The notes under the pieces are model-generated. The model searched no databases and was not told the DNA's origin. It worked only from the letters and a program-made list of their open reading frames with translations. From positions 79,579 to 143,578 of the forward strand of contig JAXDLW010000047.1 in NCBI GenBank assembly GCA_034666405.1: a stretch of DNA of 64,000 nt, written 5' to 3'. Positions 1 to 64,000 of the stretch are shown one piece after another (position 1 is the stretch's first letter; each line of letters starts with the position of its first letter). The stretch is from Chloroflexota bacterium. GTDB lineage: Bacteria; Chloroflexota; Dormibacteria; DASZGP01. A program made the position numbers and the translations under genes.

Positions 1-434
1 AGAGCCCCCGTGGAGGGGTTCAGTGAACCCGTTGGGGGTGCGGTGATCTCGGGAACATAGCCGCCCGCGGACTGCTGGTCACCAGCGTCGATGACCACGA
101 GGTGCGCGGCGCCGGTGAAGGACGCCGGGATCTTGACCCGCACGAAGGTGTTGGTGCAGTTGGCGCTGTCCTTGCCCTGCAGCTCGGCGTCGAATGAGTT
201 GCCGTTCTCGACGAAGAACCGCGCGATCGGCGCCCGCTGGGGACCATTGCAGTCGCCCAGGACCTCACTGTAGAAGTGGGTGCCCCGGATTCCGATGATG
301 CTGTTGGGGGCGACGAGATAGCTGTCCAGGCTGGTGACGCTGGGCGCTCCCCCGGTATCTGAAGCCTGCGCCCCGTAGGCGCCGGCCGCGGCGAGGATGA
401 AGAGAACGACGACGGATCGCAGCAGCCGCTTCAC
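1..434 (-). CDS. secreted protein, N-terminal part only; the gene runs off the window start
   Basis: GTG start at 434 overlaps the sortase stop (GTGA). Translation VKRLLRSVVVLFILAAAGAYGAQA... has a clear signal peptide. The ORF stays open to position 1. Confidence 0.45.
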   Translation of the reverse strand, partial: MKRLLRSVVVLFILAAAGAYGAQASDTGGAPSVTSLDSYLVAPNSIIGIRGTHFYSEVLGDCNGPQRAPIARFFVENGNSFDAELQGKDSANCTNTFVRVKIPASFTGAAHLVVIDAGDQQSAGGYVPEITAPPTGSLNPSTGA

Positions 435-1039
435 GCCGTCACCAGGTCGGCCATCGTCACGTAGCGCTGGGTGGCGAAGGCGCCCGCCCACAGCGGGTAG
501 CAGGTCGTGAACGTGAGCTGCCCCCTGGTGGAGTGGGCCGTCACTGAGGTGTCCTTGTTGCTGATGACCTTGAACCCGGTCACCTTGTAGACGAAGTGCC
601 CGTAGTCGGTGTCGAGGATGATCTGCTGGCCCGCCTTGAGGTTCCCGAACGCGGTCGAGTACGTGTTGTGGTTGGAGATCACTACGTTATCCGGTTCGCC
701 CGGGTATGCGGTACCCACCAGGTGCCCCGGGCCACCGGACAGGACGCGGTCGTCCGTGCCCTCCAGGACGATCCCGTTCCAGGCGATGCTGGGTACCGAC
801 ATCTTTGCCAGGGGCTGGCCGATGGCCAGCCGCGGCCGCTGGACGTTGAGCTGGAATGGGTCACTGGAAGTGGCCGGGGCGATGGGCGGCGCCGCCTTGT
901 GCGTCCGGTCCCAAGCGCTGGCCAGCTCGGTCTGCGACGTCAGGTCGAAGGCGATGTTGCTCCCGGCATAGAGGCCGAAGCTGATGGCCAGGCCCATGAG
1001 GAGCCAGCTGACGAGGCGGAGAGAGGAGCCTTTGGTCAT
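431..1039 (-). CDS. sortase (class E/F-like transpeptidase)
   Basis: N-terminal TM anchor (LVSWLLMGLAISFGLYAG). Catalytic TLxTC signature appears as QLTFTTCYP. Conserved His region HNTYSTAF and ~200 aa size fit a sortase. Start taken at MTKGSS inside the longer ORF 431..1123. Confidence 0.75.
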   Translation of the reverse strand: MTKGSSLRLVSWLLMGLAISFGLYAGSNIAFDLTSQTELASAWDRTHKAAPPIAPATSSDPFQLNVQRPRLAIGQPLAKMSVPSIAWNGIVLEGTDDRVLSGGPGHLVGTAYPGEPDNVVISNHNTYSTAFGNLKAGQQIILDTDYGHFVYKVTGFKVISNKDTSVTAHSTRGQLTFTTCYPLWAGAFATQRYVTMADLVTA

Positions 1040-1142
1040 TGGGGCGTAGGTTAGCTGTCGATCCCGGTGTAGAGGCTGGTTCTGACAGGTTAAAAAGAGC
1101 GGGGGCCGCGGCGCACTGGCCACGGCCCCCGGGATTCGTGGG

Positions 1143-3164
1143 TTAGGCCCGAGCGGCCTTCCAGGCCTGGATGCCGACGCCGGCGGCCATCGCGGCCACG
1201 GCCAGGGCGGCCAGGATCAGGAAGTCGTTGCCGGTGTTCGGGGGCAGGACACAGCCGATGCTGCAGCCGGGGTTGTCAAGGGTCGGGGAGGTGCTGAGCT
1301 GCGCGCTCGCCACGCCCATGGCCAGGTTGACCAGGTGGACGCTGCCGGTGGTCCCGGCGGTGTGAGCGGCGGCCGCGTTGGCGCCGGCAGCCCCGGTCAG
1401 CGGGGAGGCGGCACCCTGGACACCCGTGCCGCAGACGCTGAGGGTCAGGGCGACGGGGATGCTCGGCATGATGTGGGCGATGCTCGGCACCGCGCCGCAG
1501 TTGAGGTCGGCGGTCAGCTGCAGGGTGGTGATGCTGGCGCTGCCGTGGGTCTTGCTGGCAGTGGCGTCGAGGACCTCGATGCCGCGGGTCAGGACGACCG
1601 TGACGAGGCTCTTCACACCGGCGGCGTCAAGCGCGGTCTGCACCGCGGGGACGGTCGGGACGGTGATCGGGAGGCCGTGGCAGGTGCTGGTGCCAGGGAT
1701 GTTGATGGTGCAGCTGCTGCCCGCGGGCAGGATGTCGTCAAGGCTGAGGTGGCCGACGCCGGTGCTCACGGGGAGGGCGGCGGAGGTGCCGTTGACATAG
1801 CTCTCGAGCGAGCGCCCGAGGAGCTTGATGTCGGTCAGGCTGCCGGTCGCGTGCTGGTCTGCGGTGGTGACGCCGTCCAGGGTGACGTGGGCAGTGGCCT
1901 TGATGTTGTCGATACTGGCGAGCTCCGAGACCGAGGCCACGCTGCCACCGCCCGGGAGGCGGTTGGTCACGGTGCCGAGGAGGTCCTGGAGGGCCTTGTT
2001 GTTGATCTTGACAACGTCGACGTGGGTCACGGTGCTGCCGCCGGAGGCGGTGACCGTGGCGCCGTCACGCTTGAGGGCGCTGATGGCGTTGCTGCCGTTG
2101 TTGCCGATGACGTCGTTCAGGCTCAGGCCGTTCAGGCCGTCGAGGAGGCCGATCTCGGCCGACACCAGGTTGACGAGGTCGTTGACCGCGCTCAGGTCGA
2201 CATTGCCGGCGGTCGTGGTGACCGTGCCGACGGTGCCGTTGAGGGTCGGGGTGACCAGGCCGAGGACGTCGTTGGCGGCGCCCAGGCCGAGGCTGGAGTT
2301 CGTCTTGCTCAGGATGTCCTCAACGTTCTTGAGGGCGGTCTCGATGGCCGCGAGGGCCTGGCGGACCTGCGCCTGGGAGACGGTGCCGAGGTGGCCTGAA
2401 GGGACCAGTGCGAGGTTGGTCACATCGTTGGAGGCAAAGGCCTCGGCCGGGATCGCGCGGGCCGTGAAGGGCTGCAGCGCGAGCTTGGAGTCAGGGGTGA
2501 GGAGGCCGTGGGCCTCGACACTGGTGATCTCGCGGGTCAGGTCATCGCCGAAGTTGGCGTGGAGGTTGACGTTGAGAGCGTTCACCGTCGGGCTGCCGAG
2601 GGTCCCGGTGATCGGGTCGGCGAGCTCGGGCAGGTAGAGGTTCAGGGCATCGGACAGCTGCTGGTTGTTCGTGGCCAGAGGTCCGAGCGCGTCCTTGAGG
2701 GCCTTCACGGTCCCGGTGGGCATGTTGTGGACCGCGGTGTTGATCAGGTTGATCTCGGTGTTCAGGGAGGCAGCGTCAATCTGCACGGGGGCACTGTCTG
2801 CCGCGCCGCTGGCCAGCTTGAGGCCGTCAGTCGAGGCGCCACTGGCGCTGGCGGTGGCCACCGCGATGTTCACGGGGGCGGTGGGGTTGTCGAGCGTGCT
2901 CCCGACCGTGTTCCCGACAGTGTCCTTGACGCCCACAACGGCGCCCAGGCTGTCGATCTTCGCGAGGATGCTCTTGAGCTCCGCCAGGTTGACGTTGGCA
3001 ACCGAGTTCGGGTTGACCTGGAGGGTGAGGGCCTGGCCTGAAGCCTTGCCCGAGTAGGAGCTGATGCCATCGGCGGCAAGGGCCGGCGCGGCACCGGCGG
3101 CAAGGACTCCTGCCATGCCAGCCGCTACAGCCAGCCGAGCTATGCGGACTGGGGTTCCTCTCAC
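1143..3164 (-). CDS. cell-wall anchored surface protein with an LPxTG-type sorting signal
   Basis: Signal peptide MRGTPVRIARLAVAAGMAGVLAAGAAPALA. 673 aa rich in Ala/Thr/Gly/Asn repeats. C-terminus LPPNTG, then a hydrophobic stretch and KAARA basic tail. Lies immediately upstream of the sortase on the same strand. Confidence 0.7.
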   Translation of the reverse strand: MRGTPVRIARLAVAAGMAGVLAAGAAPALAADGISSYSGKASGQALTLQVNPNSVANVNLAELKSILAKIDSLGAVVGVKDTVGNTVGSTLDNPTAPVNIAVATASASGASTDGLKLASGAADSAPVQIDAASLNTEINLINTAVHNMPTGTVKALKDALGPLATNNQQLSDALNLYLPELADPITGTLGSPTVNALNVNLHANFGDDLTREITSVEAHGLLTPDSKLALQPFTARAIPAEAFASNDVTNLALVPSGHLGTVSQAQVRQALAAIETALKNVEDILSKTNSSLGLGAANDVLGLVTPTLNGTVGTVTTTAGNVDLSAVNDLVNLVSAEIGLLDGLNGLSLNDVIGNNGSNAISALKRDGATVTASGGSTVTHVDVVKINNKALQDLLGTVTNRLPGGGSVASVSELASIDNIKATAHVTLDGVTTADQHATGSLTDIKLLGRSLESYVNGTSAALPVSTGVGHLSLDDILPAGSSCTINIPGTSTCHGLPITVPTVPAVQTALDAAGVKSLVTVVLTRGIEVLDATASKTHGSASITTLQLTADLNCGAVPSIAHIMPSIPVALTLSVCGTGVQGAASPLTGAAGANAAAAHTAGTTGSVHLVNLAMGVASAQLSTSPTLDNPGCSIGCVLPPNTGNDFLILAALAVAAMAAGVGIQAWKAARA

Positions 3165-3352
3165 TTGACGGTTACCTCCCGCTTGGGTTCTGAATCGTTT
3201 TGGCGCGATGGACCTGGCTGATTGCAGGTCGCGCTGTTGATAGGACGTACCGGATCACTGTTTCCGGTGAGTGTGACGGGATTGTTACATCGCGCCACCG
3301 GGGCTGGGAATGAGTTTCTGGTCACAACTTGCGGACCTGGCGTCGGTGACAA

Positions 3353-4060
3353 TTGGGCATGCCCTTTCCCGCGCTGAGCCTCCCGATCGCGCTGGCCGTC
3401 GGTTTGTCGATCGGCGCCGCGGGCTTCGTGGTCCAGGAGCGAAGCCTGCAGCGGCGGGCCGGCCGGAGACCTGCAACACCGCCCGCGACGCCTCCTGAAC
3501 CCGCGGCGAAGGCGGCGGCGGGCACCAGTGTGACAGTCAAACCCCGCCTTGAACCGCCCGCCACGCCCGACCGGCCCGCCACCAGGGCCGCCCGCCCCGC
3601 GACGGCCCCCAGGGCCGCACGGGCCCCTGCGGTGACGGCTGCTACATCAGCCCCGCCCGCTGCCCCCGCGACGCCGTCGGCGCCCTCGACACTGCGCCCA
3701 AAGACCGCCCCCAGGGCCACCGTGAAACGGCCGGCCCGGGCCAGGCCCGATTCGCTCGAGGCGCGGCGGCGGCGCAACGCCGCCCTGCGGCAAGGCCTGG
3801 ACGCCATCATCGGCTTCGTCGACGGCCCGGCCCGCCGGGGCGAGGCGACGGCCTGCGCGGACGCGCTGCTGCTCGCGGTCCCCAAGGCCCAGCGCGGACC
3901 GCAGGTCTCGGCCTTCCTTCATGCCGCGGGCGCCAAGGAGGCCCCCGGGAAGCTGCAGGACATGGCCGAGGAGGCCGGGATGGAGATCGCGCTGGCGATC
4001 AAGACCCTCACCGCCGAGATCAAGAAGGCCGAAGCCGCGCGCGGCGCGGGCGAAAAGTGA
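3353..4060 (+). CDS. hypothetical Pro/Ala-rich protein with an N-terminal TM segment
   Basis: ORF whose stop overlaps the gltX GTG start (GTGA). N-terminal hydrophobic segment, low-complexity PATPPA region, more ordinary C-terminal ~90 aa. Confidence 0.4.
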   Translation: MGMPFPALSLPIALAVGLSIGAAGFVVQERSLQRRAGRRPATPPATPPEPAAKAAAGTSVTVKPRLEPPATPDRPATRAARPATAPRAARAPAVTAATSAPPAAPATPSAPSTLRPKTAPRATVKRPARARPDSLEARRRRNAALRQGLDAIIGFVDGPARRGEATACADALLLAVPKAQRGPQVSAFLHAAGAKEAPGKLQDMAEEAGMEIALAIKTLTAEIKKAEAARGAGEK

Positions 4061-5502
4061 CCGTGCGGGTCCGGTTCGCGCCCAGCCCCACCGGCGCGCT
4101 GCATCCCGGGAGCGCCCGTACCGTGCTGTTCAACTTCCTGTTCGCCCACCGCGAGGGCGGCACCTTCATCCTGCGAATCGAGGACACCGACCGCGCCCGC
4201 CTCGGCGAGGGCAGCCTGGAGTCCATCCTCGAGGGACTCCGCTGGCTCGGCCTCGGCTGGGACGAAGGCCCGGACGTGGGCGGCCCTCACGCCCCCTACT
4301 TCCAGTCCGAACGGCTGGAGATCTACCGCGACCATGTCGACCGGTTGCTCGAGGCCGGCTCCGCCTACCCGTGCTTCTGCACCCGCGAGCGGCTCGACGC
4401 GCTGCGCCAGGAGCAGCAGAAGGCGGGACGGCCCACGCGCTACGACCGCCTCTGTGCCGGGCTGCCCGCGGACGAGGTGAGCGCCCGGGTCGAGGCGGGG
4501 GAGCCGCACGTGGTCAGGATGCGGGTCCCGGCCGGGAAGACGACCGTGCCGGACCTCGTGCGCGGCGACCTGGAGTTCGACAACGGCAGCCAGGACGACC
4601 AGGTGATCCTGAAGTCGGACGGGTATCCCACGTACCACCTGGCCTCGACCGTCGACGATCACCTGATGGAGATCACCCATGTCATCCGCGGCGATGAGTG
4701 GCTGGCGTCGTCCCCGAAGCAGGTGATGCTGTACGCGATGCTGGGCTGGTCACCGCCCGCCTTTGTCCACCTGCCGCTGGTCCTCGGCCCCGACAGGGCC
4801 AAGCTGTCGAAGCGGCACGGGGCGGCCGCGGTACTCGAGTATCGGGACATGGGGTACCTGCCGCAGGCGATGAACAACTTCCTGGCCCTGCTGGGGTGGT
4901 CGCCGGGAACGGAGCAGGAGTTCTACGACCTGGAGGGGTTGAGCCGGGCGTTCGACCTGAAGCGGATCCAGACCAGCCCCGCCGTCTTCGACCAGGCCAA
5001 GCTGGACAGCGTCAACGGCCTGCATATCCGGGCGATGCCTGTGGCCGAACTGGCGGCAGCGCTGCGACCGTTTGTGCCCGACCTCCCCGACGACCTCCTG
5101 CTGAAGGCCACGCCGCTGATCCGGGAGCGGATCCAGCGCCTCACCGAGGCCGGGCCGCTGCTGGGCTTCCTGGCCCACCGCCCAACCCAGCTGCCGGACG
5201 ATATCGTCCCGAAACTGAAGGAGGCGAGCCGCGAGGAGGCGGCCGGCCAGGCTGTCACGGCGCTCCAGGCTGTTCGCCGGCTGTTCGACTCCGGTCCCCT
5301 GGGGCCGTCCCTCGAGGAGCCCATGCGGAAGGCGGCGGCCGAGATCGGTTGGAAGGCGGGAGACCTGTTCATGACCACCCGGATCGCGCTCACGGGAAGC
5401 CGCGTGACCCCGCCCCTCCTCGAGTCGGCGGCGCTGCTGGGCCAGGCGGAGTGCCTGGTGCGCCTGGACTACGCGATCCAGGAGGTGGGGCGGCGCGCCT
5501 GA
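4057..5502 (+). CDS. gltX: glutamate--tRNA ligase
   Basis: Class I aaRS N-terminus RFAPSPTGALHPG (HIGH-like motif), KLSKR (KMSKS motif), and anticodon-binding C-terminal domain. 481 aa. Confidence 0.93.
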   Translation: MTVRVRFAPSPTGALHPGSARTVLFNFLFAHREGGTFILRIEDTDRARLGEGSLESILEGLRWLGLGWDEGPDVGGPHAPYFQSERLEIYRDHVDRLLEAGSAYPCFCTRERLDALRQEQQKAGRPTRYDRLCAGLPADEVSARVEAGEPHVVRMRVPAGKTTVPDLVRGDLEFDNGSQDDQVILKSDGYPTYHLASTVDDHLMEITHVIRGDEWLASSPKQVMLYAMLGWSPPAFVHLPLVLGPDRAKLSKRHGAAAVLEYRDMGYLPQAMNNFLALLGWSPGTEQEFYDLEGLSRAFDLKRIQTSPAVFDQAKLDSVNGLHIRAMPVAELAAALRPFVPDLPDDLLLKATPLIRERIQRLTEAGPLLGFLAHRPTQLPDDIVPKLKEASREEAAGQAVTALQAVRRLFDSGPLGPSLEEPMRKAAAEIGWKAGDLFMTTRIALTGSRVTPPLLESAALLGQAECLVRLDYAIQEVGRRA

Positions 5503-5508
5503 GGGGAC

Positions 5509-5751
5509 CTAGACGTCAGCTTGCTTCTGGCGCCTGCGGATGAGCGCCGTCGCGGCGCCCTTGAATCGAACGCTGCACTCGCGGCACTTGAACACCATCC
5601 GCGAGCCGATCTCCCCGTAGGGGTCACCGACGCCGTCGCAGGCCGGGCACCTGGCGGTAACCGATGTCATCTGCTCAGGAACCGGGAAGGTGAATATGTC
5701 AATTGGCGGTCGACGTCTCGGCATGTACAGCCTCCCATGCCCACCGCTCAC
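5509..5751 (-). CDS. small zinc-ribbon protein (FmdB-like CxxC...CxxC)
   Basis: CPACDG ...18 aa... CRECS pattern. The true start may be the internal MTSVTARCPAC, near 5670. Confidence 0.35.
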   Translation of the reverse strand: MSGGHGRLYMPRRRPPIDIFTFPVPEQMTSVTARCPACDGVGDPYGEIGSRMVFKCRECSVRFKGAATALIRRRQKQADV

Positions 5752-5932
5752 ACAAATCCCACCGTGTAGCGTGGACCCTATCTCAAATGTTTATACCTCC
5801 AGTATCACATTAAGTGGAGGCCAGGTCAACCAGCACGGGCGCCGATCAAGGGCTTGAGCACGAGGTCGATCGCGCTGGCGTAGCGGGGCAGCCGGTAGTC
5901 GAGGAGGTCATTCGGCGGGAGGAGGTGCTCGC

Positions 5933-7336
5933 TCACGACGCCCGACTGCCGGAGGTAGACCGCGGGGTAGATCGCCCCGGTCCCGTCGGCCTCGGCGGTG
6001 ATCGCGACGGCGTCGAGCGGCCCCTCGTCGAGGAATGGGCGAGCGGCAGCAGGCCCTCATCGCGCACCCCATCGCTGCCCGACACACTGACCACCCGCGC
6101 CAGGTAGGACCGCTGGTGCCAGAGCTCGGGACCGAACGTCACCTCGTTCAGCAGCCACTCCCCGAGCGCGCCGGCGTCGATCGGCGGTCGCTCCAGCCGC
6201 ATGCCGAACCTCGTCTCCGCCAGGTGACGGGCGAGGACGACGGCGTTGTAGCGGTGTCCATGCACCGCACCGGAGTTGCTCGGGATGCCGTGCTTCTTGA
6301 GCCCCCCGGAGCCCTGTGTGATGGTGCCGGCGAAGTAGATCCCCGGAACCGACGCGCTTTCCCAATAGGGCGTCTGCGCCGGCAGGCGGCTCTGGCCGAA
6401 CGTGGTCACCCCCAGCCCGGGCAGGTCCAGGAGTGGGGTCACGAACCCGGTGGCCGCAACCACCTCGTCGACTTCGAAGATCATCGGCTCGCCGTTGTCG
6501 CTGCGATGGGTGTGCACGCGGTAGCCCTGGCCCGCCCGCTCAACCGCGTCGATGGCCGCGTCCATCACGAAAACCCCGCCGCCCAGGGCGTGGTCCTCGA
6601 AAGGTTGGACGTAGCGGGCGCGCACCCCGACCAGCGACTTCGTGTCGACCGACAGCCGCGCCGGGCTCGGCGAGGCCAGGATGATCTGGCGGGCCACCGG
6701 GAGGAGGCCGTTGGCGATCTCGAAACCGGAGTTCTTCTTGCCGATGATGAAGACGCGCTTGCCCATGTAGGCATCCACGCCCTGCATCTCGCCGTAGTGC
6801 GGCACCTGGTCGATCCCCGGGGACGACGGCCGCCAGGGCTCGGCGACGCCGACCGCGAAGACCACGACCCCCGCCCGGTATTCACCGTCCGAGGTTGTGA
6901 CCACGAACTCGTCGTCCTCGCGCCCTGTCGCCTCCCAGGTGCAGCCATAGCGCACCTTCGTCCCCGTGCGCGCCGCGAATGCGACCAGGTTCTCCTCCAT
7001 CTCGGGCCTGGACGGGAAGTAGGAGGTGCCGTCCATATGGTCCACCTGCAGCCCGCGGAACTCGTCCTCGTCCGGGATGAGGCTGTTCCAGTCGTACCGC
7101 TCGTAGCTGCGGCTCTGGCGCGGCACCGGCGCGTGGGGCTTGGTCCAGCTGAGCATGCGCTGCATCAGCGGCCATTTCCGGAACATGCCGCCGGGTCCGG
7201 GGTCCGCCGAGAGGGTGGCCCGGCCCACGCCCAGCCGGTCGAGCGAGTAGCTCAGCTGCAGTCCCCCCGGGCCACTGCCGATGATGACCACGGGGTAACG
7301 ACCCGGTGGGAACGGCCGCTCGGTCAGCTCCTCCAC
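5933..7336 (-). CDS. FAD/NAD(P)-binding oxidoreductase (flavin monooxygenase-like); C-terminus probably frameshifted
   Basis: N-terminal dinucleotide-binding motif VVIIGSGPGG and a second Rossmann motif FIIGKKNSG. The last ~35 aa in this frame are R/S/T/P low complexity. A protein-like continuation exists in the +1 frame down to ~5829. Confidence 0.7.
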   Translation of the reverse strand: MEELTERPFPPGRYPVVIIGSGPGGLQLSYSLDRLGVGRATLSADPGPGGMFRKWPLMQRMLSWTKPHAPVPRQSRSYERYDWNSLIPDEDEFRGLQVDHMDGTSYFPSRPEMEENLVAFAARTGTKVRYGCTWEATGREDDEFVVTTSDGEYRAGVVVFAVGVAEPWRPSSPGIDQVPHYGEMQGVDAYMGKRVFIIGKKNSGFEIANGLLPVARQIILASPSPARLSVDTKSLVGVRARYVQPFEDHALGGGVFVMDAAIDAVERAGQGYRVHTHRSDNGEPMIFEVDEVVAATGFVTPLLDLPGLGVTTFGQSRLPAQTPYWESASVPGIYFAGTITQGSGGLKKHGIPSNSGAVHGHRYNAVVLARHLAETRFGMRLERPPIDAGALGEWLLNEVTFGPELWHQRSYLARVVSVSGSDGVRDEGLLPLAHSSTRGRSTPSRSPPRPTGPGRSTPRSTSGSRAS

Positions 7337-7746
7337 TGGTTGGCCCTGCGCAGCCGCCTCGCCTGGGCCTGCATCATCCGGTACATGACCCGGGGATACG
7401 ACATCAGCAGGCCGTCCAGCTCGCCCGCGCTGATGACCAGGCAGCGCATCTCGCTCGCGGCGACGATGTCAGCGGTGGGGGGCTCTCCCAGCAGGATCGA
7501 GACCTCACCGAAGAAGTCCCCCCGGGAGAGCGTTGCGCGCACCTCACCGTCGACCACGACGGAGGCCTCTCCGTCCAGGATCAGGTAGAAGCCCGACCCG
7601 GTGAGGCCCTGCCGCAGGACCCGGTCGCCGGCCTGGAAACTGGCCTCGTCCATCAGCTCGACGACGGCCCGGACCTGGGGCGTGGCGAGGTCCGAGAACA
7701 GGCTCAACCCGGCCAGAACGTCCGCAATCTCCTGGTTCCTGTCCAT
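7324..7746 (-). CDS. cyclic nucleotide-binding domain protein
   Basis: cNMP-binding (CAP effector) fold motifs: FQAGDRVLRQGLTGSGFYLILDGEASV ... GDFFGEVSIL ... RCLVISAGEL. 140 aa. Confidence 0.75.
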   Translation of the reverse strand: MDRNQEIADVLAGLSLFSDLATPQVRAVVELMDEASFQAGDRVLRQGLTGSGFYLILDGEASVVVDGEVRATLSRGDFFGEVSILLGEPPTADIVAASEMRCLVISAGELDGLLMSYPRVMYRMMQAQARRLRRANQWRS

Positions 7747-7823
7747 CGCCTCTCAAACTCGGTTGGTGACGCCCCGGCCCCTATAATTCGGGCGCCTTTT
7801 GGCCCTCGGGGCCGAACGGTCCC

Positions 7824-7898
7824 TGGGGAGTGGCCAAATGGTAAGGCAGCTCGCTCTGGACGAGAAGATTGCAGGTTCGACTCCTGCCTCCCCAGCCA
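7824..7898 (+). tRNA. tRNA-Gln (anticodon CTG)
   Basis: Cloverleaf with U1-A72. Acceptor TGGGGAG/CTCCCCA, anticodon stem/loop CTCTGGA (CUG), T-arm GCAGG-TTCGACT-CCTGC, discriminator G, encoded CCA. Closely parallels E. coli tRNA-Gln. Confidence 0.85.
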
Positions 7899-7926
7899 AC
7901 TCCGGCGATCCATGCCGGCCGCGCGG

Positions 7927-8448
7927 TCAGGTCCCGGCGGCTGCCTCGGGCGCGGCCGCTGCCGGAGCTGGGGCGCCGGCGGCGGCAGGTGAAGCGCCGG
8001 CGGGAGCCGCGGCTGCCGCGGCGGCGTCCGCGGCCTTCTTGGCCTGGGCCGCCTTGAGCGCCTCGGCCTTGGCCCGCTCCTGCTTCACGAACTCGATGAA
8101 ACCGGAATAGGGCTGCGGGCCCTGGGGGCTGTTGGCGAACTCGGACCGGTCGGGGGCCAGGTTCTCAACTGCCGGTTCGACCACCTGGCCGCGCTGGTCG
8201 CGGTAGTGCACGTGGCCGTTGGCGCACTCGGCCTTGTAGTGGTCGACCTTGCGGATGCCGATGACCGGGTCGACGTACTCGACCACCTGCCACTTCAGGC
8301 TGCTCCCACAATCGGGGCATTTCCTCTCGAGGCTGTCGGGCACCGGCAGCGGCTTCTTCGCTCCGAACATGCCCAGAGAGAATAAGTGAGCGTCGGCAAT
8401 ATCCTGGCGATGGGATAGTTGTCCATATCGTGGACCACGACCTGCCAT
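7927..8448 (-). CDS. hypothetical protein with a zinc-ribbon (CPDCG...C..H) and Ala-rich C-terminus
   Basis: ORF with CxxC motif. Start uncertain (possibly the internal MFGAKK near 8370, since it overlaps the divergent msrP-like start). Confidence 0.4.
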   Translation of the reverse strand: MAGRGPRYGQLSHRQDIADAHLFSLGMFGAKKPLPVPDSLERKCPDCGSSLKWQVVEYVDPVIGIRKVDHYKAECANGHVHYRDQRGQVVEPAVENLAPDRSEFANSPQGPQPYSGFIEFVKQERAKAEALKAAQAKKAADAAAAAAAPAGASPAAAGAPAPAAAAPEAAAGT

Positions 8449-9101
8449 CTCCTCAAGCGCCGGGAAGGCAGCACATTGGCCGGCGCCTCTTCCTTGGAAC
8501 CCTCGCCGCCGGGGCGGTGGTGGCAGCCGGGGGCGGCAAGCTCCTCGGCGGGCTCGGCCAGCTGGGGCCCCTCAAGGCCTTCATCCCCCAGGACGGCTTC
8601 TACTTCTACACCGTCGCCAACGGCGAGCCCACGTTCGACGGCAGGAACTGGCAGCTGCGGATCGAGGGGCTGGTGGACAACCCGGTCACGCTCTCGTTCC
8701 AGGACCTGCTGGGCCTGGCGCAGTCCGACCAGGTGCACGACTACATGTGCGTGACCGGCTGGAAGGTGGACCACGTTCGCTGGCAGGGGCCGCTGGTTTC
8801 GACACTGCTAGACATCGCCCGCCCCAAGGCGGCGGCCACCTCGGTGAGCTTCGACAGCGCGGACGGTATCTACGTCGACAGCCTGGCCCTGGCCGAGGCC
8901 CGCCGCCCCGAGGTCCTGCTGGCCCACAGCATCAACGGCGCGCGGCTGGGCCAGGACCGGGGCGCCGCCCTGCGCCTGGTCATCCCCTTCATGTTCGGCT
9001 ACAAGGGGGTCAAGTGGGTGTCGCGGATCCGGCTCACCGACAAGCAGGAGATCGGCTACTGGGAGCAGCGTGGCTATGACGTCAACGCATACCTCAAGTA
9101 G
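8430..9101 (+). CDS. msrP: molybdopterin-dependent oxidoreductase, YedY/MsrP (sulfite-oxidase family) catalytic subunit
   Basis: Tat signal RRLFLGTLAAGAVVAA. Moco-domain motifs DYMCVTGWKVDHVRWQG and GYKGVKWVSRIRL. Confidence 0.8.
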   Translation: MDHDLPSPQAPGRQHIGRRLFLGTLAAGAVVAAGGGKLLGGLGQLGPLKAFIPQDGFYFYTVANGEPTFDGRNWQLRIEGLVDNPVTLSFQDLLGLAQSDQVHDYMCVTGWKVDHVRWQGPLVSTLLDIARPKAAATSVSFDSADGIYVDSLALAEARRPEVLLAHSINGARLGQDRGAALRLVIPFMFGYKGVKWVSRIRLTDKQEIGYWEQRGYDVNAYLK

Positions 9102-9765
9102 CGCGCCCGCGGACGGCGGCGCGGCAGCCGTGGTCGAGCGCTTCAACCGCACCGAGCGCTGGCTCCACTGGGCCGTCGCCGTCCCGCTCATCCTGGCCAT
9201 GTTCACCGGGCTTTCCTTATTTGTGCCTGCCGCGGCGAAGCTCTTCGGCAGCCGCGAGATCGTCCGCGTCGCGCACTGGGTCACCGGGCTCGCCTCGATC
9301 GTGGTCCCGGCGCTGGTGCTGCTGCTGGGCGATCACCGTCGCGTGGCCACCGACGTCGAGGAGATCGACCTCTGGAGCGCGGACGACCGCACCTGGCTGC
9401 GCACCTGGCTCTCCCGGCGCACCGGCCTGGAGCGGGAGCTGCCGCCCGCCGGGCGCTTCAACGCCGGGCAGAAGGCCAATGCCGTCCTCAGCGCGGCGGC
9501 GCTGTTCTGGCTGGGCGTAACCGGCGTGGTGCTGTTCCCGCCGCTGCACGCGCCGTTCTGGCTGCTGGAGAACAGCCGCAACCTCCACAACCTCACCTGG
9601 TTCCTGCTGATCCCCCTGGTCCTGGGCCACGTCTTCCTCAGCGCCGTCTACAGTCCGACGCGCCCGGGGTTGCCGGGCATGTTCAGCGGGCTGGTGCCGG
9701 TCGCGTGGCTCCGGGAGCACCATCCCCTGGACCGCGTGGCAGGGCGGGGCGAACCCGGCCCTTAG
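9070..9765 (+). CDS. b-type cytochrome membrane subunit (PF01292-like, FdnI/HyaC type)
   Basis: Motifs RFNRTERWLHW, GRFNAGQK, conserved His in TM helices, 4 TM segments. Overlaps the end of the MsrP-like gene. Confidence 0.65.
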   Translation: MAMTSTHTSSSAPADGGAAAVVERFNRTERWLHWAVAVPLILAMFTGLSLFVPAAAKLFGSREIVRVAHWVTGLASIVVPALVLLLGDHRRVATDVEEIDLWSADDRTWLRTWLSRRTGLERELPPAGRFNAGQKANAVLSAAALFWLGVTGVVLFPPLHAPFWLLENSRNLHNLTWFLLIPLVLGHVFLSAVYSPTRPGLPGMFSGLVPVAWLREHHPLDRVAGRGEPGP

Positions 9766-9774
9766 ACTTCGGCC

Positions 9775-10170
9775 GTGTCCGCCCAGGCAGCCACCGTGGC
9801 CCAGGCCATGCGTCCCCGGCTCCCCAGCTGCACCCTCCGCACCCCGGTGATGGAGGTTGCGCGGCGGATGCAGGAGGAGGGCGTGCGGGCGATGATCGTC
9901 GCCAGCTCGGGCTCCGACCTCATCGCCGGCGTGATCACGGACCTCGACCTGCTGCGTGCGGTCACCGAGGGGCGCTCCGAGGGCATGGCGTCCGACATCA
10001 TGACGCTGGAGCCGCCCCCGAGCGTGAGCTCGAGTGACCGGTTGGGCGCCGCGATCGAGCGCCTCCGACAGTCGGGTGGCGAGCTCCTGGTCGTGACCGA
10101 GGGCACCCCGGCGCGACCAATCGGTGTGCTGAGCTACGCGGACATCGCGGCCTACATGGCGCGCCGGTGA
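9775..10170 (+). CDS. CBS-pair domain protein
   Basis: Two CBS motifs (MIVASSGSDLIAGVITDLDLL ; LLVVTEGTPARPIGVLSYADI). Confidence 0.7.
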   Translation: MSAQAATVAQAMRPRLPSCTLRTPVMEVARRMQEEGVRAMIVASSGSDLIAGVITDLDLLRAVTEGRSEGMASDIMTLEPPPSVSSSDRLGAAIERLRQSGGELLVVTEGTPARPIGVLSYADIAAYMARR

Positions 10171-10790
10171 GCGTGCTGGCCGCTGACCGCATCCCCGCCC
10201 CGGAGGGGGCGATAACGCGCCCGGTTCGCGACGTGATGCGCGCCGGCGTGGTGCTGATCGACGCCGACATGAGCGTGCGGGACGTGGCCCGCGCGATGCG
10301 CGATCGGGGCGTGCGCACCGTCCTGGCGATCGACATCTCGAGCGAGCTGATCGGCATGATCGACGAGCGCGCGGTTGCGGGCGCGTGGGCCGACCCCGAT
10401 GGGGTGACGGCGGCCGAGGTGATGGACCCGGACCCTCTCATCGCGGCGCCCGACGAGCCGGTCGGCGCGGTCGCCGCACGGATGCTCGAGACAGGCCGCA
10501 GCGCGGCTTTGGTGGCCCACCCTCCGCCCACCGAGGAATCCGGTGTCTGGTCGGAATGGAAGGAGCGCGGCATGCCGCTCGGGACACTCAGCGTGGCGGA
10601 CATCGTTGGTCGCCTCGACGACCTGGCGGCCGTGATCCGCGCGACCCCGAACCGCTCCGCCACCCAGGGCCGCCGGGTGGCGCCGCTGGTCGCCCTGGCC
10701 ACCATCCTCCTAGCGGTGGTCCTGGTGGTCGCGTTCCTGTTCATCTACGCGAGCGGAACCCACCATTACACCAACCGCCCTGGCCTGTAG
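10167..10790 (+). CDS. CBS-pair domain protein with C-terminal TM anchor
   Basis: CBS motifs (VLAIDISSELIGMIDERAV ; ALVAHPPPTEESGVWSE...LSVADIV) plus C-terminal hydrophobic helix. 4-bp overlap with the preceding CBS gene. Confidence 0.7.
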   Translation: MSVLAADRIPAPEGAITRPVRDVMRAGVVLIDADMSVRDVARAMRDRGVRTVLAIDISSELIGMIDERAVAGAWADPDGVTAAEVMDPDPLIAAPDEPVGAVAARMLETGRSAALVAHPPPTEESGVWSEWKERGMPLGTLSVADIVGRLDDLAAVIRATPNRSATQGRRVAPLVALATILLAVVLVVAFLFIYASGTHHYTNRPGL

Positions 10791-10796
10791 TGTCCA

Positions 10797-12245
10797 GTGA
10801 GGCGGGGCACTAGGCAGCTGGCGGGCGCTGCCGCGGGGCGGCGCGAACTCACCGGCTACCTCCAGGGGGTCCTGCTGGTGAGCCTGCTCGGACTGGGGGT
10901 GCGGGCGGTGGCGCTGAACCTGACCCCACTGTGGAGCGATGAGGCCTTCATGGCAGTGCTGATGCGCCGCTCGCTGCCCGCGATCATCGACGTCGTCCAC
11001 AACGACAACCACCCTCCCCTGCAGTACCTGCTGGTGCGAGTTGCCACCCTGCTGGGTGACTCCCCCTTCTGGTTGCGGTTCCCGTCGGTGCTTGCCGGGA
11101 CCGCCGCCGTGCCCATCGCCGCTGCCCTGGGCCGGCGATTGGGAGGCAACCGGGCCGGGCTCATGTCAGGAGCGGTTGTCGCCCTGACCCCGCTGCTGGT
11201 GCTGTGGTCGCGCGACGCGCGGATGTACGCGCTGGCCACGACCATGGTGCTGGCGATGGCGCTGGCATTGTGGCGGGCCGTCGAGAAGCCCACCGCCGGC
11301 AGGCTCACCGTGTACGGGCTCACCGTGCTGGTGGGCGTCTACAGCCATTACTTCGTGGCGCTTGCGGTGCCCCCGCAACTGCTCGCGGCGGCCCTCTGCC
11401 TGCGGCCATCGCGCACGGTCATCCTCAAGGCTGCCGCCGTCGCCGCGATCTCGGGTGCAACCCTCCTTCCCTGGTTGCTCTACGCCTCGCCGCAGTTCCG
11501 CCACGCGGGCGAGCCCTACTGGGCCCAGCCTCTCTCGCTGGCGGCAACCTGGTCCCAGGCCTCGTTCCTCGTGGCCCACCCAGGTCCCACGACGTTGCTG
11601 GTGGCGATCGTGGTTCTCGGGGTCCCCGCGGTGCTGGCCGTGGCGCTGCGCACCTACCGGGCCGCACCGGTGACCGCCCGGCAGGGCATGCTCTACCTGG
11701 CCGCGTGTGGTGTCGGGGGCATCGTGGTCCTGGCGCTGGTGAGCCTGCGCAAGCCGGTCATCGACGAGAGGTTCCTCAACCTCTACACCACCGAGCTCCT
11801 GCCCCCGGCCGGCGCGGCGCTGGCCGGGACCGGGCGGCGCTGGCTGATGGCCATGGCCGTCGTCCTGCTCCTGGCCACGACCGTCCTGGAGGAGGCCACC
11901 CTCCAGACACCCGAGGTACCGGTGGTCGCGGCCGCCCTTGCAGGCCGGGTGGACCCGGCGCGGGATGTCGTGGCGCTGGAGGGGCCGACCCTCTACTTCC
12001 AGGTCCTGTACTACGGCGACGAGGCGACCCAGCGCGTTGTCCGGGTGGTCGACCGGGCCGTGCCCTGGTACGTGGGACTGGCCGCCTTCCGCCCCGGTGA
12101 CATCGTCCCAGCCGTCCCGGACGCTGCCGGCAGCGTCTACCTGGTGCGCACCGCCGACCAACCCGGGCTGTCGATGCCCGCCGGACTGACCATGGCCCGC
12201 CGGCACTGCGCCCGGGGCGTCTGCCTGGAGACCTGGACACACTGA
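10797..12245 (+). CDS. GT-C fold membrane glycosyltransferase (GT39/ArnT/PMT-like)
   Basis: 482 aa polytopic membrane protein. N-terminal DE-containing loop (WSDEAF) typical of ArnT/PMT family, many TM helices. Confidence 0.65.
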   Translation: MRRGTRQLAGAAAGRRELTGYLQGVLLVSLLGLGVRAVALNLTPLWSDEAFMAVLMRRSLPAIIDVVHNDNHPPLQYLLVRVATLLGDSPFWLRFPSVLAGTAAVPIAAALGRRLGGNRAGLMSGAVVALTPLLVLWSRDARMYALATTMVLAMALALWRAVEKPTAGRLTVYGLTVLVGVYSHYFVALAVPPQLLAAALCLRPSRTVILKAAAVAAISGATLLPWLLYASPQFRHAGEPYWAQPLSLAATWSQASFLVAHPGPTTLLVAIVVLGVPAVLAVALRTYRAAPVTARQGMLYLAACGVGGIVVLALVSLRKPVIDERFLNLYTTELLPPAGAALAGTGRRWLMAMAVVLLLATTVLEEATLQTPEVPVVAAALAGRVDPARDVVALEGPTLYFQVLYYGDEATQRVVRVVDRAVPWYVGLAAFRPGDIVPAVPDAAGSVYLVRTADQPGLSMPAGLTMARRHCARGVCLETWTH

Positions 12246-12292
12246 GCGCGGGCGCGGTCCCGGCACGGGCTCGGCGCCGTCTCGCGCTCGAG

Positions 12293-13765
12293 GTGGTGGC
12301 GATCGTCCTGCTGGTGACCGCGGCCGCCGCGATGCGCCTGTACCAGCTCGACGGCCAGCCCGGCGGGCTCTACCCGGACGAGGCCGCGGAGGGCCTCGAC
12401 GCCTACAGGCTGCTGCACTGGCCCGGGTACCACCCGGTGTTCTTCGCGGATGACGCCGGCCGTGAGGCCCTCTACGGCTACCTCGTGGCCATCGCCTTCC
12501 GCGTCGCCGGCGAGTCGATCGTCGTGCTGCGGGCGACCTCCGCCGTCCTCGGGGTGCTGGCGGTTGTCGCGGTCTACGGCTGGCTGCGGCGCGAGGGAAC
12601 GGCGGTGGCGCTGGGCGCTGCGGCCTGGGTGGCCGGCGCGCTGTGGCTGGTCTGCATCTCCCGCGACGGCATGCGCAACATCCTGGTCCCGGTGACCTGC
12701 GCCCTGGCGCTCTGGGCGATGTCAGCCTGGGCCGTGCGACCGGGGCGGGGCCGCGCCCTCCTCGCCGGGGCCGCCATGGGCCTCGGGCTCTGGACGTACC
12801 AGCCGCTCAAGCTCCTGCCGCTGCTGCTGGTGGCCTGGCTGCTCTGGCTGCGGTCCCGGGACCGCGGCCGCTGGACGGCGCTCAAGGGTGACGTGGGGTG
12901 GCTGGCGGCAGCCTACCTGGTCGTGGGTGCGCCCATGCTGCTGACCGCGGTGATCCAACCCGGCCTGTACTTCGGCCGCGCCGTTGGCGTGTCCGTGGCA
13001 GAGCAGCACACAGGCCTCGGCGCCCTGGCCGACCACAGCGCCCGGACCCTCCTCATGTTCGCGCTGACCGGCGATCCCAACGGGAGGCACAACGTCGGCG
13101 CCATGCCCCTGCTGAACCTGCCGCTGGCGCTGCTGGCGGCCCTTGGCGCATGGCGGGCCTGGCGCCACCGGGACCAGCCGCTCGCGTCCCTCGTCCTGAT
13201 CGCGGTGCCGGTCTTCCTCTTTCCTCCGCTGATCGCCACCGCCGACGCCGCGCCTCATTTCCTGCGCAGCCTGGGCCTGGCGGCGCCGCTGGCGGCGCTG
13301 CTCGGGATGGGCTGCGCGGAGGTGCTCGAGATGAGCCTTGAGGGAACCCTGCGGCCGCTGCCCGGGGTGCTGCTCGCCGGGGTGTTCCTGGTGAGCGGGG
13401 CACAGAGCGCGGTCGCCTATTTCGGCCGATCCCCCGCGGATCGCGCCGCTCCCTACACCTTCAACCTGGTCCAGCTGGCGGACAGTGCGCGCGAGCCGGG
13501 GATGACCGTCGTCCTCATCGACGACTACCAGTCACTCGTCGTCAGGTACCTCGACGTGGAGGGGGTCGCCAACCACACCGTCCGCATCGCCGAACCGGTT
13601 GCAGGCCTTGGGCCACCACAGCACGAGGCGGGCGCCCCCTGCGCGGTCGTGGCACTGACCGTGTCCGACATCCGCAGGGCGTACGGCGACGGCATCGCCG
13701 GATCGGCCAGCGTGGTGGCCGTCGATCCCGTGGGCAGGCCCTCGGTGTGGAGGGCCGCCTGCTAG
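12293..13765 (+). CDS. GT-C fold membrane glycosyltransferase (GT39/ArnT/PMT-like), second copy
   Basis: 490 aa. YPDEAAEG loop motif, >10 TM helices. A GTG start a few codons upstream is possible. Confidence 0.65.
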   Translation: MVAIVLLVTAAAAMRLYQLDGQPGGLYPDEAAEGLDAYRLLHWPGYHPVFFADDAGREALYGYLVAIAFRVAGESIVVLRATSAVLGVLAVVAVYGWLRREGTAVALGAAAWVAGALWLVCISRDGMRNILVPVTCALALWAMSAWAVRPGRGRALLAGAAMGLGLWTYQPLKLLPLLLVAWLLWLRSRDRGRWTALKGDVGWLAAAYLVVGAPMLLTAVIQPGLYFGRAVGVSVAEQHTGLGALADHSARTLLMFALTGDPNGRHNVGAMPLLNLPLALLAALGAWRAWRHRDQPLASLVLIAVPVFLFPPLIATADAAPHFLRSLGLAAPLAALLGMGCAEVLEMSLEGTLRPLPGVLLAGVFLVSGAQSAVAYFGRSPADRAAPYTFNLVQLADSAREPGMTVVLIDDYQSLVVRYLDVEGVANHTVRIAEPVAGLGPPQHEAGAPCAVVALTVSDIRRAYGDGIAGSASVVAVDPVGRPSVWRAAC

Positions 13766-14232
13766 AGGCGGGTGGCCAGGACCTCGCGGGTGAGCTCGGC
13801 GACCGTCGCGCCGCGCTTGCGCTGCAGCTTCTCCCGTAGGTGGGCGAGGTCCATGGTGCTGAGCACGTCCATCACACAGTCGCGCACGTCGAGCCAGACG
13901 TCCTGGATCACGGCGATGCTGGTGCCGGAGTTGGGGTCCGGGCTGTCGCGCAGACAACCACCCGGGGTCACCGGGCCGTCGATGGCCTCGATCACGTCAG
14001 CCAGGTTGATCTGGTCGGCGTCGCGGGCCAGGCGGTAGCCGCCATGGGCGCCGCGCACGCTCTCGACGAGGCCGGCCTTGCGCAGGTCGCCCATGATCTG
14101 CTCCAGGAAGCCCTCCGGGATCTCCGCTCGGTCGGCGATCACACGCACTTGGACCGGGAGCTCGAGCCCGCCGTTGATCGAAAGGTCCAGCATGGCCTTG
14201 ATCCCGTACTCGCACTTGGCGCTGAAAATCAT
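13762..14232 (-). CDS. Rrf2 family transcriptional regulator (IscR/NsrR-like)
   Basis: MIFSAKCEYGIKAMLDL...LPVQVRVIADRAEIPEGFLEQIMGDLRKAGLVESVRGAHGGYRLAR is the canonical Rrf2 wHTH. Cys cluster (C..PDPNS...C) possibly for an Fe-S cluster. Confidence 0.85.
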   Translation of the reverse strand: MIFSAKCEYGIKAMLDLSINGGLELPVQVRVIADRAEIPEGFLEQIMGDLRKAGLVESVRGAHGGYRLARDADQINLADVIEAIDGPVTPGGCLRDSPDPNSGTSIAVIQDVWLDVRDCVMDVLSTMDLAHLREKLQRKRGATVAELTREVLATRL

Positions 14233-14256
14233 GTGAGGAAGTGTATGGCGGCGGGG

Positions 14257-14577
14257 TTAGAAAACCTGCAGGAACCCGGCTGTCGCCAGGCGCTCCACGA
14301 ACTCGTCGTGGGGCAGCACCTCGGCCGCATGGTGCACGAGGGAATGGGCGGCGAGCTCATCCACCTCGATCGCCCGGCCCACCTGGCGCAGGGCGTCGAG
14401 GCAGTGCGCCGACTCGGACCCGACGACAGGCTCCAGGACCCCGATCGCGTCGCCCGCGACCAGCAGGTCGGCCTGGCGGTCACCCAGCGAAAGGCTCAGC
14501 GCGGTGCGCAGGCCCTGCAGCTGCAGCTCGGCGTCAGGACTGCGCACCAATACCACCCCCTCCGGGTTCCGACTCAT
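14257..14577 (-). CDS. DsrE/DsrF/TusBCD-like sulfur-relay family small protein
   Basis: 106 aa, MSRNPEGVVLVRSPD...LLVAGDAIGVLE...C..., taken from the C-terminal part of the junk-extended ORF 14257..15099. ATG at 14577. Confidence 0.45.
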   Translation of the reverse strand: MSRNPEGVVLVRSPDAELQLQGLRTALSLSLGDRQADLLVAGDAIGVLEPVVGSESAHCLDALRQVGRAIEVDELAAHSLVHHAAEVLPHDEFVERLATAGFLQVF

Positions 14578-14582
14578 TCCGC

Positions 14583-14885
14583 TCAAACCAGCGACACCAC
14601 GCGGTCCGCGTCCTCGACGAGCGTCGCCCAGTCGTAGAGGGAGCCGAAGAACACACCCGGCTGGCCGGTCTTGTGGATACCGCGCATGGCGGCGTCGGCC
14701 TCGCAGAGGGAAACCTCGACGCCGGCCGCCGCCAGCAGGACCGCCTCCTCGAGCAGCCGCGTGGCGTCGCCCAGCAGGAAGAGACGCGCGCGGTGCCCGG
14801 CGGCGGCCGATGCCCGGCACAGCGAGGACGCCATCTCGACCGTCGCGGGGTCGCGATCGGAGGCCAGCATCAGGGCCAGGTTCAC
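14583..14885 (-). CDS. DsrE/DsrF-like family protein
   Basis: ~100 aa ending ...RLFLLGDATRLL...GVEVSLCEADAAMRGI...GSLYDWATLVEDADRVVSLV, typical of the DsrE/TusD C-terminus. Start chosen just downstream of the PBP stop (GTG 14885 or ATG 14870). Confidence 0.5.
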   Translation of the reverse strand: MNLALMLASDRDPATVEMASSLCRASAAAGHRARLFLLGDATRLLEEAVLLAAAGVEVSLCEADAAMRGIHKTGQPGVFFGSLYDWATLVEDADRVVSLV

Positions 14886-14890
14886 GGCCT

Positions 14891-17146
14891 TTAAGGGCTG
14901 GAGCTGGCGGCGGTGCTGGGCGAGGGTTGGGGCGTCGGTGAGGAGCGCGGCGGCGTCGACACGATGGTGGGGAACGCGCTCGGGACGCCGCCGCCGGAAC
15001 TCGGCGAAGCACTGGGCGATGCGCTCGGTGACGAACTCGCCGACGGCGAGGGCGTCGGGCACTGCGACGCGCTGTCACCGGCGACCAGGTACTCGCCACC
15101 GGGCGGGGCGTACTTGTCCTTGATGTCGATGTTGCTCTCCCCGCCCGGGCAGTTGCCCTGGGTAACCCCGCCGGGCTTCTGGAAGGTGCTCTTCCAGCGG
15201 TCCTTCATGGCCCGCAGGAACGGCGAGACGATGGCGGTGCCGTTGTCCACACCGAAGTAGTTCTTGGTGGCACTGGTCTTCTGCTCGGCCGGTGAGTCAT
15301 TGCTGTACGTGTGGCCCCCCCACGAGGCGATGACGACGTCGGGGTTGTAGACCATCAGCCAGCCGTCCCCGGTCGAGATGCTGCCGTTGGCATTCTGGAT
15401 GTTGGTGGTACCGGACTTGGCGGCCATCGGGCGGTCGAAGCCGAGGTGCCACTCGGCGTTGTAGTCCTTCAGGACGTCGTTGATGATGAACGCGGGGGCG
15501 GCGTCCATGACCTGCTGACCGGCCGGCGCCGGGATCGTGATGTCCTTACCCGAGCCGTCCAGGACCTTGAGGATGGGCTGCGGGGCGTGCTTGATGCCCT
15601 GGGTGGCGAGCACCCCGTAGGCCTCGGCATGATCCAGCATGGTCACCTCCGACGCGCCGATGGCGCTGGAGAGGAAGGGCTGGATCGGGGTGCTGATGCC
15701 CAGCCGCCGCGCGGTGCTCACGACCGCGTCCGGCCCCGCCTTCTGCATGGCCTCCTCGGCCGGGACGTTGCGGGATTCGACGAGCGCGGTGCGCAGGCGC
15801 ATCTTGCCCTCGTAGCGGCTGTCAAAGTCGTGCACCGGGGCCTTGGGATCCATGCTCTTGGCCTGGTCGGCGGTGTCGTGGAAGACGGTCAGGGTGTTGA
15901 ACTTCTTGTCGTTGATCCCAGACACGTAGACATAGGGCTTGAAGCTCGACCCCGGCTGCCGCTTGGTCTCGGGACAGGCGATGCAGACCTGGCCGGCGAT
16001 GCCGTCGTTGTTGAAGTCGGCCGAGCCCACCATCGCCAGGATCTGCCCCGACTTCGGGTCCTCCACGAGGAGCGCCGCGTTGTTGGCGCCGAATTTCGAG
16101 ATCTGGCCCATGCCGTTCTTCACGGCCGTGTCGGCCGCCTTCTGGACGTCGAGGTCGAGGCTGGTGGTGACCACGACGCCACCAGAGGCGGTCACCTCGT
16201 TGCCGTAGTCCTTCTCCAGCTGGCGCTGGATGTAGCCGACGAAGTGCGGCGCCGGCCCGGTGATGTTTTCGGCCTTGTACTTGAGCTGCGGCTTCAGGTC
16301 CTCCTTCTTGGCGGCGTCGGCATCCGATTGGCTGATGTAGCTGGCGCGCACCATCTGGTCGAGGACGTAGGTCTGGCGGTCCTTGGCCGCCTGGTAGTCG
16401 ACCTGGGGATCGTAGGTGGCGGGCGACTGGGGCAGTCCGGCCAGCAGTGAGGCCTGGCCAAGGCTGAGGTTGCTGGCGTCCTTGTCGAAGTAGACCTTGG
16501 CCGCCGCCTGGATCCCGTACGCATGGTGGCCGTAATAGATGGTGTTGAGGTAGAGCTCGAGGATCTTGTTCTTGTCGAATCGCTGCTCGATCTCGGTGGC
16601 CAGGATGGCCTCCTTGTACTTGCGCGTGAGCGTCCGCCCGGGGAGGCCGTTCGTGGGTGTCAGCAGCGAGTTCTTGGCCAGCTGCTCGGTGATCGTGCTG
16701 GCGCCGGAGACCGCGCGACGGCGGATCAGGTCGATCGTCATCGCCTTGATGAGGCGGCCGAAGTCGATGCCCGAGTGGGTGTAGAAGTTGCGGTCCTCCG
16801 CCGCGACGGTGGCCTGCTGCAGCTTCTTGTCGATCTTGTCGAGCGCGACCTCCTGGCGCTGCTCGCCCCCGCCACGGACCACCGCGATCTCCTTCTGGTT
16901 GCGGTCCAAGATGCGGACCTCACCGGCGTGGATCGCCACCTTGGCGGGGTCGGGAAGGCTGGCCGCGACGATGAGCGTGAAGACGATGAACAGGATCACC
17001 AGCAGGCCGATCACCGCGCCCGCGGTCTGGTAGGCGTTCCAGCCAAAGGGCCCGCGCCAGGCCGCGATGCGACCGCGGAAGCCTGGTCCGGAGCCTCGCT
17101 GGGGTCCCTGGCTGAGGCCCGCACGGCGGCGGGTGGGCATGCTCAC
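14891..17146 (-). CDS. class A penicillin-binding protein (glycosyltransferase + transpeptidase)
   Basis: N-terminal TM. GT51 motifs (EDRNFYTHSGID, TITEQLAKN). Transpeptidase motifs (SSFKP, SRN, KSGTT). Long Ser/Pro-rich C-terminal tail. Confidence 0.9.
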   Translation of the reverse strand: MSMPTRRRAGLSQGPQRGSGPGFRGRIAAWRGPFGWNAYQTAGAVIGLLVILFIVFTLIVAASLPDPAKVAIHAGEVRILDRNQKEIAVVRGGGEQRQEVALDKIDKKLQQATVAAEDRNFYTHSGIDFGRLIKAMTIDLIRRRAVSGASTITEQLAKNSLLTPTNGLPGRTLTRKYKEAILATEIEQRFDKNKILELYLNTIYYGHHAYGIQAAAKVYFDKDASNLSLGQASLLAGLPQSPATYDPQVDYQAAKDRQTYVLDQMVRASYISQSDADAAKKEDLKPQLKYKAENITGPAPHFVGYIQRQLEKDYGNEVTASGGVVVTTSLDLDVQKAADTAVKNGMGQISKFGANNAALLVEDPKSGQILAMVGSADFNNDGIAGQVCIACPETKRQPGSSFKPYVYVSGINDKKFNTLTVFHDTADQAKSMDPKAPVHDFDSRYEGKMRLRTALVESRNVPAEEAMQKAGPDAVVSTARRLGISTPIQPFLSSAIGASEVTMLDHAEAYGVLATQGIKHAPQPILKVLDGSGKDITIPAPAGQQVMDAAPAFIINDVLKDYNAEWHLGFDRPMAAKSGTTNIQNANGSISTGDGWLMVYNPDVVIASWGGHTYSNDSPAEQKTSATKNYFGVDNGTAIVSPFLRAMKDRWKSTFQKPGGVTQGNCPGGESNIDIKDKYAPPGGEYLVAGDSASQCPTPSPSASSSPSASPSASPSSGGGVPSAFPTIVSTPPRSSPTPQPSPSTAASSSP

Positions 17147-17216
17147 GCGGGGAGTCTAGCTGTCATTTCTTAAGCGATCGTCGGTGTTGCGTAATAGTCC
17201 GGGCGGCGTTGCCGGG

Positions 17217-17255
17217 GCAAAAAATGAGGCCCCACCACCGGAGTGGGGGGGCCTC
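17217..17255 (-). terminator. intrinsic terminator downstream of the minus-strand MerR gene
   Basis: On the minus strand, GAGGCCCCCCCACTCCGGTGGTGGGGCCTC hairpin followed by TTTTTTGCC. Confidence 0.5.
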
Positions 17256-17369
17256 AGAAGAGGGGGGACGCCAGCAGTCTAGCACGCACCTACGGCATAA
17301 GCAATAGGTTCACGCATGTAATCACAGATACTGTGGGTGGGACTATCACTAGGCCGCTCGGCCCAGTGG

Positions 17370-17699
17370 CTACATCCGGATTTCGGTGACGTCGATCTCG
17401 AGCAGGTCAGGGGGCGGGGTGACGCCCGCTTCGCGCAGCTGGATCATCAGGTTGAGGATGTGCTTGGCGCCGGCCAGGTTGACCCCGTGCTGGCGCGTGA
17501 GCCGCTGGATGGTGCGCAGTTTGATCACGTCCCGCTGCGAGAACCGCCTCCGGTTGGTGGGGGTCCGGGCGGGGGTGACAAGGCCCAGACTCTCGTACAT
17601 CATCAGGGTGCGCGGGTGGGTCGCGAGGATCTCTGAGGCCACACTGATGGTGTAGATGGGCTTGTCCAGCCCAATGTTCGAACCAGCGCTCACTGCCAT
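17370..17699 (-). CDS. MerR family transcriptional regulator, HspR-like
   Basis: HTH IYTISVASEILATHPRTLMMYESLGLVTPARTPTNRRRFSQRDVIKLRTIQRLTRQHGVNLAGAKHIL matches the HspR/MerR pattern. Confidence 0.8.
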   Translation of the reverse strand: MAVSAGSNIGLDKPIYTISVASEILATHPRTLMMYESLGLVTPARTPTNRRRFSQRDVIKLRTIQRLTRQHGVNLAGAKHILNLMIQLREAGVTPPPDLLEIDVTEIRM

Positions 17700-17864
17700 A
17701 CCGAATGGTGTCCCCCGGAGTTTTGGCCTAGTCTAGCCCGGCCCGGGGGAATTTGCGATAGTCCGTCTCCCCTGAGATGGTATAAAGATGGGGCGCGGAA
17801 AGCGAAAACTTGATAGCGTCTTGTCCATACTTTCGCCCCAGGCGGGCTGAGGAGGTTCTCGGGA

Positions 17865-18254
17865 GTGTCGATGGAAGCGGACGAGGAGGTCAGAGTCCTC
17901 TTCATCGAAGATGACGCGGCCGTGGCCGAGATGTACCGGCTCAAGCTGGAGCTGGACGGCTACACCGTCACCATCGCCCCGGACGGCGAGCAGGGCCTGA
18001 AGCTGGCCAAGGACGGGCCGCCGGACATCGTGTTCCTGGATATCCGCCTGCCCAAGATGGACGGGTTCTCGGTCCTCGAGTCGCTCCGGGCCGACGAGAC
18101 CCTCAAGCACATCCCGGTGATCATCCTCTCCAACTACGGGGAGGCCGAACTGGTGGAGCGCGGGCTCAAGCTCGGCGCCCTGGACTACCTGATCAAGGCC
18201 GAGACGACTCCGTCAACGCTTTCCCGCGGCGTCGGGAAGTGGATCAAGGAGTGA
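17865..18254 (+). CDS. single-domain response regulator (CheY-like receiver)
   Basis: VLFIEDD...DIVFLDIRLPKMDG...VIILSNYGE...LGALDYLIK: the phospho-acceptor Asp and conserved Lys are present. No output domain. Confidence 0.85.
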   Translation: MSMEADEEVRVLFIEDDAAVAEMYRLKLELDGYTVTIAPDGEQGLKLAKDGPPDIVFLDIRLPKMDGFSVLESLRADETLKHIPVIILSNYGEAELVERGLKLGALDYLIKAETTPSTLSRGVGKWIKE

Positions 18255-18595
18255 TTGGAAACGCCTCATTGAGCGAATCCGGCACCTTCGACCTCGACAA
18301 GGCCGTATACACCATCAGCGTCGCGTCGGAAATCCTCGAGACGCACCCGCGCACGCTCATGATGTACGAGGAGCTCGGCCTGGTCACCCCGCACCGCACC
18401 AGCACCAACCGCCGGCGCTACTCCCAGCGTGACATCCGCCGCCTCCAGGTGATCCAGCACCTGACTCGCGAGCGCGGCGTGAACCTGGCCGGGGTGCGCC
18501 ACATCCTCTCCCTGCTGGAGGTCCTGCACAAGAACGGAATCGCCCCGCACCAGGAGCTCCGGCAGGCCTACCAGATGTACAGCGAGATCATCTAG
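18239..18595 (+). CDS. MerR family transcriptional regulator, HspR-like (paralog of 17370..17699)
   Basis: VYTISVASEILETHPRTLMMYEELGLVTPHRTSTNRRRYSQRDIRRLQVIQHLTRERGVNLAGVRHIL is nearly identical to the upstream inverted copy. Confidence 0.8.
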   Translation: MDQGVIGNASLSESGTFDLDKAVYTISVASEILETHPRTLMMYEELGLVTPHRTSTNRRRYSQRDIRRLQVIQHLTRERGVNLAGVRHILSLLEVLHKNGIAPHQELRQAYQMYSEII

Positions 18596-18628
18596 AGGAT
18601 CCCCTCGAGCACGACAGGGGGCGGGAAC

Positions 18629-19411
18629 CTGACGGCGATCGCGGCCACACTCCAGGGCTCCGATCCGCAGCGCTGGCTCGTCGCCTTCGACTTCGACGGC
18701 ACCCTGTCACCCATCGCTCCCCGCCCTGAGGACGCCCACCTCGACAGCGCCCTCTCCCCCCTCCTCTCCGAGCTCACCCTGTCAGTGGGTTGGGTGGCTG
18801 TGATCTCCGGGCGGGACCGGGAGTTCCTCAGCGAGCGCCTGGAGTCGACCATGCTGTTGGGCAGCTACGGCGTCGAGTTGCCACCTGAGCTCTCGCCGAC
18901 CGGGTTCCCCGAGGGTTTCCCGGCCGGGGCTGTCCGCGCTCGCCTCGGCGCGGCCCGACAGGACCTCGAAGGGGCCATATCCAGGTTCGCGGGCAGCCGG
19001 CTGGAGGTCAAACCATGGGGCCTCGCCCTCCATTACCGCGGCGCCGGCCCGAGGTTCGATGAGGCCGCGGCGACCTCCCTGGCGGAATCGGTGGCCGCGG
19101 CCCACGGGCTCAAGGTGCAGCGCGGGCGCCTGGTGCTGGAGCTGAAGCCGAGGGAGGCCGTGGACAAGGGCTGGGCAATGCGCCGTCTGGTGGAGGTGCT
19201 GGCCCCCTCGGCGGTGGTCTTCGTGGGCGACGACCTCGGCGACAAGGCCGCCTGGGAGGCGACCCGGGACATCGACCTCCCCGGCCTCGCGGTGGGCATC
19301 GCCTCCCCCGAGTTGCCGTCCGACGCGCTGGCCGCCTGCAACCTGGTCCTGCCGGGCAGGGAGGCACTCGCCCCCTTCATGAAGGCGCTGGTCCAGGCCG
19401 CCAGGGGCTAG
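18629..19411 (+). CDS. otsB: trehalose-6-phosphate phosphatase (HAD family)
   Basis: HAD motif I LVAFDFDGTL lies upstream of the first canonical start (GTG 18785). Motifs ISGRD, KGWA, and VVFVGDDLGD (motif IV) follow. No ATG/GTG/TTG occurs in frame between the upstream stop (18593-95) and motif I, so the 5' end is uncertain (CTG 18629 / ATC 18599). Confidence 0.7.
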   Translation: MTAIAATLQGSDPQRWLVAFDFDGTLSPIAPRPEDAHLDSALSPLLSELTLSVGWVAVISGRDREFLSERLESTMLLGSYGVELPPELSPTGFPEGFPAGAVRARLGAARQDLEGAISRFAGSRLEVKPWGLALHYRGAGPRFDEAAATSLAESVAAAHGLKVQRGRLVLELKPREAVDKGWAMRRLVEVLAPSAVVFVGDDLGDKAAWEATRDIDLPGLAVGIASPELPSDALAACNLVLPGREALAPFMKALVQAARG

Positions 19412-20895
19412 CTGGCGATGTTCGGCAGGATCCGGCGGTTGCGCCGCCGGCCGGTCTCGGTCAGGTCGCGGATGTCCTGGAGCTGGCTCGAGATCCAGCG
19501 GGCAACGTCGTTCTGCCGGACCACCGCGCGGATCCTGGTCATGCGGGCATGGCGCTGGCGGGGCTCCATGGTCAGCGCCGAATAGAGGGCGTCGGCCGTC
19601 GCGTCGATGTCGAAGGGGTTGACCGTGAAGGCCCATTGGCCCAGCTCGCCGTACGAGCCGGTGTTCTCGCTCAGGATGAGGACGCCGTCGCGCTCGTTCA
19701 CCATCATCCCCTCCTTGGCGACCAGGTTCATGCCGTCATAGATGGAGTTGACGAGGAGCACGTCGAACTCCTTGTAGGCGGCCATCGCCCGGTTCATATC
19801 CTCACGCAGCTCGAGGCGCACCGGCTTCCACTTGTCGGTACCATAGCGCTGGTTCAGCTCGCGGGTCACGAGCTTCACGTCCTCGAGGTACTTCCGGTAG
19901 AACGGGACGTCCTGGCGCGACGGCTGCAGGTAGGCCCAGAACTGGACCTCACCGAGCAGCTCGGGGTGGCCCTGGAGCATCTTGTCGTACGCCGCAAAAC
20001 CCCGCAGCAGGTTCTTGCTGGGGTCGCTGCGGTCGACGCGGATGATCAGCTTCTCCGGGCGCCAGCGGCGGATGTGGCGCTGCTCGGTGAGCACATCGCG
20101 GCTCTCGGCCGCCTGCATGAACGCGTCGACGTCGATGCTGACCGGGTAGGCCCGGACCCACACCGTGCGCCCGCCGATGAACACCGTCTGCTCCCGGTAA
20201 TCCACCGAGAGGTGCATGTTCTCCTCGCAGGTCAGCAGGAAGTTGCGGCAGTCCCGGGGCGTCTGGAAGCCGACGATGTCATTACCCAGCAGGCCGTCGA
20301 CGATCGGGTCGCGCATCTTGGCGGGCAGCACCTTCCAGTACTGCGGAGTGGGCCATGGGATGTGGATGAACTGCTGCAGCACGACCCCGGGCAGGCGCTC
20401 GCGCACCATCTTGGCCACGAGGTACAGCTGGTAGTCCTGGATCAGCACCAGCGGCACCTGGTCCTGGGAGCGCCCCTCCTCGCCCACCGGCGGCCGCTTG
20501 GCCGCCTGCACCACGCGGTCGGCGAACATCCGGTTCACCTTCACGTAGCCCTCGCTCCACGCCCGGTCGGTCCCGCGGTCCAGCGTGGGGTTGTGGCTGA
20601 GGTTCCAGAGATAGTGCTGGATGAACCAGAGCAGGGGATTGCTGATCTGGTTGTAGTAGAGGTCGTAGGCCTCCTCATCAGGGGACACGAAGGCAATGCG
20701 GTAATCGCGACCGTCGTCGCCGGTGATGACGACCGGGCTGCGCGGGTGTTTCCTGGCCACCTCGCGGTCGGCGGCGGTGCGGGCGCAGCCCACCCAGATG
20801 GCGTCGGTGCTCGCGGCGAGCGTCGACAGAGCGGAGACCAGGCCGCCCGCGCCGCGGCTGGCGACGTACTTCGAACCCTTCCGCTGGACCTCCAC
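19408..20895 (-). CDS. otsA: alpha,alpha-trehalose-phosphate synthase (GT20)
   Basis: GGLVSAL, WVGCA, and the HDYQL-equivalent IQDYQLYLV motifs. The conserved ...IIAANRAP... segment lies upstream of the first GTG (20895). The ORF is open up to 21003 with no canonical start. Confidence 0.85.
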   Translation of the reverse strand: MEVQRKGSKYVASRGAGGLVSALSTLAASTDAIWVGCARTAADREVARKHPRSPVVITGDDGRDYRIAFVSPDEEAYDLYYNQISNPLLWFIQHYLWNLSHNPTLDRGTDRAWSEGYVKVNRMFADRVVQAAKRPPVGEEGRSQDQVPLVLIQDYQLYLVAKMVRERLPGVVLQQFIHIPWPTPQYWKVLPAKMRDPIVDGLLGNDIVGFQTPRDCRNFLLTCEENMHLSVDYREQTVFIGGRTVWVRAYPVSIDVDAFMQAAESRDVLTEQRHIRRWRPEKLIIRVDRSDPSKNLLRGFAAYDKMLQGHPELLGEVQFWAYLQPSRQDVPFYRKYLEDVKLVTRELNQRYGTDKWKPVRLELREDMNRAMAAYKEFDVLLVNSIYDGMNLVAKEGMMVNERDGVLILSENTGSYGELGQWAFTVNPFDIDATADALYSALTMEPRQRHARMTRIRAVVRQNDVARWISSQLQDIRDLTETGRRRNRRILPNIAS

Positions 20896-21063
20896 CGGGG
20901 CCCGGTTCGCGGCGATGATCGGGTAGAAGCCTTCGAGGAGATGCCGCGCGTATTCCTCTAGCAGATTCAGCCTCCCCTGAACTCGAACGTTATAGCGCGG
21001 ATATCATACCCCGGGAACGTCTCGGGACGTGCCCGGATCGCTGGTGTAGAGTCGCGGAGACCT

Positions 21064-22578
21064 GTGTGGCGGCCAAAGAACGGGCGCGGCAGAGCGGCAA
21101 GAGAGCGGCAAAAAGAGCGGAAGGAGATCGCGATCAGAGAGCTGGCACTGCGGGCCATCGACGGGGCCCGTTCGGCGGGGGCGGCTTACGCCGATGCGCG
21201 CTGGGTCGAGACCCGCCGGCAGGAGCTCTCGGTCAAGCAGGGACGGGTTGACGGCCTCGAGGAGGACTCGACCGCGGGACTCGGGGTGCGCGTCCTGGTC
21301 GACGGCGCATGGGGATTTGCGGCATCGTCCGACCTCAGCGGGGAGTCTGCGGAACGCGCGGCCCGCGCCGCGGTGGAGATCGCCCGGGCCAGCGCGCGGG
21401 TTCACCGCGTACCGGTGGACCTGGGGCCGGCGGCGGCGAGCCGCGGCCGCTACCGCGGGCAGTGCGAGGTTGACCCCTTCGAGGTGAGCATCGAGGACAA
21501 GCTCGAGCTCTTACTGCAGGCCGAGGGTGCGCTCCAGCGCGAGGCCGACATCCGCGTCTCCACGGCGTCGACTGAGTGCACCCATTGGAAGAAGGTCTTC
21601 GTCTCTACCGAGGGCGCCGACATCGAGCAGGAGGCCTGGGAGACCGGGGCCGGAATCGAGTGCGTCGCGGTCAGGGATGCCGAGATGGAGAAGCGCAGCT
21701 TCCCCAACTCCTTCGGCCGGCAGGTGGCGCAGGGCGGCTGGGAGGTGGTCCGCGACATGGGCCTGGTCGAGTCCGCCCCCGGCCTGGCCGACGAGGCCTG
21801 CGCTCTCCTCCGCGCGGACCAGTGCCCCAGTGGCATCACGACGATCATCCTGGACGCTTCCCAGGTGGCGCTCCAGGTCCACGAGAGCTGCGGTCACCCC
21901 ACCGAGCTGGACCGCGTGTACGGCATGGAGGCGGCCTACGCCGGCACCAGCTTCATGACCCCCGACCTCCTGGGCCGGCTGCGATACGGCAGCGACCTGG
22001 TCACCATCGTCGCCGATGCCACCGTCCCCGGCGCCCTGGGGACGTTTGGCTGGGACGACGAGGGAGTGCCGGCCCAGCGCGTCAAGCTGGTCGACCGTGG
22101 GCTGTTCACCGGGTACCTCACCAGCCGGGAGACGGCGACGCAGCTGGCACCCGGGACGGCGAGCATGGGCTCGATGCGGGCGGACGGTTGGGGCCGCATC
22201 CCGCTGATCCGGATGACCAACATCAACCTCGAGCCCGGCACCAGCAGCCTCGACGAGATGATCGGCACCACCGACGACGGCATCTTCCTGACCACCAACC
22301 GCAGCTGGTCGATCGACGACCGCCGCCTCAATTTCCAGTTCGGCACCGAGCTGGCCTACGAGGTCAAGGGGGGCAAGCTCGGCAGGATGCTGCGCAACGC
22401 CAACTACGCCGGGATCACGCCCGAGTTCTGGAATTCCTGCGACGCCATAGGCGACGCCGATGAGTGGCGGATGTGGGGCCTGATCAACTGCGGCAAGGGC
22501 CAGCCCGGCCAGACGATGCGCGTGGGCCATGGCGCCTCGCCGGCCCGCTTCCGCAATGTCCAGGTGGGCATCCGGTGA
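21064..22578 (+). CDS. tldD: metalloprotease TldD
   Basis: PmbA/TldD family, ~500 aa, with the HExxxH-type motif VHESCGHPTELD. Confidence 0.85.
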   Translation: MWRPKNGRGRAARERQKERKEIAIRELALRAIDGARSAGAAYADARWVETRRQELSVKQGRVDGLEEDSTAGLGVRVLVDGAWGFAASSDLSGESAERAARAAVEIARASARVHRVPVDLGPAAASRGRYRGQCEVDPFEVSIEDKLELLLQAEGALQREADIRVSTASTECTHWKKVFVSTEGADIEQEAWETGAGIECVAVRDAEMEKRSFPNSFGRQVAQGGWEVVRDMGLVESAPGLADEACALLRADQCPSGITTIILDASQVALQVHESCGHPTELDRVYGMEAAYAGTSFMTPDLLGRLRYGSDLVTIVADATVPGALGTFGWDDEGVPAQRVKLVDRGLFTGYLTSRETATQLAPGTASMGSMRADGWGRIPLIRMTNINLEPGTSSLDEMIGTTDDGIFLTTNRSWSIDDRRLNFQFGTELAYEVKGGKLGRMLRNANYAGITPEFWNSCDAIGDADEWRMWGLINCGKGQPGQTMRVGHGASPARFRNVQVGIR

Positions 22579-23924
22579 GCAGCGAGACGATCGTCGCCCC
22601 CGAGGACGCCGCACGCCGGGTCCTGGAGAACAGCGACGCCGCCGCGACCGAGGTCCTGGTGAGCCAGGAGAAGGGATCGCTGACACGGTTTGCCAACAGT
22701 GAGATCCACCAGAACGTGACGACCGAGGCCGTCTTCCTGCGGGTGCGCGTGGTCGAGGACAGCCGCGTCGGCGTGGCCTCGACCAACCAGCTCGACGACG
22801 ACTCCCTGCGCGAGGCCGTGGCCAGGGCCCGCGGAGTGGCACGGGCGCAGGAGGCGCAGGCGGACCTGCCCCCGATGCCCGGGCCCGCGGAGGTCGCGTC
22901 GACACCGTTGGTCGCCTCGACCGCCGGCTCGACGCCGGAGGCCAGGGCCGAGATGGTCCGGGTGATGTGCGCCGAGGCGGACGCCGCCGGCGTTCGGGGC
23001 TTTGGGGCCGTGAGTGCCGCGACGACCGACTACGTCATGGCGAACAGCACCGGCCTCATGGTTTCGACGGCGCGGTGCGTGGCGACCGCCAAGATGGTGG
23101 CCATGGCGGCGGACGGCGCCAGCGGCTATGGTGCGCGGTGCAGCCAGGCGGTGGATGACCTGGATGCGCGCTCCATCGCCGCGGAGGCCACCGACCGGGC
23201 CGTCCGCTATCGCGACCCGATGACGCTTGACGCCGGCGCGTACCCGGTGGTCTTCGAGGAGGAGGCGATCGGTGAGCTGCTGGAGTACCTCGCCTACATC
23301 GGCTTTGGCGCGCTCGCCGTGGAGGAGGGACGCACGTTCACGCGCCCGGGAGAGCGGGTGAGCGGGCCCGCGATCAACATCTGGGACGACGGCCTCGACC
23401 CCGCCGGCCTGCCGATGTCCTTTGACTTCGAAGGCGTCCCCCGGCGCCGTGTCGACCTGGTGCGCGAGGGCATGGCGGTGGGCGTTGTGCATGACCTGGC
23501 GACCGCCGCGCGCGCCGGCGTCGAGTCCACCGGGCACGGGCTGCCGGCGCCCAACGCCTACGGGCCGATGGCCATGAACCTGTTCCTCGGCGGGGGCAGC
23601 GCGGCCACGACGGAGGAGCTGTGCGCGGGCATCGAGCGCGGCATCTGGGTGACCCGCCTCTGGTACGTCAACGTGGTCGACCCCACCCACAGCGTGCTGA
23701 CCGGGATGACCCGTGACGGGACATTCCTGATCGAGAACGGGCGTGTCACCCGGCCGGTGAAGAACATGCGCTTCACCCAGTCGATCATGGATGCGTTCGC
23801 CACCTGTAGCGACGCCACCCGGGACACCAAGCTGGTCTCGGGCACCGACTACGACTTCATAGCCGCATACCGGGTCCCGGCGATGCGCATGGACGCCTTC
23901 AACTTCACGTCCGCAACCCGCTAA
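22575..23924 (+). CDS. pmbA: metalloprotease PmbA/TldE
   Basis: Second PmbA/TldD-family member. GTG start overlaps the tldD stop (GTGA). ~450 aa. Confidence 0.8.
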   Translation: MSSETIVAPEDAARRVLENSDAAATEVLVSQEKGSLTRFANSEIHQNVTTEAVFLRVRVVEDSRVGVASTNQLDDDSLREAVARARGVARAQEAQADLPPMPGPAEVASTPLVASTAGSTPEARAEMVRVMCAEADAAGVRGFGAVSAATTDYVMANSTGLMVSTARCVATAKMVAMAADGASGYGARCSQAVDDLDARSIAAEATDRAVRYRDPMTLDAGAYPVVFEEEAIGELLEYLAYIGFGALAVEEGRTFTRPGERVSGPAINIWDDGLDPAGLPMSFDFEGVPRRRVDLVREGMAVGVVHDLATAARAGVESTGHGLPAPNAYGPMAMNLFLGGGSAATTEELCAGIERGIWVTRLWYVNVVDPTHSVLTGMTRDGTFLIENGRVTRPVKNMRFTQSIMDAFATCSDATRDTKLVSGTDYDFIAAYRVPAMRMDAFNFTSATR

Positions 23925-23936
23925 CCTCAGCCCCAA

Positions 23937-25589
23937 GTGATCAGCACCGTCCGCCGCTTCCGTAACCTGCCGCGCGAGCGCGAGATTGCCGAGGTCTTCC
24001 TGCGCCACGGCATGGGCTTCGTCCTCAAGCGCTACGCCCTGGGCCGCTACCTGCTGCGCTTCCGGGGAGTGCCCCGCGAGGAGCGCCTGCCGGCGCACTG
24101 GGGTGACGAGTTGCGGCAGATCCTGGAGGAGCTGGGGCCGACCTACATCAAGGTGGGACAGCTCCTGTCGATCCGCCCGGACATCCTGCCGCCCGAGGTG
24201 CTGTTCGCGCTCCGCGGGTTGCGCGACGAGGTCAGGGCCGTGCCCTTCGCGGAGGTTCGCGCGGTCATCGAGGAGGACCTCGGCGCGTCTATCGAGGAGC
24301 TCTTCAAGGACTTCAACGAGACGCCCATCGGGTCGGCCTCGATCGGCCAGGTGTACACCGCGCACCACAACGGGGTGAAGGTGGCGGTCAAGGTCCAGCG
24401 CCCGCGCGCGCGCAGCCAGGTCGAGTCCGACCTCCCCGTCGTCGCGGACATCGCCAATGTCCTCAAGCGGCGCCAGCCGGACCTGCCGTTCGACCCCGTG
24501 AAGCTGGTCGACGAGATCAAGCAGTTCCTGTACTCGGAACTGGACTACCTGGAGGAGGCGCGCAACACCGCGCGCGTGCTCGAGGACTTCCGCGGCGACC
24601 CTCGGGTGATCATCCCGTCGGTGCACTGGGACCGCACCACCAGCCGGGTTCTCACCACCGACTTCGTACCGGGCACTCCCCTCTCGAAGATCGACCCCGA
24701 GAAGTACAGCCGCGAGGATCGCCGCCGGCTCGCGATCCTCGGGGCCCAGATCTCCCTGACCCAGGTCTTCGAGCACGGCGCGTTCCACGGCGACGCCCAC
24801 CCCAGCAACATCATCGTCGTCAGCACCGAGCAGTACGGGCTGATCGATTTCGGCCTGATCGGCCTGATCAGCGAGCGCGAGATGCGCGTGATGACGGACT
24901 ACCTGATCCACATGGTCCGCCAGCAACCGGACCGCCTGGTGCGCGACCTCAAGAACCTCGGGGTGCAATTTCCGCGCGAGTTCGAGGACGACATCGCGTC
25001 AGCGATGGGCGGCATCCTGCGCCGCTACACCGGGGTGACCCTGGCCCAGGTCGACACCAACCGGCTGGTCACCGAGCTGCTCGACATGGTGTACCGGTAC
25101 CGCATGCGCCTGCCCACCAAGTACTTCCTGATCCTGCGCGGGATGACCACCGTCGAGGGCACCGGGCGCGAGCTCTACCCCGACTTCAACGTCTGGGAGG
25201 TGGCGGAGCCCTACGTCCGGGCGATGGCCCTGCGCCGGTACAGCCCGGGCACCCTGGCCAACGAGAACATGGAGCGCGCCTCCGAGTTCGTCGACGTGCT
25301 GTCGCGTTACCCCTACCAGATATCCGACCTGATGGACGAGATCCAGGATACCCTGCGCGAGACACGCCGGCTGGAGCAGGTGCTGGACCACCAGGTGAAC
25401 AAGGCCGGCCGGTTCTTCAACCGCCTCTCGCTCGCGGTGTTCATGGCTGCCCTGGTGGTGGCGTCGTCCTCAATCCATTTCGGGCCCAAGGTCAGCGACG
25501 TCCCGGTTTTCGGCGCGTTCATGTTCCTCACGGCATTCGTGCTGGGGCTGTGGTTGTTGTTCGGGTTGGTCCGCTCAGGCGGCCTCTAG
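23937..25589 (+). CDS. ABC1/UbiB family atypical kinase with C-terminal TM helices
   Basis: ABC1 motifs ASIGQVYTAH...VKVAVKVQRP, HGDAHPSNI, DFG. Two C-terminal TM helices. Confidence 0.8.
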   Translation: MISTVRRFRNLPREREIAEVFLRHGMGFVLKRYALGRYLLRFRGVPREERLPAHWGDELRQILEELGPTYIKVGQLLSIRPDILPPEVLFALRGLRDEVRAVPFAEVRAVIEEDLGASIEELFKDFNETPIGSASIGQVYTAHHNGVKVAVKVQRPRARSQVESDLPVVADIANVLKRRQPDLPFDPVKLVDEIKQFLYSELDYLEEARNTARVLEDFRGDPRVIIPSVHWDRTTSRVLTTDFVPGTPLSKIDPEKYSREDRRRLAILGAQISLTQVFEHGAFHGDAHPSNIIVVSTEQYGLIDFGLIGLISEREMRVMTDYLIHMVRQQPDRLVRDLKNLGVQFPREFEDDIASAMGGILRRYTGVTLAQVDTNRLVTELLDMVYRYRMRLPTKYFLILRGMTTVEGTGRELYPDFNVWEVAEPYVRAMALRRYSPGTLANENMERASEFVDVLSRYPYQISDLMDEIQDTLRETRRLEQVLDHQVNKAGRFFNRLSLAVFMAALVVASSSIHFGPKVSDVPVFGAFMFLTAFVLGLWLLFGLVRSGGL

Positions 25590-26908
25590 GGAGAGCTCGA
25601 CGTCGCGGGGCTCGCGGTCGCCTGGCCCAGGTCCCTGGCGACATCACCCAGGACCACCACCGCCAGCGCAGTCACGAGGCCCGACCGCGCGCCGAACCCG
25701 GATTCCGGCACCCCGGCCGGCAGCCCCGCACCGGGGTCACCACCCAGTTTTCGATCAGAGCCGACGAGGGTCATGAGGGCGGCAGCGGCGGTCTCCTCGA
25801 GGCGCGCGAAGTGGTCGCCGTCATCCCGGTCGTAATGGCGCGCCGCCTGCAGAACCAGCAGGGTCGCCACCACGTCGGATGGACCGTGGTCGGGGGGACC
25901 TGATGACTGCAGGTCGAACCCGGGCAGGTACCCGCCGGATCCGACGCGCAGTTGCACGCGCTCGTCGAGCAGGGGCTGGAGTAACTTCTGGGCGTCGGCC
26001 ATGTACTGCTGCTCCCGGGAAGCGTCGAAGGCCTCCAGCAGGATTTCCGCGGCGCCGGCCTGGTCGGCCAGCCGGGTGTTGTAGTCGGTGATGTCGTGGC
26101 CGCCGGCCGCGGTGGCCGTGACGAGGCCCGCCAGCATCCCGAAATGCCCATCGATGTCGGTCCTCATCTCCCGTTGGATGATGTTGGCCCCCGCCTGGAT
26201 CTTCTGTTCTTCGTGGGTGCGGAACCCGCCCACCACCAGGGCCGCGCCCACCGCGAGGGCATCCACCGGCCGGTAGATGGTGCTGGTCTCCCCGGCCTTG
26301 AAGAACATCTTCGTGTCGGGTGCGTACCACGCGGCGTAGAGGCCGTCGGTCACCTGGCGGCTGAGGCAGTCCGGGGTGATGGACGCGGGGTTCGGGGTGG
26401 AACAGGAAGAGGGCGTGGGGTCGACCCCCGCGGGCGCCGCCGGAGGCTGCGGGTGGGCGCCGTCCACGAGGAGCAGGAACGCCCCGCCGCGGGGCCCGTC
26501 GAGCTCCTTGAACGCCTGGGCGGTGGCCGCCGCCGCCGCCTCCCCCTGGCCCGCAGTCCCCTGGCCGCCCGCCGCCGGCGTCAGCGCCAGGGAGCGAATC
26601 GCCTCAAGTGCCAGCGCGTCGGCCTCGGGTGCCGCGTCGGCATACGGGCCGGCGACCTGCGCCGCCGTACCGCCGCCCCACGAAAGGTCGGGGACGCCGC
26701 CGTGGAGGTGCGCGCCGAGGGCCGTCGCGGCGGCTGCGCGGATGCTCGCCAGGCTGCGCAGGTCGAGCTGCGCGGGGGCCGCGGAGGCGGTGGGAACAGG
26801 GCTCGGTGAGTCGGAGAACCCGCCCCCGGTGTTCTGGGTGCAGGACGCGAGCAGCAGCCCCGCCAGGGCGACCAGGAGTGGGGGGAGGAAGCGCCGGCGC
26901 ATGGTCAT
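25586..26908 (-). CDS. hypothetical lipoprotein
   Basis: Start at MTMRRRFLPPLLVALAGLLLASC (lipobox LLASC). ~440 aa, Ala-rich. Confidence 0.5.
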   Translation of the reverse strand: MTMRRRFLPPLLVALAGLLLASCTQNTGGGFSDSPSPVPTASAAPAQLDLRSLASIRAAAATALGAHLHGGVPDLSWGGGTAAQVAGPYADAAPEADALALEAIRSLALTPAAGGQGTAGQGEAAAAATAQAFKELDGPRGGAFLLLVDGAHPQPPAAPAGVDPTPSSCSTPNPASITPDCLSRQVTDGLYAAWYAPDTKMFFKAGETSTIYRPVDALAVGAALVVGGFRTHEEQKIQAGANIIQREMRTDIDGHFGMLAGLVTATAAGGHDITDYNTRLADQAGAAEILLEAFDASREQQYMADAQKLLQPLLDERVQLRVGSGGYLPGFDLQSSGPPDHGPSDVVATLLVLQAARHYDRDDGDHFARLEETAAAALMTLVGSDRKLGGDPGAGLPAGVPESGFGARSGLVTALAVVVLGDVARDLGQATASPATSSSP

Positions 26909-26983
26909 CGAGTATGCCTGTGGGCCCGGGGAGGCCCCGGGGCAAACTGGGACCGGCGGCGCGCCGTCCGTAGAATTCCGGCC

Positions 26984-27346
26984 GTGAAGGTCGCGATCGT
27001 GGGGAGCAGGCATTTCCCCGAGATGGACAGGGTCCGCACCTTCGTCGAGGGCCTGCCCGCGGGGGCCATCGTCCTCACGGGGGGCGCGAGCGGGGTCGAC
27101 GCGACCGCGGGCCAGGCGGCCCGCGAGAGGTCGCTCGGGCTCATCAAGCTGCCGCCGCGGTTCGAGGAGAGCACCGACCCTGGCGCCTCAGTCCGGCGCA
27201 ACCAGGAGCTGGTCGACGCGGCGGACGTGCTTGTCGCCTTCTGGGATGGCGAGAGCCAGGGGACGCGCAAGACGGTCGAGAGGGCCCTGGAATCGGGGCG
27301 CGAGGTCCACGTCTACCTGCCCGGGACGCCCGGGCTGGGGGGCTGA
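26984..27346 (+). CDS. SLOG/DUF2493-like Rossmann-fold protein (YspA/DprA-related)
   Basis: MKVAIVGSRHF...IVLTGGASGVDATAGQAA...VLVAFWDGESQGT pattern. Confidence 0.45.
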   Translation: MKVAIVGSRHFPEMDRVRTFVEGLPAGAIVLTGGASGVDATAGQAARERSLGLIKLPPRFEESTDPGASVRRNQELVDAADVLVAFWDGESQGTRKTVERALESGREVHVYLPGTPGLGG

Positions 27347-27356
27347 GGGCAAAAAG

Positions 27357-27392
27357 AAAGGGGACCCGCGAACGGGCCCCCTCGGGTCAGCC
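27357..27392 (-). terminator. intrinsic terminator downstream of sodA
   Basis: GC hairpin (GGGGGCCCGTTCGCGGGTCCCC on the minus strand) followed by CTTTCTTTTTGCC. Confidence 0.4.
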
Positions 27393-27397
27393 TTCGG

Positions 27398-28009
27398 CTA
27401 CTTGGCGCCCTTCAGGTTCTCGTTGACCTGGTCCCAGTTGATGAGGTTCCAGAAGGCGGCGATGTACTCTGGCCGGCGGTTCTGGTACTTCAGGTAGTAG
27501 GCATGCTCCCAGACGTCGATGCCCATGATCGGGGTCTTGCCGTCCATGAGCGGTGAGTTCTGGTTGGGCAGGCTGATCACCGCCAGCTTGCCACCGTCGA
27601 CCACGACCCATGCCCAGCCGCTGCCGAAATGGTTGGCAGCCGCGGCGTTGAACTTCTCCTTGAAGGCGTTGAAGTCCCCGAACGCGTCCTTGATGCCGTC
27701 GGCAACGTCGCCGTCGGGCTCGCCGCCGGCGTCCTTGGCGAGGATCTTCCACCACAGCGAGTGGTTGGCGTGGCCGCCGCCGTGGTTGGTGACCGCGGTC
27801 TTGATGCCGTCCGGCACCTTGCCGATGTTGCGGAGCAGGTCCTCCACGGACTCGCCCTCGGGGACGGCGTGGCCCTCGAGGGCGGCGTTCAGCTTGTCGA
27901 CGTAGGTCTGGTGGTGCTTGGTGTGGTGGATCTCCATGGTCTGCGCGTCGAAGTGGGGCTCCAGCGCGTCATATCCATAGGGCAGCTTCGGAAGTTCGTA
28001 CTTGGCCAT
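27398..28009 (-). CDS. sodA: Fe/Mn superoxide dismutase
   Basis: Metal ligands and signature [14 protein letters not shown]. 203 aa. Confidence 0.93.
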
Positions 28010-28158
28010 GGCTCATCCTCCTAGATGGGTGATTCCCTGTTCCACCGGTTGAAACCGATACTTCCCCGCCGCTGTTCCCCGATTCTAAGTTCGCGCGAGA
28101 ATCGCAGGAGTCGCGTAGCGACGCACTCGACGCCCGCCCCGGCCGTTCAGCGGCCGTG

Positions 28159-29592
28159 CTAGTGGAGGGCGGGTTTGCCCTCCAGCCACAGCGGCAAAGC
28201 ATTCACCAGCTGTTCCGGGCGGGCCTGCGACTTGACGACGTACTCGATCGCCCCGAGCTGCAGCGCGCGCTGGATCAGGGGCGGCTCCATGTAGTTGGAG
28301 AGCACCACCACCGGCGTTGCCTCGGTCTCCGGGTTGGCGCGCAGCGTCTGCAGCACCATCAGCCCGTTCATCTTCGGCATCATGACGTCGAGCAGGATCA
28401 GCGAGGGGAGCAGCGCGGTGGCCATGTCCACGCCCTCGACGCCATCGTGGGCGTTCTCCACCTTGTAGCCCTTCGCCGAGAAGAGGATGTTGTAGAACTT
28501 GGCGATCCGCTCGTCGTCCTCGATGATCAGGATCAGCGGGGGGCCCTCGCGCTCTGAGGCCGGCACGGCGGCCACGGCCCCCGCGGCGGCGGCCTCGACC
28601 ACCGGCGGCTCGGGCACGGCGGGCGGCTCCGGGAGGACCACGGGCTCCTCGACGGGCGCCGCAGGCGGGGAGACGATTGCCGCGAAGGGCGCCGCGAGTG
28701 CCGGCGGGATCGCCGCCGGGGCGGGCTCAGGCTCGGGCTCGGGCTCGGGCTCGGCAGCGGGCGGCTCGGACGTCGCGAAGGGCGCCAGCGCGTCGGCCGG
28801 GGTGGCCGCGGCCTCGATGGGGAGCGCGGGCTCGGGTTCGGGCGGGATGACCACCGGGGGCAGGGGCTCGACCCGCGGGGGCTCCGGGGCGACGGGCGGC
28901 GGCGGTGGCTCGAGCGGCGGCCGGACCACCGGGGCGGCGGCCGGGGCCGGAGCGGCCGGGCTGGAGCTGGTCCAGGGGGACATCGGCGACGCCGGGTACG
29001 AGGCGTCCGGGGCGGGGATCGCCTCTGGCCGCGGCGCCGGTGCGGTGATCGGGGGCAGAACGGGGGGTGGCGCCGGCGTCAACGGCGCGGTCACTGGCGG
29101 CGCCGCTGCCGGGGCAGCGCTGACGGGGGCGGGCGCGGGCGCGACCGGGGCGGGCGGCGGCGGCGCGGCAACGGCGGCGGGCGCGCCGGTCGGGCTTCGG
29201 AACGGCGTCGGCTGCGCGCTGTAGATCTCGCGGGGTCCGTCCGGGGCAGGATCGACGTCGGTGCTCAGGGGCATGGGCGCGGGGGCGATTCGGTCTTCGA
29301 CCTCGTCCTTGCTCCTGCGGCGGCTGCCCAGGCGCGTGGCCAGGATGAGCACGACCAGCAGCACCGCCAGCCCGATCAGGACGAAGTAGAGCGGGTTCGA
29401 GGCAACGGCCGTCGTCGCGGCGGGCGCCGGCGAAGCGGCCGAGGTGGCTCCCGGCGAGGGAGTCACGGCCAGGATGATTCCAGTCACGAGCGACATGTAG
29501 TGGTACATGGTAAACGGCAGACCCTCGTTGCAGACGGCAACCGCCAATTCGCCGCCCGAGCCCCGTTCATATAATGATTGCCGCTGCGTCAC
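28159..29592 (-). CDS. membrane-anchored Pro/Ala/Glu-rich protein with a C-terminal receiver domain
   Basis: N-terminal TM helices, then a long PAPxP / PEPEPEPEP low-complexity linker, then a receiver domain (LILIIEDDE...LILLDVMMPKMNG...VVVLSNY...AIEYVVKS). Confidence 0.65.
   Translation of the reverse strand: MTQRQSLYERGSGGELAVAVCNEGLPFTMYHYMSLVTGIILAVTPSPGATSAASPAPAATTAVASNPLYFVLIGLAVLLVVLILATRLGSRRRSKDEVEDRIAPAPMPLSTDVDPAPDGPREIYSAQPTPFRSPTGAPAAVAAPPPPAPVAPAPAPVSAAPAAAPPVTAPLTPAPPPVLPPITAPAPRPEAIPAPDASYPASPMSPWTSSSPAAPAPAAAPVVRPPLEPPPPPVAPEPPRVEPLPPVVIPPEPEPALPIEAAATPADALAPFATSEPPAAEPEPEPEPEPAPAAIPPALAAPFAAIVSPPAAPVEEPVVLPEPPAVPEPPVVEAAAAGAVAAVPASEREGPPLILIIEDDERIAKFYNILFSAKGYKVENAHDGVEGVDMATALLPSLILLDVMMPKMNGLMVLQTLRANPETEATPVVVLSNYMEPPLIQRALQLGAIEYVVKSQARPEQLVNALPLWLEGKPALH
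28723..28756. repeat. tandem hexanucleotide repeat (GGGCTC)n encoding PEPEPEP
   Basis: gggctcaggctcgggctcgggctcgggctcggc, directly visible in the sequence. Confidence 0.8.
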
Positions 29593-29618
29593 CCGGACGA
29601 CCCGGTGCGCGTCAACGT

Positions 29619-29695
29619 GGCCCGTTCGTCTAGAGGCCTAGGACACCGCCCTCTCAAGGCGGAGATCAGCGGTTCGAATCCGCTACGGGCTACCA
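29619..29695 (+). tRNA. tRNA-Glu (anticodon CTC)
   Basis: Near-identical architecture to E. coli tRNA-Glu (GTCTAGAGGCCTAGGACACCGCC-CTCTCAA-GGCGG). T-arm AGCGG-TTCGAAT-CCGCT. CCA encoded. Confidence 0.85.
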
Positions 29696-29718
29696 AGCCT
29701 CACGACCAGGGGGACAAG

Positions 29719-31155
29719 ACGATGGCGCCGGCCCACGATCTGACCTTCACCCCGGCGGCCGAACTGGTGCGCCGGATGGCCTCCCGGGAGATCTCCCCCG
29801 TGGAGCTCGTCGACGCCTGCCTCGCGAGGATCGAGGCGCTCAACCCGCAGGTCAACGCCTTCATCCTGGTGCTGGCCGACGAGGCGAGGGCCGCCGCCCG
29901 GGACAGTGAGGCGCGGATCGCGAGGAACGAGGCGAGGCCCCTGGAGGGCCTGCCCATCCCCATCAAGGACATCGCCCTGGTGGCCGGCACCCCCGCCACG
30001 CTCGGCTCCCGGATGTCGCCCGACTTCCCAATCCCGTTCGACTCTGAGTCGGTGGCGCGCCTGCGCCGGGCGGGCGCCGTGATCATCGGCAAGACCCACA
30101 TGCCCGAGCTCGGCTCGACGGTGGCAAGCGTCAGCGAGCGCTTCGGCGCCACCCGCAATCCCTGGAATTTGGAGCACTCCCCGGGCGGCTCCAGCAGTGG
30201 CGCCGCGGCCGCTGTCGCCTCCGGGATGGTGCCGGTCGCCCACGGCGCGGACGGTGGCGGGAGCTTGCGCATCCCGGCCTCCTGGACCGGCCTTTTCACA
30301 ATCAAGCCCACGCGCGGACGTGTCAGCGAGGAGCCCCTCGGTGACGTAACCGGCCTGCTGATCCAGGGCTTCATCACGCGGACCGTGATGGACAACGCCC
30401 TGCTGCTCGACCAGGTTCAGGGGTACGCCCGCGGCGACCGCTATTGGTGCTCGCCGCTGGAGCGCCCATTCACCGAGGAGGTCGGGGCCGACCCGGGGAA
30501 ACTGCGGATCGGCTGGACGCTCAAGCCGCCCTACCCCACCCCGGTCGACCCGGCGTGCGCGGCGGCGGTGGAGCGGGCTGTCGCAATCCTCACCGACCTG
30601 GGCCACGACGTCGAGGCGCACGACCCGGACTGGGCTGACGAGGAGGCGGCCGAAATCTTCCTCAACATCTGGCGGGCCCAGTTCGGTTACGCCGTGGATG
30701 CCCTCGCCCGCTTCGGCCTCGACCCCTCACTGCTGGAGCCCCACAGCCACGCACTGTGGGAGCAATCCAAGCAGATCACGGCGTCCGACTACCTCTCCGC
30801 GGTGGGTCGCAGCCACGACATGCTGAAGCGACTGGACGAGAGCTTCCAGAAGTACGACGTGATCCTCTCGCCGACGACCGCCCTCCCGCCGCCAACCGTG
30901 GGATGGCTGTTCGAGGACGCCGCGACCGATCCGCTGTCCCCCCTGATCCCGCGCTCGGCGATGGCGGCGCCCTTCACCGCGCTCTTCAACATCACCGGTC
31001 AACCGGCCGCCAGCTGGCCGCTGGGCTGGACCGTGGACGGCCTCCCGGTGGGCGTGCAGGCCGCCGGCCAGATGGGTGACGAGGCGACCCTCTTCAGGCT
31101 CAGCGCACAGGTCGAGCAGGCCGCGCCCTGGGCGGACAGGCGCCCGGTCCTCTAG
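29719..31155 (+). CDS. amidase-signature family amidase (GatA-like)
   Basis: AS signature GGSSSGAAAAVASGMVPVAHGADGGGSLRIPAS with the Ser-cisSer-Lys triad context. Start at MAPAHDL, 23 nt after the tRNA. Confidence 0.8.
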   Translation, partial: TMAPAHDLTFTPAAELVRRMASREISPVELVDACLARIEALNPQVNAFILVLADEARAAARDSEARIARNEARPLEGLPIPIKDIALVAGTPATLGSRMSPDFPIPFDSESVARLRRAGAVIIGKTHMPELGSTVASVSERFGATRNPWNLEHSPGGSSSGAAAAVASGMVPVAHGADGGGSLRIPASWTGLFTIKPTRGRVSEEPLGDVTGLLIQGFITRTVMDNALLLDQVQGYARGDRYWCSPLERPFTEEVGADPGKLRIGWTLKPPYPTPVDPACAAAVERAVAILTDLGHDVEAHDPDWADEEAAEIFLNIWRAQFGYAVDALARFGLDPSLLEPHSHALWEQSKQITASDYLSAVGRSHDMLKRLDESFQKYDVILSPTTALPPPTVGWLFEDAATDPLSPLIPRSAMAAPFTALFNITGQPAASWPLGWTVDGLPVGVQAAGQMGDEATLFRLSAQVEQAAPWADRRPVL

Positions 31156-31170
31156 CCGGGTTAAGGTCCC

Positions 31171-32079
31171 CTATCGCGCCCCGCGATGGGCCCGGATCGC
31201 GCTGACGATCTCACGCGTCGCCCGCGACTTGTTGAGCGTGAAGAAGTGGATCCCGGGGACCCCGGCCTCGAGCAACTCCAGTGACTGCGCGGTGCTGTGG
31301 GCAACCCCGATCTCGACCACCGCGTCGGGATCGTCACCGCGGGAGTCAAGCTCCCGGCGCAGGTAGTCGGGCAGCGTGGCGCCCGAGAGCTCGGTCATGC
31401 GCACGATCCCGTCGCGGTTGATGATCGGCATCAGGCCCGGCACGACCGGCACAGTGATGCCGGCGGCCCGCACCCGGGTGATGAAGTCCTGCCAGCACCC
31501 GTTGTCGTGGAAGAGCTGGGTGATGAGGAAGTCAGCCCCGGCGTCGACCTTCTCCTTGAGGTGGCGGATATCGGTATCGGGGTCGCCCGACTCGCTGTGG
31601 GTCTCGGGGTAGCAGGCCGCGCCGACGCAGAAGTTGTAGCCCTGCTCGCGGATCAGGGTGATCAGCTCGACGGCGTGCTCGAAGCCCCCCTCGTGGCGGA
31701 CGAAAGAGCCGGCGCCGCCGGGGGGATCGCCGCGCAGCGCCAGCACGTTCTCCGCGCCCTCGTTCGCCAACCTGTCGAGCACCCGGATGAGGTCATTGCG
31801 CCCCTGGGCGCTGCACGTCACGTGGGCCATCGCCTCGATGCCCGCCTCCTCTCGGATTCGGCTGGTGACGTCGAGGGTCAGGTCCCGCCGGCGCTGGATC
31901 TCGGGATCGGGCGTCGGGGTGGCGCTACCCGGGTAGGTGCATGACACGAACCCCGGCTGCAGCGGGCCGAGCTCGACCACTGTGCGGAACAGCGCATCCA
32001 CACCCGCCGCGGTGTGCGGCGGGAAGAACTCGAAGGAGAAACAGGGCTCGTCGCCCTGCAGGCGGTCGATGATGCGCAC
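31171..32079 (-). CDS. metF: 5,10-methylenetetrahydrofolate reductase
   Basis: MetF motifs FSFEFFPP and ITQLFHD. TIM-barrel length 302 aa. Confidence 0.88.
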   Translation of the reverse strand: MRIIDRLQGDEPCFSFEFFPPHTAAGVDALFRTVVELGPLQPGFVSCTYPGSATPTPDPEIQRRRDLTLDVTSRIREEAGIEAMAHVTCSAQGRNDLIRVLDRLANEGAENVLALRGDPPGGAGSFVRHEGGFEHAVELITLIREQGYNFCVGAACYPETHSESGDPDTDIRHLKEKVDAGADFLITQLFHDNGCWQDFITRVRAAGITVPVVPGLMPIINRDGIVRMTELSGATLPDYLRRELDSRGDDPDAVVEIGVAHSTAQSLELLEAGVPGIHFFTLNKSRATREIVSAIRAHRGAR

Positions 32080-32136
32080 GGGCCAAGATTAGGACCGTTC
32101 CCCCATCCTCGACCACCTGCTAACGTCCGAACTCGC

Positions 32137-32505
32137 GTGGCAGACATAGTTCTGGTGGAGGACAACGAAGCGCTGGCGAAGGCTTTCGCGCTGGGACTCG
32201 AGCACAGCGGCCACCTCGTGCGGGTCGCGCACGGCGAACCGGACCTGCGCAAGGAGCTTGCCGTCAAGCACCCGGACCTGATCCTGCTCGATGTCGGGCT
32301 CCCGGGGGTGGACGGGATCGAAATCCTGCGCGAGCTCCGCGAGGAGCCCACTACCGCGGCCATCAAGGTTGCGATCATCAGCAATTTCTCGGACCGCAAC
32401 CTGATCCACCGCGCCCTGCGACTGGATGCCCTGGACTTCATCGAAAAGGCGTCCATGACGCCGACCCTGCTGGTGGACCAGGTCCGCCGCTGGTTGGAGC
32501 GCTAG
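32137..32505 (+). CDS. single-domain response regulator (receiver)
   Basis: GTG start at VADIVLVEDNE. LILLDVGLPGVDG, VAIISNF, ALDFIEK. Confidence 0.7.
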   Translation: MADIVLVEDNEALAKAFALGLEHSGHLVRVAHGEPDLRKELAVKHPDLILLDVGLPGVDGIEILRELREEPTTAAIKVAIISNFSDRNLIHRALRLDALDFIEKASMTPTLLVDQVRRWLER

Positions 32506-33875
32506 CCGGCCACCGTCTCGGCCAGCGGCGCGTGGCGCGGCCACGGGCGCAGCTCCTCCAGCTGGGCGGAGATCGATAGGACCATCTCCTCCCCGCCCCG
32601 GGGGGCGACCACCTGCACGCCGAGTGGGAAGCCATCCGCAGTCAAACCAGCCGGGATCGACGCCGCCGGGAAACCGGCAATGTTCCAGGCCTGGGTCATG
32701 GGGGCCTGCCGCGAGCCCATGCCCAGGAACTTGATCCAGTTCACGTCGAGCCAGCCCGCCGCGGGGGCATGAGGCATGGCGGTGGTCGGGGCGATCAGCG
32801 CGTCGTACTCGCTGAACCATGCCGTGAACCGGGCCCGCCAGGGCTCCAGCCCGTCTGGGGGGACGGGGCGGTGCTTGAGGAAGTAGCGGCCCAGGCGGAC
32901 CAGCCGTTGGGTCCGCGGCTCGAGGCGGTCGAAACGCATGTTCCGCTGCTCGACCTCGTCCGCGATGCCGGCGGCAAACCGGTGCAGGTACGCCATCGCG
33001 ATGCGCTGGCCGTACGGGGGGTCGGCGATGGTCACCTGGTGGCCGGCCCCGCGGAGCGCGTCGACGGTCGCATCAACAGCCCGCCGCAGCTCCGGGTCGA
33101 CGTGGGCCAGGGGCGTCGGGGTGGCGGTCGAGACGGCGATGCGCAGACGGCCCGCCGGCGGCCGGGGGTCGCGGTAGCGCGAGGATCCGGCCAGTATGTC
33201 GAGCGTCAGGGCGGCATCGCCCACGGTCGTGGCCAGGGGCCCCCATTGGCTGAGGCCGTACCAGTGCTCCGGGAGCCCGCCGGCAACCGGCACGACTCCC
33301 GGCCCAGGCTTGATCCCGTACAGGCCGCAGTAGGCGGCCGGGATGCGGATCGAGCCGCCGCCGTCCGACGCCTGGGCGATGGGCAGCTCCGCCGAAGCCA
33401 CCGCCGCGGCGGAACCCCCACTCGAGCCGCCCGGGGAGCGCTCCAGGTTCCAGGGGTTGCGGGTCACCCCGAAGTACGACTCGGTCGCATGGATGTAGGC
33501 GAGCTCGGGCTGCCGGGTCTTGCCCATCACGATCGCGCCGGCGCGCTTCAGGCGCTTCACCAGCTCGTCGTCGGCCGGGGCCGGGGTGTCGTCTGTTGCA
33601 AGGCTGCCGAGGCGGGTGGGCTCGCCCTCGACGTCCACCGAGTCCTTGATGCCGACCGGTACCCCGGCCAGCGGCAGCTCCTTCAGCTGCTTGCTGCCGT
33701 CAAGCTCCCGCGCCTCGGCCATCGCCCGCTCGCCACGCACGCTGAGAAAGGCATGGATGACGGGCTCGGCGGCCTCGATCTGGCGCAGGTGCTCGGCAAC
33801 GATCTCCGACGGCCGGGCCCTGCCCGAGTGGACCAGCTCCGCGAGCTCCAGCGCGGGCAGCCCCACGAAGTCCAT
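32502..33875 (-). CDS. amidase-signature family amidase (paralog)
   Basis: [33 protein letters not shown]. 457 aa. Confidence 0.8.
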
Positions 33876-34738
33876 CAGCCGGCCTCCGCCGCCGGCCGGG
33901 GCGCGGGGACGTCGCGGACGGGCTGGACGCCCAGCTCGGGAAAGCGCCGGCGCAGCGCGATCAGCCCGGGCACCACGAGCACGAGCATCCCGATTGCCGT
34001 GAGCTGGGCCTGTTTGAGCCCGAACGCCACCACCGGCTCCGTCGACCGCAGGTAGAAGAGCAGGAACTGGCTCACCGCGTAGGCAGCGATGTAAACGATG
34101 ATCAGGCTGCCCGCGGGGGGCCGGCGTGACACCAGGTACATGACCAGCGCAAACAGCAACAGCGCCACCAGCAGTTCGTACGCGCCGGCCGGCTGGTAGG
34201 CCACGCCGAGCGCGGGGGCGAAAGTGTGGGGGTTGGTGTAGCGCGTCGCCCAGGGCAGGTTGGACGCCGGGCCGAGGATGTCGCCGTTGATGATGTTGCC
34301 GATGCGGCCGATCGCCTGGGGCAGCGTGGCGAAGACCGCCCCGGCGTCAAGCGTCACCCACACCGGGAGCCCGCGGCGGTAGGCGAAGACCGCGATCGTC
34401 AGGCACCCCGTGATGACCGCGCCGAAGAACGCCATCCCACCCTTCCAGACGGCGATGATCTCGAGTGGGTTGCGCAGGTAGTCGCCCAGGTTCGGCTGCT
34501 GCAGGACAAAGTAGAGCCGGCCCCCCAGCAGGCCGAATCCGATCGTCCACCACAGCCCGTCGCTGATGTCCCGGGCGCTGAAGCCCCGCGGCACCAGGTA
34601 GCGGCTGACGAGCTGGGCACCCACGGTGAACGCGACCACGTAGGCGATCCCATACCAGTGAATCCCAAAGCTCCCCAGGCGGAAGATCACGGGGTCGACG
34701 GGAATGGTGATCGCGGCCAGCACAGCAGGAATCATGCC
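33875..34738 (-). CDS. lgt: prolipoprotein diacylglyceryl transferase
   Basis: GIHWYGIAYVVAF, G-rich loop, multi-TM. Real start MIPAVLAAIT, internal to the junk-extended ORF 33875..35686. Confidence 0.85.
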   Translation of the reverse strand, partial: GMIPAVLAAITIPVDPVIFRLGSFGIHWYGIAYVVAFTVGAQLVSRYLVPRGFSARDISDGLWWTIGFGLLGGRLYFVLQQPNLGDYLRNPLEIIAVWKGGMAFFGAVITGCLTIAVFAYRRGLPVWVTLDAGAVFATLPQAIGRIGNIINGDILGPASNLPWATRYTNPHTFAPALGVAYQPAGAYELLVALLLFALVMYLVSRRPPAGSLIIVYIAAYAVSQFLLFYLRSTEPVVAFGLKQAQLTAIGMLVLVVPGLIALRRRFPELGVQPVRDVPAPRPAAEAG

Positions 34739-35631
34739 ACCGGTCCGCTCGCGGCCGGCAGGGTCGCACCGGGGCGCCGCGCGGTGATGAAGAACACGCC
34801 GCCGAGGATCAGCACAAGGGCGACGAGGACGGCGGGAGAGGGGCGCTCGTGGAGCAGGAACACGCCCCAGACCAGGGCCATCGGCGGGATCAGGTAGGTC
34901 ACGACGATGGTGCGCCCGGCGCCAACCCTCTGGATCAACCCGAACGACAGCACCATCGCCAGCCCGGTGGCGCCGACACCCAGCCAGAGCGTCGCGCCGA
35001 GGGACCCGAGCGACGGCACGTGCGCGGGGTGGCTGACGATCAGCAGGGGCGCCAGCAGGAGCGCGGCGCCCGCGCATTGCAGGAATGCCGGGACGGAGGC
35101 GGGCACGTCCTCGAATGCGCGCTTCGAGAAGTGGGTGGCGATGGCGTAGGCGAGGGTGGCGGCGATGACCGCCAGCACGCCGAGGAAGTTGGAGTTCAGG
35201 ACATTGCCGGTGGGCCGCGCCAGGATCACAACACCGGCGAACCCCAACGCCAGCCCGATCCCCTGCCGGGGATGGAGCTGCTCCGCCTCGGCAAAGAGCG
35301 GGGCCAGGAGGGCGGTCCAGAGCGGGGCCGTGGCGTTCAGGATCCCGGCGAGCGAGCTGTCGATGTACTGCTCGCTGGAGGCGATCAAAACGTAGGGCAG
35401 GGCGGCGTTCAACACCGCGATCACGAGGCCCTGCTTCCACATGCGCGCCACCTGCCGCCAGGAGACGCGGGTGAGCGCGATCCAGGCACCCAGGGCAAGG
35501 GCGGCCGACAGGGTCCTGAGGAACACCATGGAGACCGGCGGGATGTCGTGCACCGCGATCTTGATGAACACGAACGAGGCGCCCCAGATCCCCGCGAGGG
35601 CCACCAGCATGAGGTAGTCGTCGCGGTCCAC
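34732..35631 (-). CDS. EamA/DMT family transporter
   Basis: 10-TM protein with two EamA-like halves. Start uncertain (GTG 35631 / ATG 35610). Confidence 0.65.
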   Translation of the reverse strand: MDRDDYLMLVALAGIWGASFVFIKIAVHDIPPVSMVFLRTLSAALALGAWIALTRVSWRQVARMWKQGLVIAVLNAALPYVLIASSEQYIDSSLAGILNATAPLWTALLAPLFAEAEQLHPRQGIGLALGFAGVVILARPTGNVLNSNFLGVLAVIAATLAYAIATHFSKRAFEDVPASVPAFLQCAGAALLLAPLLIVSHPAHVPSLGSLGATLWLGVGATGLAMVLSFGLIQRVGAGRTIVVTYLIPPMALVWGVFLLHERPSPAVLVALVLILGGVFFITARRPGATLPAASGPVA

Positions 35632-35784
35632 TCCTAAGCCTAGCGAGGGTGCCGGGCGCCCCGATCGAACTGCCCACGGCAATCAACCGGTCGTGAAGGC
35701 ATAATCAGGGGCAGGCCAGGGCGCCTACAAGATTCAGGAGAGGAAACTCGTGGAGAGAATCGGCGGGGTGCCCGTGGCGGCTTC

Positions 35785-36738
35785 GTGAGCAACCCCATGA
35801 TCACGTTCGACAGGGTCACCAAGCGGTTTGGCGACTCCCTCGCGGTCAACGAGCTGAGCCTGGACATCGGCGAGGGCGAGATCGTCATGCTGCTGGGCCC
35901 TTCCGGCTGTGGCAAGACCACCTCGCTCAAGATGATCAACCGGCTCATCGAGCACACCAGCGGGACGATCATGGTGGACGGCCAGGACATCAGCAGGGTC
36001 GAGCCGGTGCACCTGCGCCGGTCCATCGGCTACGTGATCCAGCAGAGCGGCCTCTTCCCGCACATGACCATCGCGGACAACATCGGTACCGTGCCGCGGC
36101 TCCTGGGCTGGAAGAAGGACCGCATCCGCGAACGCGTCAGGGAGCTCCTGGACCTCGTCGGCCTGGAGCAGGCCTTCGGCAGCCGGCTTCCCAGCGAGCT
36201 GAGCGGCGGGCAGCAGCAGCGGGTCGGTGTGGCCCGCGCCCTGGCCGCCGACCCGCCCGTCCTCCTGATGGATGAGCCGTTCGGGGCACTGGACCCGATC
36301 ACCCGGCAACGGCTGCAGGAGGAATTGATCCGCCTCCAGAGTGTTGTACGGAAAACGATCATCTTCGTGAGCCATGACGTCGAGGAGGCGGTCAACGTCG
36401 GGGACCGCATCGCCCTGCTCAACGTGGGCGGAATCCTGGAACAGTTCGACACCCCGGCGGAGGTGCTGGGGCACCCCGCCAACGACTTCGTGGCCGGCTT
36501 CATGGGCAAGGACCGCCAGCTCCGGCGGCTTTCCCTCATGAGGGTCGGCGACGCGCCGCTCGTGCCCAATGGGCGGCCACATGAGGGCCTGCCGGTCGTC
36601 TCTCCCGAGGACGACCTCCGCAGTGCCCTTGACCGGCTGCTGGCCACCGGCCAGCAGGAGTTACTAGTGGAGGACGGGGACAAGCACCTAGGTTTGCTGA
36701 CCCTCGACGCCATCGTCGGTAGTGGTGAGCCAGAGTGA
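35785..36738 (+). CDS. glycine betaine/osmoprotectant ABC transporter ATP-binding protein (OpuA/OpuC type with C-terminal CBS)
   Basis: Walker A GPSGCGKTT, signature LSGGQQQRV, Walker B LLMDEP. C-terminal CBS-like domain. Confidence 0.85.
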   Translation: MSNPMITFDRVTKRFGDSLAVNELSLDIGEGEIVMLLGPSGCGKTTSLKMINRLIEHTSGTIMVDGQDISRVEPVHLRRSIGYVIQQSGLFPHMTIADNIGTVPRLLGWKKDRIRERVRELLDLVGLEQAFGSRLPSELSGGQQQRVGVARALAADPPVLLMDEPFGALDPITRQRLQEELIRLQSVVRKTIIFVSHDVEEAVNVGDRIALLNVGGILEQFDTPAEVLGHPANDFVAGFMGKDRQLRRLSLMRVGDAPLVPNGRPHEGLPVVSPEDDLRSALDRLLATGQQELLVEDGDKHLGLLTLDAIVGSGEPE

Positions 36739-36800
36739 ATGCTCGCTAAGCCGTTCGACTCATTGCGCCTGAGAACCAGGCGAAAAGGAGGACACACCTC

Positions 36801-37709
36801 GTGAGCCAGACGCGACTTATCAGAAGGGTGGTGACAGCAGTCGCCGCCATGTTCCTGCTCGCCGCATGCGGTGGCACAAGCAGTAGTACCGGTGGGACCG
36901 CGAACAAGGGCACGATCACCGTGGCCGGGTTCAACTTCTCAGAGGGCAGCATCCTCGCCAACATCTACGGGAAGGCCCTCGCCAAGAAGGGTTGGACCGT
37001 GAAGTACAAGCTGGCACTCGGCGCCCGCGAGGTTGTCGAGCCGGCCCTCGAGAAGGGTGACATCGATCTCTATCCCGGCTATGCCGCGACCGAGACCGTC
37101 TTCCTGAAGGGCACCGCAACGGCGGACGCGACCCAGACGGTTGCCACCCTCAACGGCATCCTGGCGCCCAAGAACCTCAAGGCCCTGACGCCCTCCGCGG
37201 CGCAGGACGAGAACGCCTTCGTGATGACCAAGGACGGCGCGGCCAAGTTCGGCAACCCGACCAAACTCTCGGACCTGGTGGCCAAGAACGGCCAGGTCAC
37301 GCTCGGCGGTCCGCCGGAGTGCCCGACGCGGCCGTTCTGCGAGAAGGGCCTCATGGACAAGTACGGCCTCACCTTCAAGTCCTTCAGGGCGCTGGATGCC
37401 GGCGGTCCGTTGACCAAGGCGGCGCTGGACCATGGTGACATCGACCTCGGGCTGGTCTTCTCCAGCGACGGGGCGATCAAGGCCAAGGGTTACGTCACCC
37501 TGGCCGACGACAAGGGCCTGCAAAACGCGGACAACGTCACCCCGATCGTGCGGACTGCGACCGTCAACAGCGATGCCCAGGCGGTCCTCAACGACGTCTC
37601 GTCCAAGCTGGACACCGCGACCCTGGCCGACCTGAACAAGCAGGTCGACATCGACAAGTCGGACCCCGACCAGGTGGCCCAGTCCTGGCTCAGCAGCCAC
37701 GGGTACTAG
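36801..37709 (+). CDS. osmoprotectant ABC transporter substrate-binding lipoprotein
   Basis: Lipobox LLAACGG. OpuAC/OsmX-type periplasmic binding fold, length 302 aa. Confidence 0.8.
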   Translation: MSQTRLIRRVVTAVAAMFLLAACGGTSSSTGGTANKGTITVAGFNFSEGSILANIYGKALAKKGWTVKYKLALGAREVVEPALEKGDIDLYPGYAATETVFLKGTATADATQTVATLNGILAPKNLKALTPSAAQDENAFVMTKDGAAKFGNPTKLSDLVAKNGQVTLGGPPECPTRPFCEKGLMDKYGLTFKSFRALDAGGPLTKAALDHGDIDLGLVFSSDGAIKAKGYVTLADDKGLQNADNVTPIVRTATVNSDAQAVLNDVSSKLDTATLADLNKQVDIDKSDPDQVAQSWLSSHGY

Positions 37710-37715
37710 GTCGGC

Positions 37716-38438
37716 CTAAGCGGCTTTGACCCCGGAGCGGGACCCCAGGGAGCCCTGGAGTCCCGCTCCCTTCTTACTCGACCGCATCCCTGCCGGCGTG
37801 ACCGCTGTCTGCACCATGCCCAGGCCACGCTCGGTCAGGGTCGCGACGGCCGCGACCAGCAGCGCCCCGGCAAAGATCTGCACGTTGTCCTGCTGGCTGA
37901 AGCCGTCGATGATGAACCGGCCGAGCCCGCCCCACGCAACCTCGGCCGCGAGGGTGGCCGTGGCGACCACCTGCACCGCGGACGTCCGGATCCCCGCCAT
38001 GATCAGTGGCGCCGCCAGTGGCAGCTCCACCCGCCAGAGGACCTGGCGCCCGGTCATCCCGAGCCCCCGCGCCGCCTCGCGGAGCTCGGGGCTGACCTCG
38101 GCCAGGCCGATGTAGGTGTTCGTGAGGATTGGGGGGATGCCCAGTGCCAGCAGGGCCAGGAAAGCCGGCCTCACGCCGATGCCGACCAACTGCACCGCGA
38201 GAACCAGGATGGCGAACGACGGTATCGCCCGGCCGATGTTGGAAACGTTGATCGCCACCGCGCCGCCCTTGCGGTAGTGACCGAGGACAACGGCAACGGG
38301 TAGCGCGATGAGCGCCGCGGCGGCGAGCGCGGCGCCGGACATCAGCAGGTGCTCGACGACCCGGGTGGGCACCCCGGTGCTGCCCTGGTAGTGGGCCGGG
38401 TCGAGGAACCAGCGCACGACGTCCGCGAACAGGCTCAT
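37716..38438 (-). CDS. ABC transporter permease (OpuCB/ProW type)
   Basis: TM-rich, 240 aa, EAA-like loop LGMTGRQVLWRVELPLAAP. Confidence 0.8.
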   Translation of the reverse strand: MSLFADVVRWFLDPAHYQGSTGVPTRVVEHLLMSGAALAAAALIALPVAVVLGHYRKGGAVAINVSNIGRAIPSFAILVLAVQLVGIGVRPAFLALLALGIPPILTNTYIGLAEVSPELREAARGLGMTGRQVLWRVELPLAAPLIMAGIRTSAVQVVATATLAAEVAWGGLGRFIIDGFSQQDNVQIFAGALLVAAVATLTERGLGMVQTAVTPAGMRSSKKGAGLQGSLGSRSGVKAA

Positions 38439-39118
38439 GCGGCTCGATTCCGTGCCCAGGGCGTGACCGCGCGCTGGAGCAACGCCAGCGACACGTCAGC
38501 CAGGATCGCCAGCCCGACGGAAAGGACCGCACCCACCACCAGCTTGGTGCGGAAGTCGTCGATCAACCCCTGCAGGATGAGGCGGCCAAGACCGCCCTCG
38601 CCGATCAGCGCGGTGACCGTGACCAAACCGATGGTGGTCACGGTTGCGATGCGGACCCCGGCCATGATCGCCGGCAGGGCCAGCGGGAGCTCGACCCCCA
38701 GCAGCTGCTCGGTGCGGGAGAAGCCCATGCCCCGGGCGGCCTCACGGACGTCCGGCGGCACCGAGTCCAGCCCGACGACGATGTTGCGCACCAGGATCAG
38801 CAGGGTGTAGCTCACCAGGCCCACCTCGGCGGTCAGGATGGTCAGGCCGAGGAACGGGATGAGCAGGGCGAACAGGGCCAGCGAGGGGATCACGTAGAGC
38901 GTGCCCGTGAACCCCAGGATCGGCTCGCGCCAGCGCGGTGAGCGCCACGCCAGGAGCGCCAGGGGGGCGGCGATGAGCAGGCCGATGCCCACGGCCAGCA
39001 CCGTCAGGATCACGTGTTCGACGGTTGCGTCCCAGATCGCCGTGGTGTGCTGGGTCACCCACGACCAGCGGACCCAGGGTTCCTCGATGACGGCCGAGAG
39101 GGCGCTGACCGGGGTCAC
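38435..39118 (-). CDS. ABC transporter permease (OpuCB/ProW type)
   Basis: EAA loop GMGFSRTEQLLGVELPLALP. Start taken at GTG (VTPVSALS) inside the longer ORF. 4-bp overlap with the downstream permease. Confidence 0.75.
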   Translation of the reverse strand: MTPVSALSAVIEEPWVRWSWVTQHTTAIWDATVEHVILTVLAVGIGLLIAAPLALLAWRSPRWREPILGFTGTLYVIPSLALFALLIPFLGLTILTAEVGLVSYTLLILVRNIVVGLDSVPPDVREAARGMGFSRTEQLLGVELPLALPAIMAGVRIATVTTIGLVTVTALIGEGGLGRLILQGLIDDFRTKLVVGAVLSVGLAILADVSLALLQRAVTPWARNRAA

Positions 39119-39365
39119 GAGCGAACGGTAGCAGGAAGGTCGGCGCGGGGACTTGACGCCTCGGGTTAACGGGTGTAAACCGGAGGTAGACAGTCCCATT
39201 GGGTCCACCAATCGGAGGCCGTAACGATAGTCAGCATCTGGCACAGACTACGGCGAGGTCGAGCCGAGTAAATCCAGGCTGCCGCGAGGCGGCCTAGACC
39301 CTGGTTTGACCTTTGATACACCCGGCCGCACGCCGGGGTCCTCTTTACTGAGGAAACGGATTCGG

Positions 39366-39400
39366 GCCGGCCCCACAGTTGGGCCGGCCCTTTTTTGTGC
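39366..39400 (+). terminator. strong intrinsic terminator / leader attenuator upstream of the BNR protein gene
   Basis: GGGCCGGCCC-cacagtt-GGGCCGGCCC (perfect 10-bp stem) followed by TTTTTTGTG on the plus strand. Preceded by hairpin CCCGGCcgcacGCCGGG and followed by CCGGCCGcctCGGCCGG. Confidence 0.5.
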
Positions 39401-39496
39401 GGATCAACCGGCCGCCTCGGCCGGGCGGCAGCTAGGATCTCCGCAGCATCCGCCGGGGAAGGGGCGGCTGTTCAGAGTTGTCCTGGGAGGGCTGTT

Positions 39497-41314
39497 ATGA
39501 GCCGGAGAATCCGCCTGCGCCTGCTTGCGCTGATCGTTGCAATGCTGAGCCCCGCGACCGCGCTCGTCGCGAACCCGCCAGCCTCGGCGGCGACGTTCGC
39601 CCCGGGCGGGGCGGTCGAGATCCGCGACGTCGAAGCGGCCCGCCTGCAGCTGGTCCCACCGGCGCCGACGGCCCTTCACCCCGAGGTGATCCAGCCCGAC
39701 ACCCAGATCGAGCCCTCGATCGCCATCGACCCCGCCAACTCCCGCCATGTCGTTGCCGGCTTCCAGGAGGGCCGCGTGGATGGCGGCGGGGACATGACGA
39801 ACGGGTTTGCCACCAGCTTCGACGCCGGGCAGACCTGGACATACGGCGAGGTCCCCTGCCTCACCTACACCGTCCACACCGACCCGCGCTGCCCAACCGG
39901 TGGCGCCTTCGACCGGGCCTCCGACGCGGTCATCGCCTTTGGCCCGGACAACACCGTCTACTACAACTCGCTGATCTTCAACGACGAGACCGGCCAGGCG
40001 CTGCGCTCGGCGATAACGGTCAACGTTTCCAAGGACGGCGGCCTGACCTGGAGCCTGCCGGTCACCTTCCAGGACGACAACATCGGGGGCCTCAACGACA
40101 AGAACTGGATCGTGGTGGACAACAGCGACGCGGCCGGGCACCACAAGGGGCGGGTGTACGTGGTCTGGGACCGCGTCGCGCCGGTGGTCTACAACTACTG
40201 CGACGCCGATTGCGACGTCCTGACCAACTGGGTGCCCACGATGCTCCCGATCAACGGGCTGCAGGGGATCGGCGCCCAGCCGATGGTCCTGAACGACGGC
40301 AGCCTGGGCGTCATGTACACCACCCAGGCCGGCAGCCCGCTCTCTCTGCCGGGCGAACAACCGGAGTTCTCACCGGGCACGACCCAGATCGTCTTCGCGC
40401 TGGCGCCGCTGGCAGGCACCACCCCCTGGCCGTCGCCGCTCCTCTTCACCACAGTGAACATCCCGGTGGCCTCCGACCGCGCCAGCGCCACCCGGTACCA
40501 GCGCGCCAGTGACGGCCTGCCGACGTCCGCCATCGACCCGGTCACGGGCGACGTCTACATCGGCTGGGAGGACGCCCGGGGCCGGAGCGACAACGTCAAC
40601 GGCATCGTGTTCACCAAGTCCAGCAACGGCGGCCTGACATGGTCACCGGTCACGCCGATCCCGGTCAACGACGGCCCCGACCTCAACCACTACAACGTGA
40701 TGCTGGGCATGGGCGCCGACTCCACCCTGCACCTGGCATACCTGCAGCGACAGGAGGGCGCGGACCGCACCGGCTTCCTGCCCACGATCGACGCCTACCA
40801 CCAGCAGTCGGGCAACGGCGGGACCACCTGGACGGCGCCGCTCAAGATCTCCAGCCAGCCCGCCGAGGCGCGTTACGGGGCGTTCTCGCGGAACGGCCTA
40901 TTCCAGGGCGACTACAACCAACTGGCCTCCGGCGGAGCGTTCACGTACATCGTGCGTGAGCGGGCCTATGCGCAGTACCCCGGGGAGCCCGCCGGGCAGG
41001 TCTACAACTCCAGCAGCGACGTCTACACCGGCGATGTCTCGGGCTGCCGGGTCGTGGCCGGGATCAACCTGGACGCCCCCGGCTGCCTGCCCCATCTCCA
41101 CCAGCGCACCTGGGTCTCGGTCCTGTCGGCCAACGGGGCCGAGGGTGCGCCGCTGGCCTCCCCCACCCCGAGCACGGACAACGGCGCCCTGCCGGACACG
41201 TCGACCGGGGTGCGGGAGGGCGTCCCGGCGGCCGGCGTCGGGTTGGCCCTGGTGAGCGTGGTGCTGGCCGGGCTGGTCCTGGTGCGGAGGCGAGCCCCCG
41301 GACCGCCGACCTAG
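39497..41314 (+). CDS. BNR/Asp-box repeat protein (sialidase/glycosidase-like beta-propeller) with C-terminal membrane anchor
   Basis: Signal peptide MSRRIRLRLLALIVAMLSPATALVA. Asp-box repeats SKDGGLTW, SSNGGLTW, SGNGGTTW, FDAGQTW. C-terminal LPDTSTG...hydrophobic...RRRAPGPPT. Confidence 0.7.
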   Translation: MSRRIRLRLLALIVAMLSPATALVANPPASAATFAPGGAVEIRDVEAARLQLVPPAPTALHPEVIQPDTQIEPSIAIDPANSRHVVAGFQEGRVDGGGDMTNGFATSFDAGQTWTYGEVPCLTYTVHTDPRCPTGGAFDRASDAVIAFGPDNTVYYNSLIFNDETGQALRSAITVNVSKDGGLTWSLPVTFQDDNIGGLNDKNWIVVDNSDAAGHHKGRVYVVWDRVAPVVYNYCDADCDVLTNWVPTMLPINGLQGIGAQPMVLNDGSLGVMYTTQAGSPLSLPGEQPEFSPGTTQIVFALAPLAGTTPWPSPLLFTTVNIPVASDRASATRYQRASDGLPTSAIDPVTGDVYIGWEDARGRSDNVNGIVFTKSSNGGLTWSPVTPIPVNDGPDLNHYNVMLGMGADSTLHLAYLQRQEGADRTGFLPTIDAYHQQSGNGGTTWTAPLKISSQPAEARYGAFSRNGLFQGDYNQLASGGAFTYIVRERAYAQYPGEPAGQVYNSSSDVYTGDVSGCRVVAGINLDAPGCLPHLHQRTWVSVLSANGAEGAPLASPTPSTDNGALPDTSTGVREGVPAAGVGLALVSVVLAGLVLVRRRAPGPPT

Positions 41315-41323
41315 GATCACCGC

Positions 41324-42142
41324 ATGCCCTACGCCAGGGCGCGAGACGGCGCCAGCATCTACTACCGCGTGAGCGGCCCCAGGTCGGGGCCCCCGCTTGT
41401 CCTCATCATGGGCCTGGGCTGGGACATGACCGGGTGGAGCCTGATGATGCCCTTCCTCGGGGATTACCGGGTCCTGCGCCTCGACAACCGCGGCACCGGC
41501 AGGTCGGACAAGCCCGACAAGCCGTACACCATCCGCCAGATGGCCGGCGATGTCGTGCGCTGCATGAATGCCGCCGGCATGGACTCCGCCCACGTCTATG
41601 GGGCTTCACTCGGGAGCATGGTCGCCCAGGAGCTCACCCTCAGCTACCCCGCCCGGGTCCGGTCCCTGATCCTCGGCTGCCCCAGCCCCGGCGTGGTCAG
41701 CCTGCCGGCGTCACCGCGCTGGCTGCGGATGGTGCTGGGGCGGCAGCCGCGTACCCCCGAGCAGTCGTTCATGCGCGCCGCCCGCCTGCTCTACGGGGTC
41801 TCACTGGAGGAGAACCCGGAGGCGGTCGAGGAGGTCATGCACCGGCGGCTGCGCGTCAGGGTGACCCCACTCGGCGTCCGGCGCCAGTTCGAGGCCGTGC
41901 TGCGCTGGAGCAGCCTGGGCAGGCTGCGGCGCATCCGGGTGCCGACCCTGGTCATCCACGGCGATCGCGACCGGCTCATCCCCATCGGGAACGGGCGCAT
42001 CATCGCCCGCCTGGTCCCGGGGGCCCGCCTCCACGTCTTCGAGGGCGCCGGGCATGTGTACGGGACCGACCGGCCGGAGGAGCACCTCAGGGTGGTGCTG
42101 GGGTTCCTCGAGGAACAGCAGGCCCTGGCCGCGGCCAGCTAG
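41324..42142 (+). CDS. alpha/beta hydrolase
   Basis: Nucleophile elbow GASLG, HGDRD, His near the C-terminus. 272 aa. Confidence 0.75.
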   Translation: MPYARARDGASIYYRVSGPRSGPPLVLIMGLGWDMTGWSLMMPFLGDYRVLRLDNRGTGRSDKPDKPYTIRQMAGDVVRCMNAAGMDSAHVYGASLGSMVAQELTLSYPARVRSLILGCPSPGVVSLPASPRWLRMVLGRQPRTPEQSFMRAARLLYGVSLEENPEAVEEVMHRRLRVRVTPLGVRRQFEAVLRWSSLGRLRRIRVPTLVIHGDRDRLIPIGNGRIIARLVPGARLHVFEGAGHVYGTDRPEEHLRVVLGFLEEQQALAAAS

Positions 42143-43851
42143 ATGACCGGCAGCACCAGGTGGCTCGGCCGTGCCGGGTCATGGAAGAGCAGGTTGCGCT
42201 GCGGCAGCACCCGGTCCACATCCGCCGACGTCTGGCCGGTCCCGGGGCAGCGGTCGTACCGGGGGAAATCGCTCGCCCGGACCTGCAGTCGCAACCGGTG
42301 TCCAGGCAGGAAGACGTGGGCGATTGACCACAGGTCCACCTCGACGCGGTAGACCTCGCCGGGTTCGAGGAGATGGGGATCGGCCGGTCCCTCGCGAAAG
42401 CGCAGGCGGAGGATCCCGTCGCACAGGTGGTAGGCGCGGCCGTCGGGGTGGACATCGCAGAGGCGGGCCACGACGTCGGTGTCCGCGGTCTCGGCGGCGA
42501 CCCACGCCACCAGCCGCAGGGGGCCGACCACCTCGAGGGGTTGGTCGCGGGGCTCCGAGGTGAACAGGAGGACGTCCGGGTGCGCCTCGACGCGACCCTG
42601 CTCGGCAGGGCCGCGCGCGTACCTGCCGGTCATCAGGATCGCGCCTCCCACGGTCGGCACCGGGTTCTCGGGATCGAGCCGGAACTCTGACGGGGCGACC
42701 TCCGACTGCGACCCCGGGGCCAACCTCCCGTCCCCGTGCAGGTGCCATTCCTGCGGGGTCGCGCGCGCCGGGGGCCACTCCTGTTCCTCCCGCCAGCGAT
42801 TGGTGCCCATCACGAAAATACGCACGGGCGCCTCCTCGTCGATCCCGGTCTGACCGCCCTTCATCCGGGCATCGAACCAGCGCCGGTGCAGCCGGGTGAA
42901 GTCCTCCTTGAGGTCCATGAACAGGGGTGACGCCCGGAACCCGTAATCGGTGGTGCCGACCACCGACGTCGGGGTGCCGTGGGCCCATGGGCCTACGATC
43001 AGCCGGCTGAGGCGGCGAACGTCCTCCGTGGCGCCGTTCTCCCGCAGCGAGTTGAAGAGGTCCAGGTCAGGCTGCAGGAAGACGTCGTTCCAGCCCGCGA
43101 TCACCAGCGTCGGGACCGTGATGTCGACAGGGTCGAAGCGCGGGATCGGTGGAAAGAAGGCGTACTCGACGGTGCGGTCGAAGTTCCTAGTCGGATCAAC
43201 GCCGCGGTCGTCGATCGGCGGGAACGGCGAGAGCGGGAGGCGGCGCATGTGCTCGTCGAGGTTGTCGATGTCGTCGATCACCGACGGGATCTCGGCGTAG
43301 CGCGACGGGTCGGTGCGCGCCGCCCGCAACACCCCCGTGGGGACGATCGTCTGCGTGGCCCAGCTGGCCAGCAGTCCGAGCGAGAGCGCGCCGCCCCGGT
43401 ACCGGTCTCCGCCGGTGGTGCTGTCGGGGCTCTCGAGGATCGCGATCGCCCGCAGCGCGGCGGGCCTCTGCGAGGCGGCGAGCAGGCAGCACTGCGCCAT
43501 GTAGGACAGGCCGAACATCCCGACGTCCCCGTTCGACCAGGGCTGCTCGGCGGCCCACTGCACGGTGTCGTGGCCATCCACCGCCTCGTTCTCATATGTG
43601 ACGAATTCACCCTCGGAGTCGAAACGACCCCTGACGTCCTGGACGACGACGGCGTACCCGGCCAGGGCCAGCTTGACGGGGTCCGCGTCGGACGCGGAGT
43701 TGCTGACCAGCGTCCGGTCGTACGGGGTGCGCTGCAACAGGACCGGGTGGCGCTGGGAATCGTCGGGGCGGTAGAGGTCCGCGACCAGGACGCAACCGTC
43801 TCGCATTGCCGCCGGCACGCCCCGCTCGATGAGGATTCGCTGTGCCGCCAT
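42139..43851 (-). CDS. CocE/NonD family hydrolase (S15 X-Pro dipeptidyl-peptidase-like)
   Basis: RTPYDR, GLSYMA nucleophile elbow, C-terminal beta-sandwich. Start at MAAQRIL. Confidence 0.75.
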   Translation of the reverse strand: MAAQRILIERGVPAAMRDGCVLVADLYRPDDSQRHPVLLQRTPYDRTLVSNSASDADPVKLALAGYAVVVQDVRGRFDSEGEFVTYENEAVDGHDTVQWAAEQPWSNGDVGMFGLSYMAQCCLLAASQRPAALRAIAILESPDSTTGGDRYRGGALSLGLLASWATQTIVPTGVLRAARTDPSRYAEIPSVIDDIDNLDEHMRRLPLSPFPPIDDRGVDPTRNFDRTVEYAFFPPIPRFDPVDITVPTLVIAGWNDVFLQPDLDLFNSLRENGATEDVRRLSRLIVGPWAHGTPTSVVGTTDYGFRASPLFMDLKEDFTRLHRRWFDARMKGGQTGIDEEAPVRIFVMGTNRWREEQEWPPARATPQEWHLHGDGRLAPGSQSEVAPSEFRLDPENPVPTVGGAILMTGRYARGPAEQGRVEAHPDVLLFTSEPRDQPLEVVGPLRLVAWVAAETADTDVVARLCDVHPDGRAYHLCDGILRLRFREGPADPHLLEPGEVYRVEVDLWSIAHVFLPGHRLRLQVRASDFPRYDRCPGTGQTSADVDRVLPQRNLLFHDPARPSHLVLPVI

Positions 43852-43855
43852 CGGC

Positions 43856-44383
43856 TCAGCCGGGGCCGGCGGCGAGGACTGAGGGGTCGGAGAAGCGCCG
43901 GGCGTTGCCCATCGCGGGCCATACAAACGCCTGCACGTTGGCCAGTATCTGCCGGTAGTGGTTGCGGTCGTGGTGCACCCACTCGTGGAGCAGGTCCTCG
44001 ATGCGCAGCTCGCCGGCCTGCACGTGGAAACAGGACCTGGAGAGGTCGGTGTTCATGAGCCCGTCGACCAGCTTCACGCTCTCGGCGCGCATCTCCCCAA
44101 ACGCCTCGACCAGCTCCTCCAGCGGGCGGCGGTCGTCCTGACGATCCGCCTGGACCCGGGCCTGGTCCCAGCCGGTCTCGGTCCTGCCGGGCTCGGCGAG
44201 GATGCGCCTGATCCGTCCCGCAAAGCCGTGCGCCTCGGTCTCGATGACGTGGCCGAGACACTCCTTGATCGACCACTCGCCCGCCGCGGGGTGCCAGGAG
44301 GCGAGGTCCTCGGGGATCGCCCCGAGCTCGGCCTTGAGTGAGGTGCCTATCGACCGGAGGAGGCTCGCGACCTCCCCCGGCAT
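43856..44383 (-). CDS. DinB/YfiT-like (DinB_2) metal-dependent protein
   Basis: H..E....H ... HHDRNH pattern of the DinB_2 four-helix bundle. Confidence 0.65.
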   Translation of the reverse strand: MPGEVASLLRSIGTSLKAELGAIPEDLASWHPAAGEWSIKECLGHVIETEAHGFAGRIRRILAEPGRTETGWDQARVQADRQDDRRPLEELVEAFGEMRAESVKLVDGLMNTDLSRSCFHVQAGELRIEDLLHEWVHHDRNHYRQILANVQAFVWPAMGNARRFSDPSVLAAGPG

Positions 44384-44408
44384 CAGGGGCCGGCTGAGCT
44401 GGCCCAGG

Positions 44409-45989
44409 CTAGGCCTTGGCGGGAGCCTGCTCGGCGCCGGCGCCGGCGCCCTCTCCCTCGCCCGACTCCACCTTCTTCTTGATCTCGAGCTTCATGATCT
44501 TGCCCGTCGGCCCCTTGGGCAGCTCGGGCCAGACCTGGATGGTGCGGGGGTACTTGTACGCCGCGACCCGTTCCTTGATGAAGGCCTGCAGCTCGCCGGC
44601 ATCGATCTTCTCGCCGGGCTTCGCCGCCACTACCGCGTGGACCTCCTCGCCGAACTTCTCGTCGGGCATCCCGATGACCGCGGCCTCCGCGACCTTGGGG
44701 TACTGGTAGATGACCTCCTCGATCTCCCTCGGGTAGACGTTGAAGCCGCCGCGGATGATCATCTCCTTCTTCCGGTCGACGATGAAGAGGAACCCCTCCT
44801 CGTCCTCGTAGCCGATGTCACCGGAGTGGAACCAGCCGTCCTTGATGGCCTCGGCGGTGGCCTTGGGGTTGCGCCAGTACTCCTTCATGATGTTGTGGCC
44901 CTTGATGCAGATCTCGCCACGCTCACCCTGGGGCACGGGCTTGCCCTCGTCGTCGAAGATCGCGACCCTGACACCCCAGACCGGCTTGCCGATCGAGCCC
45001 ACCTTCTGCCCTGTCTCGATCTGGTTGAAGGTCGCGGTCGGGCTGGTCTCGGAGAGGCCGTAGCCCTCGAGGATCTTGGTGCCGGTGGCCTTCTCCCAGG
45101 CATTGATGACCTCCCCCGGGATGGAGGCGCCGCCCGACACGCAGAGCCGCAGCTTGCTGATGTCGTAGGTGCTGCGCTCGGGGTGGTTCAGCATCGCGAA
45201 ATACATCGTCGGAACGCCCAGGAAGAGCGAAACCTTGTCCCGCTGCATGATCTGCAGGGCCTTGTCGGCGTCGAAGCGCGGCAGCAGGGTCATCGTGATG
45301 CCGCCGTGGATGCTGCCGTTGACGACGTTCGACAGTCCAAACGAGTGGAACATCGGCAGCGTGGCCATGATGACGTCGTCCTCGAGGAACTCGAAGATGT
45401 GGGTGCCGATGTGGCAGCACTCGAAGAGGTTGAAGTTGGTCAGCGCCGCGCCCTTGGGCTTGCCGGTGGTGCCCGAGGTGTAGATCAGCAGGCAGATGTC
45501 GTCCGAACCGGTGGCGACGCTGTCGAACTCCTTCGGCTGGTCGCCGATCATCCCGAAGAACTCGGTGGTGCCCTCGGGCGCGTCCCCGCCCATCATGCTG
45601 ACGTGGATCTTGTGCTTGACCGAGCTGACGCGCCCGGCGCCCTCCACGGCCTCGGCCGCGAACATGTCCCAGTAGAAGACGGCGCTGGCCTCGGAGTCAC
45701 TCAGGTAGTACTCGATCTCCGGGGCCTTCAGCAGGACGTTCATCGGGACGGCCACGCAGCCGGCCTTGAGGATCCCGAAGTAGATCATCGGGAAGTGGGG
45801 CACGTTGGGCAGCATCATGCCGACGCGCTCGCCGGCCTCGATGCCGTTGGCGCGCAGCGCATTGGCCACCTGGTTGGCGGCTTCGTCCAGCTGCTTGTAG
45901 GTCATCTTGAAGTCGTCGAGGATGATCGCGACCTTGTCGGGGTGCTTGGCCGTGGTCTCCTCGAGGATGGTTGCGAGGTTGAAGCTCAT
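44409..45989 (-). CDS. long-chain fatty acid--CoA ligase (AMP-binding)
   Basis: AMP-binding motif IYTSGTTGKPKGA, YGLSET, the conserved C-terminal Lys, and a Gly/Glu-rich tail. Confidence 0.88.
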   Translation of the reverse strand: MSFNLATILEETTAKHPDKVAIILDDFKMTYKQLDEAANQVANALRANGIEAGERVGMMLPNVPHFPMIYFGILKAGCVAVPMNVLLKAPEIEYYLSDSEASAVFYWDMFAAEAVEGAGRVSSVKHKIHVSMMGGDAPEGTTEFFGMIGDQPKEFDSVATGSDDICLLIYTSGTTGKPKGAALTNFNLFECCHIGTHIFEFLEDDVIMATLPMFHSFGLSNVVNGSIHGGITMTLLPRFDADKALQIMQRDKVSLFLGVPTMYFAMLNHPERSTYDISKLRLCVSGGASIPGEVINAWEKATGTKILEGYGLSETSPTATFNQIETGQKVGSIGKPVWGVRVAIFDDEGKPVPQGERGEICIKGHNIMKEYWRNPKATAEAIKDGWFHSGDIGYEDEEGFLFIVDRKKEMIIRGGFNVYPREIEEVIYQYPKVAEAAVIGMPDEKFGEEVHAVVAAKPGEKIDAGELQAFIKERVAAYKYPRTIQVWPELPKGPTGKIMKLEIKKKVESGEGEGAGAGAEQAPAKA

Positions 45990-46136
45990 GTCAGGTGGTC
46001 CTCCTCATGTCCCGCTCCCGCAGGTCCCGGCGCTGCCGGGAACGGTAATCTTCGCCCCCCGTCGAGTTCAGCGTCAACTCGGGCGACGCCTCCCGGCCCC
46101 CGGCACGGCACGGCGCCTGGGCTAAGCTCCGGCGCC

Positions 46137-47225
46137 ATGGGCCTGGTTCACTCCGAGATCCAACAGGAGGCACCCCGGGGCTTCCACATGGACCCGCGTG
46201 ACTTCGCCTCACTGTCCGGCTACCGGCTGTTGCGCGGTTTCCCCGAGGGTCGGCTGCTGTCGCCGCCGGTCGGCTACCTGTACGGGCTGCGGGTGACCGA
46301 GGTCGAACAGGGCTCCGTGACCTTCACAATGCCGGCATCGCCCTGGCTGCTCTCGCCTCAGGGGATCCTGTCGGGCGCGTCGCTGGCCCTGCTGGTTGAC
46401 GGGCCGCTGGCGTGCACCATCCAGACCGCGCTGCCGCCGGCGACGCCCTACACCACCTCGGAGCTCTCGATGCAGTACCTGCGGCCGGTCAAGGCCGACG
46501 GACGCCTGCTGACCTGCCGCGGGCGGCTGGTGCACGCCGGACAGCGCCTGGCGATGTCCGAGGCGGAGGTGGTGGATGCCGATGGCAATGTCATCGCGCT
46601 GGCGTCCACCCGCTGCGTGATCATGCCGGCCCTGGAGGTAACGCCCGGCCGGGTTGGTGAGCCCGGCCCCGCTGTCGAGCCGAGCTGGCCGACGCCCCAT
46701 CCATACGAGCGCCAGGTTGAAGGGGAGGTCCTTCCCCAGGAGACCTGGGACCGCCTGAGCGGACTCGAGGTCATGCGTGGCCACATTTCGGGTGAGCTGC
46801 CGCCACCGCCGATCTGCAAGCTGACCGGGATCTGGCCGATCACGGCCGAGGACGGCGCGATGACCTGGACCATGCCCGCCACCGAGTGGATGTCGAGCCC
46901 GGTCGCGGGGCAGCTCTACGGGGGCCTCACGGCCTTCCTGGCGGGCATGGCGATCGATGGGGCCTTCGAGACCGTGATGCCCGCGGGCACGGCGTTCGCG
47001 TCACTCGACCTCAAGGTCTACCTGTTGCGACCGGTGCCGCCCGACATGCGGGACCTCACGGCCACCGCGCAGGTCGTGCAACGCGGCCGGCGGCTGTGCA
47101 TCGGCACGTGCGAGGTGGTCAACGCCGACGGCAAATCGGTCGCGCTGGGGACCGCGTCGGCGATGGTCCTTCCCGGCCGCCCCGCCACGGTGGCGCGGGC
47201 GATCGACGAGGCGTCCGCCGGCTAG
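46137..47225 (+). CDS. tandem hotdog-fold (PaaI/4HBT-like) thioesterase
   Basis: Two repeats each with the ...GxxxGG/L..D... acceptor pattern (GASLALLVDGP ; GGLTAFLAGMAIDGA). ATG 46137, at the end of the spurious 1007-aa ORF. Confidence 0.65.
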   Translation: MGLVHSEIQQEAPRGFHMDPRDFASLSGYRLLRGFPEGRLLSPPVGYLYGLRVTEVEQGSVTFTMPASPWLLSPQGILSGASLALLVDGPLACTIQTALPPATPYTTSELSMQYLRPVKADGRLLTCRGRLVHAGQRLAMSEAEVVDADGNVIALASTRCVIMPALEVTPGRVGEPGPAVEPSWPTPHPYERQVEGEVLPQETWDRLSGLEVMRGHISGELPPPPICKLTGIWPITAEDGAMTWTMPATEWMSSPVAGQLYGGLTAFLAGMAIDGAFETVMPAGTAFASLDLKVYLLRPVPPDMRDLTATAQVVQRGRRLCIGTCEVVNADGKSVALGTASAMVLPGRPATVARAIDEASAG

Positions 47226-47226
47226 G

Positions 47227-49116
47227 TCAGCGTCGGCCCAGGCGCCTGCGCACCAACAGCGCCGGGGTAGCGATCAAAACGAGGGCCAGCACCACGCCCG
47301 CGGCCACCACGGCAGCCCCCGCGGGACCGCCCGCGGATGTTAACGGCAGGATCGATGGGCTGGGGCTGGGCGCGGCCGCGACCGGGCAGTACGGGTTCGC
47401 CGGTACACCGGCACAGGGGTCCGGCATTGTGGGCGTGACGGCGGCGCTCAGTGTGTAGCTCAGTGGCAGGAAGCAAACCCCGGCGCCCTCGTCGCCAACC
47501 AGCTGGGCCGGCGGCGTGCACTGGCGGTCGCGCGGCTGGTAGCTGGTTGCCGGGACCTCGGGGCAGGGTGGCAAGGCGCTGACGATGAGGCTCTGGGCCC
47601 CGGTGGCGCAGACGATCTGGCCCGTGTTGGCCGCGTCGCTGTTGGTCACCCCGACGACGCAGGGGGTGCTCTCGAGCGTCGGAGGGTCGGTCGTGAGAGT
47701 GCCCCCAGTGTTGGTGTCACTGCTGAAGCAGTTGGGGTCGGGCGCGGAGCCTACGGTGTCGCTGGGGGCCTTCGCAGCGCCGCTGGCCTGGTTGTAGATG
47801 TCGCCGTTGCTGGGGTTCGCTGGGCTGGCGAAGTTGCCATTGTTGGTGAAGACGTTGTGAGCGATGTAGTTGCCGAGCGACAGGTAGGTGCAGACCTCGC
47901 CCGGCGACGGCACGTTGTTGTCGATGCCACCACCGCACGCTGCGAGCCCGCTCTCCGGGTCGGGAAAGTCGTGCGTGACGATGCCCCACGACCCGTTGTT
48001 GGCGATGCGGTTGCCGATGACGCTGATGTGCTGGGTCGCGACCAGCTCGATCCCCGTGCCGACCGCGGAGACCGCTGTCAGGCCCGAACCAGGCGTGTTG
48101 CCGTTGTTGTTGTCGTGGATGTAGTTGTTGTAGATCACGTAGCAGCTGTTGGGCCCGGCCGCGATTCCCCCCAGCGTCGGGGAGGTCGACGGCGAGACAC
48201 ACTGCCCGTACTCCGGTGAGGGCGCGTCGTCGTTGTTCTGGGCGTTCGACACCAGCCCCGTGCGGTTGAGGTCCCACTCCCCGTTCTCCACCAGGAAATT
48301 GCCCCCGGCGTTGGTGCTGGACAGGCCGAGCGCGCTGTTCTCCGCGTGGGGATGGTCAAGCACCATGTTGCAGTTGCGACAGGCGCCGACGTAATACGCG
48401 GAGTCGCGCATGTTGCTGGCATAGGAGTGGTCGATGAGCCCGGGGCCGGTCTCATTGCTGGTGAAGATGCCGTAACCCGCGGATGGCGACGTCGAGTCCT
48501 TGTAGTACGTGGAGGTGCCGGTGATGTAGTCGCCCTTGATGGCCATCGGGATCGAGGTACCACTGCCGTCGCCGCCGTTCCACCAGATCTCGTTGTCGAG
48601 GTAGTTGCAGACGGTGAGGTTCTCCACCGACACCCCGCTGGCCTTGTAGACCATGATCCCCTGGCGGTTGTGCATCGTGCTGTCCGTGAACTGGACCTGC
48701 GCGCCCTGGAGCGCCGGCGTCTGCGAACACGCCACGCTGCCCGCGGCGGCCGTTCCCTTCGGTTCAGTGGCCGAGAGGTTGGTGCCGTCAACGATCACGG
48801 TGTCGCGGTTCATGCCTCGAATGTGGATTCCCGGGGTGGACACCAGCACCCCCGCAGGCTGGACGTCGCCGGCGTTCGGACTGAATCCCTTCTCGTGGTA
48901 GACGCCAGGGGCGATCAGGACCCAGTCGCCAGTCTGGGCGTGGAACACCGCGTCCTGGATGCTGGTGTACTGCGCACCCGGGGTGCCGGCCGGGCCGACC
49001 AGCAGGACATTCGGGCCGGCAGCCATAGGTGCGGCTGGGAAGGCGAACGCGCCGAGCACGCAGGCAATGACAAGCGCGCCGGCGCGCGCCGCGCTCCGTG
49101 TGTGGGTCAACCTCAT
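47227..49116 (-). CDS. right-handed parallel beta-helix (PbH1/NosD-like) exported protein with C-terminal membrane anchor
   Basis: Signal peptide. Repeated N/G-rich beta-helix rungs (HAENSALGLSSTNAGG, YIHDNNNGN, IGNRIANNG). C-terminal hydrophobic helix plus RRRLGRR. ATG 49116 overlaps the upstream stop by 4 bp. Confidence 0.65.
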   Translation of the reverse strand: MRLTHTRSAARAGALVIACVLGAFAFPAAPMAAGPNVLLVGPAGTPGAQYTSIQDAVFHAQTGDWVLIAPGVYHEKGFSPNAGDVQPAGVLVSTPGIHIRGMNRDTVIVDGTNLSATEPKGTAAAGSVACSQTPALQGAQVQFTDSTMHNRQGIMVYKASGVSVENLTVCNYLDNEIWWNGGDGSGTSIPMAIKGDYITGTSTYYKDSTSPSAGYGIFTSNETGPGLIDHSYASNMRDSAYYVGACRNCNMVLDHPHAENSALGLSSTNAGGNFLVENGEWDLNRTGLVSNAQNNDDAPSPEYGQCVSPSTSPTLGGIAAGPNSCYVIYNNYIHDNNNGNTPGSGLTAVSAVGTGIELVATQHISVIGNRIANNGSWGIVTHDFPDPESGLAACGGGIDNNVPSPGEVCTYLSLGNYIAHNVFTNNGNFASPANPSNGDIYNQASGAAKAPSDTVGSAPDPNCFSSDTNTGGTLTTDPPTLESTPCVVGVTNSDAANTGQIVCATGAQSLIVSALPPCPEVPATSYQPRDRQCTPPAQLVGDEGAGVCFLPLSYTLSAAVTPTMPDPCAGVPANPYCPVAAAPSPSPSILPLTSAGGPAGAAVVAAGVVLALVLIATPALLVRRRLGRR

Positions 49117-50699
49117 CCTCCTGGTGGCGGGAAGTTGGCGCCGTGTACCGGCATCCATGTATGACGCCAGTATCCCAGTGCCGCGCCAATCAGGAGGAAC
49201 AGCGCGGCGACCCCCATCGCCGTCGCGGCATACCCGTTGACGTCGGGTTGGGCGGCGGGCGCGTCCACCGTCAGGTTGCTGCGCTGGAGATTGGCCAGCG
49301 CGTCGCGCATCGCCTGCCGGACGTCATCGACCGTCGGCTGCTGGCGGAGGCCGGCGTCGACCGAGGCCAGGCTGGTGACCGAGGCGTACCCGTCTGGCGC
49401 CGACTGCTGACGGGTCGCCGGGACCACGTTGGCCGGCGGTGCGGCGACCGCCGCGGCCTTGGCCTGGCCGCATCCCGGGGGCGCGCCCACGCACGGGTCG
49501 GGCATCGTCGATTGAGGACCGGGCTTGGGCTGCTTGGTCTCGGACTTGGGGTCGGTGATACCAGCCGCGCCGAGCGCGGTCCGGATGGCGACGACAGGGT
49601 CGCCACCGACCGGCGCCGAGACCGGGCCGCAGGAGTTTGCCTGCTCCAGCGTGGGGGGGTCCAGCGTCGCGGGCTTGCCGTTATCGGTGTTCTCCTCGAA
49701 GCAATTGTTGGCACCGATCCCGTCCCAGCCAACGTCGGCATCGCCCGAGTTGGAGATATCGTTGAACTGGACCTGGTTGCCCACGGTTGGAGTGATCAGG
49801 TAGTGCAGGACGATCCCGTAGTGCGATTGGTTACGCACCTTGTTGTGGATCACCTGGTTGTTCCACCCCCCCGCGATCTCGATGCCCATGCCGATGGGCG
49901 CGCTGAGCGGCCCGATCTGGAACGTGCTGGGCGCGGAGGCGTTCTGGTTGTCATGGACATAGTTGTTGGTGATCACGTTGCCCACCTTGCCTCCCTGCGG
50001 GGCGTCGTCCTCACTGGTCAGGGTGTTGGGCACGATCCCGGCAACATTGTTGTTCCACTCGGAGTCCTTGATCAGGATGCCGCCGGCGTTGGTGCCCGAG
50101 TAGCCGAGCCCGTTGTTCTCCGCGTGGACATCGGTGATCACGGCCTTGCAGTCGAAGCAGGCGCCGATGTAGAACCCTGAGTCACCATTGCCCGAGCCGT
50201 ATGAGTAGCTCATCTCACCTAGGGTTGAGCGGAACGCGTAGACGCCGTACTCGGTGTTGTCAAAGGCCGTCAGGAAGGATCCCTTGAAGCCGGTTACCTT
50301 GTCCCACTCAAAGCCGTTTGCGGTGTAGTCGCGGGCCGTCATGTTCGACAGTTCCACGTAGTTCGCCCCGTTGACATAGAAGGCGTTGTCGAGCTTCTTG
50401 TCGCCCTCGAAGATGACCGTGTTGCGGTCGACACCGCGGATCGTCAGGTATGGCGTGGTGACCTGGATTGCCTCGTGGTACGTACCCGGGCCGATCAGCA
50501 CGAGGTCGTGCTCTTGCGCCGCCTGGACCGCGGCTCCGACCGAGGAATAGTCCTGCGGGACCCGCAGGACCCGGCCGGGTGTCGCCGCCCGCGTGGGCAC
50601 CAGCGCGAGCGATGAGATCGCCGCCAGGAGTCCCAGCACGGCAAGCGCACGCACCGCCCGCAGCGAGGTCAATGCCGTCATCGCGCCCGTCATCGTCAT
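49113..50699 (-). CDS. right-handed parallel beta-helix exported protein (paralog) with C-terminal TM helix
   Basis: Shares the AENNGLGYSGTNAGG and YVHDNQN motifs with the downstream paralog. Signal peptide. 4-bp overlaps at both ends. Confidence 0.65.
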   Translation of the reverse strand: MTMTGAMTALTSLRAVRALAVLGLLAAISSLALVPTRAATPGRVLRVPQDYSSVGAAVQAAQEHDLVLIGPGTYHEAIQVTTPYLTIRGVDRNTVIFEGDKKLDNAFYVNGANYVELSNMTARDYTANGFEWDKVTGFKGSFLTAFDNTEYGVYAFRSTLGEMSYSYGSGNGDSGFYIGACFDCKAVITDVHAENNGLGYSGTNAGGILIKDSEWNNNVAGIVPNTLTSEDDAPQGGKVGNVITNNYVHDNQNASAPSTFQIGPLSAPIGMGIEIAGGWNNQVIHNKVRNQSHYGIVLHYLITPTVGNQVQFNDISNSGDADVGWDGIGANNCFEENTDNGKPATLDPPTLEQANSCGPVSAPVGGDPVVAIRTALGAAGITDPKSETKQPKPGPQSTMPDPCVGAPPGCGQAKAAAVAAPPANVVPATRQQSAPDGYASVTSLASVDAGLRQQPTVDDVRQAMRDALANLQRSNLTVDAPAAQPDVNGYAATAMGVAALFLLIGAALGYWRHTWMPVHGANFPPPGG

Positions 50700-51466
50700 C
50701 GCGATCGCCCGAGACGAATGGGGGGACCGAACCAGGCCAGGCCGAACAGGAGCGCCGAGACCACCAGCGCGGCGCCGGTGGCGACCAGGACCCAGGGCGC
50801 GGTGCCGGAGGCCCTGGTCTTGACCACGACGTTGGGGCGCAGGTCGATGCCCACGAGTGAATCCTTGACCGCCTGGCCGGTGGAGACCGTGTCGGATGCG
50901 GCGCCGCTCGCGCTCGACGCCGGCGTGTTGCCACCCGAGGCCGGCTTGGCCGTCGTCGTGCGGCTCGAAGTCGTGCCGGCGGAGCCTGGCGTGGCGGCCG
51001 TGGTGCCGGCCGTCGTTCCGCCTCCCGACCCCCCTCCACCACTTCCCGACCCCGGGCTGCTGCCCCCTCCGCTGCTCGACGGGGGCTGCACGTCACCGCT
51101 GACGACAACCTGGCCCTTCATGCTCGGGTGGATGCTGCAGATGTAGTTGTAGGTGCCCGAGTACTGGAAGGTGAATGACTCCGACTGGCCGCTGGACACC
51201 GCCCTGCCCCCGTTGATGATCATCGCCACCGGGCAGTTGGGGGGCCCGCCACAGTAGGCGTTATGGCCGGCATTGGGATCGCGGTTGGTCCACGTCACCG
51301 TGTTCCCCGGGTCGACGGACACGGGGCTGGGGCTGAACCCGCCGCTGACGCCGGTGATGTTCACGCCCTGGTCGGCCGCGAGGACCGGCAGGCTGAAGAG
51401 AAGGCTGGATGCCGCCAGCAATCCCAGAACCAGCCCCGCCCTCTTCGCGATGGCCTGGTTATGCAC
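50696..51466 (-). CDS. cupredoxin (type-1 blue copper) domain protein with Gly/Ser/Thr linker and C-terminal membrane anchor
   Basis: Signal peptide. Copper ligands H...C..H....M appear as YICSIHPSMKG. Plastocyanin-like ~100 aa domain, then a GS-rich linker, a TM helix and an RLGRSR tail. Confidence 0.7.
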   Translation of the reverse strand: MHNQAIAKRAGLVLGLLAASSLLFSLPVLAADQGVNITGVSGGFSPSPVSVDPGNTVTWTNRDPNAGHNAYCGGPPNCPVAMIINGGRAVSSGQSESFTFQYSGTYNYICSIHPSMKGQVVVSGDVQPPSSSGGGSSPGSGSGGGGSGGGTTAGTTAATPGSAGTTSSRTTTAKPASGGNTPASSASGAASDTVSTGQAVKDSLVGIDLRPNVVVKTRASGTAPWVLVATGAALVVSALLFGLAWFGPPIRLGRSR

Positions 51467-51533
51467 CCTTCACTCCTGCTCCCGCTTCAGTGAGCGTCAG
51501 TCTACGTCACCAAATCCACGCCCGGCGAGCCGG

Positions 51534-52349
51534 TCAGGGGGTCGCCGCCCCCGCGTTGAGGACGTCACCGCACGTGAGGAGGGCGTACTGACCCTGGTCG
51601 TCCAGGCCTGGCCCGTGGTGAATCGCGACATACCGCTCGCCGTACTTGATCCCGTCCGACTGGGGTATCTCGGTGGTGGCCTCAGCCTTCCCGGTGGCAT
51701 CGGCCACCAGCACGTTCAGGACCTCACGGACCGGGCCTTCGTTCAGGCACTGACCGACGTGCAGGTGGTTCGGGTGGCGGGTCCCCGGTTCGAGGCCCGA
51801 GGCCCGCACCCGCACAGTCATCACCCGCGTCGCCCGGTCGTAGCTGATGTGCACGGTCGCCGCCGTCGCCGCATAGGCGGCTGCCGGGGCCAGCTCGGTG
51901 CGCGCACCACCGGTCACGGCGGCACACGCCAGGGGAGACAGCTCAGCCGGCGCCTGGCTCCCAGGCCCGACGGCGACGGAAATGCCCCAGGACAGCAGGG
52001 ATCCATCGAGCGCGCCGGGGCGCCCCGGCAACGCGACGCGAAGGTCGCCCGTTGCGGTTCCCGCCGCGTCGGCGCGCAGTAGCCCGACGGGCATCGGCGG
52101 CGAGCCACAACCGGCCTGGCCGACCTCCAGCGGGTGGACGCTCGACGGCTGCAGGCCGTGGACCGCGTAGCGCAGGCTGGTCCCATCCGGGTCGGTCAAG
52201 AGCTCCACGGTTCCGAGCGGTTGGTGCCCCATCCTGGGGTCCGCCTGGTCGACCACAAGAGGCACTGCGGGGGCGGAACCACAAGCCGCCATGACCAGGA
52301 TCGACAGGCCGGCCACGATGGTCGCCACGCGGCGCGCGGCCGCGGTCAC
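51534..52349 (-). CDS. tandem CHRD-domain lipoprotein
   Basis: GTG start overlapping the CapA stop (GTGA). Signal/lipobox ...LSILVMAACGS. Second repeat NHLHVGQCLNEGPVREVL matches the CHRD AHIH.G..G.NGPV motif. First repeat is degenerate (HPLEVGQAGCGSPP). Confidence 0.5.
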   Translation of the reverse strand: MTAAARRVATIVAGLSILVMAACGSAPAVPLVVDQADPRMGHQPLGTVELLTDPDGTSLRYAVHGLQPSSVHPLEVGQAGCGSPPMPVGLLRADAAGTATGDLRVALPGRPGALDGSLLSWGISVAVGPGSQAPAELSPLACAAVTGGARTELAPAAAYAATAATVHISYDRATRVMTVRVRASGLEPGTRHPNHLHVGQCLNEGPVREVLNVLVADATGKAEATTEIPQSDGIKYGERYVAIHHGPGLDDQGQYALLTCGDVLNAGAATP

Positions 52350-53545
52350 TGCGGAGCGGGAACCGGGGGTGAGGGCGGGGCCTCGGTGGTGCCCGCCGCG
52401 ATCAGGGTGCTGGAGGTCCTCATCAGACCGGTGACATAGTCGGCGTAAGGCCCGCTGAGGAAGCGGGGCTGGCCGTACTCGTAGATCCGCGTCGGCCTGT
52501 AGGTCACCGCCGCCAGCCTGCCATCCACGAACGTGTACTTGCCCACGACGCCGTCGCGCGGGTCCTCCTGGCCCGGGTCGGGCGTCCACATCTGGTCGAA
52601 CACGAAGTTGCCGTGGGCATAAGTGATCAGCTTGTCCTTGTAGATCTCAACCCCCTGCACCGCGTGGGGGTGGTTGCCGATCACGAGGTCGGCGCCATCA
52701 TCGATGGCCAGGTGGCCGATCTCGCGGGGGTCGTCGGGCGCGATGAAGTCGTGCGTGGACTGGGGGGTGAGAACGTATTCCTTGCCCCAGTGGAACTGCA
52801 CGACGACAACATCCGCGCTGGGGCGGGCCTGGGCGATCTCGCGCTGCAGCTCGGCTCGGTTGATCGCCACCCCCACGCCGTTGAAGCCGAGGAACGCGAA
52901 GCGAACCCCGCGCACCGTCATCGTCGCCACCAGGCCGAGCCCGGTGGGCTGGATCTGGTGTTCGGTGAGCAGCTTCTCTGTGCTGTCGGTGCCGACCGCC
53001 CCGAAGTTGGTGAGGTGGTTGTTGCTGAGGTTCGCGATGTTGACACCGGCATATGCCAGGCCGTCGATGAACCGGGGGTCACCGCAGAAGCTCATGCCGG
53101 TTGGTGACGGCTTGCAGGTGGCGAACAGCGGGGCCTCGAGGTTGATGAACTCGATGTCGCCGCTGCGGAGATAGTCCGCCGTGGCCTCGAAGGGCCATTT
53201 GAAGTTGTTGCGCTTGAGCATCTGCTCATTGGTGTTGCGCGCGGGGATGATGTCGCCGGTGACGATCATGGTCACCTTGCGCGCGTCCGCCACCGCGGAC
53301 AGGTCCGGCGGAGTCCCGAAAATCGCCGCCAGGGACAGGGGCATGATGGGCGACGGCGATGGGCTCGGGCTGGGGGCGCTGCTGGCGCTTGCGGTGGGGC
53401 CTGGAGAGACGCGGGCGGCCGCGGGGGTGCGGCCGCCGAGCCGGCCCGAGACCAGCAGGCCGAGCAACGCGAGAACCAGGACCATCGAGACGCCCGCGAG
53501 GCCGATCTCGACCGGCCCCAGCCGGCGGCGGCGCCGCGTCCTCAC
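52346..53545 (-). CDS. CapA/PgsA-family metallophosphatase-like protein
   Basis: N-terminal TM. Motifs GDIIPARN, NLSNNH, GNHPHAVQGVE, HGNFVFDQ of the CapA (poly-gamma-glutamate biosynthesis) family. Confidence 0.7.
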   Translation of the reverse strand: MRTRRRRRLGPVEIGLAGVSMVLVLALLGLLVSGRLGGRTPAAARVSPGPTASASSAPSPSPSPSPIMPLSLAAIFGTPPDLSAVADARKVTMIVTGDIIPARNTNEQMLKRNNFKWPFEATADYLRSGDIEFINLEAPLFATCKPSPTGMSFCGDPRFIDGLAYAGVNIANLSNNHLTNFGAVGTDSTEKLLTEHQIQPTGLGLVATMTVRGVRFAFLGFNGVGVAINRAELQREIAQARPSADVVVVQFHWGKEYVLTPQSTHDFIAPDDPREIGHLAIDDGADLVIGNHPHAVQGVEIYKDKLITYAHGNFVFDQMWTPDPGQEDPRDGVVGKYTFVDGRLAAVTYRPTRIYEYGQPRFLSGPYADYVTGLMRTSSTLIAAGTTEAPPSPPVPAPQ

Positions 53546-53940
53546 GTCGCGGGCTGGATATCCCTGATAACCAGGCGCACCCGGCCGTGGGCCAGTATGC
53601 GGTCCCGGTCGTCGCGCACCTCGACCTGCCAGAGGTGCATCTGACGTCCGCGCTGCACCGGCGTGGCGACCCCGGTCACCCGGCCGCCGGAGACGCTGCG
53701 GAGGAAGCTGGTCTGGTTCTCGATCCCGGCCGAGGTCTTCTCGGGCATCACGTTGATCGCCGCCCCGATCGACGCCAGGCTCTCGATGATGGTGCAGTAG
53801 ACGCCGCCGTGGATGATGCCCCAGGGCTGGGTGTGGCGCGCGGGGTCGAGGTCGACGATGCCCTCCACGCGTTCGGTGGTCGCGGAGGTGATGACCAGCC
53901 CCAGGCCGCCCTCGAACGGCCCGCGCCCGGCATTGAGCAT
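53542..53940 (-). CDS. PaaI-family hotdog thioesterase
   Basis: HGGVYCTIIESLASIGA...VTGVATPVQRGRQMHLWQVEV pattern. Start chosen at MLNAGRG. Confidence 0.6.
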   Translation of the reverse strand: MLNAGRGPFEGGLGLVITSATTERVEGIVDLDPARHTQPWGIIHGGVYCTIIESLASIGAAINVMPEKTSAGIENQTSFLRSVSGGRVTGVATPVQRGRQMHLWQVEVRDDRDRILAHGRVRLVIRDIQPAT

Positions 53941-53980
53941 CTCGGCGAAGTCCTGCCCCACGTGCGCTAACTTATCAGCC

Positions 53981-54460
53981 GTGCCGAAGCTGCCCAAGCT
54001 CGCGGCCGCGGTGACGGGGGCCGCGGTGGCGGCAGCCATCGCGTTCCCGCCATCGCGCCGCCAGAGCGTGCGGGTGGCGCGGGCGATCATCGACGAGCTG
54101 GCGATGCGCGCCGACACCTCGTGGAGCGACAGGCTGATGCTCCTGACCACGGAGGGGCACCGCACCGGTTTTCCCCACACGGTGGTCCTCGCGGGCGTCG
54201 ACGTCGATGGTGAGAACTATGTCCTGCCGTGGATCGGGACGCCGTCCTGGCTCCGCAACTTGCGAGCGAAGCCCGACGTCGTCGTGGACGACCGCGTTTC
54301 GGTCCACCGCGCCCGGGCGGAGGTCGTCGAGGGACCGGCAGCCGAGGCCGCGCGGGAGGTGCTCCTGGCCGGGTTGCCGTCCCCCCTGCGCGCCGCCATC
54401 GAAAGCACCGGCGTGGCGCTGCGCCGGGGCTCGCCGGCGGTGCGCTTCCGGGCGCGCTGA
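53981..54460 (+). CDS. nitroreductase-family deazaflavin-dependent oxidoreductase (DUF385-like)
   Basis: LLTTEGHRTGFPHTVVLAGVDVDGENYVLPWIGTPSWLRNLRAKPDVVV is the typical DUF385 core. GTG start at 53981. Confidence 0.6.
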   Translation: MPKLPKLAAAVTGAAVAAAIAFPPSRRQSVRVARAIIDELAMRADTSWSDRLMLLTTEGHRTGFPHTVVLAGVDVDGENYVLPWIGTPSWLRNLRAKPDVVVDDRVSVHRARAEVVEGPAAEAAREVLLAGLPSPLRAAIESTGVALRRGSPAVRFRAR

Positions 54461-54468
54461 TCAACCCC

Positions 54469-55362
54469 GTGAGGGCTCGGCGCGTCACCCTGGTGCACAA
54501 CCCAGGCTCGCGCGGTGACTCCGCGGCGATGGCGGCACGGGCCGAGGCCATCGCCAGGGCGGCGGGAGCCGAGGTCGCCCTGGCCACGACCGACATGCGG
54601 GGACACGCCTTCATCCTCGCCACCGCGGCCGCGTCGGAAGGCGCGGAGCTGGTGGTCGCCGTGGGCGGGGACGGGACGGTGCGAGAGGTCGCCGCGGGGC
54701 TCGCCGGCACCGGGGTGCCGCTGGGGATCGTGCCCGCGGGGACCGGCAACAGCTCCTACCTGGAGCTCTTCGGCGGGGTGCCGTGGGAGGGCGTCCTGGC
54801 GAGCGCCGTCGTGGCATCTGAAACCCGCGCGGTGGACCTCATCGAGATCCGCCAGACCGGCGAGCTCGGCCTGCTGGGCTTCAGCGTCGGCTGGTTCGCG
54901 CAGATCGTGCAGCTCGCGGCGAGGGGCTCGACCGGCGGCGCCGCGGCCTACGCGGAGGCAGCCGGTGTGGCCGCCCAGTCGCCGCTGCGCTTTGCCGCCA
55001 CGGTCAGGGTTGACGGCGAGCTGCTGGCCGAGGGCGACCTCGGGCTGCTGGCGATTGGGGGCGCCCGCGTGCGTGCCTCCGTGTTCCCCGTGTTCCCATC
55101 GTCACTCATGGATGACGGTCTGCTCGAGGTGCTGGCCGTTTCCGCGACGGACACCGCCGGCTTCAACGACCTGCTCGGTGCGGTCCTCGAGGGCAGGCAC
55201 CTCGACCACCCACTGGCGCGCCACACCCGGGGGCGGGCCGTCGAGGTCACCGCGCCCGAGGGCATGCTGGCAGAGTTCGACGGCGACATCTGGGAACGGG
55301 AGGTGTACTCGGTGGACCTGGGCTGCGCCCCGGGCCGCCTGACCGTGGCGCCTCGGCTGTGA
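54469..55362 (+). CDS. diacylglycerol/lipid kinase catalytic domain protein (YegS/DgkA-like)
   Basis: VGGDGTVREV (GGDG motif), GIVPAGTGN. GTG start at 54469, 9 nt after the preceding stop. Confidence 0.7.
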   Translation: MRARRVTLVHNPGSRGDSAAMAARAEAIARAAGAEVALATTDMRGHAFILATAAASEGAELVVAVGGDGTVREVAAGLAGTGVPLGIVPAGTGNSSYLELFGGVPWEGVLASAVVASETRAVDLIEIRQTGELGLLGFSVGWFAQIVQLAARGSTGGAAAYAEAAGVAAQSPLRFAATVRVDGELLAEGDLGLLAIGGARVRASVFPVFPSSLMDDGLLEVLAVSATDTAGFNDLLGAVLEGRHLDHPLARHTRGRAVEVTAPEGMLAEFDGDIWEREVYSVDLGCAPGRLTVAPRL

Positions 55363-55397
55363 CGTCTGTGTAACGAAGGCCTCCGTGCCACAGGTTT

Positions 55398-56186
55398 GTG
55401 ACTGTCACACCCGTTACACCAACACAGATGGAAAGGCACATCGAGTCCGCTGGGCGACTGGCAGCGATCATCGCCTCGATCTGCGTGCTGGTGGTCGGCC
55501 TGACCACCGTCGCCATGGCGCACGACGGAGGCGGCTCGCGGCAGGGCTCGAGCACCCAGGGCCGCCGGGACGACCGCTCGCATTCGAGGCCCAGCCCGAA
55601 GCCGACCACCAAGCCCAGCCCCGCCCCAACGGCCAAGCCGAGCCCCAGGCCGACGGCCAAGCCGAGCCCCAGGCCGACCGCCATCCCGACGGCGACCGGC
55701 TCGACGGGCGGCACCAGCACCGGCCCGGGCGGCAGCGCGGTCGCGGGCAGCACGACCAGCGCGGCCCAGGCGCCGGCGGTCAAGTCCACCGGCACGCTTG
55801 GCCACGCCGCGGGCCCCGCCGCCACCTCGTCGCACGCGACGGCGTCCACGGTCTCCGCGGCACAGGCTCCGGCCGGGGCGATGGCGGCCTCGGGCGGGCC
55901 GGCACTGCCGTCCGGCGGGCAGGCTGCGGAGGAGTTCAAGCAGGGCGTTCTCGGCATCTCGGGCACCTTCGTCCCGATGGGCACCGGGCTGGTCGTCGGC
56001 TCACTGGTCCACGTTGGCAGTGAGGCCGGCGGGCTCAACACCGGCCAGCAATTGCTCATGGTGGCCTGGCTGATGGCCAACGGGTTCGCCATCTTCCTGG
56101 TCCGCCGGCGGCGGGCGGCGCGCCGCACCCATCCATCGGGTCCCGAGTTCAGGCCCATCACGCTGGGCACCCACAACTTCTCCTAA
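55398..56186 (+). CDS. hypothetical bitopic membrane protein with KPSP-type Pro-rich repeats
   Basis: N-terminal TM (LAAIIASICVLVVGLTTVAMA), TAKPSPRPTAKPSPRP repeats, C-terminal TM plus RRRRAARR. Confidence 0.45.
   Translation: MTVTPVTPTQMERHIESAGRLAAIIASICVLVVGLTTVAMAHDGGGSRQGSSTQGRRDDRSHSRPSPKPTTKPSPAPTAKPSPRPTAKPSPRPTAIPTATGSTGGTSTGPGGSAVAGSTTSAAQAPAVKSTGTLGHAAGPAATSSHATASTVSAAQAPAGAMAASGGPALPSGGQAAEEFKQGVLGISGTFVPMGTGLVVGSLVHVGSEAGGLNTGQQLLMVAWLMANGFAIFLVRRRRAARRTHPSGPEFRPITLGTHNFS
55590..55690. repeat. imperfect tandem ~30-nt repeats encoding (T/P)AKPSPRP
   Basis: ggccaagccgagccccaggccgacg appears twice, plus related copies. Confidence 0.6.
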
Positions 56187-56336
56187 CCCCAGGCGGCAGC
56201 AACAACCTCCCCGCCATGACTGTTACACCACTGGCACAGAGTGCCGGTGGGGTAAATAGTGATAGTGACGGTTATATGTAATGCGATACAAAGTACCGCC
56301 ACGATCACTCACTAGTCGAGGAGGATCCAGATCCAC

Positions 56337-57203
56337 ATGGAGCACCTGACGGTTAAAGGAACTATGCGGAGGGGCGCAGCCGGCTCGGCGGCGGTTCTGA
56401 TCGCCGGCGCAAGCATGTGGCTGAGCAATGCGCCCACCCTGGCGAAGGCCCACGACGAGAACGCGGCGTCCAGCCACGGCCAGAGTAACCATGACGGTCC
56501 TGGCGACAGCAACCGCGGCGATGTCTGGACCGACAACGTCGGGCAGCCCTCCGGGCCCGGTCACGAACAGGACACCCATCTGGCTTGCGCCGACATCAAT
56601 CTATGGGGCGACAAGATGGGTGATTCCGGCGACGCCTACACGATCGACTCGTGGCCGCCGTCCGGCAACAAGTCCCTCGCGTACAGCTCCACCTGGAGCT
56701 ACGACCAGGCCCAGGGCGGGCCGCAGGTGATCTCGGTGATCAACGTCAAGACCCTCGTTGCCAGCGCCCAGGCGGCCGGCGCGGCGCCGGCCAACAAGAA
56801 CGGCTATCACTTCAAGCTGGAGCTGACCCAGGATCCTCAGAAGCACAAGACGTTCTGGGTAAGCTGCCCGGCCCCCGCCCCGACGCCCACTCCCACGCCG
56901 AAGCCCACACCCACCCCCACCCCGGGTGGCGGGGGCACCGAGGGCACCGGTAACGGTGGCGGCGGTGGCGGCGGGACCGAGGGGACCGGTACCGGTGGTT
57001 CGGTGACTCCGCCCAGCTCTGGCGTCCAGGCCGCGACGATAGTGGTTGGCTCACCATCAGCGCCTGCCCAGCAGGGCGTGCTTGGCGCAGCGACCAACAT
57101 GCCAACCACCGGGAGGGTCGCCATCCTCGGCGCGCTTCTCCTCGCGATTGCCATGGTCATCGCCGGTGGGCTGGTCCTGCGGAGGTCCCGCTCCGCCAAC
57201 TGA
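56337..57203 (+). CDS. exported protein with C-terminal sorting-signal-like anchor (NMPTTG-TM-RRSRSAN)
   Basis: RBS GAGGAGG upstream. Signal peptide. PTPTPTPKPTPTPTPGGGG linker. C-terminal MPTTG, then a hydrophobic helix and basic tail. Confidence 0.55.
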   Translation: MEHLTVKGTMRRGAAGSAAVLIAGASMWLSNAPTLAKAHDENAASSHGQSNHDGPGDSNRGDVWTDNVGQPSGPGHEQDTHLACADINLWGDKMGDSGDAYTIDSWPPSGNKSLAYSSTWSYDQAQGGPQVISVINVKTLVASAQAAGAAPANKNGYHFKLELTQDPQKHKTFWVSCPAPAPTPTPTPKPTPTPTPGGGGTEGTGNGGGGGGGTEGTGTGGSVTPPSSGVQAATIVVGSPSAPAQQGVLGAATNMPTTGRVAILGALLLAIAMVIAGGLVLRRSRSAN

Positions 57204-57257
57204 CCCTCCGCGGTCGCAACGAAGGGCGCCGGCAACCGGCGCCCTTTACTGTTCCCC

Positions 57258-58703
57258 TCAGGCCAGGCGGCGAAGCTCGGCCGGTGACAGCCTCGCCAGG
57301 TTGAGCAACAGTTCGGTCAGCTGGTCCGAGGGGTCAGGACCGAACTCCAATTGTCCGCGCAGCTTCGCGGCGGCCCCCGCCAGCCGGGACCCCGCGGGCT
57401 CCTGGCAACTCCCGGTAGCGGCAGCACGCTCAGACTCGAGGACGGTCCCGTCTTTCAGCGTCACCTTGACCCGGGCGCCGACGCGCTTCGCCACCGTGAC
57501 CAGGCCAGTCCCACCTGCGCTTGCGGCCTCGATCACCGCGTGAGCCAGTTTCTCGTCGGCCCCGTGGGCTAAGAGGTAGGGAAACGCGCGCCCGCCCGCC
57601 CACGCTATAGCGGCCCCGACGGGTGCCGTCGCCGCAAGCGCGGCCATGGTCAGGGCGGGGTCATGCCGGAGCACGACCTTCCCTGCCAAGCGCCAGCGCG
57701 CCGGCGAGGCGAGGGCGCTTCCATGAAGGTCGCCGACATCGAGGCCGCCGCGCTCGAGCGCGGCCGCGAGGTTGTAGCCGGCGCTGAACCCCAGCGCCGG
57801 CAACGGTGTCCTGGAGCCGGCCAGGAACGGGCTGCTCTCTGCCTCCATCCCAAGCGTGAAGATCGAAACGTCAGCCTCGGCACCGGCTACGTCGTCCAGG
57901 CCCAACGGCCCGAGCGCGGCTGCAGCCTCGACCAGGGCGGTGATGTAGGCGCATCCCGGAACGTGCTTGACCGAGAGCGTGCGCAGGTGCCAGCGCCGGC
58001 CATAGTCAGCCATTGCCTCGGGGACGGCCACGTCGGCCAGCGTTTCGAGCACGCCCCCGGGGCCTTCGAGCAACGCCGGGACCCCGATTGAGCCGCGCTG
58101 GGCCAGCTGTACGCATTTCGCCGCATCGAGGATCGGCCTCGCTGCCATCCAGAACTTGTCATCCGAGCCCATGAACGCGGGCATCAGGACCCGCCGCGCC
58201 TGGGCCAGCGCGAGCCCAACCGCACCGGCCATCTGGGCCGGCGAAAGGCCCAGTACAACCGACGCCCCGACCGCCGTGCCCACCGCGTGGGTGTGCCCCG
58301 CCGCCTGGCCGCGTGCCGGGCCGAGGGTCACTGCCGCCGTCAGTCGGGCGGCGACCTCCGAGGCAGCCACCTGGGCCACGAGAGCACGCTCACCTGACAC
58401 GTTCGCGTCGGCCGCACAAGCCAGGACGGCGCCGGCACAGGCATGGCCGAGGTGGCCGGCAAAGGCCGTCTCGTCGAAGTCGAGGGCCATGGTAAGGAGC
58501 GCGTTGCGAGCAGCGCGCTCGGCCCAACTGCTGCCCTCGATGGCGGCGAGGAGCCGCGTCGAGACCGGGTGCCGGCGGGTTGCCACCGCGGCGGCTGCCT
58601 GGGAGAGGGCCTGGGCGATCGCCAACTCCCGAACGTCAGCGGGGATATCTGCCAGCCGCAGCGACGCCGCCCACTCGCAGGCCTCCCACAACAGGCTGCT
58701 CAC
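57258..58703 (-). CDS. MmgE/PrpD family protein
   Basis: ~480 aa with PrpD-family features. Start taken at VSSLLWEACEWAASLRLADIPADV. The upstream 75 aa of the ORF is R/S/T-rich junk. Confidence 0.65.
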   Translation of the reverse strand: MSSLLWEACEWAASLRLADIPADVRELAIAQALSQAAAAVATRRHPVSTRLLAAIEGSSWAERAARNALLTMALDFDETAFAGHLGHACAGAVLACAADANVSGERALVAQVAASEVAARLTAAVTLGPARGQAAGHTHAVGTAVGASVVLGLSPAQMAGAVGLALAQARRVLMPAFMGSDDKFWMAARPILDAAKCVQLAQRGSIGVPALLEGPGGVLETLADVAVPEAMADYGRRWHLRTLSVKHVPGCAYITALVEAAAALGPLGLDDVAGAEADVSIFTLGMEAESSPFLAGSRTPLPALGFSAGYNLAAALERGGLDVGDLHGSALASPARWRLAGKVVLRHDPALTMAALAATAPVGAAIAWAGGRAFPYLLAHGADEKLAHAVIEAASAGGTGLVTVAKRVGARVKVTLKDGTVLESERAAATGSCQEPAGSRLAGAAAKLRGQLEFGPDPSDQLTELLLNLARLSPAELRRLA

Positions 58704-58746
58704 CCGGCCCAGCCTACGAGCACCAGGCAGCGGCGGCCGCGGTGGG

Positions 58747-60147
58747 CTAGGTGCGCTCGAGCAGGAAGTAGGTGGAGCAGGCCCGGTCCAGCAGTTCCTT
58801 GCTGAGGTTGGCCGGCTGACCCAGGTATGCCGCGATCTCCTTGACGTGGGCGAGGATGTCGCGCGGGTGCACCCCGCGAGGGCTGCGCGAGCGGTAGTAC
58901 TTGCCCAGGATGTAGTAGGCCGAGGCCTCGCCACCCGCCAGGCCCATCCTGTCCGCCTCGCGGACGAAGATCTCCTTGAACTCCTCGGGCGTGGGGTCGG
59001 GGATGTTGATCTTGTAGCGAATACGGCGCAGGAATGCCTCGTCCACCAGCTCGGAAGGGTCCAGGTTGGTGGAGAAGAAGATCAGCATCCCGAAGGGCAC
59101 CTCGATCTTCTTGCCGACCACCGCCATGTTGAGGTAGTCGACCCCCTCCTCGAGGGGGACGATGAAGCGGTTGAGCAGCTTGCGGGGCGAGACGTCCTGG
59201 CGGCCGAAGTCGTCGACGAGGAAGATGCCGCAGTTGGCCTTCATCTGCAGGCCGGCCTCGTAGAACTTGAAGGCGGGCTGCCAGACCAGGTCGAGCATCG
59301 ACAGGTCGAGCTCGCCACCGACCTGGACGAAGGGACGCCGGCAGCGCACCCAGCGCTGGTCGGCCTCCGCCACGGGTGGGCCGACGGGCTCGTGGTGGCT
59401 GGGGTCGTAGAGCCGGATGACGGCGTCATCGACCGCCAGCGCGTAGGGCATGAATACCGATCCGCCAAGCAGGGTCTGGGCGGCGCGGGAGATCGAGCTC
59501 TTGCCGTTGCCGGGGTGCCCGTAGAGGAACACGCTGCTGCGCGAGTTGAAGGCCGGCCCCAGGACCTCCATGGTCTCGTCGCTGAGGACCAGGCCCGCCA
59601 GGGTGCCCTTGAGGGCGTCCCGGGTGGCGAAATTCTCCGGCAGACCCTGCGCGGCCACCGACGCGTTGTACTCGCGCAGGGGCACCGGGGCCGGGCCCAT
59701 GTACTGGTTGCGATCGAGGATCTCGCGGGCGCGCTCCCGGCCCGACTCGGTGATCATGTACGCCAGCCCCTCCTCCAGGGTCTCGAGGCGGCGTTCCGGG
59801 CGGGCGCCCTGGCCGATCGACTGGATCAGCGAGTTGTTGGCCAGCTGGGCGATGACCGGGTGGATGCACTCGTAGTCCAGCCGCAGCCTGGTGGCGATCT
59901 CGTGCGCGGGCAGCTGGGTGCTGAAGTGCATCAGCTTCAGGATCAGGTCGCTTACGAAGGTCGCCGAGAGGCCGGTCTGCTGGAGGGTGCGCGGGCGCGG
60001 AGGCATGAAGCCGCCGGCGACGTCCGCAGGCGGACCCACAACCTGCTCCATTTCCAGGGGCGGTTCTACTGGGGGCGCAGGCGGGGAAACCCCGTTGTCC
60101 TGGGCGCCCTCGCTCGCCTCTATCGAGGCATTTTCAAGCTGGGCCAC
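58747..60147 (-). CDS. AAA+ ATPase of the ChlI/MCM/MoxR clade with an N-terminal winged-helix-like domain
   Basis: Walker A LYGHPGNGKSS, Walker B IFLVDDFGRQ, sensor/arginine-finger region FFSTNLDPSELVDEAFLRRI. N-terminal ~130 aa wHTH-like (LILKLMHFSTQLPAHEIATRL). Confidence 0.7.
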   Translation of the reverse strand: MAQLENASIEASEGAQDNGVSPPAPPVEPPLEMEQVVGPPADVAGGFMPPRPRTLQQTGLSATFVSDLILKLMHFSTQLPAHEIATRLRLDYECIHPVIAQLANNSLIQSIGQGARPERRLETLEEGLAYMITESGRERAREILDRNQYMGPAPVPLREYNASVAAQGLPENFATRDALKGTLAGLVLSDETMEVLGPAFNSRSSVFLYGHPGNGKSSISRAAQTLLGGSVFMPYALAVDDAVIRLYDPSHHEPVGPPVAEADQRWVRCRRPFVQVGGELDLSMLDLVWQPAFKFYEAGLQMKANCGIFLVDDFGRQDVSPRKLLNRFIVPLEEGVDYLNMAVVGKKIEVPFGMLIFFSTNLDPSELVDEAFLRRIRYKINIPDPTPEEFKEIFVREADRMGLAGGEASAYYILGKYYRSRSPRGVHPRDILAHVKEIAAYLGQPANLSKELLDRACSTYFLLERT

Positions 60148-60207
60148 GGCTTCTGCATGGTAGCAGCGCCGAACCGGGGTTGGAACGGCGGTCCCGGGGA
60201 GACGGGG

Positions 60208-60441
60208 TCAGTCGGGGGCGGGGTTGCCGGCCGGCGGCGAGGCCGGCGGCCTTACCGGCGACGGGCTCGGGAGCGGCGAGGCCTCATCGGCCGGAGGGGT
60301 GGTGGCAGTGGGGATCTCCCGGGGCACCGGGCTCGAGCTGGGCTCGATCGTCGCCACACAACCGCCGGCACTGGCGGCGATCACGACCAGGGCCACGATG
60401 GCGGCCGGCCTGGCGAGGGACCGCGGGCCAGGGATGCTCAT
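60208..60441 (-). CDS. small Pro-rich lipoprotein (putative)
   Basis: Signal and lipobox IAASAGGC. 77 aa. Confidence 0.3.
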   Translation of the reverse strand: MSIPGPRSLARPAAIVALVVIAASAGGCVATIEPSSSPVPREIPTATTPPADEASPLPSPSPVRPPASPPAGNPAPD

Positions 60442-60459
60442 GCGACCGAGCCTACCGGG

Positions 60460-61896
60460 CTAGTGCCCGACGGCAGGGGCCGGCGGGGTGCCGCGCCGCC
60501 CGCGGGTCTCACGCACCTTGAAGATCACGAGCCCGCCCACGATGAACGAGACGATGTAGACGATGAAGGTCGCCGGGTAGCCCCCGGGCTGCCCGAAGAC
60601 CTGGCCGCGTCCATTGAAATAGTCGATCAGGAAGCCCCCGACGAAACCGGCGATCACCCCGGACCCGGCCGTCGCGATGTTCGAGAAGCCGAGGAATCGG
60701 CCCGCCTCGTCATTCGGGATCACATCCATCATGAAGGCCCAGTCCACCGACAGGAAGGCGCCGGCCGCGATCCCCACCAGGATCCCGAAGTAGAGCGCCT
60801 GGCTGAGGTTGGGCGGCAGGCTGAAGAGGCCGCTGGCAAAACCGATCATGAAGTCGGGCAGGATGCGGTAGGGCGAGGCGATCAGGCCGATCGTCCCCAG
60901 GACTCCCAGGATCGCCGCCCCCAGGATGATCGGCTTGCGGCCGGTGCGGTGCGACAGCTCGGCCGCCGGCAGGCTGACCAGCAGCGCGAACAGGACGATC
61001 ACCACCTGGAGGTCACGCGCCGCGATGCTGGCGAGCTCCTCGAGGTGGGTCCCATGGCCGGGGTAGAACACGTCCTTGAAGTAGAAGACCGCGTAGCGCT
61101 GGAGCCCCGCGATCGCGACCAGGATGGTCAGCCGCGAGAGCATCAGCCAGAGGAAGTCGGAGTGCCTCTTGGGGCTGATCCGGAAGGTGCCGACGATGAC
61201 ATCGGACCACGAGCTCTTGAGGTTGGGATCCGGCTTCACGCGGTCCGGGAAGAGCAGGACGACGACCAGCATCGACACCCCCAGCACCGCGGCCATCGAG
61301 AACAGCGCCAGGTCGGGCCGGTTGCTGCCCATGAAGGTGCCGACCACGTAGAAGCCGATCGCCAGGCCCAGGAGGTTGCCCGCGCCGACAAACCCGCTGG
61401 CGCGGCTGCGCTCGGCCTCCGGGACGACATCGGGGAGCAGGCCCTGGTAGGGGGCCTGCGCCGCGTTCTCGGACAGCTGCAGGAAGAAGTAGAGGACCAG
61501 CAGGTACAGGTAACCGGGCGCCAGGAATACCGCCGCGCCGGAGGCCCCGGAGGTCGAAGACGGCGTGAAGGCCATCAACGTCAGGAAGACGATCGAGCCC
61601 ATCGTGCCGACCACGATGAACGGCTTGCGCCGGCCGAACCGGGTGTTGGTGCGGTCGGAGACCGCGCCCATGATCGGCTGCCAGAAGACGGCGATGAACG
61701 TCCCGATCCCCTCCAGGATGGCGACGCCGGTTCCCTTGTGCTCGTCGCCGACATTGTGGAGGATCAGGATGGGCAGGACCTGGCTGCCCAGCGGCAGCCA
61801 AAGGAACCCCAGGGCCAGCCAGTAGGTGGTGAGCAGGGCGATCCGCGGGGTTCCCAGCCGCCGGGGCGTCGCAGTGCCGGCTGTCGCCGCTGCCAT
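60460..61896 (-). CDS. MFS transporter (GPH/sugar:cation symporter-like)
   Basis: 12 predicted TM helices. RxGRRKP-like motif (RFGRRKPFIV) between TM2 and TM3. Confidence 0.8.
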   Translation of the reverse strand: MAAATAGTATPRRLGTPRIALLTTYWLALGFLWLPLGSQVLPILILHNVGDEHKGTGVAILEGIGTFIAVFWQPIMGAVSDRTNTRFGRRKPFIVVGTMGSIVFLTLMAFTPSSTSGASGAAVFLAPGYLYLLVLYFFLQLSENAAQAPYQGLLPDVVPEAERSRASGFVGAGNLLGLAIGFYVVGTFMGSNRPDLALFSMAAVLGVSMLVVVLLFPDRVKPDPNLKSSWSDVIVGTFRISPKRHSDFLWLMLSRLTILVAIAGLQRYAVFYFKDVFYPGHGTHLEELASIAARDLQVVIVLFALLVSLPAAELSHRTGRKPIILGAAILGVLGTIGLIASPYRILPDFMIGFASGLFSLPPNLSQALYFGILVGIAAGAFLSVDWAFMMDVIPNDEAGRFLGFSNIATAGSGVIAGFVGGFLIDYFNGRGQVFGQPGGYPATFIVYIVSFIVGGLVIFKVRETRGRRGTPPAPAVGH

Positions 61897-61952
61897 CGGC
61901 GCTCACTGTAATGCCGCGCGGCAACGGGTGCCACTCGTTGCTACGATCGTCG

Positions 61953-63662
61953 GTGGTGTTGGGACGGGCGCGGGGGGCTCGAATCGCCGGGGGGCTGGCC
62001 GCGGCCGCCATCCTGGCGGGCAGCGCGACGGGCCCAGTGCAGGGCGCGCAGCCGCTCGCGGGGGCACCGGACCGCGTCCTGCAGTTCCTCCACGTGGGCC
62101 CCGTGAACCCCACCAGCCACCTGGCCCAGGTGGTTGACGAACGCGGCCGCGAGGTGCTCCTCAAAGGCGTCAATGCCGACGGGCTGGTGGATTACTGGCA
62201 GCAGCCGCCGACCCTGCCCAACCCGTACTCGATCCAGCCATCGGACTACGCGGGCATGACGTGCCCCCCCGACGTCCCCGCCGTGGAAGGGGTGCCGGTC
62301 TGCCCCTGGGACCTGGCCCAGATGCGGCCGATGGGCTTCAACGTCCTGCGTCTCAACCTGAGCTGGAGCCTGGCTGAGCCGACACCCGGGAACATCAGCA
62401 GCGCGTACCTCGACCGGGTTGCGCAGGTGGTGGGGTGGGCAGCCGCCCAGGGGGTGTACGTGGTCCTCGACATGCACCAGGACGCGTGGAGCAAGCACGT
62501 CTACACCCACCCCGGTGACACCTGTCCGCCGGGCTTCAACGCGATCCGCGGCTACGACGGCGCGCCGGCGTGGGCCGCCGCCTACACCGGCCCGGCCTGC
62601 GCCCTGCATGGCGTGCGCGAGCTGGACACGGCGGTGGACCAGGGATTCAACAACTTCTACACCGACGTGCAGGCTTCCGACGGCACAGGCCTGCAGGAGC
62701 ATTTCGTGGGCGTCCTCAAGGCGCTCGCCGCACGCTTCAAGAACAACCCCGCGGTGGCCGGCTACGAGCTGATGAACGAGCCCAGCCCCGCCCCGGCAGA
62801 ACCGACCGACCCCCAGCTGATCAACCTGTGGGGCAAGATGGTGGACGCGGTGGTGGCCGCCACCCCCGGCTTCCGCCAGCTCTTCTTCTTCGAGCCCAGC
62901 GTGTTGCGCGACGTCGTCGACGCCAGCCAGGTGCTCACCCCCTGGACGCTGGCGAGCGCGTACCCCAACGCGGTCTACGCTCCCCACATCTACACCGGCG
63001 TCTTCACCCTCGACCAGCAGGCCGCCCAGCAGCGCCTGCTCCCCACCAACGGCGGCTACCAGAGCTCGATCCGGGATGCGCAGAACCTCGGCCTGCCGTT
63101 GTGGATTGGCGAGTTCGGCAACGACCCGCCCGATGACAACACGATCATGAGGTCCAGCTACCAGCTCCAGGACCAGTACATGCTGGGCGGCGCCTACTGG
63201 CTCTGGAAGGAGAACGCCAACGACATCAACGCGACCCTCTTCTGGGGCATCTACGGCAAGCCGTTCGACGCGCCCACCAGGGGCGTCCCGCAGGCCGGCA
63301 AGATCAAGTTCAGCGGCCGGGCCTACCCGCTGGCGACGACCGGCCACCTCACCCAGGTCACCTACGACCCCGACACAACCGGGTTCGACATCCGCGCCGT
63401 GAGTGACGCCGCGGTGCGGGCCGGGGACAGCGCCCACGCCACCCTGGTCTTCGTCCCCCCGGCGTCCACCTGCGAGGTCCGGGCGGAGAACGCGGTGCTC
63501 GAGGTCTTCGACCGCGGCGCGGGCAGCCGTGAGGCGTACGCATACCCTGGCGCGGGCGCGTACCGGGTCTTCTGCGGCATCGTCGCCGGGGCGGCCGCGA
63601 CGGTCGGCCCGGGAGGTGGGTCCGGCAGTGGACCCGGCAGCTTGCCCAACACCAGCCGCTGA
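61953..63662 (+). CDS. glycoside hydrolase family 5 (cellulase-superfamily) secreted enzyme
   Basis: Catalytic acid in YELMNEP, nucleophile in WIGEFG, signal peptide. C-terminal beta-sandwich. Probably starts at an internal GTG (61953). Confidence 0.75.
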   Translation: MVLGRARGARIAGGLAAAAILAGSATGPVQGAQPLAGAPDRVLQFLHVGPVNPTSHLAQVVDERGREVLLKGVNADGLVDYWQQPPTLPNPYSIQPSDYAGMTCPPDVPAVEGVPVCPWDLAQMRPMGFNVLRLNLSWSLAEPTPGNISSAYLDRVAQVVGWAAAQGVYVVLDMHQDAWSKHVYTHPGDTCPPGFNAIRGYDGAPAWAAAYTGPACALHGVRELDTAVDQGFNNFYTDVQASDGTGLQEHFVGVLKALAARFKNNPAVAGYELMNEPSPAPAEPTDPQLINLWGKMVDAVVAATPGFRQLFFFEPSVLRDVVDASQVLTPWTLASAYPNAVYAPHIYTGVFTLDQQAAQQRLLPTNGGYQSSIRDAQNLGLPLWIGEFGNDPPDDNTIMRSSYQLQDQYMLGGAYWLWKENANDINATLFWGIYGKPFDAPTRGVPQAGKIKFSGRAYPLATTGHLTQVTYDPDTTGFDIRAVSDAAVRAGDSAHATLVFVPPASTCEVRAENAVLEVFDRGAGSREAYAYPGAGAYRVFCGIVAGAAATVGPGGGSGSGPGSLPNTSR

Positions 63663-63703
63663 GGGCCCCGCCCCGAAGTACACTGGCCACCGGTAACCCG
63701 GTT

Positions 63704-64000
63704 TGAGCGACTCCACCAACGCTGCAGGAACGACCCGGCTGTCGTCTATCGTCAGCGACGACCTGCTCCAGGGCGTGGTCGCGTTCTTCCACGAGCGGAC
63801 CGGGGTGCGCCTCTGGTTCCAGGACCTCAGTGGCTACACCGTCGCGCCGCCCACCGAAGTACCGCGGTACTGCTCCCTGATGATCAACCACCTCCGCTGC
63901 GGCCTTGCCAACCCGGCAGTGACCATGGCGCCCCTACCCGAGATTCCCAACTTCCGGTCCTGCCTCGGGAGCATCGGGCACCTGGTGGTGCCAATTCGCC
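63704..64000 (+). CDS. PocR sensory-domain protein, N-terminal fragment (runs off the window end)
   Basis: PocR Cys pattern RYCSLMINHLRCG...FRSCLGSIGHLVVPI. TTG start after an in-frame stop at 63695-97. Confidence 0.4.

Follow-up and report, generated by a model that had tools for sequence, protein, structure and literature searches.

A stand-alone receiver gene coupled to a minimal MerR-family regulator beside trehalose-synthesis genes in Candidatus Dormibacterota

Judging from gene order and junctions, the conserved unit of the locus analysed here is RR-M2, a pair of translationally coupled genes for a stand-alone response-regulator receiver (RR) and a minimal HspR/GlnR-like MerR-family regulator (M2), and not the M1-RR-M2 triad, with a second MerR-type gene, that a first-pass annotation of this DNA had taken for a module. 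In 77 of 80 species-level genomes of Candidatus Dormibacterota, the gene immediately upstream of the M2 ortholog is RR, and a palindrome found at trehalose-synthesis genes looks, from its sequence and position, like the operator of the unit. As a tentative reading, in which our confidence falls somewhat short of even, we propose a Dormibacterota-wide stress module in which M2 and its paralog M1 repress trehalose and stress genes and phosphorylated RR modulates M2. Literature searches yielded no precedent for such a module, in agreement with the earlier description of the arrangement as new; its component families (HspR, GlnR/TnrA and bare REC domains) are known.

Dry and cold soils harbour Dormibacterota in abundance; these bacteria are uncultured, and to our knowledge nothing is known about their gene regulation. 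Trehalose is a key desiccation protectant. The locus thus offers a candidate regulator-operator pair for trehalose synthesis, and RR-M2 is a concrete pair for asking if control of a MerR-type DNA-binding protein can be exerted in trans by a bare receiver.

The M1, RR and M2 genes and their neighbours

The window, i.e. the whole stretch of 64,000 nucleotides that was analysed, contains the following features at the locus:

17230..17248, minus strand: terminator-like hairpin followed by a T-run, 3' of M1
17370..17699, minus strand: M1, monocistronic, 109-aa minimal HspR/GlnR-like MerR-family regulator
17865..18254, plus strand: RR, 129-aa stand-alone receiver, REC only
18251..18595, plus strand: M2, 114-aa minimal HspR/GlnR-like MerR regulator (118 aa with a GTG start at 18239)
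18596..19411, plus strand: otsB, trehalose-6-phosphate phosphatase (PF02358, E 2.5e-16)
19408..20895, minus strand: otsA, trehalose-6-phosphate synthase (PF00982, E 8.8e-112), convergent with otsB

The inverted pair of MerR-family genes around a bare receiver was confirmed: the reading frames hold, M1 and M2 match PF13411 (MerR_1) with E-values of 4.4e-16 (59.2 bits) and 8.5e-20 (71.1 bits), respectively, at a cut-off of 21.6, and RR matches PF00072 (Response_reg) with an E-value of 2.8e-24 (85.8 bits, cut-off 30.2). According to Pfam, RR carries no output domain. By sequence, its nearest counterparts are the REC domains of PleD, RpaA and members of the OmpR family rather than CheY, and an exact-sequence look-up returned no match on record. 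The phospho-acceptor D59 and the pocket and switch residues E15, D16, D17, S89, Y108 and K111 are each at least 98% conserved among 94 sequences. The 16-bp overlap of RR and M2 noted previously applies only if M2 starts at GTG 18239; ortholog comparison favours GTG 18251, consistent with a 114-aa ortholog (P0001), and this start leaves a 4-bp GTGA overlap with RR.

In the 118-aa form of M2, PF13411 spans residues 24-91, and 23 residues including a conserved FDLDKP motif precede the first HTH helix. The AF2 model of M2 (pLDDT 87.5) is disordered at residues 1-14, forms a strand rather than a helix at residues 22-25, and has only two helices after the wing, at residues 83-98 (16 residues) and 105-115; the long antiparallel coiled-coil dimerisation helix and the effector-binding region of canonical MerR proteins are absent from it. 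The best structural matches of the model were GlnR-DNA and TnrA-DNA complexes (TM 0.83-0.93, target-normalised; rmsd 0.9-2.5 Å, compared to 5-7 Å for canonical MerR structures), and the nearest solved structure by sequence was GlnR 4r4e (E 1.5e-13). On this model, M2 has no room for a ligand domain or a sensor domain of its own. The C-terminal tails of the two regulators read ...PPDLLEIDVTEIRM in M1 and ...LRQAYQMYSEII in M2.

The otsB reading frame opens straight after the M2 stop codon, and frame analysis found no ATG, GTG or TTG 5' of its catalytic DFDGT motif (18689-18703). Since there is also no terminator-like site to be found between M2 and otsB, the latter is probably co-transcribed with RR-M2. 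As had been reported, no histidine kinase, dnaK or clpB gene is present among the window ORFs scanned. An Rfam search gave nothing relevant around the RR-M1-M2 module and just two tRNAs in the window.

Conservation of RR-M2 in Dormibacterota

Almost everywhere in the compared loci, all of which stem from metagenome-assembled genomes (MAGs), RR and M2 are joined by a 4-bp overlap or separated by a gap of 1-6 nt. M1 does not share this constancy. Nine close relatives have an M1 ortholog (72-94% identity), and the gene is absent or truncated in three of 12, with none found in L011 and L012 and a truncated copy in L008. In a further clade, RR-M2 lies behind obg-nadD-rsfS with no M1 nearby, and a third clade has two RR-MerR pairs and, in addition, another three MerR paralogs. 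The second of these pairs has diverged independently, with the same gene order and a tight stop/start junction. A MerR paralog is located directly 5' of otsB in two clades, a different paralog in each.

The first-pass annotation had allowed that a kinase in relatives' loci would make this a conventional two-component system. In four annotated lineages, the flanking 8-10 kb on each side contained no HisKA or HATPase_c gene, and a crude regular-expression search for ORFs combining an H-box with an N/G-box gave none in 88 loci or the window. The unit thus differs from a conventional two-component system both in the missing kinase gene beside RR and in the missing output domain of RR. In these respects RR resembles CheY, DivK, Spo0F and CpdR, likewise bare REC proteins with a full phospho-acceptor site and no kinase gene alongside; we know of none among them that is operonic with, or controls, a MerR-type DNA-binding protein.

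A palindrome at trehalose-synthesis genes

The candidate operator is the 17-bp palindrome TGAYA-N7-TRTCA. Allowing at most one mismatch, it occurred 147 times in 900 kb compared to 13-30 times in shuffled sequence, a count that includes inherited orthologous sites and corresponds to roughly eight independent promoter classes; sixteen palindrome hits are a coding-sequence coincidence inside a second RR gene. The same half-sites at other spacers (3-11) gave 3-26 hits versus 147 at spacer 7, and permuted half-sites gave a median of 11. The palindromes are placed before RR-M2 (46 loci), before MerR-otsB (30), between otsA and MerR (12) and between otsA and tldD (7). Since the half-sites resemble -10 boxes, part of this signal could be promoter sequence. 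The relevant features in the window are:

20990..21006, no strand: candidate operator TTATAGCGCGGATATCA in the otsA|tldD intergenic region; the otsA strand reads TGATA-N7-TATAA
5791..5807, no strand: second high-scoring candidate operator TTATACCTCCAGTATCA, overlapping a TTGACC-N17-GATACT promoter on the minus strand
5509..5724, minus strand: small CxxC...CxxC zinc-ribbon-like protein of about 71 aa, downstream of the 5791 site
17778..17786, plus strand: conserved extended -10-like element TGGTATAAA, from a footprint alignment of 11 close loci
17811..17827, plus strand: degenerate operator-like site TGATAGCGTCTTGTCCA

The site at 20990..21006 overlaps a -10-like TATAAC for otsA, and the orthologous sites in seven close relatives keep both half-sites, with changes in the spacer between them. 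The ortholog of the 5791..5807 site in L001 is a perfect palindrome, TGATATCTTGAGTATCA; the zinc-ribbon-like protein has a conserved ortholog in the same relative and is a putative member of the regulon. A shared palindrome, the search for which had been proposed in the M1|RR intergenic region and upstream of otsB, thus exists as a candidate operator of non-canonical form, but lies at the otsA promoter and not directly upstream of otsB.

In the M1|RR intergenic region, the element at 17778..17786 may serve as a promoter. The left half of the site at 17811..17827, TGATAGCG, is conserved and doubles as an extended -10 (TGnTAGCGT), whereas the right half is poor (TGTCC at 6-nt spacing); two other clades have full palindromes at the equivalent position. 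Since the RR-M2 promoter site is only half-conserved in the clade of the window, autoregulation is doubtful here. Generic inverted-repeat and sigma-70 scans of this region returned a single 8-nt repeat, which is not conserved, and called no promoter there. By eye, a GCGAAA...TTTCGC pairing is seen in the RR leader of the window's clade. An RNA structure for the conserved RR leader was discarded, with RNAalifold giving -1.1 kcal/mol and no covarying pair for 24 sequences of the clade with two RR-MerR pairs. A small upstream ORF starting from the GTG of GTGACAG and often ending at the RR start was unconvincing as well, because two of three frames necessarily reach the RR start, few stop codons occur at a GC content of 69%, and the pattern of variation does not resemble that of codons.

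Proposed mechanism and possible role of the receiver

In the mechanism that we propose, the core of the module would be a two-gene operon in which a phosphorylatable stand-alone RR is translationally coupled to the minimal HspR/GlnR-like M2. Dimers of M2 and of M1 would bind the TGAYA-N7-TRTCA palindromes where these overlap -10 elements, i.e. at the otsA promoter, at the zinc-ribbon promoter and, in degenerate form, at their own RR-M2(-otsB) promoter, and would thereby repress trehalose-synthesis and stress genes. A kinase encoded elsewhere would phosphorylate RR, which would then act on M2 by direct contact and change its dimerisation or DNA binding; M1 would act on the same operators as a further input that does not depend on RR. 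Such control of M2 by RR would be comparable to that of GlnR/TnrA by glutamine synthetase and of HspR by DnaK. In the most specific version, RR and M2 would form a split response regulator with a MerR-type output, in which a receiver phosphorylated by an orphan kinase switches M2 dimerisation or operator binding and so controls trehalose synthesis. We regard this version as possible but rather doubtful. If true, the split receiver/MerR pair would be an undescribed wiring from two-component signalling to transcription, conserved and duplicated across uncultured Dormibacterota.

The first-pass annotation had suggested a phospho-controlled heat or redox switch. We still favour its phospho-switch part, as no phospho-acceptor residue of the receiver has been lost and RR and M2 are translationally coupled. 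Heat or redox control is not indicated; judging from the linked genes, the context is trehalose and desiccation or osmotic stress.

The strongest alternative, which we nevertheless consider unlikely, is that RR is co-expressed cargo. M2 and M1 would then sense stress themselves, by intrinsic thermolability or through a chaperone such as DnaK, as for HspR, and the receiver would act elsewhere as a phosphate sink or connector, its operon merely belonging to the M2 regulon. Cooperation with chaperones is known for repressors of the HspR type, and HspR is the best NCBIfam match of both regulators. A kinase gene was not found near the module, M1 and the Chloroflexia relatives work without an adjacent RR, and of the 150 best family representatives, the ten longest included no REC-MerR fusion. 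Against these points stand the near-universal gene order and the tight junction across deep clades, repeated in the second RR-MerR pair, a pattern typical of proteins needed in fixed stoichiometry, and the lack of a sensor domain in M2.

Relationship to HspR and TnrA/GlnR

[quoted passage not shown] M1 and M2 share with this known repressor a small MerR-type build without a ligand domain. They differ from it in being shorter (109-114 aa), in their linkage to otsA/otsB and in the coupling of M2 to a receiver gene. The HspR model NF047375, their top NCBIfam match, scores M1 with 91.3 and M2 with 97.2 bits, both under the equivalog cut-off of 105. The canonical HspR operator HAIR (cTTGAGT-N7-ACTCAAg) has the same 7-bp spacing and TGA...TCA core as the palindrome described here. 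Its absence from the window, as claimed before, was borne out, the single match having three mismatches at a chance expectation of 0.94; with at most two mismatches, there was no intergenic match over 983 kb of related loci.

A reading of M1 and M2 as ordinary heat-shock repressors of the HspR type, with dnaK, clpB and groEL targets elsewhere and an incidental trehalose link, is therefore quite unlikely. The sources label homologs as 'heat shock protein HspR', NF047375 is the best-scoring model, and the stress genes FtsH and YtxH adjoin the module in another clade. Both scores, however, stay below the cut-off, HAIR is missing, no chaperone gene is found in the window or in annotated relatives' loci, nor any linkage to dnaK, clpB or dnaJ in the loci examined, and the enriched palindrome lies at otsA/otsB promoters in two clades. 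The 'HspR' database label is thus probably misleading for these proteins. A fused-dimer HspR (NCBIfam NF047377) and other HspR-like fusions, with MerR-MerR, MerR-BON and MerR-LON substrate-binding-domain architectures, illustrate the evolutionary modularity of the HspR-like DNA-binding unit; here, in contrast, the MerR genes are separate and divergent, and REC is a polypeptide of its own. A precedent for a response regulator acting on such a protein exists in M. tuberculosis, where PhoP interacts with and recruits HspR (Sevalkar 2019, as described in PMC7464140).

The likeness to TnrA/GlnR, nitrogen regulators of Bacillus, concerns structure and operator design. Members of this family need about 11-20 extra N-terminal residues (helix alpha1') for dimerisation, and their operator is TGTNA-N7-TNACA, 17 bp of 5-N7-5 geometry (PMC4335299). 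M2 likewise has no long coiled coil, its N-terminal segment may correspond to the extra residues, and the palindrome to which we infer that M1 and M2 bind consists of two 5-bp half-sites exactly 7 bp apart. Standing between HAIR and the TnrA box in its design, this candidate operator supports the view of HspR and TnrA/GlnR as one structural class. In GlnR and TnrA, a protein partner at the C-terminal region sets activity (PMC4335299; PMC9249791). The proposed partner here is the receiver protein, whereas no glutamine synthetase gene is adjacent or found in the neighbourhood of annotated relatives. By alignment, moreover, the base-contacting R29 and Y30 of GlnR correspond to M41 and M42, and the NCBIfam TnrA model scores only 23.0 (M1) and 34.5 bits (M2) at a cut-off of 140.

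Age of the M1/M2 paralogy

The MerR cores had been called near-identical and the product of a recent duplication, and neither description could be upheld. Aligned over 98 aa, M1 and M2 share 62% identity. Within the 70-aa core, identity is 76% for the protein, 69-76% for the DNA and only 43-61% at third codon positions, compared to 83-100% for the cores of orthologs in other genomes. All 120 of the 120 best database matches of M2 are nearer to M2 than to M1, and each of the two kinds of C-terminal tail, that of M1 and that of M2, has been retained in deep clades. Orthologs are nearer to each other than paralogs, and third positions are saturated. The data gave no sign of gene conversion between M1 and M2, which was discarded. 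From these comparisons, M1 is an old paralog of M2 with a different C-terminal tail that some relatives have lost.

The partner-switching idea of the first-pass annotation, in which M1 and M2 would compete for operators or form heterodimers, RR would sequester one of them and the M1:M2 ratio would set the output, is very unlikely. M1 and M2 have the same residues in the helix and wing that contact DNA, the tails differ with each type conserved, and the divergent M1 and RR-M2 genes share one intergenic region; yet M1 is lost or truncated in a quarter of the close relatives and RR-M2 of the rsfS-linked clade has no M1-type gene nearby, so the M1-M2 pair cannot be essential to the mechanism. Neither an assembly artefact nor a very recent duplication is a credible origin of the inverted pair, since the 141-nt inverted repeat (79% complementary) linking the M1 and M2 genes is outweighed by the recurrence of the same layout in at least 10 independent MAGs and by the ortholog and third-position comparisons above. 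The second RR-coupled paralog has an M1-like tail, so that RR-coupled paralogs occur with either tail type; tail type does not track RR coupling, and the tail is therefore not a simple RR-binding determinant.

Conservation of the RR-M2 gene pair

The window has a G+C content of 69%, and its genes have their closest homologs in Candidatus Dormibacterota metagenome-assembled genomes (MAGs). The three open reading frames of the first-pass annotation, two small HspR/GlnR-like MerR-family regulators in inverted orientation (M1 and M2) and a receiver-only response regulator (RR) between them, all exist at the coordinates described:

17370-17699, minus strand: M1, 109 aa, Pfam MerR_1
17865-18254, plus strand: RR, 129 aa, Pfam Response_reg alone
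18239-18595, plus strand: M2, 118 aa, Pfam MerR_1
17248-17230: terminator-like hairpin after M1

No terminator-like hairpin was found in the scan between M2 and otsB (trehalose-6-phosphate phosphatase). The gene order is Rrf2 - DsrE-like - PBP1A <- M1 / RR -> M2 -> otsB, then convergent otsA (trehalose-6-phosphate synthase), tldD and pmbA, with superoxide dismutase and glycine-betaine ABC transporter genes beyond. As had been stated for histidine kinase, dnaK and clpB, the window ORFs scanned included neither a histidine kinase nor a chaperone gene.

For comparison, 467 relatives were obtained from a scan in which each species was represented by one genome; the 80 best loci carry Dormibacterota-type M2 orthologs, and all comparative sequences are MAGs. 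RR lies immediately 5' of the M2 ortholog in 77 of these 80 loci, and the junction of the RR stop with the M2 start is almost everywhere either an overlap of 4 nt (ATGA or GTGA) or a gap of 1-6 nt. This pattern favours GTG 18251 as the M2 start in the window, which yields a protein of 114 aa, as in the M2 ortholog P0001 (95% identical); the annotated overlap of RR and M2 would then extend over 4 nt rather than 16 bp. The RR family is strongly conserved: in 94 sequences, conservation of E15, D16, D17, D59, S89, Y108 and K111 is 98% or higher. Three genomic contexts were distinguished:

Context A (window type), 12 loci: M1 absent in L011 and L012, truncated in L008
Context B (denser stress cluster): stand-alone M1-type gene, second RR-MerR pair, Zn-ribbon gene, PBP1A, two YtxH genes, RR-M2 pair, FtsH, a 98-aa MerR (MerR98) overlapping otsB, otsA, and a 124-aa MerR (MerR124)
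Context C: RR-M2 directly 3' of obg-nadD-rsfS, followed by glycosyltransferase genes, without M1

Judged from these gene orders, the conserved unit is RR->M2 and not the triad with M1 that had been proposed. A histidine kinase that would turn the arrangement into a conventional two-component system was found neither within 8-10 kb on either side of RR-M2 in four annotated lineages nor, by a crude regex motif search, in any locus.

The nearest outgroup is a Chloroflexia HspR-like family (~55-60% identity), and in the two loci inspected no RR adjoins the gene. A search of 1.84 billion representatives gave only 33 clusters with E below 1e-30, almost all with ~65% identity or more to Dormibacterota paralogs and a few matching more weakly. 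The ten longest of the 150 best matches are MerR-MerR, MerR-BON or MerR-LON substrate-binding-domain fusions, with no REC-MerR fusion among them.

MerR/HspR-like repressors, stand-alone receivers and otsBA are each parts of a known kind. What appears to be undescribed in the literature searched, in line with the novelty originally claimed, is their arrangement: translational coupling of a receiver to a minimal HspR/GlnR-like protein, maintained and duplicated throughout the phylum, with a HAIR/TnrA-like candidate operator at trehalose genes and without kinase or chaperone linkage. Overall, the initial observation is borne out in part (the genes and their isolation from kinases, not the closeness of the MerR copies), and its interpretation is partly supported.

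Several records among the best 80 bear other phylum names: typical Dormibacterota synteny occurs under Solibacter, Terriglobales, Acidoferrum, Eisenbacteria, Nitrosopolaris and Bacillota (e.g. L010, L027, L052, L058, L080), which suggests mis-binned or mislabelled MAGs. On the 178-kb contig of L001, the RR ortholog (7616-8004) is split over two frames (tblastn pieces 7616-7771 and 7768-8001) and called as only 74 aa, either an assembly-error frameshift or a pseudogene. In the Chloroflexia loci L087 and L088, a BrkB/YihY-family membrane protein gene follows the HspR-like gene; in L087 two YtxH genes also lie downstream, echoing those beside RR-M2 in context B.

Fold of M2 and possible control by RR

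By sequence, M1 and M2 are closest to HspR, whose NCBIfam model (NF047375) scores best, giving M1 91.3 bits and M2 97.2 bits, both short of the curated cut-off of 105. The closest solved structures by family profile are B. subtilis GlnR (4r4e, E 1.5e-13) and TnrA. In an AlphaFold2 model of M2 (pLDDT 87.5), nothing comes after the winged HTH but one helix of 16 residues and a short helix at the C-terminus; with this model, Foldseek returned GlnR-DNA and TnrA-DNA first (target-normalised TM 0.83-0.93, rmsd 0.9-2.5 Å), as against an rmsd of 5-7 Å for canonical coiled-coil MerR proteins. Schumacher et al. set TnrA and GlnR apart from MerR by an extra N-terminal segment and the lack of a coiled coil, with a 17-bp operator, TGTNA-N7-TNACA, and a C-terminal region whose sensing works by contact with other proteins (PMC4335299). 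By this comparison, M1 and M2 probably count among the minimal, partner-regulated members of the MerR superfamily. In our own reading of the alignment, GlnR R26, the Arg reading the G, corresponds to the conserved R38, and R29 and Y30 are replaced by M41 and M42.

We propose that RR, phosphorylated by an unlinked kinase, might modulate M2 through direct contact. This is suggested by the near-universal translational coupling, which recurs in the independently diverged second RR-MerR pair, by M2 having no sensor domain, and by three precedents of partner-protein control among the closest relatives. The controlling partner of HspR is DnaK. In M. tuberculosis, PhoP is reported in the same role (PMC7464140), and GlnR and TnrA are controlled by GS (PMC4335299, PMC9249791). 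Direct control of M2 by RR is a tentative proposal, somewhat on the doubtful side. That RR is instead co-expressed cargo and M2 senses stress alone or through chaperones we regard as rather unlikely.

A candidate operator at trehalose and RR-M2 promoters

The canonical HspR operator HAIR (cTTGAGT-N7-ACTCAAg), reported missing from the window, is absent from it and from 983 kb of related loci. On the loci compared, it seems improbable that M1 and M2 are ordinary HspR regulators with their main chaperone targets elsewhere. Footprinting of RR-upstream regions gave the palindromes GACA-N7-TGTC and CTGAT-N9-ATCAG, which were generalised to TGAYA-N7-TRTCA. This shares the 7-bp spacing and TGA...TCA core with HAIR and its geometry with the TnrA box, and answers the call for a shared palindromic operator with a non-HAIR candidate. 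With at most one mismatch it occurs 147 times in 900 kb, versus 13-30 times in shuffles, 3-26 times with spacers of 3-6 and 8-11, and a median of 11 times for half-site permutations (n=60); shared ancestry inflates the 147, leaving roughly eight independent promoter classes. Matches sit at orthologous promoter positions:

Upstream of RR-M2 (contexts B and C): 46 loci
Upstream of the MerR98-otsB operon: 30 loci
otsA/MerR124 intergenic region: 12 loci
otsA/tldD intergenic region (context A): 7 loci
~40 nt 5' of the second RR gene, perfect palindrome: 2 loci (L058, L064)

Another 16 matches were rejected because they fall within the second RR gene, where the coding sequence for the peptide DIPVII produces them by coincidence. 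The half-sites are similar to -10 boxes. At the otsA sites of context A they are invariant (TTATAG...TATCA) and only the bases at the centre vary, without constraint, as a dimeric protein would be expected to leave them. When the window is searched with a weight matrix built on all sites, exactly two matches are strong; the RR-M2 promoter is listed with them:

20990-21006: TTATAGCGCGGATATCA, 95 nt 5' of otsA and 58 nt 5' of tldD, overlapping -10-like TATAAC on the otsA strand
5791-5807: overlapping a TTGACC-N17-GATACT promoter; L001 ortholog a perfect palindrome
17811-17827: RR-M2 promoter, left half TGATAGCG kept, right half poor

Behind the 5791-5807 site lies a gene for a conserved ~71-aa CxxC...CxxC zinc-ribbon-like protein (5509-5724, minus strand), which may belong to the same regulon.

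M1 and M2 do not differ in the predicted DNA-contacting residues of helix and wing and should therefore recognise the same sites. Dimers of either would bind them and, as the sites overlap -10 elements, would repress otsA, the zinc-ribbon gene and the RR-M2(-otsB) operon, the last clearly elsewhere and weakly in the window. From sequence, this operator and regulon are probable; combined with control of M2 by RR, the whole falls just short of evenly balanced.

Age of the M1-M2 duplication

The two MerR genes had been called near-identical and recently duplicated, and neither description holds. The proteins are 62% identical over 98 residues; the 70-residue DNA-binding core reaches 76% (69-76% in DNA), with third codon positions at only 43-61%, the same figures in eight genomes, versus 83-100% core identity among orthologs of M1, and of M2, across genomes. 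All of the 120 best database matches to M2 resemble it more than M1, and each type keeps its own C-terminal tail, ...(D/E)IDV(T/S)x(I/L)x(V/M) in M1 and ...L(R/K)QAYQMYSEI(I/L) in M2. The duplication is, on this evidence, old, and the 141-nt inverted repeat between the genes (79% complementary) is the strongly constrained HTH-wing coding region and nothing more. An obligatory partner switch between M1 and M2 is weakened by the loss or truncation of M1 in three of 12 close relatives and is very unlikely. Neither gene conversion nor an assembly artefact has left any sign; an artefactual or recent pair is refuted by the data and has practically no probability left.

Further sequence features

The M2 stop (TAG) is followed at once by the open otsB frame, which is in frame with M2 and contains no ATG, GTG or TTG 5' of the catalytic DFDGT motif at 18689-18703 (18593-18703 considered); the first canonical start, GTG 18785, follows the nucleophile. 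Possible explanations are a non-canonical start (e.g. CTG 18629 behind GGGGGCGGG), read-through or truncation of the enzyme. A canonical start upstream is likewise missing from otsB in L001 and L011; the gene is in frame with the M2 stop in L001 and L004, L004 having upstream GTG codons, and other relatives use other frames.

Seven loci (L036, L040, L050, L052, L057, L059, L063) carry one to three tandem copies of a ~36-nt hairpin element, GAGCCCGCTCCGGCGTGGAAAAGCGGGCGGTTCAAT, between operator and RR ribosome-binding site, resembling a REP or MITE repeat. Context-B loci (e.g. L043, ~50 nt 5' of the RR start) have an invariant purine-rich block, GGGGGGAAAGG, directly 5' of the GTG in operator half-site GTGACAG; it could be the Shine-Dalgarno of a short upstream ORF ending at the RR start codon, for which the coding evidence is weak. 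Around M1, three copies of the 8-mer AGTCTAGC lie within 600 bp (17153-17160, 17276-17283, 17731-17738); in L007 its bases make up the spacer of TGACAGTCTAGCTGTCA, a perfect palindrome located between PBP1A and M1. Finally, the longest amidase ORF (29578-31155, plus strand) contains a tRNA (29619-29692, plus strand) in its 5' end (region 29578-29692), so the true amidase start must be further downstream.

Follow-up and report, generated by a model that had tools for sequence, protein, structure and literature searches.

A widely conserved cupredoxin/beta-helix unit within a lineage-specific six-gene cluster of Candidatus Dormibacterota

Several described systems resemble parts of the locus analyzed here. 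Amicyanin, halocyanin and plastocyanin-like tethered carriers share with its cupredoxin the H-C-H-M ligands and the tethering to the membrane by a flexible linker, and the C-x2-H-x2-M spacing is amicyanin-like, but the known carriers are not fused to a beta-helix and the cupredoxin from the window (the whole stretch of 64,000 nucleotides that was analyzed) falls below the cut-off of all equivalog models. Dehydrogenases, nitrite reductase or terminal oxidases are the partners of known blue-copper carriers, and to our knowledge electron transfer is the sole established function of type-1 copper sites. Cupredoxin-extended NirK and multicopper oxidases (MCOs) likewise carry a type-1 domain covalently attached to a larger ectodomain, and two- or three-domain MCOs adjoin helix loci of the kind described below in three phyla; their acceptor, however, is a type-2 or trinuclear copper site with His ligands, whereas our helix has no conserved His cluster. 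The NosDFY-NosL system of nitrous-oxide reductase maturation, in which NosL, NosD and NosZ form a described arrangement (PMC8457098), differs from our unit, which has no NosF, NosY, NosZ or NosL, and whose helix scores far below the NosD family cut-off, relies for anchoring on a C-terminal helix of its own or a PLDc_N hairpin instead of on NosY, and has as its usually fused partner a mononuclear type-1 site instead of CuA/CuZ. The nearest known kin of the lipoprotein encoded in the locus are Cu-only and Cu,Zn superoxide dismutases (SODs; e.g. the M. tuberculosis SodC lipoprotein, B. subtilis YojM and D. radiodurans DR_0644), domain 2 of CCS and CHRD domains, from which it differs by its two tandem repeats, the lack of a zinc loop and of a Sod_Cu match, a CHRD score just under the cut-off and the loss of the first-repeat histidines. 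The CapA-like protein shares a strong PGA_cap match (166 bits) with CapA/PgsA of poly-gamma-glutamate synthesis and partially matches the CapA-like epimerase MslH, but is paired with a hotdog thioesterase (fused to it in one relative), instead of capB/capC (pgsB/pgsC), absent within 10 kb, or lasso-peptide genes, absent nearby.

At positions 47227-53940 the window contains six ORFs, all on the minus strand (Table 1), with the coordinates given in the initial annotation; the domains proposed there were borne out by HMM searches insofar as Copper-bind, PGA_cap and Beta_helix were recovered, while CHRD stayed just below its gathering score and PF05048 gave no match to bh1 or bh2 at E<=0.01. Four of the five junctions are indeed 4-bp overlaps: GTGA at 53545-53542 (hotdog/CapA) and 52349-52346 (CapA/CHRD-like), ATGA at 50699-50696 (cupredoxin/bh1) and 49116-49113 (bh1/bh2). 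On the basis of these overlaps we accept the suggested translational coupling as real. In the remaining 67-bp gap there is a GGAG Shine-Dalgarno-like element 5' of the cupredoxin GTG start, and we found no promoter-like or terminator-like site; the cluster is probably a single transcript. A second, independent gene call for the window contig gave identical starts for five genes and a hotdog protein of 139 instead of 132 aa. The acyl-CoA ligase, previously placed upstream and convergent, lies downstream of the cluster on the same strand, and the only convergent neighbor is the tandem-hotdog gene, which ends 1 bp from the bh2 stop codon.

Table 1. Features of the six-gene cluster (positions in the window).
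Feature	Position	Strand	Remarks
Hotdog-fold thioesterase	53542..53940	-	132 aa; 139 aa if the start is GTG at 53961
CapA/PGA_cap metallophosphatase-fold protein	52346..53545	-	399 aa, N-terminal membrane helix
Probable lipoprotein (Cys23) with two Cu,Zn-SOD-fold (CHRD-like) repeats	51534..52349	-	271 aa
Second SOD-like repeat, codons H192-P-N-H195-L-H197-V-G-Q-C201	51747..51776	-	Candidate copper-site/disulfide signature with H244 and C260
67-bp intergenic gap, CHRD-like gene/cupredoxin gene	51467..51533	-	Only non-overlapping junction
Type-1 (blue) copper cupredoxin	50696..51466	-	256 aa
Codons of type-1 copper ligands H68, C110, H113, M116	51119..51265	-	C-x2-H-x2-M
bh1 beta-helix protein	49113..50699	-	528 aa
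bh1 invariant C181-F-D-C184 (CxxC) codons, helix turn	50148..50159	-	Conservation in 64 sequences
bh2 beta-helix protein	47227..49116	-	629 aa, Cys-rich bh1 paralog, C-terminal membrane helix

The cupredoxin comprises a signal peptide, a domain at approximately residues 30–125, a Gly/Ser/Thr-rich tether and a C-terminal membrane helix. Its match to Copper-bind (PF00127; 38.1 bits, gathering score 21.2, E-value 2.2e-9), its four ligands and its translation agree with the earlier description of a tethered type-1 blue-copper protein. H68, C110 and M116 are invariant in 82/82 partner cupredoxin domains and H113 is present in 81/82, and from these ligands the copper site is predicted to be intact. 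Assignment to amicyanin (TIGR02657) was rejected, with a score of 46 bits (5.3e-12) against a cut-off of 110.2 and no mau genes nearby.

In bh1 a signal peptide is followed by a right-handed parallel beta-helix (approximately residues 44–350), a stalk rich in Pro and Ala that contains an MPDPC motif, and a membrane helix at the C-terminus. The proposed paralogy of the two helix proteins holds (33% identity, phmmer 1.7e-23): both match Beta_helix at ~1e-6 (bh2 at 8.8e-7), and bh2 shares the signature motifs of bh1. bh1 is a member of a widely conserved family of cupredoxin partners; bh2 is a Dormibacterota subtype, which also occurs without any cupredoxin. Residues C181, C184, C333, C357, Y74, E76, R92, Y125, N128 and W132 are invariant in 64 helix sequences and reach a conservation of 90% or more among 90 unbiased cluster representatives, and the CxxC and the polar/aromatic residues are kept across phyla at ~40% identity. 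The conserved face of the helix combines the invariant CxxC with Tyr/Trp/Glu/Arg/His-Asp-Asn residues; the conserved Cys residues are those of the CxxC and two others, and there is no conserved His cluster. The CxxC and the polar/aromatic residues are retained even in helices without a cupredoxin, the CxxC also in bh2-type proteins of this kind, and in one member (P0128) tandem helices are fused. Long tethers are seen on all three window proteins (cupredoxin, bh1 and bh2), an arrangement that fits a mobile carrier.

As a right-handed parallel beta-helix, the helix is NosD/CASH-like by fold only. bh1 was rejected as a NosD (TIGR04247, 16.7 bits against a cut-off of 300, over the N-terminal 70 residues only), bh2 did not match this model, and the family profile retrieved no NosD chain from the PDB at E<=10, where its matches were confined to the generic cap at the N-terminus of pectinesterases. 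Polysaccharide epimerases and lyases resemble the helix most closely in structure (identity 8–18%), and NosD comes only tenth among generic beta-helix matches. PF05048 gives weak matches in 58 of 90 family representatives at E<=1e-3. The nearest curated model, the parallel beta-helix subfamily TIGR03805, describes a distinct family (bh1 41.9 bits, other members 66–77, cut-off 141.5). The reported absence of nosZ, nosF/Y and nosL was confirmed in the window contig for 10 kb to each side, and none of these genes was found in nine other annotated neighborhoods.

The pairing of a cupredoxin with a NosD-like helix, pointed out in the initial annotation, proved far stronger than the window alone could reveal. 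In a sample of 88 helix loci from different species of several bacterial phyla and Halobacteriales archaea, a type-1 cupredoxin is present in 78 (89%): fused N-terminally to the helix in 49, encoded directly upstream on the same strand in 20, convergent in one, and forming the N-terminal domain of an upstream MCO in eight. Of the fusions, 43/49 were scored by script as N-terminal, with a constant linker of 14–28 residues; the other six were scored "fused_C", which we attribute to phmmer domain limits. The 1.38 Mb of locus DNA contain 84 cupredoxin matches, every one of them no more than 2.5 kb from a helix ORF. The cupredoxin domain swaps partners: in nine Actinomycetota loci it is fused to a three-domain MCO, whose gene and the helix gene share 4 bp. 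A Leptospira operon encodes a cupredoxin-helix protein, PLDc_N, a two-domain MCO and SCO1, and in Gemmatimonadota the cupredoxin-helix protein is accompanied by a two-domain MCO and two plastocyanins. A PLDc_N-type membrane anchor, found in 59 loci, is the third part of the conserved unit, and ~9% of loci have helix and PLDc_N without a cupredoxin. The usual layout outside the window lineage is a single polypeptide with a signal peptide, cupredoxin, beta-helix and PLDc_N anchor. Cupredoxin and beta-helix are thus a conserved unit of hundreds of bacterial and archaeal species, mostly fused (as counted in the 88 loci); in the literature searched we found no function or description of such a fused surface protein.

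The lipoprotein, which is restricted to a few Dormibacterota, had been described as a tandem-CHRD protein. The repeat is supported (internal BLASTP 2e-5) and orthologs match PF07452 (a precomputed match in 4/7 CHRD-like homologs, and an unmarked one in L007), but fold comparison identifies the protein as a tandem Cu,Zn-SOD-fold, i.e. SOD Greek-key beta-barrels; the window protein itself reaches PF07452 only with its second repeat (E-value 2e-4, 22.6 bits against a gathering score of 24.1). Its profile finds PDB SODs only at E-values of 0.045–1, and Sod_Cu (PF00080) does not match at E<=0.01. In the window lineage the first repeat has lost the histidines, and the second keeps the His/Cys signature: H192, H195, H197, C201, H244 and C260 are invariant in 9/9 and 7/7 homologs and presumably correspond to H43, H46, H48, C57, H120 and C146 of SOD1. 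Full membership of the Cu,Zn SOD family was rejected, given three or four conserved His, no zinc-loop ligand set and no Sod_Cu match.

The hotdog protein has the hotdog fold expected for it (4HBT 8.7e-14; TIGR00369 74.8 bits, 5.5e-21, cut-off 36.6), but it scores only 26.8 bits against the 118.9 cut-off of the PaaI equivalog (TIGR02286), so that the label "PaaI-type" is too specific and only the generic TIGR00369 fits. The CapA-family assignment stands (PF09587, 166.4 bits, cut-off 27, E-value 1.1e-48), with a partial match to the MslH model (63 bits against 700); relatives of this protein are named Candidatus Dormibacteria, and neither capB/capC partners nor lasso-peptide genes are annotated within 10 kb in the window contig. 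Hotdog and CapA stay adjacent in relatives without the copper genes and are one protein in P0325/L092, a fusion that sets them apart as a unit of their own; the hotdog protein is probably outside the copper module.

That the six genes form one dedicated envelope system, with CapA, CHRD, cupredoxin and helices acting jointly, we consider very improbable. The four overlaps, the single strand and the lack of a terminator-like site in the lone gap would agree with it, as would the position of CapA next to bh2-type helices even in the copper-less variant. The gene order, whose conservation had been proposed as a check, is kept in five related contigs (identities 56–85% for bh1, 32–52% for CHRD, 71–81% for CapA), but all of these share the flanks (MmgE/PrpD, DAGK, F420H2 quinone reductase, tandem hotdog, AMP-ligase), so that descent accounts for the order; it is not kept beyond this syntenic lineage of close Dormibacterota relatives. 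Outside it, no CHRD or hotdog relative was found within 10 kb of a helix, and the sole CapA-like match among the 80 genome loci (Leptospira L083, ~6 kb off, E-value 2e-15) is weak and taken as chance. L092 and L093 lack CHRD, cupredoxin and bh1 as one block; in the same syntenic region other relatives, L093 among them, have hotdog-CapA followed by two bh2-type helices, and in L001 only the cupredoxin/bh1 overlap is kept. The cluster is a composite specific to Candidatus Dormibacterota, which may be divided into hotdog plus CapA, the SOD-fold lipoprotein with cupredoxin and bh1, and bh2; deep evolutionary support attaches to one piece, cupredoxin plus bh1.

Hardly less doubtful is the idea that the helices are envelope-glycan enzymes (epimerase, lyase or hydrolase-like) or adhesins, and the cupredoxin an uncoupled, co-localized respiratory carrier. 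Sugar-binding grooves typically have aromatic and acidic residues such as those conserved here, CapA-family neighbors in the window lineage suggest work on envelope polymers, and some helix members lack a cupredoxin; co-localization, however, leaves the fusions with a short fixed linker (49/88 loci) and the placement of cupredoxin matches exclusively beside a helix unexplained, the similarity to glycan enzymes is confined to 8–18% identity and a generic pectinesterase cap, and the AlgE-type catalytic motif Y-G-F-D-P-H-E presumably reads Y-G-V-Y-A-F in the helix. An ABC-independent, NosD-like copper delivery is conceivable but still rather unlikely. The helix would take up Cu(I) and load cupredoxin-fold clients, i.e. 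MCOs or a type-1 domain that is fused or adjacent to it, with the SOD/CCS-fold lipoprotein as donor and NosL analog in the window lineage. This would accord with the PF05048 matches, with the constant presence of copper proteins (type-1 domains, MCOs, SCO1) beside the helix, with a lipoprotein/helix/client layout resembling NosL/NosD/NosZ (PMC8457098), and with the CxxC and the stalk MPDPC, which could bind Cu(I). Against it stand the low rank of NosD among the structural matches, the TIGR04247 and PDB results, the absence of a nosF/nosY ATPase/permease for a conformational cycle and of nosZ and nosL, the confinement of the lipoprotein to a few Dormibacterota, and the persistence of the helix in loci without a nearby cupredoxin gene. 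It would also be unusual for a chaperone of 350 residues to be permanently fused 1:1 to a single-use client in most species, and type-1 cupredoxins normally load copper without help. With SCO1, a dedicated copper chaperone, encoded in the Leptospira operon, there is less need for the helix to act as a chaperone.

We tentatively favor an electron relay, a quite possible though far from certain reading, in which a type-1 electron-transfer domain and a NosD/CASH-type helix ectodomain would be held by a C-terminal anchor on the outer face of the membrane. The helix would be the substrate- or partner-binding part, possibly catalytic, through the conserved face with the CxxC, and the blue copper would carry single electrons between the helix site and an oxidase, namely an adjacent MCO if the locus encodes one, or else the respiratory chain. 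In the window lineage, where the cupredoxin is encoded separately and carries a long flexible tether, it could move back and forth between both helix proteins and the acceptor, and the SOD-fold lipoprotein may be a copper-binding accessory. The fusion and adjacency counts, which amount to an obligate partnership, support the electron relay, as do the conserved type-1 ligands and the exchange of the helix for MCOs as fusion partner of the cupredoxin domain, and the residues kept even without a cupredoxin point to an intrinsic function of the helix. On the other side, the structural neighbors of the helix are glycan epimerases and lyases and not redox enzymes, cupredoxin-less loci and bh2-type genes exist, nothing in the helix was recognized as a redox cofactor site, its neighbor genes gave no substrate hint, and we know of no precedent for direct electron transfer from a CxxC to type-1 copper. 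The signal peptides look Sec-type from their N-termini, which excludes cytoplasmically inserted cofactors and so leaves only copper, disulfide or residue-derived chemistry.

A more specific and rather speculative version of the electron relay, which we regard as unlikely but worth stating, is that the cupredoxin/beta-helix/PLDc_N module represents an unrecognized class of extracytoplasmic redox proteins, in which a cofactor-less helix with the CxxC at its reactive center would pass single electrons to the fused blue copper and on to a multicopper or terminal oxidase. The CxxC may then be a redox-active dithiol or a site for Cu(I) or a metal substrate. If this were true, soil Actinomycetota, Chloroflexota, Dormibacterota, Gemmatimonadota, Leptospira and haloarchaea would possess a surface thiol oxidase or metal oxidase.

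The six-gene system proposed in the initial annotation is mostly a lineage-specific arrangement, inside which lies a widespread, uncharacterised surface copper module: a cupredoxin and a right-handed beta-helix protein, with or without a C-terminal membrane anchor of the PLDc_N type. All six predicted ORFs were found at exactly the positions claimed for them in this window of ~69% G+C, and the four overlaps read GTGA, GTGA, ATGA and ATGA. At the fifth junction 67 bp separate the two genes, with a GGAG element ahead of the cupredoxin start; in this gap a pattern scan for promoter- or terminator-like sites returned nothing meaningful. The public gene call for the same contig agrees on where five of the genes start, and its hotdog protein is seven codons longer. 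Pfam and NCBIfam models bore out most of the domain labels: PGA_cap in CapA (1e-48), close relatives of which are named Candidatus Dormibacteria or Dormibacteraeota; Copper-bind in the cupredoxin, with H68, C110, H113 and M116 in the amicyanin-like C-x2-H-x2-M spacing; and Beta_helix in both bh1 and bh2, which are paralogs (33% identity, 1.7e-23). The label "PaaI-type" is too narrow, as the PaaI equivalog model scores far below its cut-off; the protein is a generic hotdog thioesterase, with TIGR00369 above cut-off. Topology was read by eye from the translations rather than with a dedicated predictor, and in this reading the cupredoxin, bh1 and bh2 each have a signal peptide, a low-complexity linker, a C-terminal hydrophobic helix and an Arg-rich tail.

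Coordinates of the gene cluster, its surroundings and the relatives discussed in the text
Feature	Sequence	Positions	Strand	Length (aa)
Hotdog thioesterase	window	53542-53940	minus	132
CapA	window	52346-53545	minus	399
CHRD-like probable lipoprotein	window	51534-52349	minus	271
Gap before cupredoxin	window	51467-51533
Cupredoxin	window	50696-51466	minus	256
bh1	window	49113-50699	minus	528
bh1 stalk region with MPDPC	window	49113-49500	minus
bh2	window	47227-49116	minus	629
bh2 stalk region with MPDPC	window	47227-47560	minus
Divergent gene starts	window	53940-53981
Convergent gene stops	window	47225-47227
Secreted protein with sorting-like C-terminus	window	56337-57203	plus	288
Hotdog-CapA fusion	L092	6001-7596		531
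Unfused counterpart of the fusion	window	52346-53940
Two bh2-type genes	L093	7294-11000
Leptospira fluminis copper operon	L072	9524-13621
Gemmatimonadota copper cluster	L077	139-4042
DUF7350/P19 gene, haloarchaea	L067	8206-9456
DUF7350/P19 gene, haloarchaea	L071	8049-9482

The first gene of the cluster and a divergent gene for an F420H2-dependent quinone reductase start only 19-40 bp apart. Two promoters would hardly fit into this space, and the transcripts may therefore be leaderless. At the other end, a convergent tandem-hotdog gene (TesB-like, 362 aa) runs to within 1 bp of the stop codon of bh2, and nothing resembling a terminator lies between the two stops. Elsewhere in the window, a secreted protein with Pro/Thr-rich and Gly-rich linkers and no recorded Pfam match has a C-terminus made up of MPTTG, a hydrophobic helix and RRSRSAN, an arrangement that resembles a sortase sorting signal.

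As one conserved system the six genes do not hold, since their order is kept only among close relatives (L090, L089, L001/L002 and L007/L009, with bh1 identities of 56-85%). The contigs that keep it also have the same neighbors to either side (MFS, MmgE/PrpD, DAGK, F420H2-quinone reductase, tandem hotdog, AMP-ligase, peptidase S15), so the order is explained by common descent; at L001 the sole retained overlap is that between cupredoxin and bh1. In the same syntenic block at L092 and L093 (the latter a 2.7-Mb contig), hotdog-CapA is followed directly by two bh2-type helix genes, while the CHRD-like gene, the cupredoxin and bh1 are all absent. Both bh2-type genes of L093 retain the CxxC, HDNNN and MPDPC motifs. 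At L092, a Dormibacterota relative, the hotdog and CapA domains form a single protein (4HBT + PGA_cap), and this joining of a cytoplasmic-type thioesterase to a membrane-anchored CapA suggests a membrane-spanning acyl- or peptide-handling unit. The gene content of these two loci, together with the fusion, divides the cluster into three pieces: hotdog plus CapA, a cassette of CHRD-like protein, cupredoxin and bh1, and bh2. For annotation, the lesson is that tight 4-bp coupling and an order shared by close relatives are insufficient to define a functional system.

Proteins of the bh1 family are numerous: 1654 matches came from a word-indexed search, 805 clusters at 50% identity (E<=1e-30) from a full HMMER scan, and at least 593 confirmed relatives from a scan in which each species was represented by one genome. 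Its hosts include Actinomycetota, Chloroflexota (Ktedonobacterales, Limnocylindria), Gemmatimonadota, Bacillota, Leptospira and Halobacteriales archaea, and databases label the members of the module just "plastocyanin" or "beta-helix repeat protein". To survey partners, we translated 88 loci in six frames and compared the ORFs with a cupredoxin HMM trimmed to the domain of the window protein, because envelope-based iteration took in the N-terminal helix cap as well and gave false "fusions". The cupredoxin lies in the same ORF, N-terminal to the helix, at 49 of the 88 loci, immediately upstream on the same strand at 20, in the first domain of an upstream multicopper oxidase at eight and in convergent orientation at one; at ten it was not found, two of these being cut by contig ends and eight encoding helix + PLDc_N proteins. 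Most fusions (43/49) were scored as N-terminal directly, with a linker of 14-28 residues; the other six, scored "fused_C", we attribute to phmmer domain limits. In the 1.38 Mb of fetched locus DNA, every cupredoxin match (84/84) falls within 2.5 kb of a helix ORF. A fortuitous juxtaposition of cupredoxin and helix was rejected on these fusion and adjacency counts and on the exclusive placement beside helix ORFs. The type-1 ligands H68, C110 and M116 are present in 82/82 partner domains and H113 in 81/82. At 56 loci the helix protein ends in a PLDc_N-type membrane hairpin, the window proteins being anchored by a single helix instead. Among the best 90 unbiased cluster representatives, many of them fragments, Copper-bind was matched in 24, PLDc_N in 15 and multicopper oxidase in one. 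One protein (P0128, 778 aa) has two helix-family domains in tandem and so corresponds, in fused form, to the pair of genes bh1 and bh2. PF23509 ("MSMEG_3727, PQQ-associated") was matched in P0047 and one further fused member, replacing or beside the cupredoxin models, and these profile matches may connect the N-terminal domain with the carriers that serve PQQ dehydrogenases.

Further copper genes recur near the helix. In nine Actinomycetota loci an extra type-1 cupredoxin fused to a three-domain multicopper oxidase precedes the helix gene, and at L004 the two genes share a 4-bp overlap. Leptospira (L072, also L083 and L088) has an operon of a cupredoxin-helix fusion, a small PLDc_N membrane protein, whose hairpin is thus a separate downstream gene, a two-domain NirK-like multicopper oxidase (78 bits against a cut-off of 296) and SCO1 (SenC). 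At one Gemmatimonadota locus (L077) the genes after the fusion encode a two-domain multicopper oxidase and a pair of small plastocyanin-like proteins, and together with the fusion they look like a compact blue-copper electron-transfer cluster. In haloarchaea a halocyanin lies upstream of the helix, and the divergent neighbor of this pair carries DUF7350 and a P19-type "Fe2+ transport protein" domain, a hint that the pair may be connected with the oxidation or uptake of metal. The stand-alone fused gene of Actinomycetota has recurrent neighbors (WS/DGAT, sigma-70, hydrolases, AlaX, MFS, EamA), identified by clustering stop-to-stop ORFs with a codon-position GC filter against spurious high-GC ORFs; a functional link was rejected, as these are housekeeping genes and reflect clade synteny.

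The bh1 model is confident, with a pLDDT of 85.5 overall and >95 over residues 44-350. Among the residues invariant in 64 bh1-family sequences are C181-x-x-C184, C333, C357, Y74, E76, R92, Y125, N128 and W132, and H249-D250 is near-invariant beside an invariant N251; conservation of the CxxC reaches at least 90% among the unbiased representatives. Between the helix and the membrane anchor, bh1 and bh2 have a Pro/Ala-rich stalk with a conserved M-P-D-P-C-x-G-x-P and, after it, a second Cys; M399 shows at least 90% conservation across the family, and this motif could be a Cu(I)-binding or protease site. Searched against the PDB by sequence, bh1 and its family profile gave matches to pectinesterases only through the generic N-terminal cap, and the profile found no NosD chains. 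NosD is the closest analogue of the helix, but defining NosD features were looked for and not found. No curated NCBIfam model covers the module, the nearest, TIGR03805, scoring below cut-off.

The CHRD-like protein gives a CHRD match of 22.6 bits, just below the Pfam cut-off of 24.1, with orthologues above. Its two halves are homologous (2e-5), and just seven homologues were found in 5.8 billion sequences. The second repeat has invariant H192, H195, H197, C201, H244 and C260, which we take to be the copper half and the disulfide of the SOD site, minus the zinc loop; a naive pairwise alignment of this repeat with human SOD1 did not recover that register of ligands. In sequence searches of the PDB the protein alone had no match, and the profile gave marginal matches to neocarzinostatin and SOD. 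The SOD fold modelled for the protein (pLDDT 77) is consistent with the crystal structure by which CHRD domains are SOD-like (PMC13382577).

Several lines of evidence argue for a stable working partnership of cupredoxin and helix rather than a one-off encounter: the covalent fusion seen in most species, with its short and fixed linker, the transfer of the same cupredoxin domain onto a multicopper oxidase with the helix gene staying attached, the additional oxidases and carriers in three phyla, and the separate copper chaperone (SCO1) of Leptospira. Type-1 copper sites have no known role other than electron transfer. The bh2-type proteins that have no cupredoxin keep both the CxxC and the MPDPC motif, and since signature residues are thus retained without any cupredoxin, the helix should act or bind something in its own right. 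The explanation that we tentatively prefer, short of an even chance, is that the helix would face a substrate or partner, with the blue copper relaying electrons between it and an oxidase. What weakens this electron relay is that no cofactor site is seen in the helix. Sec-type signals, as read from the N-termini, exclude imported cofactors, and no obvious reactive center other than the CxxC is then left; this might work either through dithiol chemistry or by holding Cu(I) or another metal.

The main rival is NosD-like copper delivery independent of an ABC transporter, with the SOD/CCS-fold lipoprotein as the NosL analogue in this lineage. It would fit the copper-only company of the helix; however, the helix does not test as a NosD-family protein, the ATPase is absent, the lipoprotein is rare and the supposed client is permanently fused to the helix, and we regard delivery as unlikely. 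That the helix is purely a glycan enzyme or an adhesin appears quite improbable. Slighter still is the chance that all six genes work as one system.

Neither blue-copper proteins nor NosD-like helices are new, and the domains are known ones. A full-text literature search found no description of the cupredoxin/beta-helix/PLDc_N module, and in the literature searched a fixed partnership of a blue-copper protein with a NosD-like helix, in the absence of an ABC transporter or nitrous-oxide reductase, is undescribed. The module is abundant and spans bacteria and archaea, and it is well worth experimental work. Its role, once known, would give a function to a large surface copper family in poorly understood soil phyla, among them Dormibacterota and Ktedonobacteria, and could reveal what NosD-type helices do outside the Nos system.
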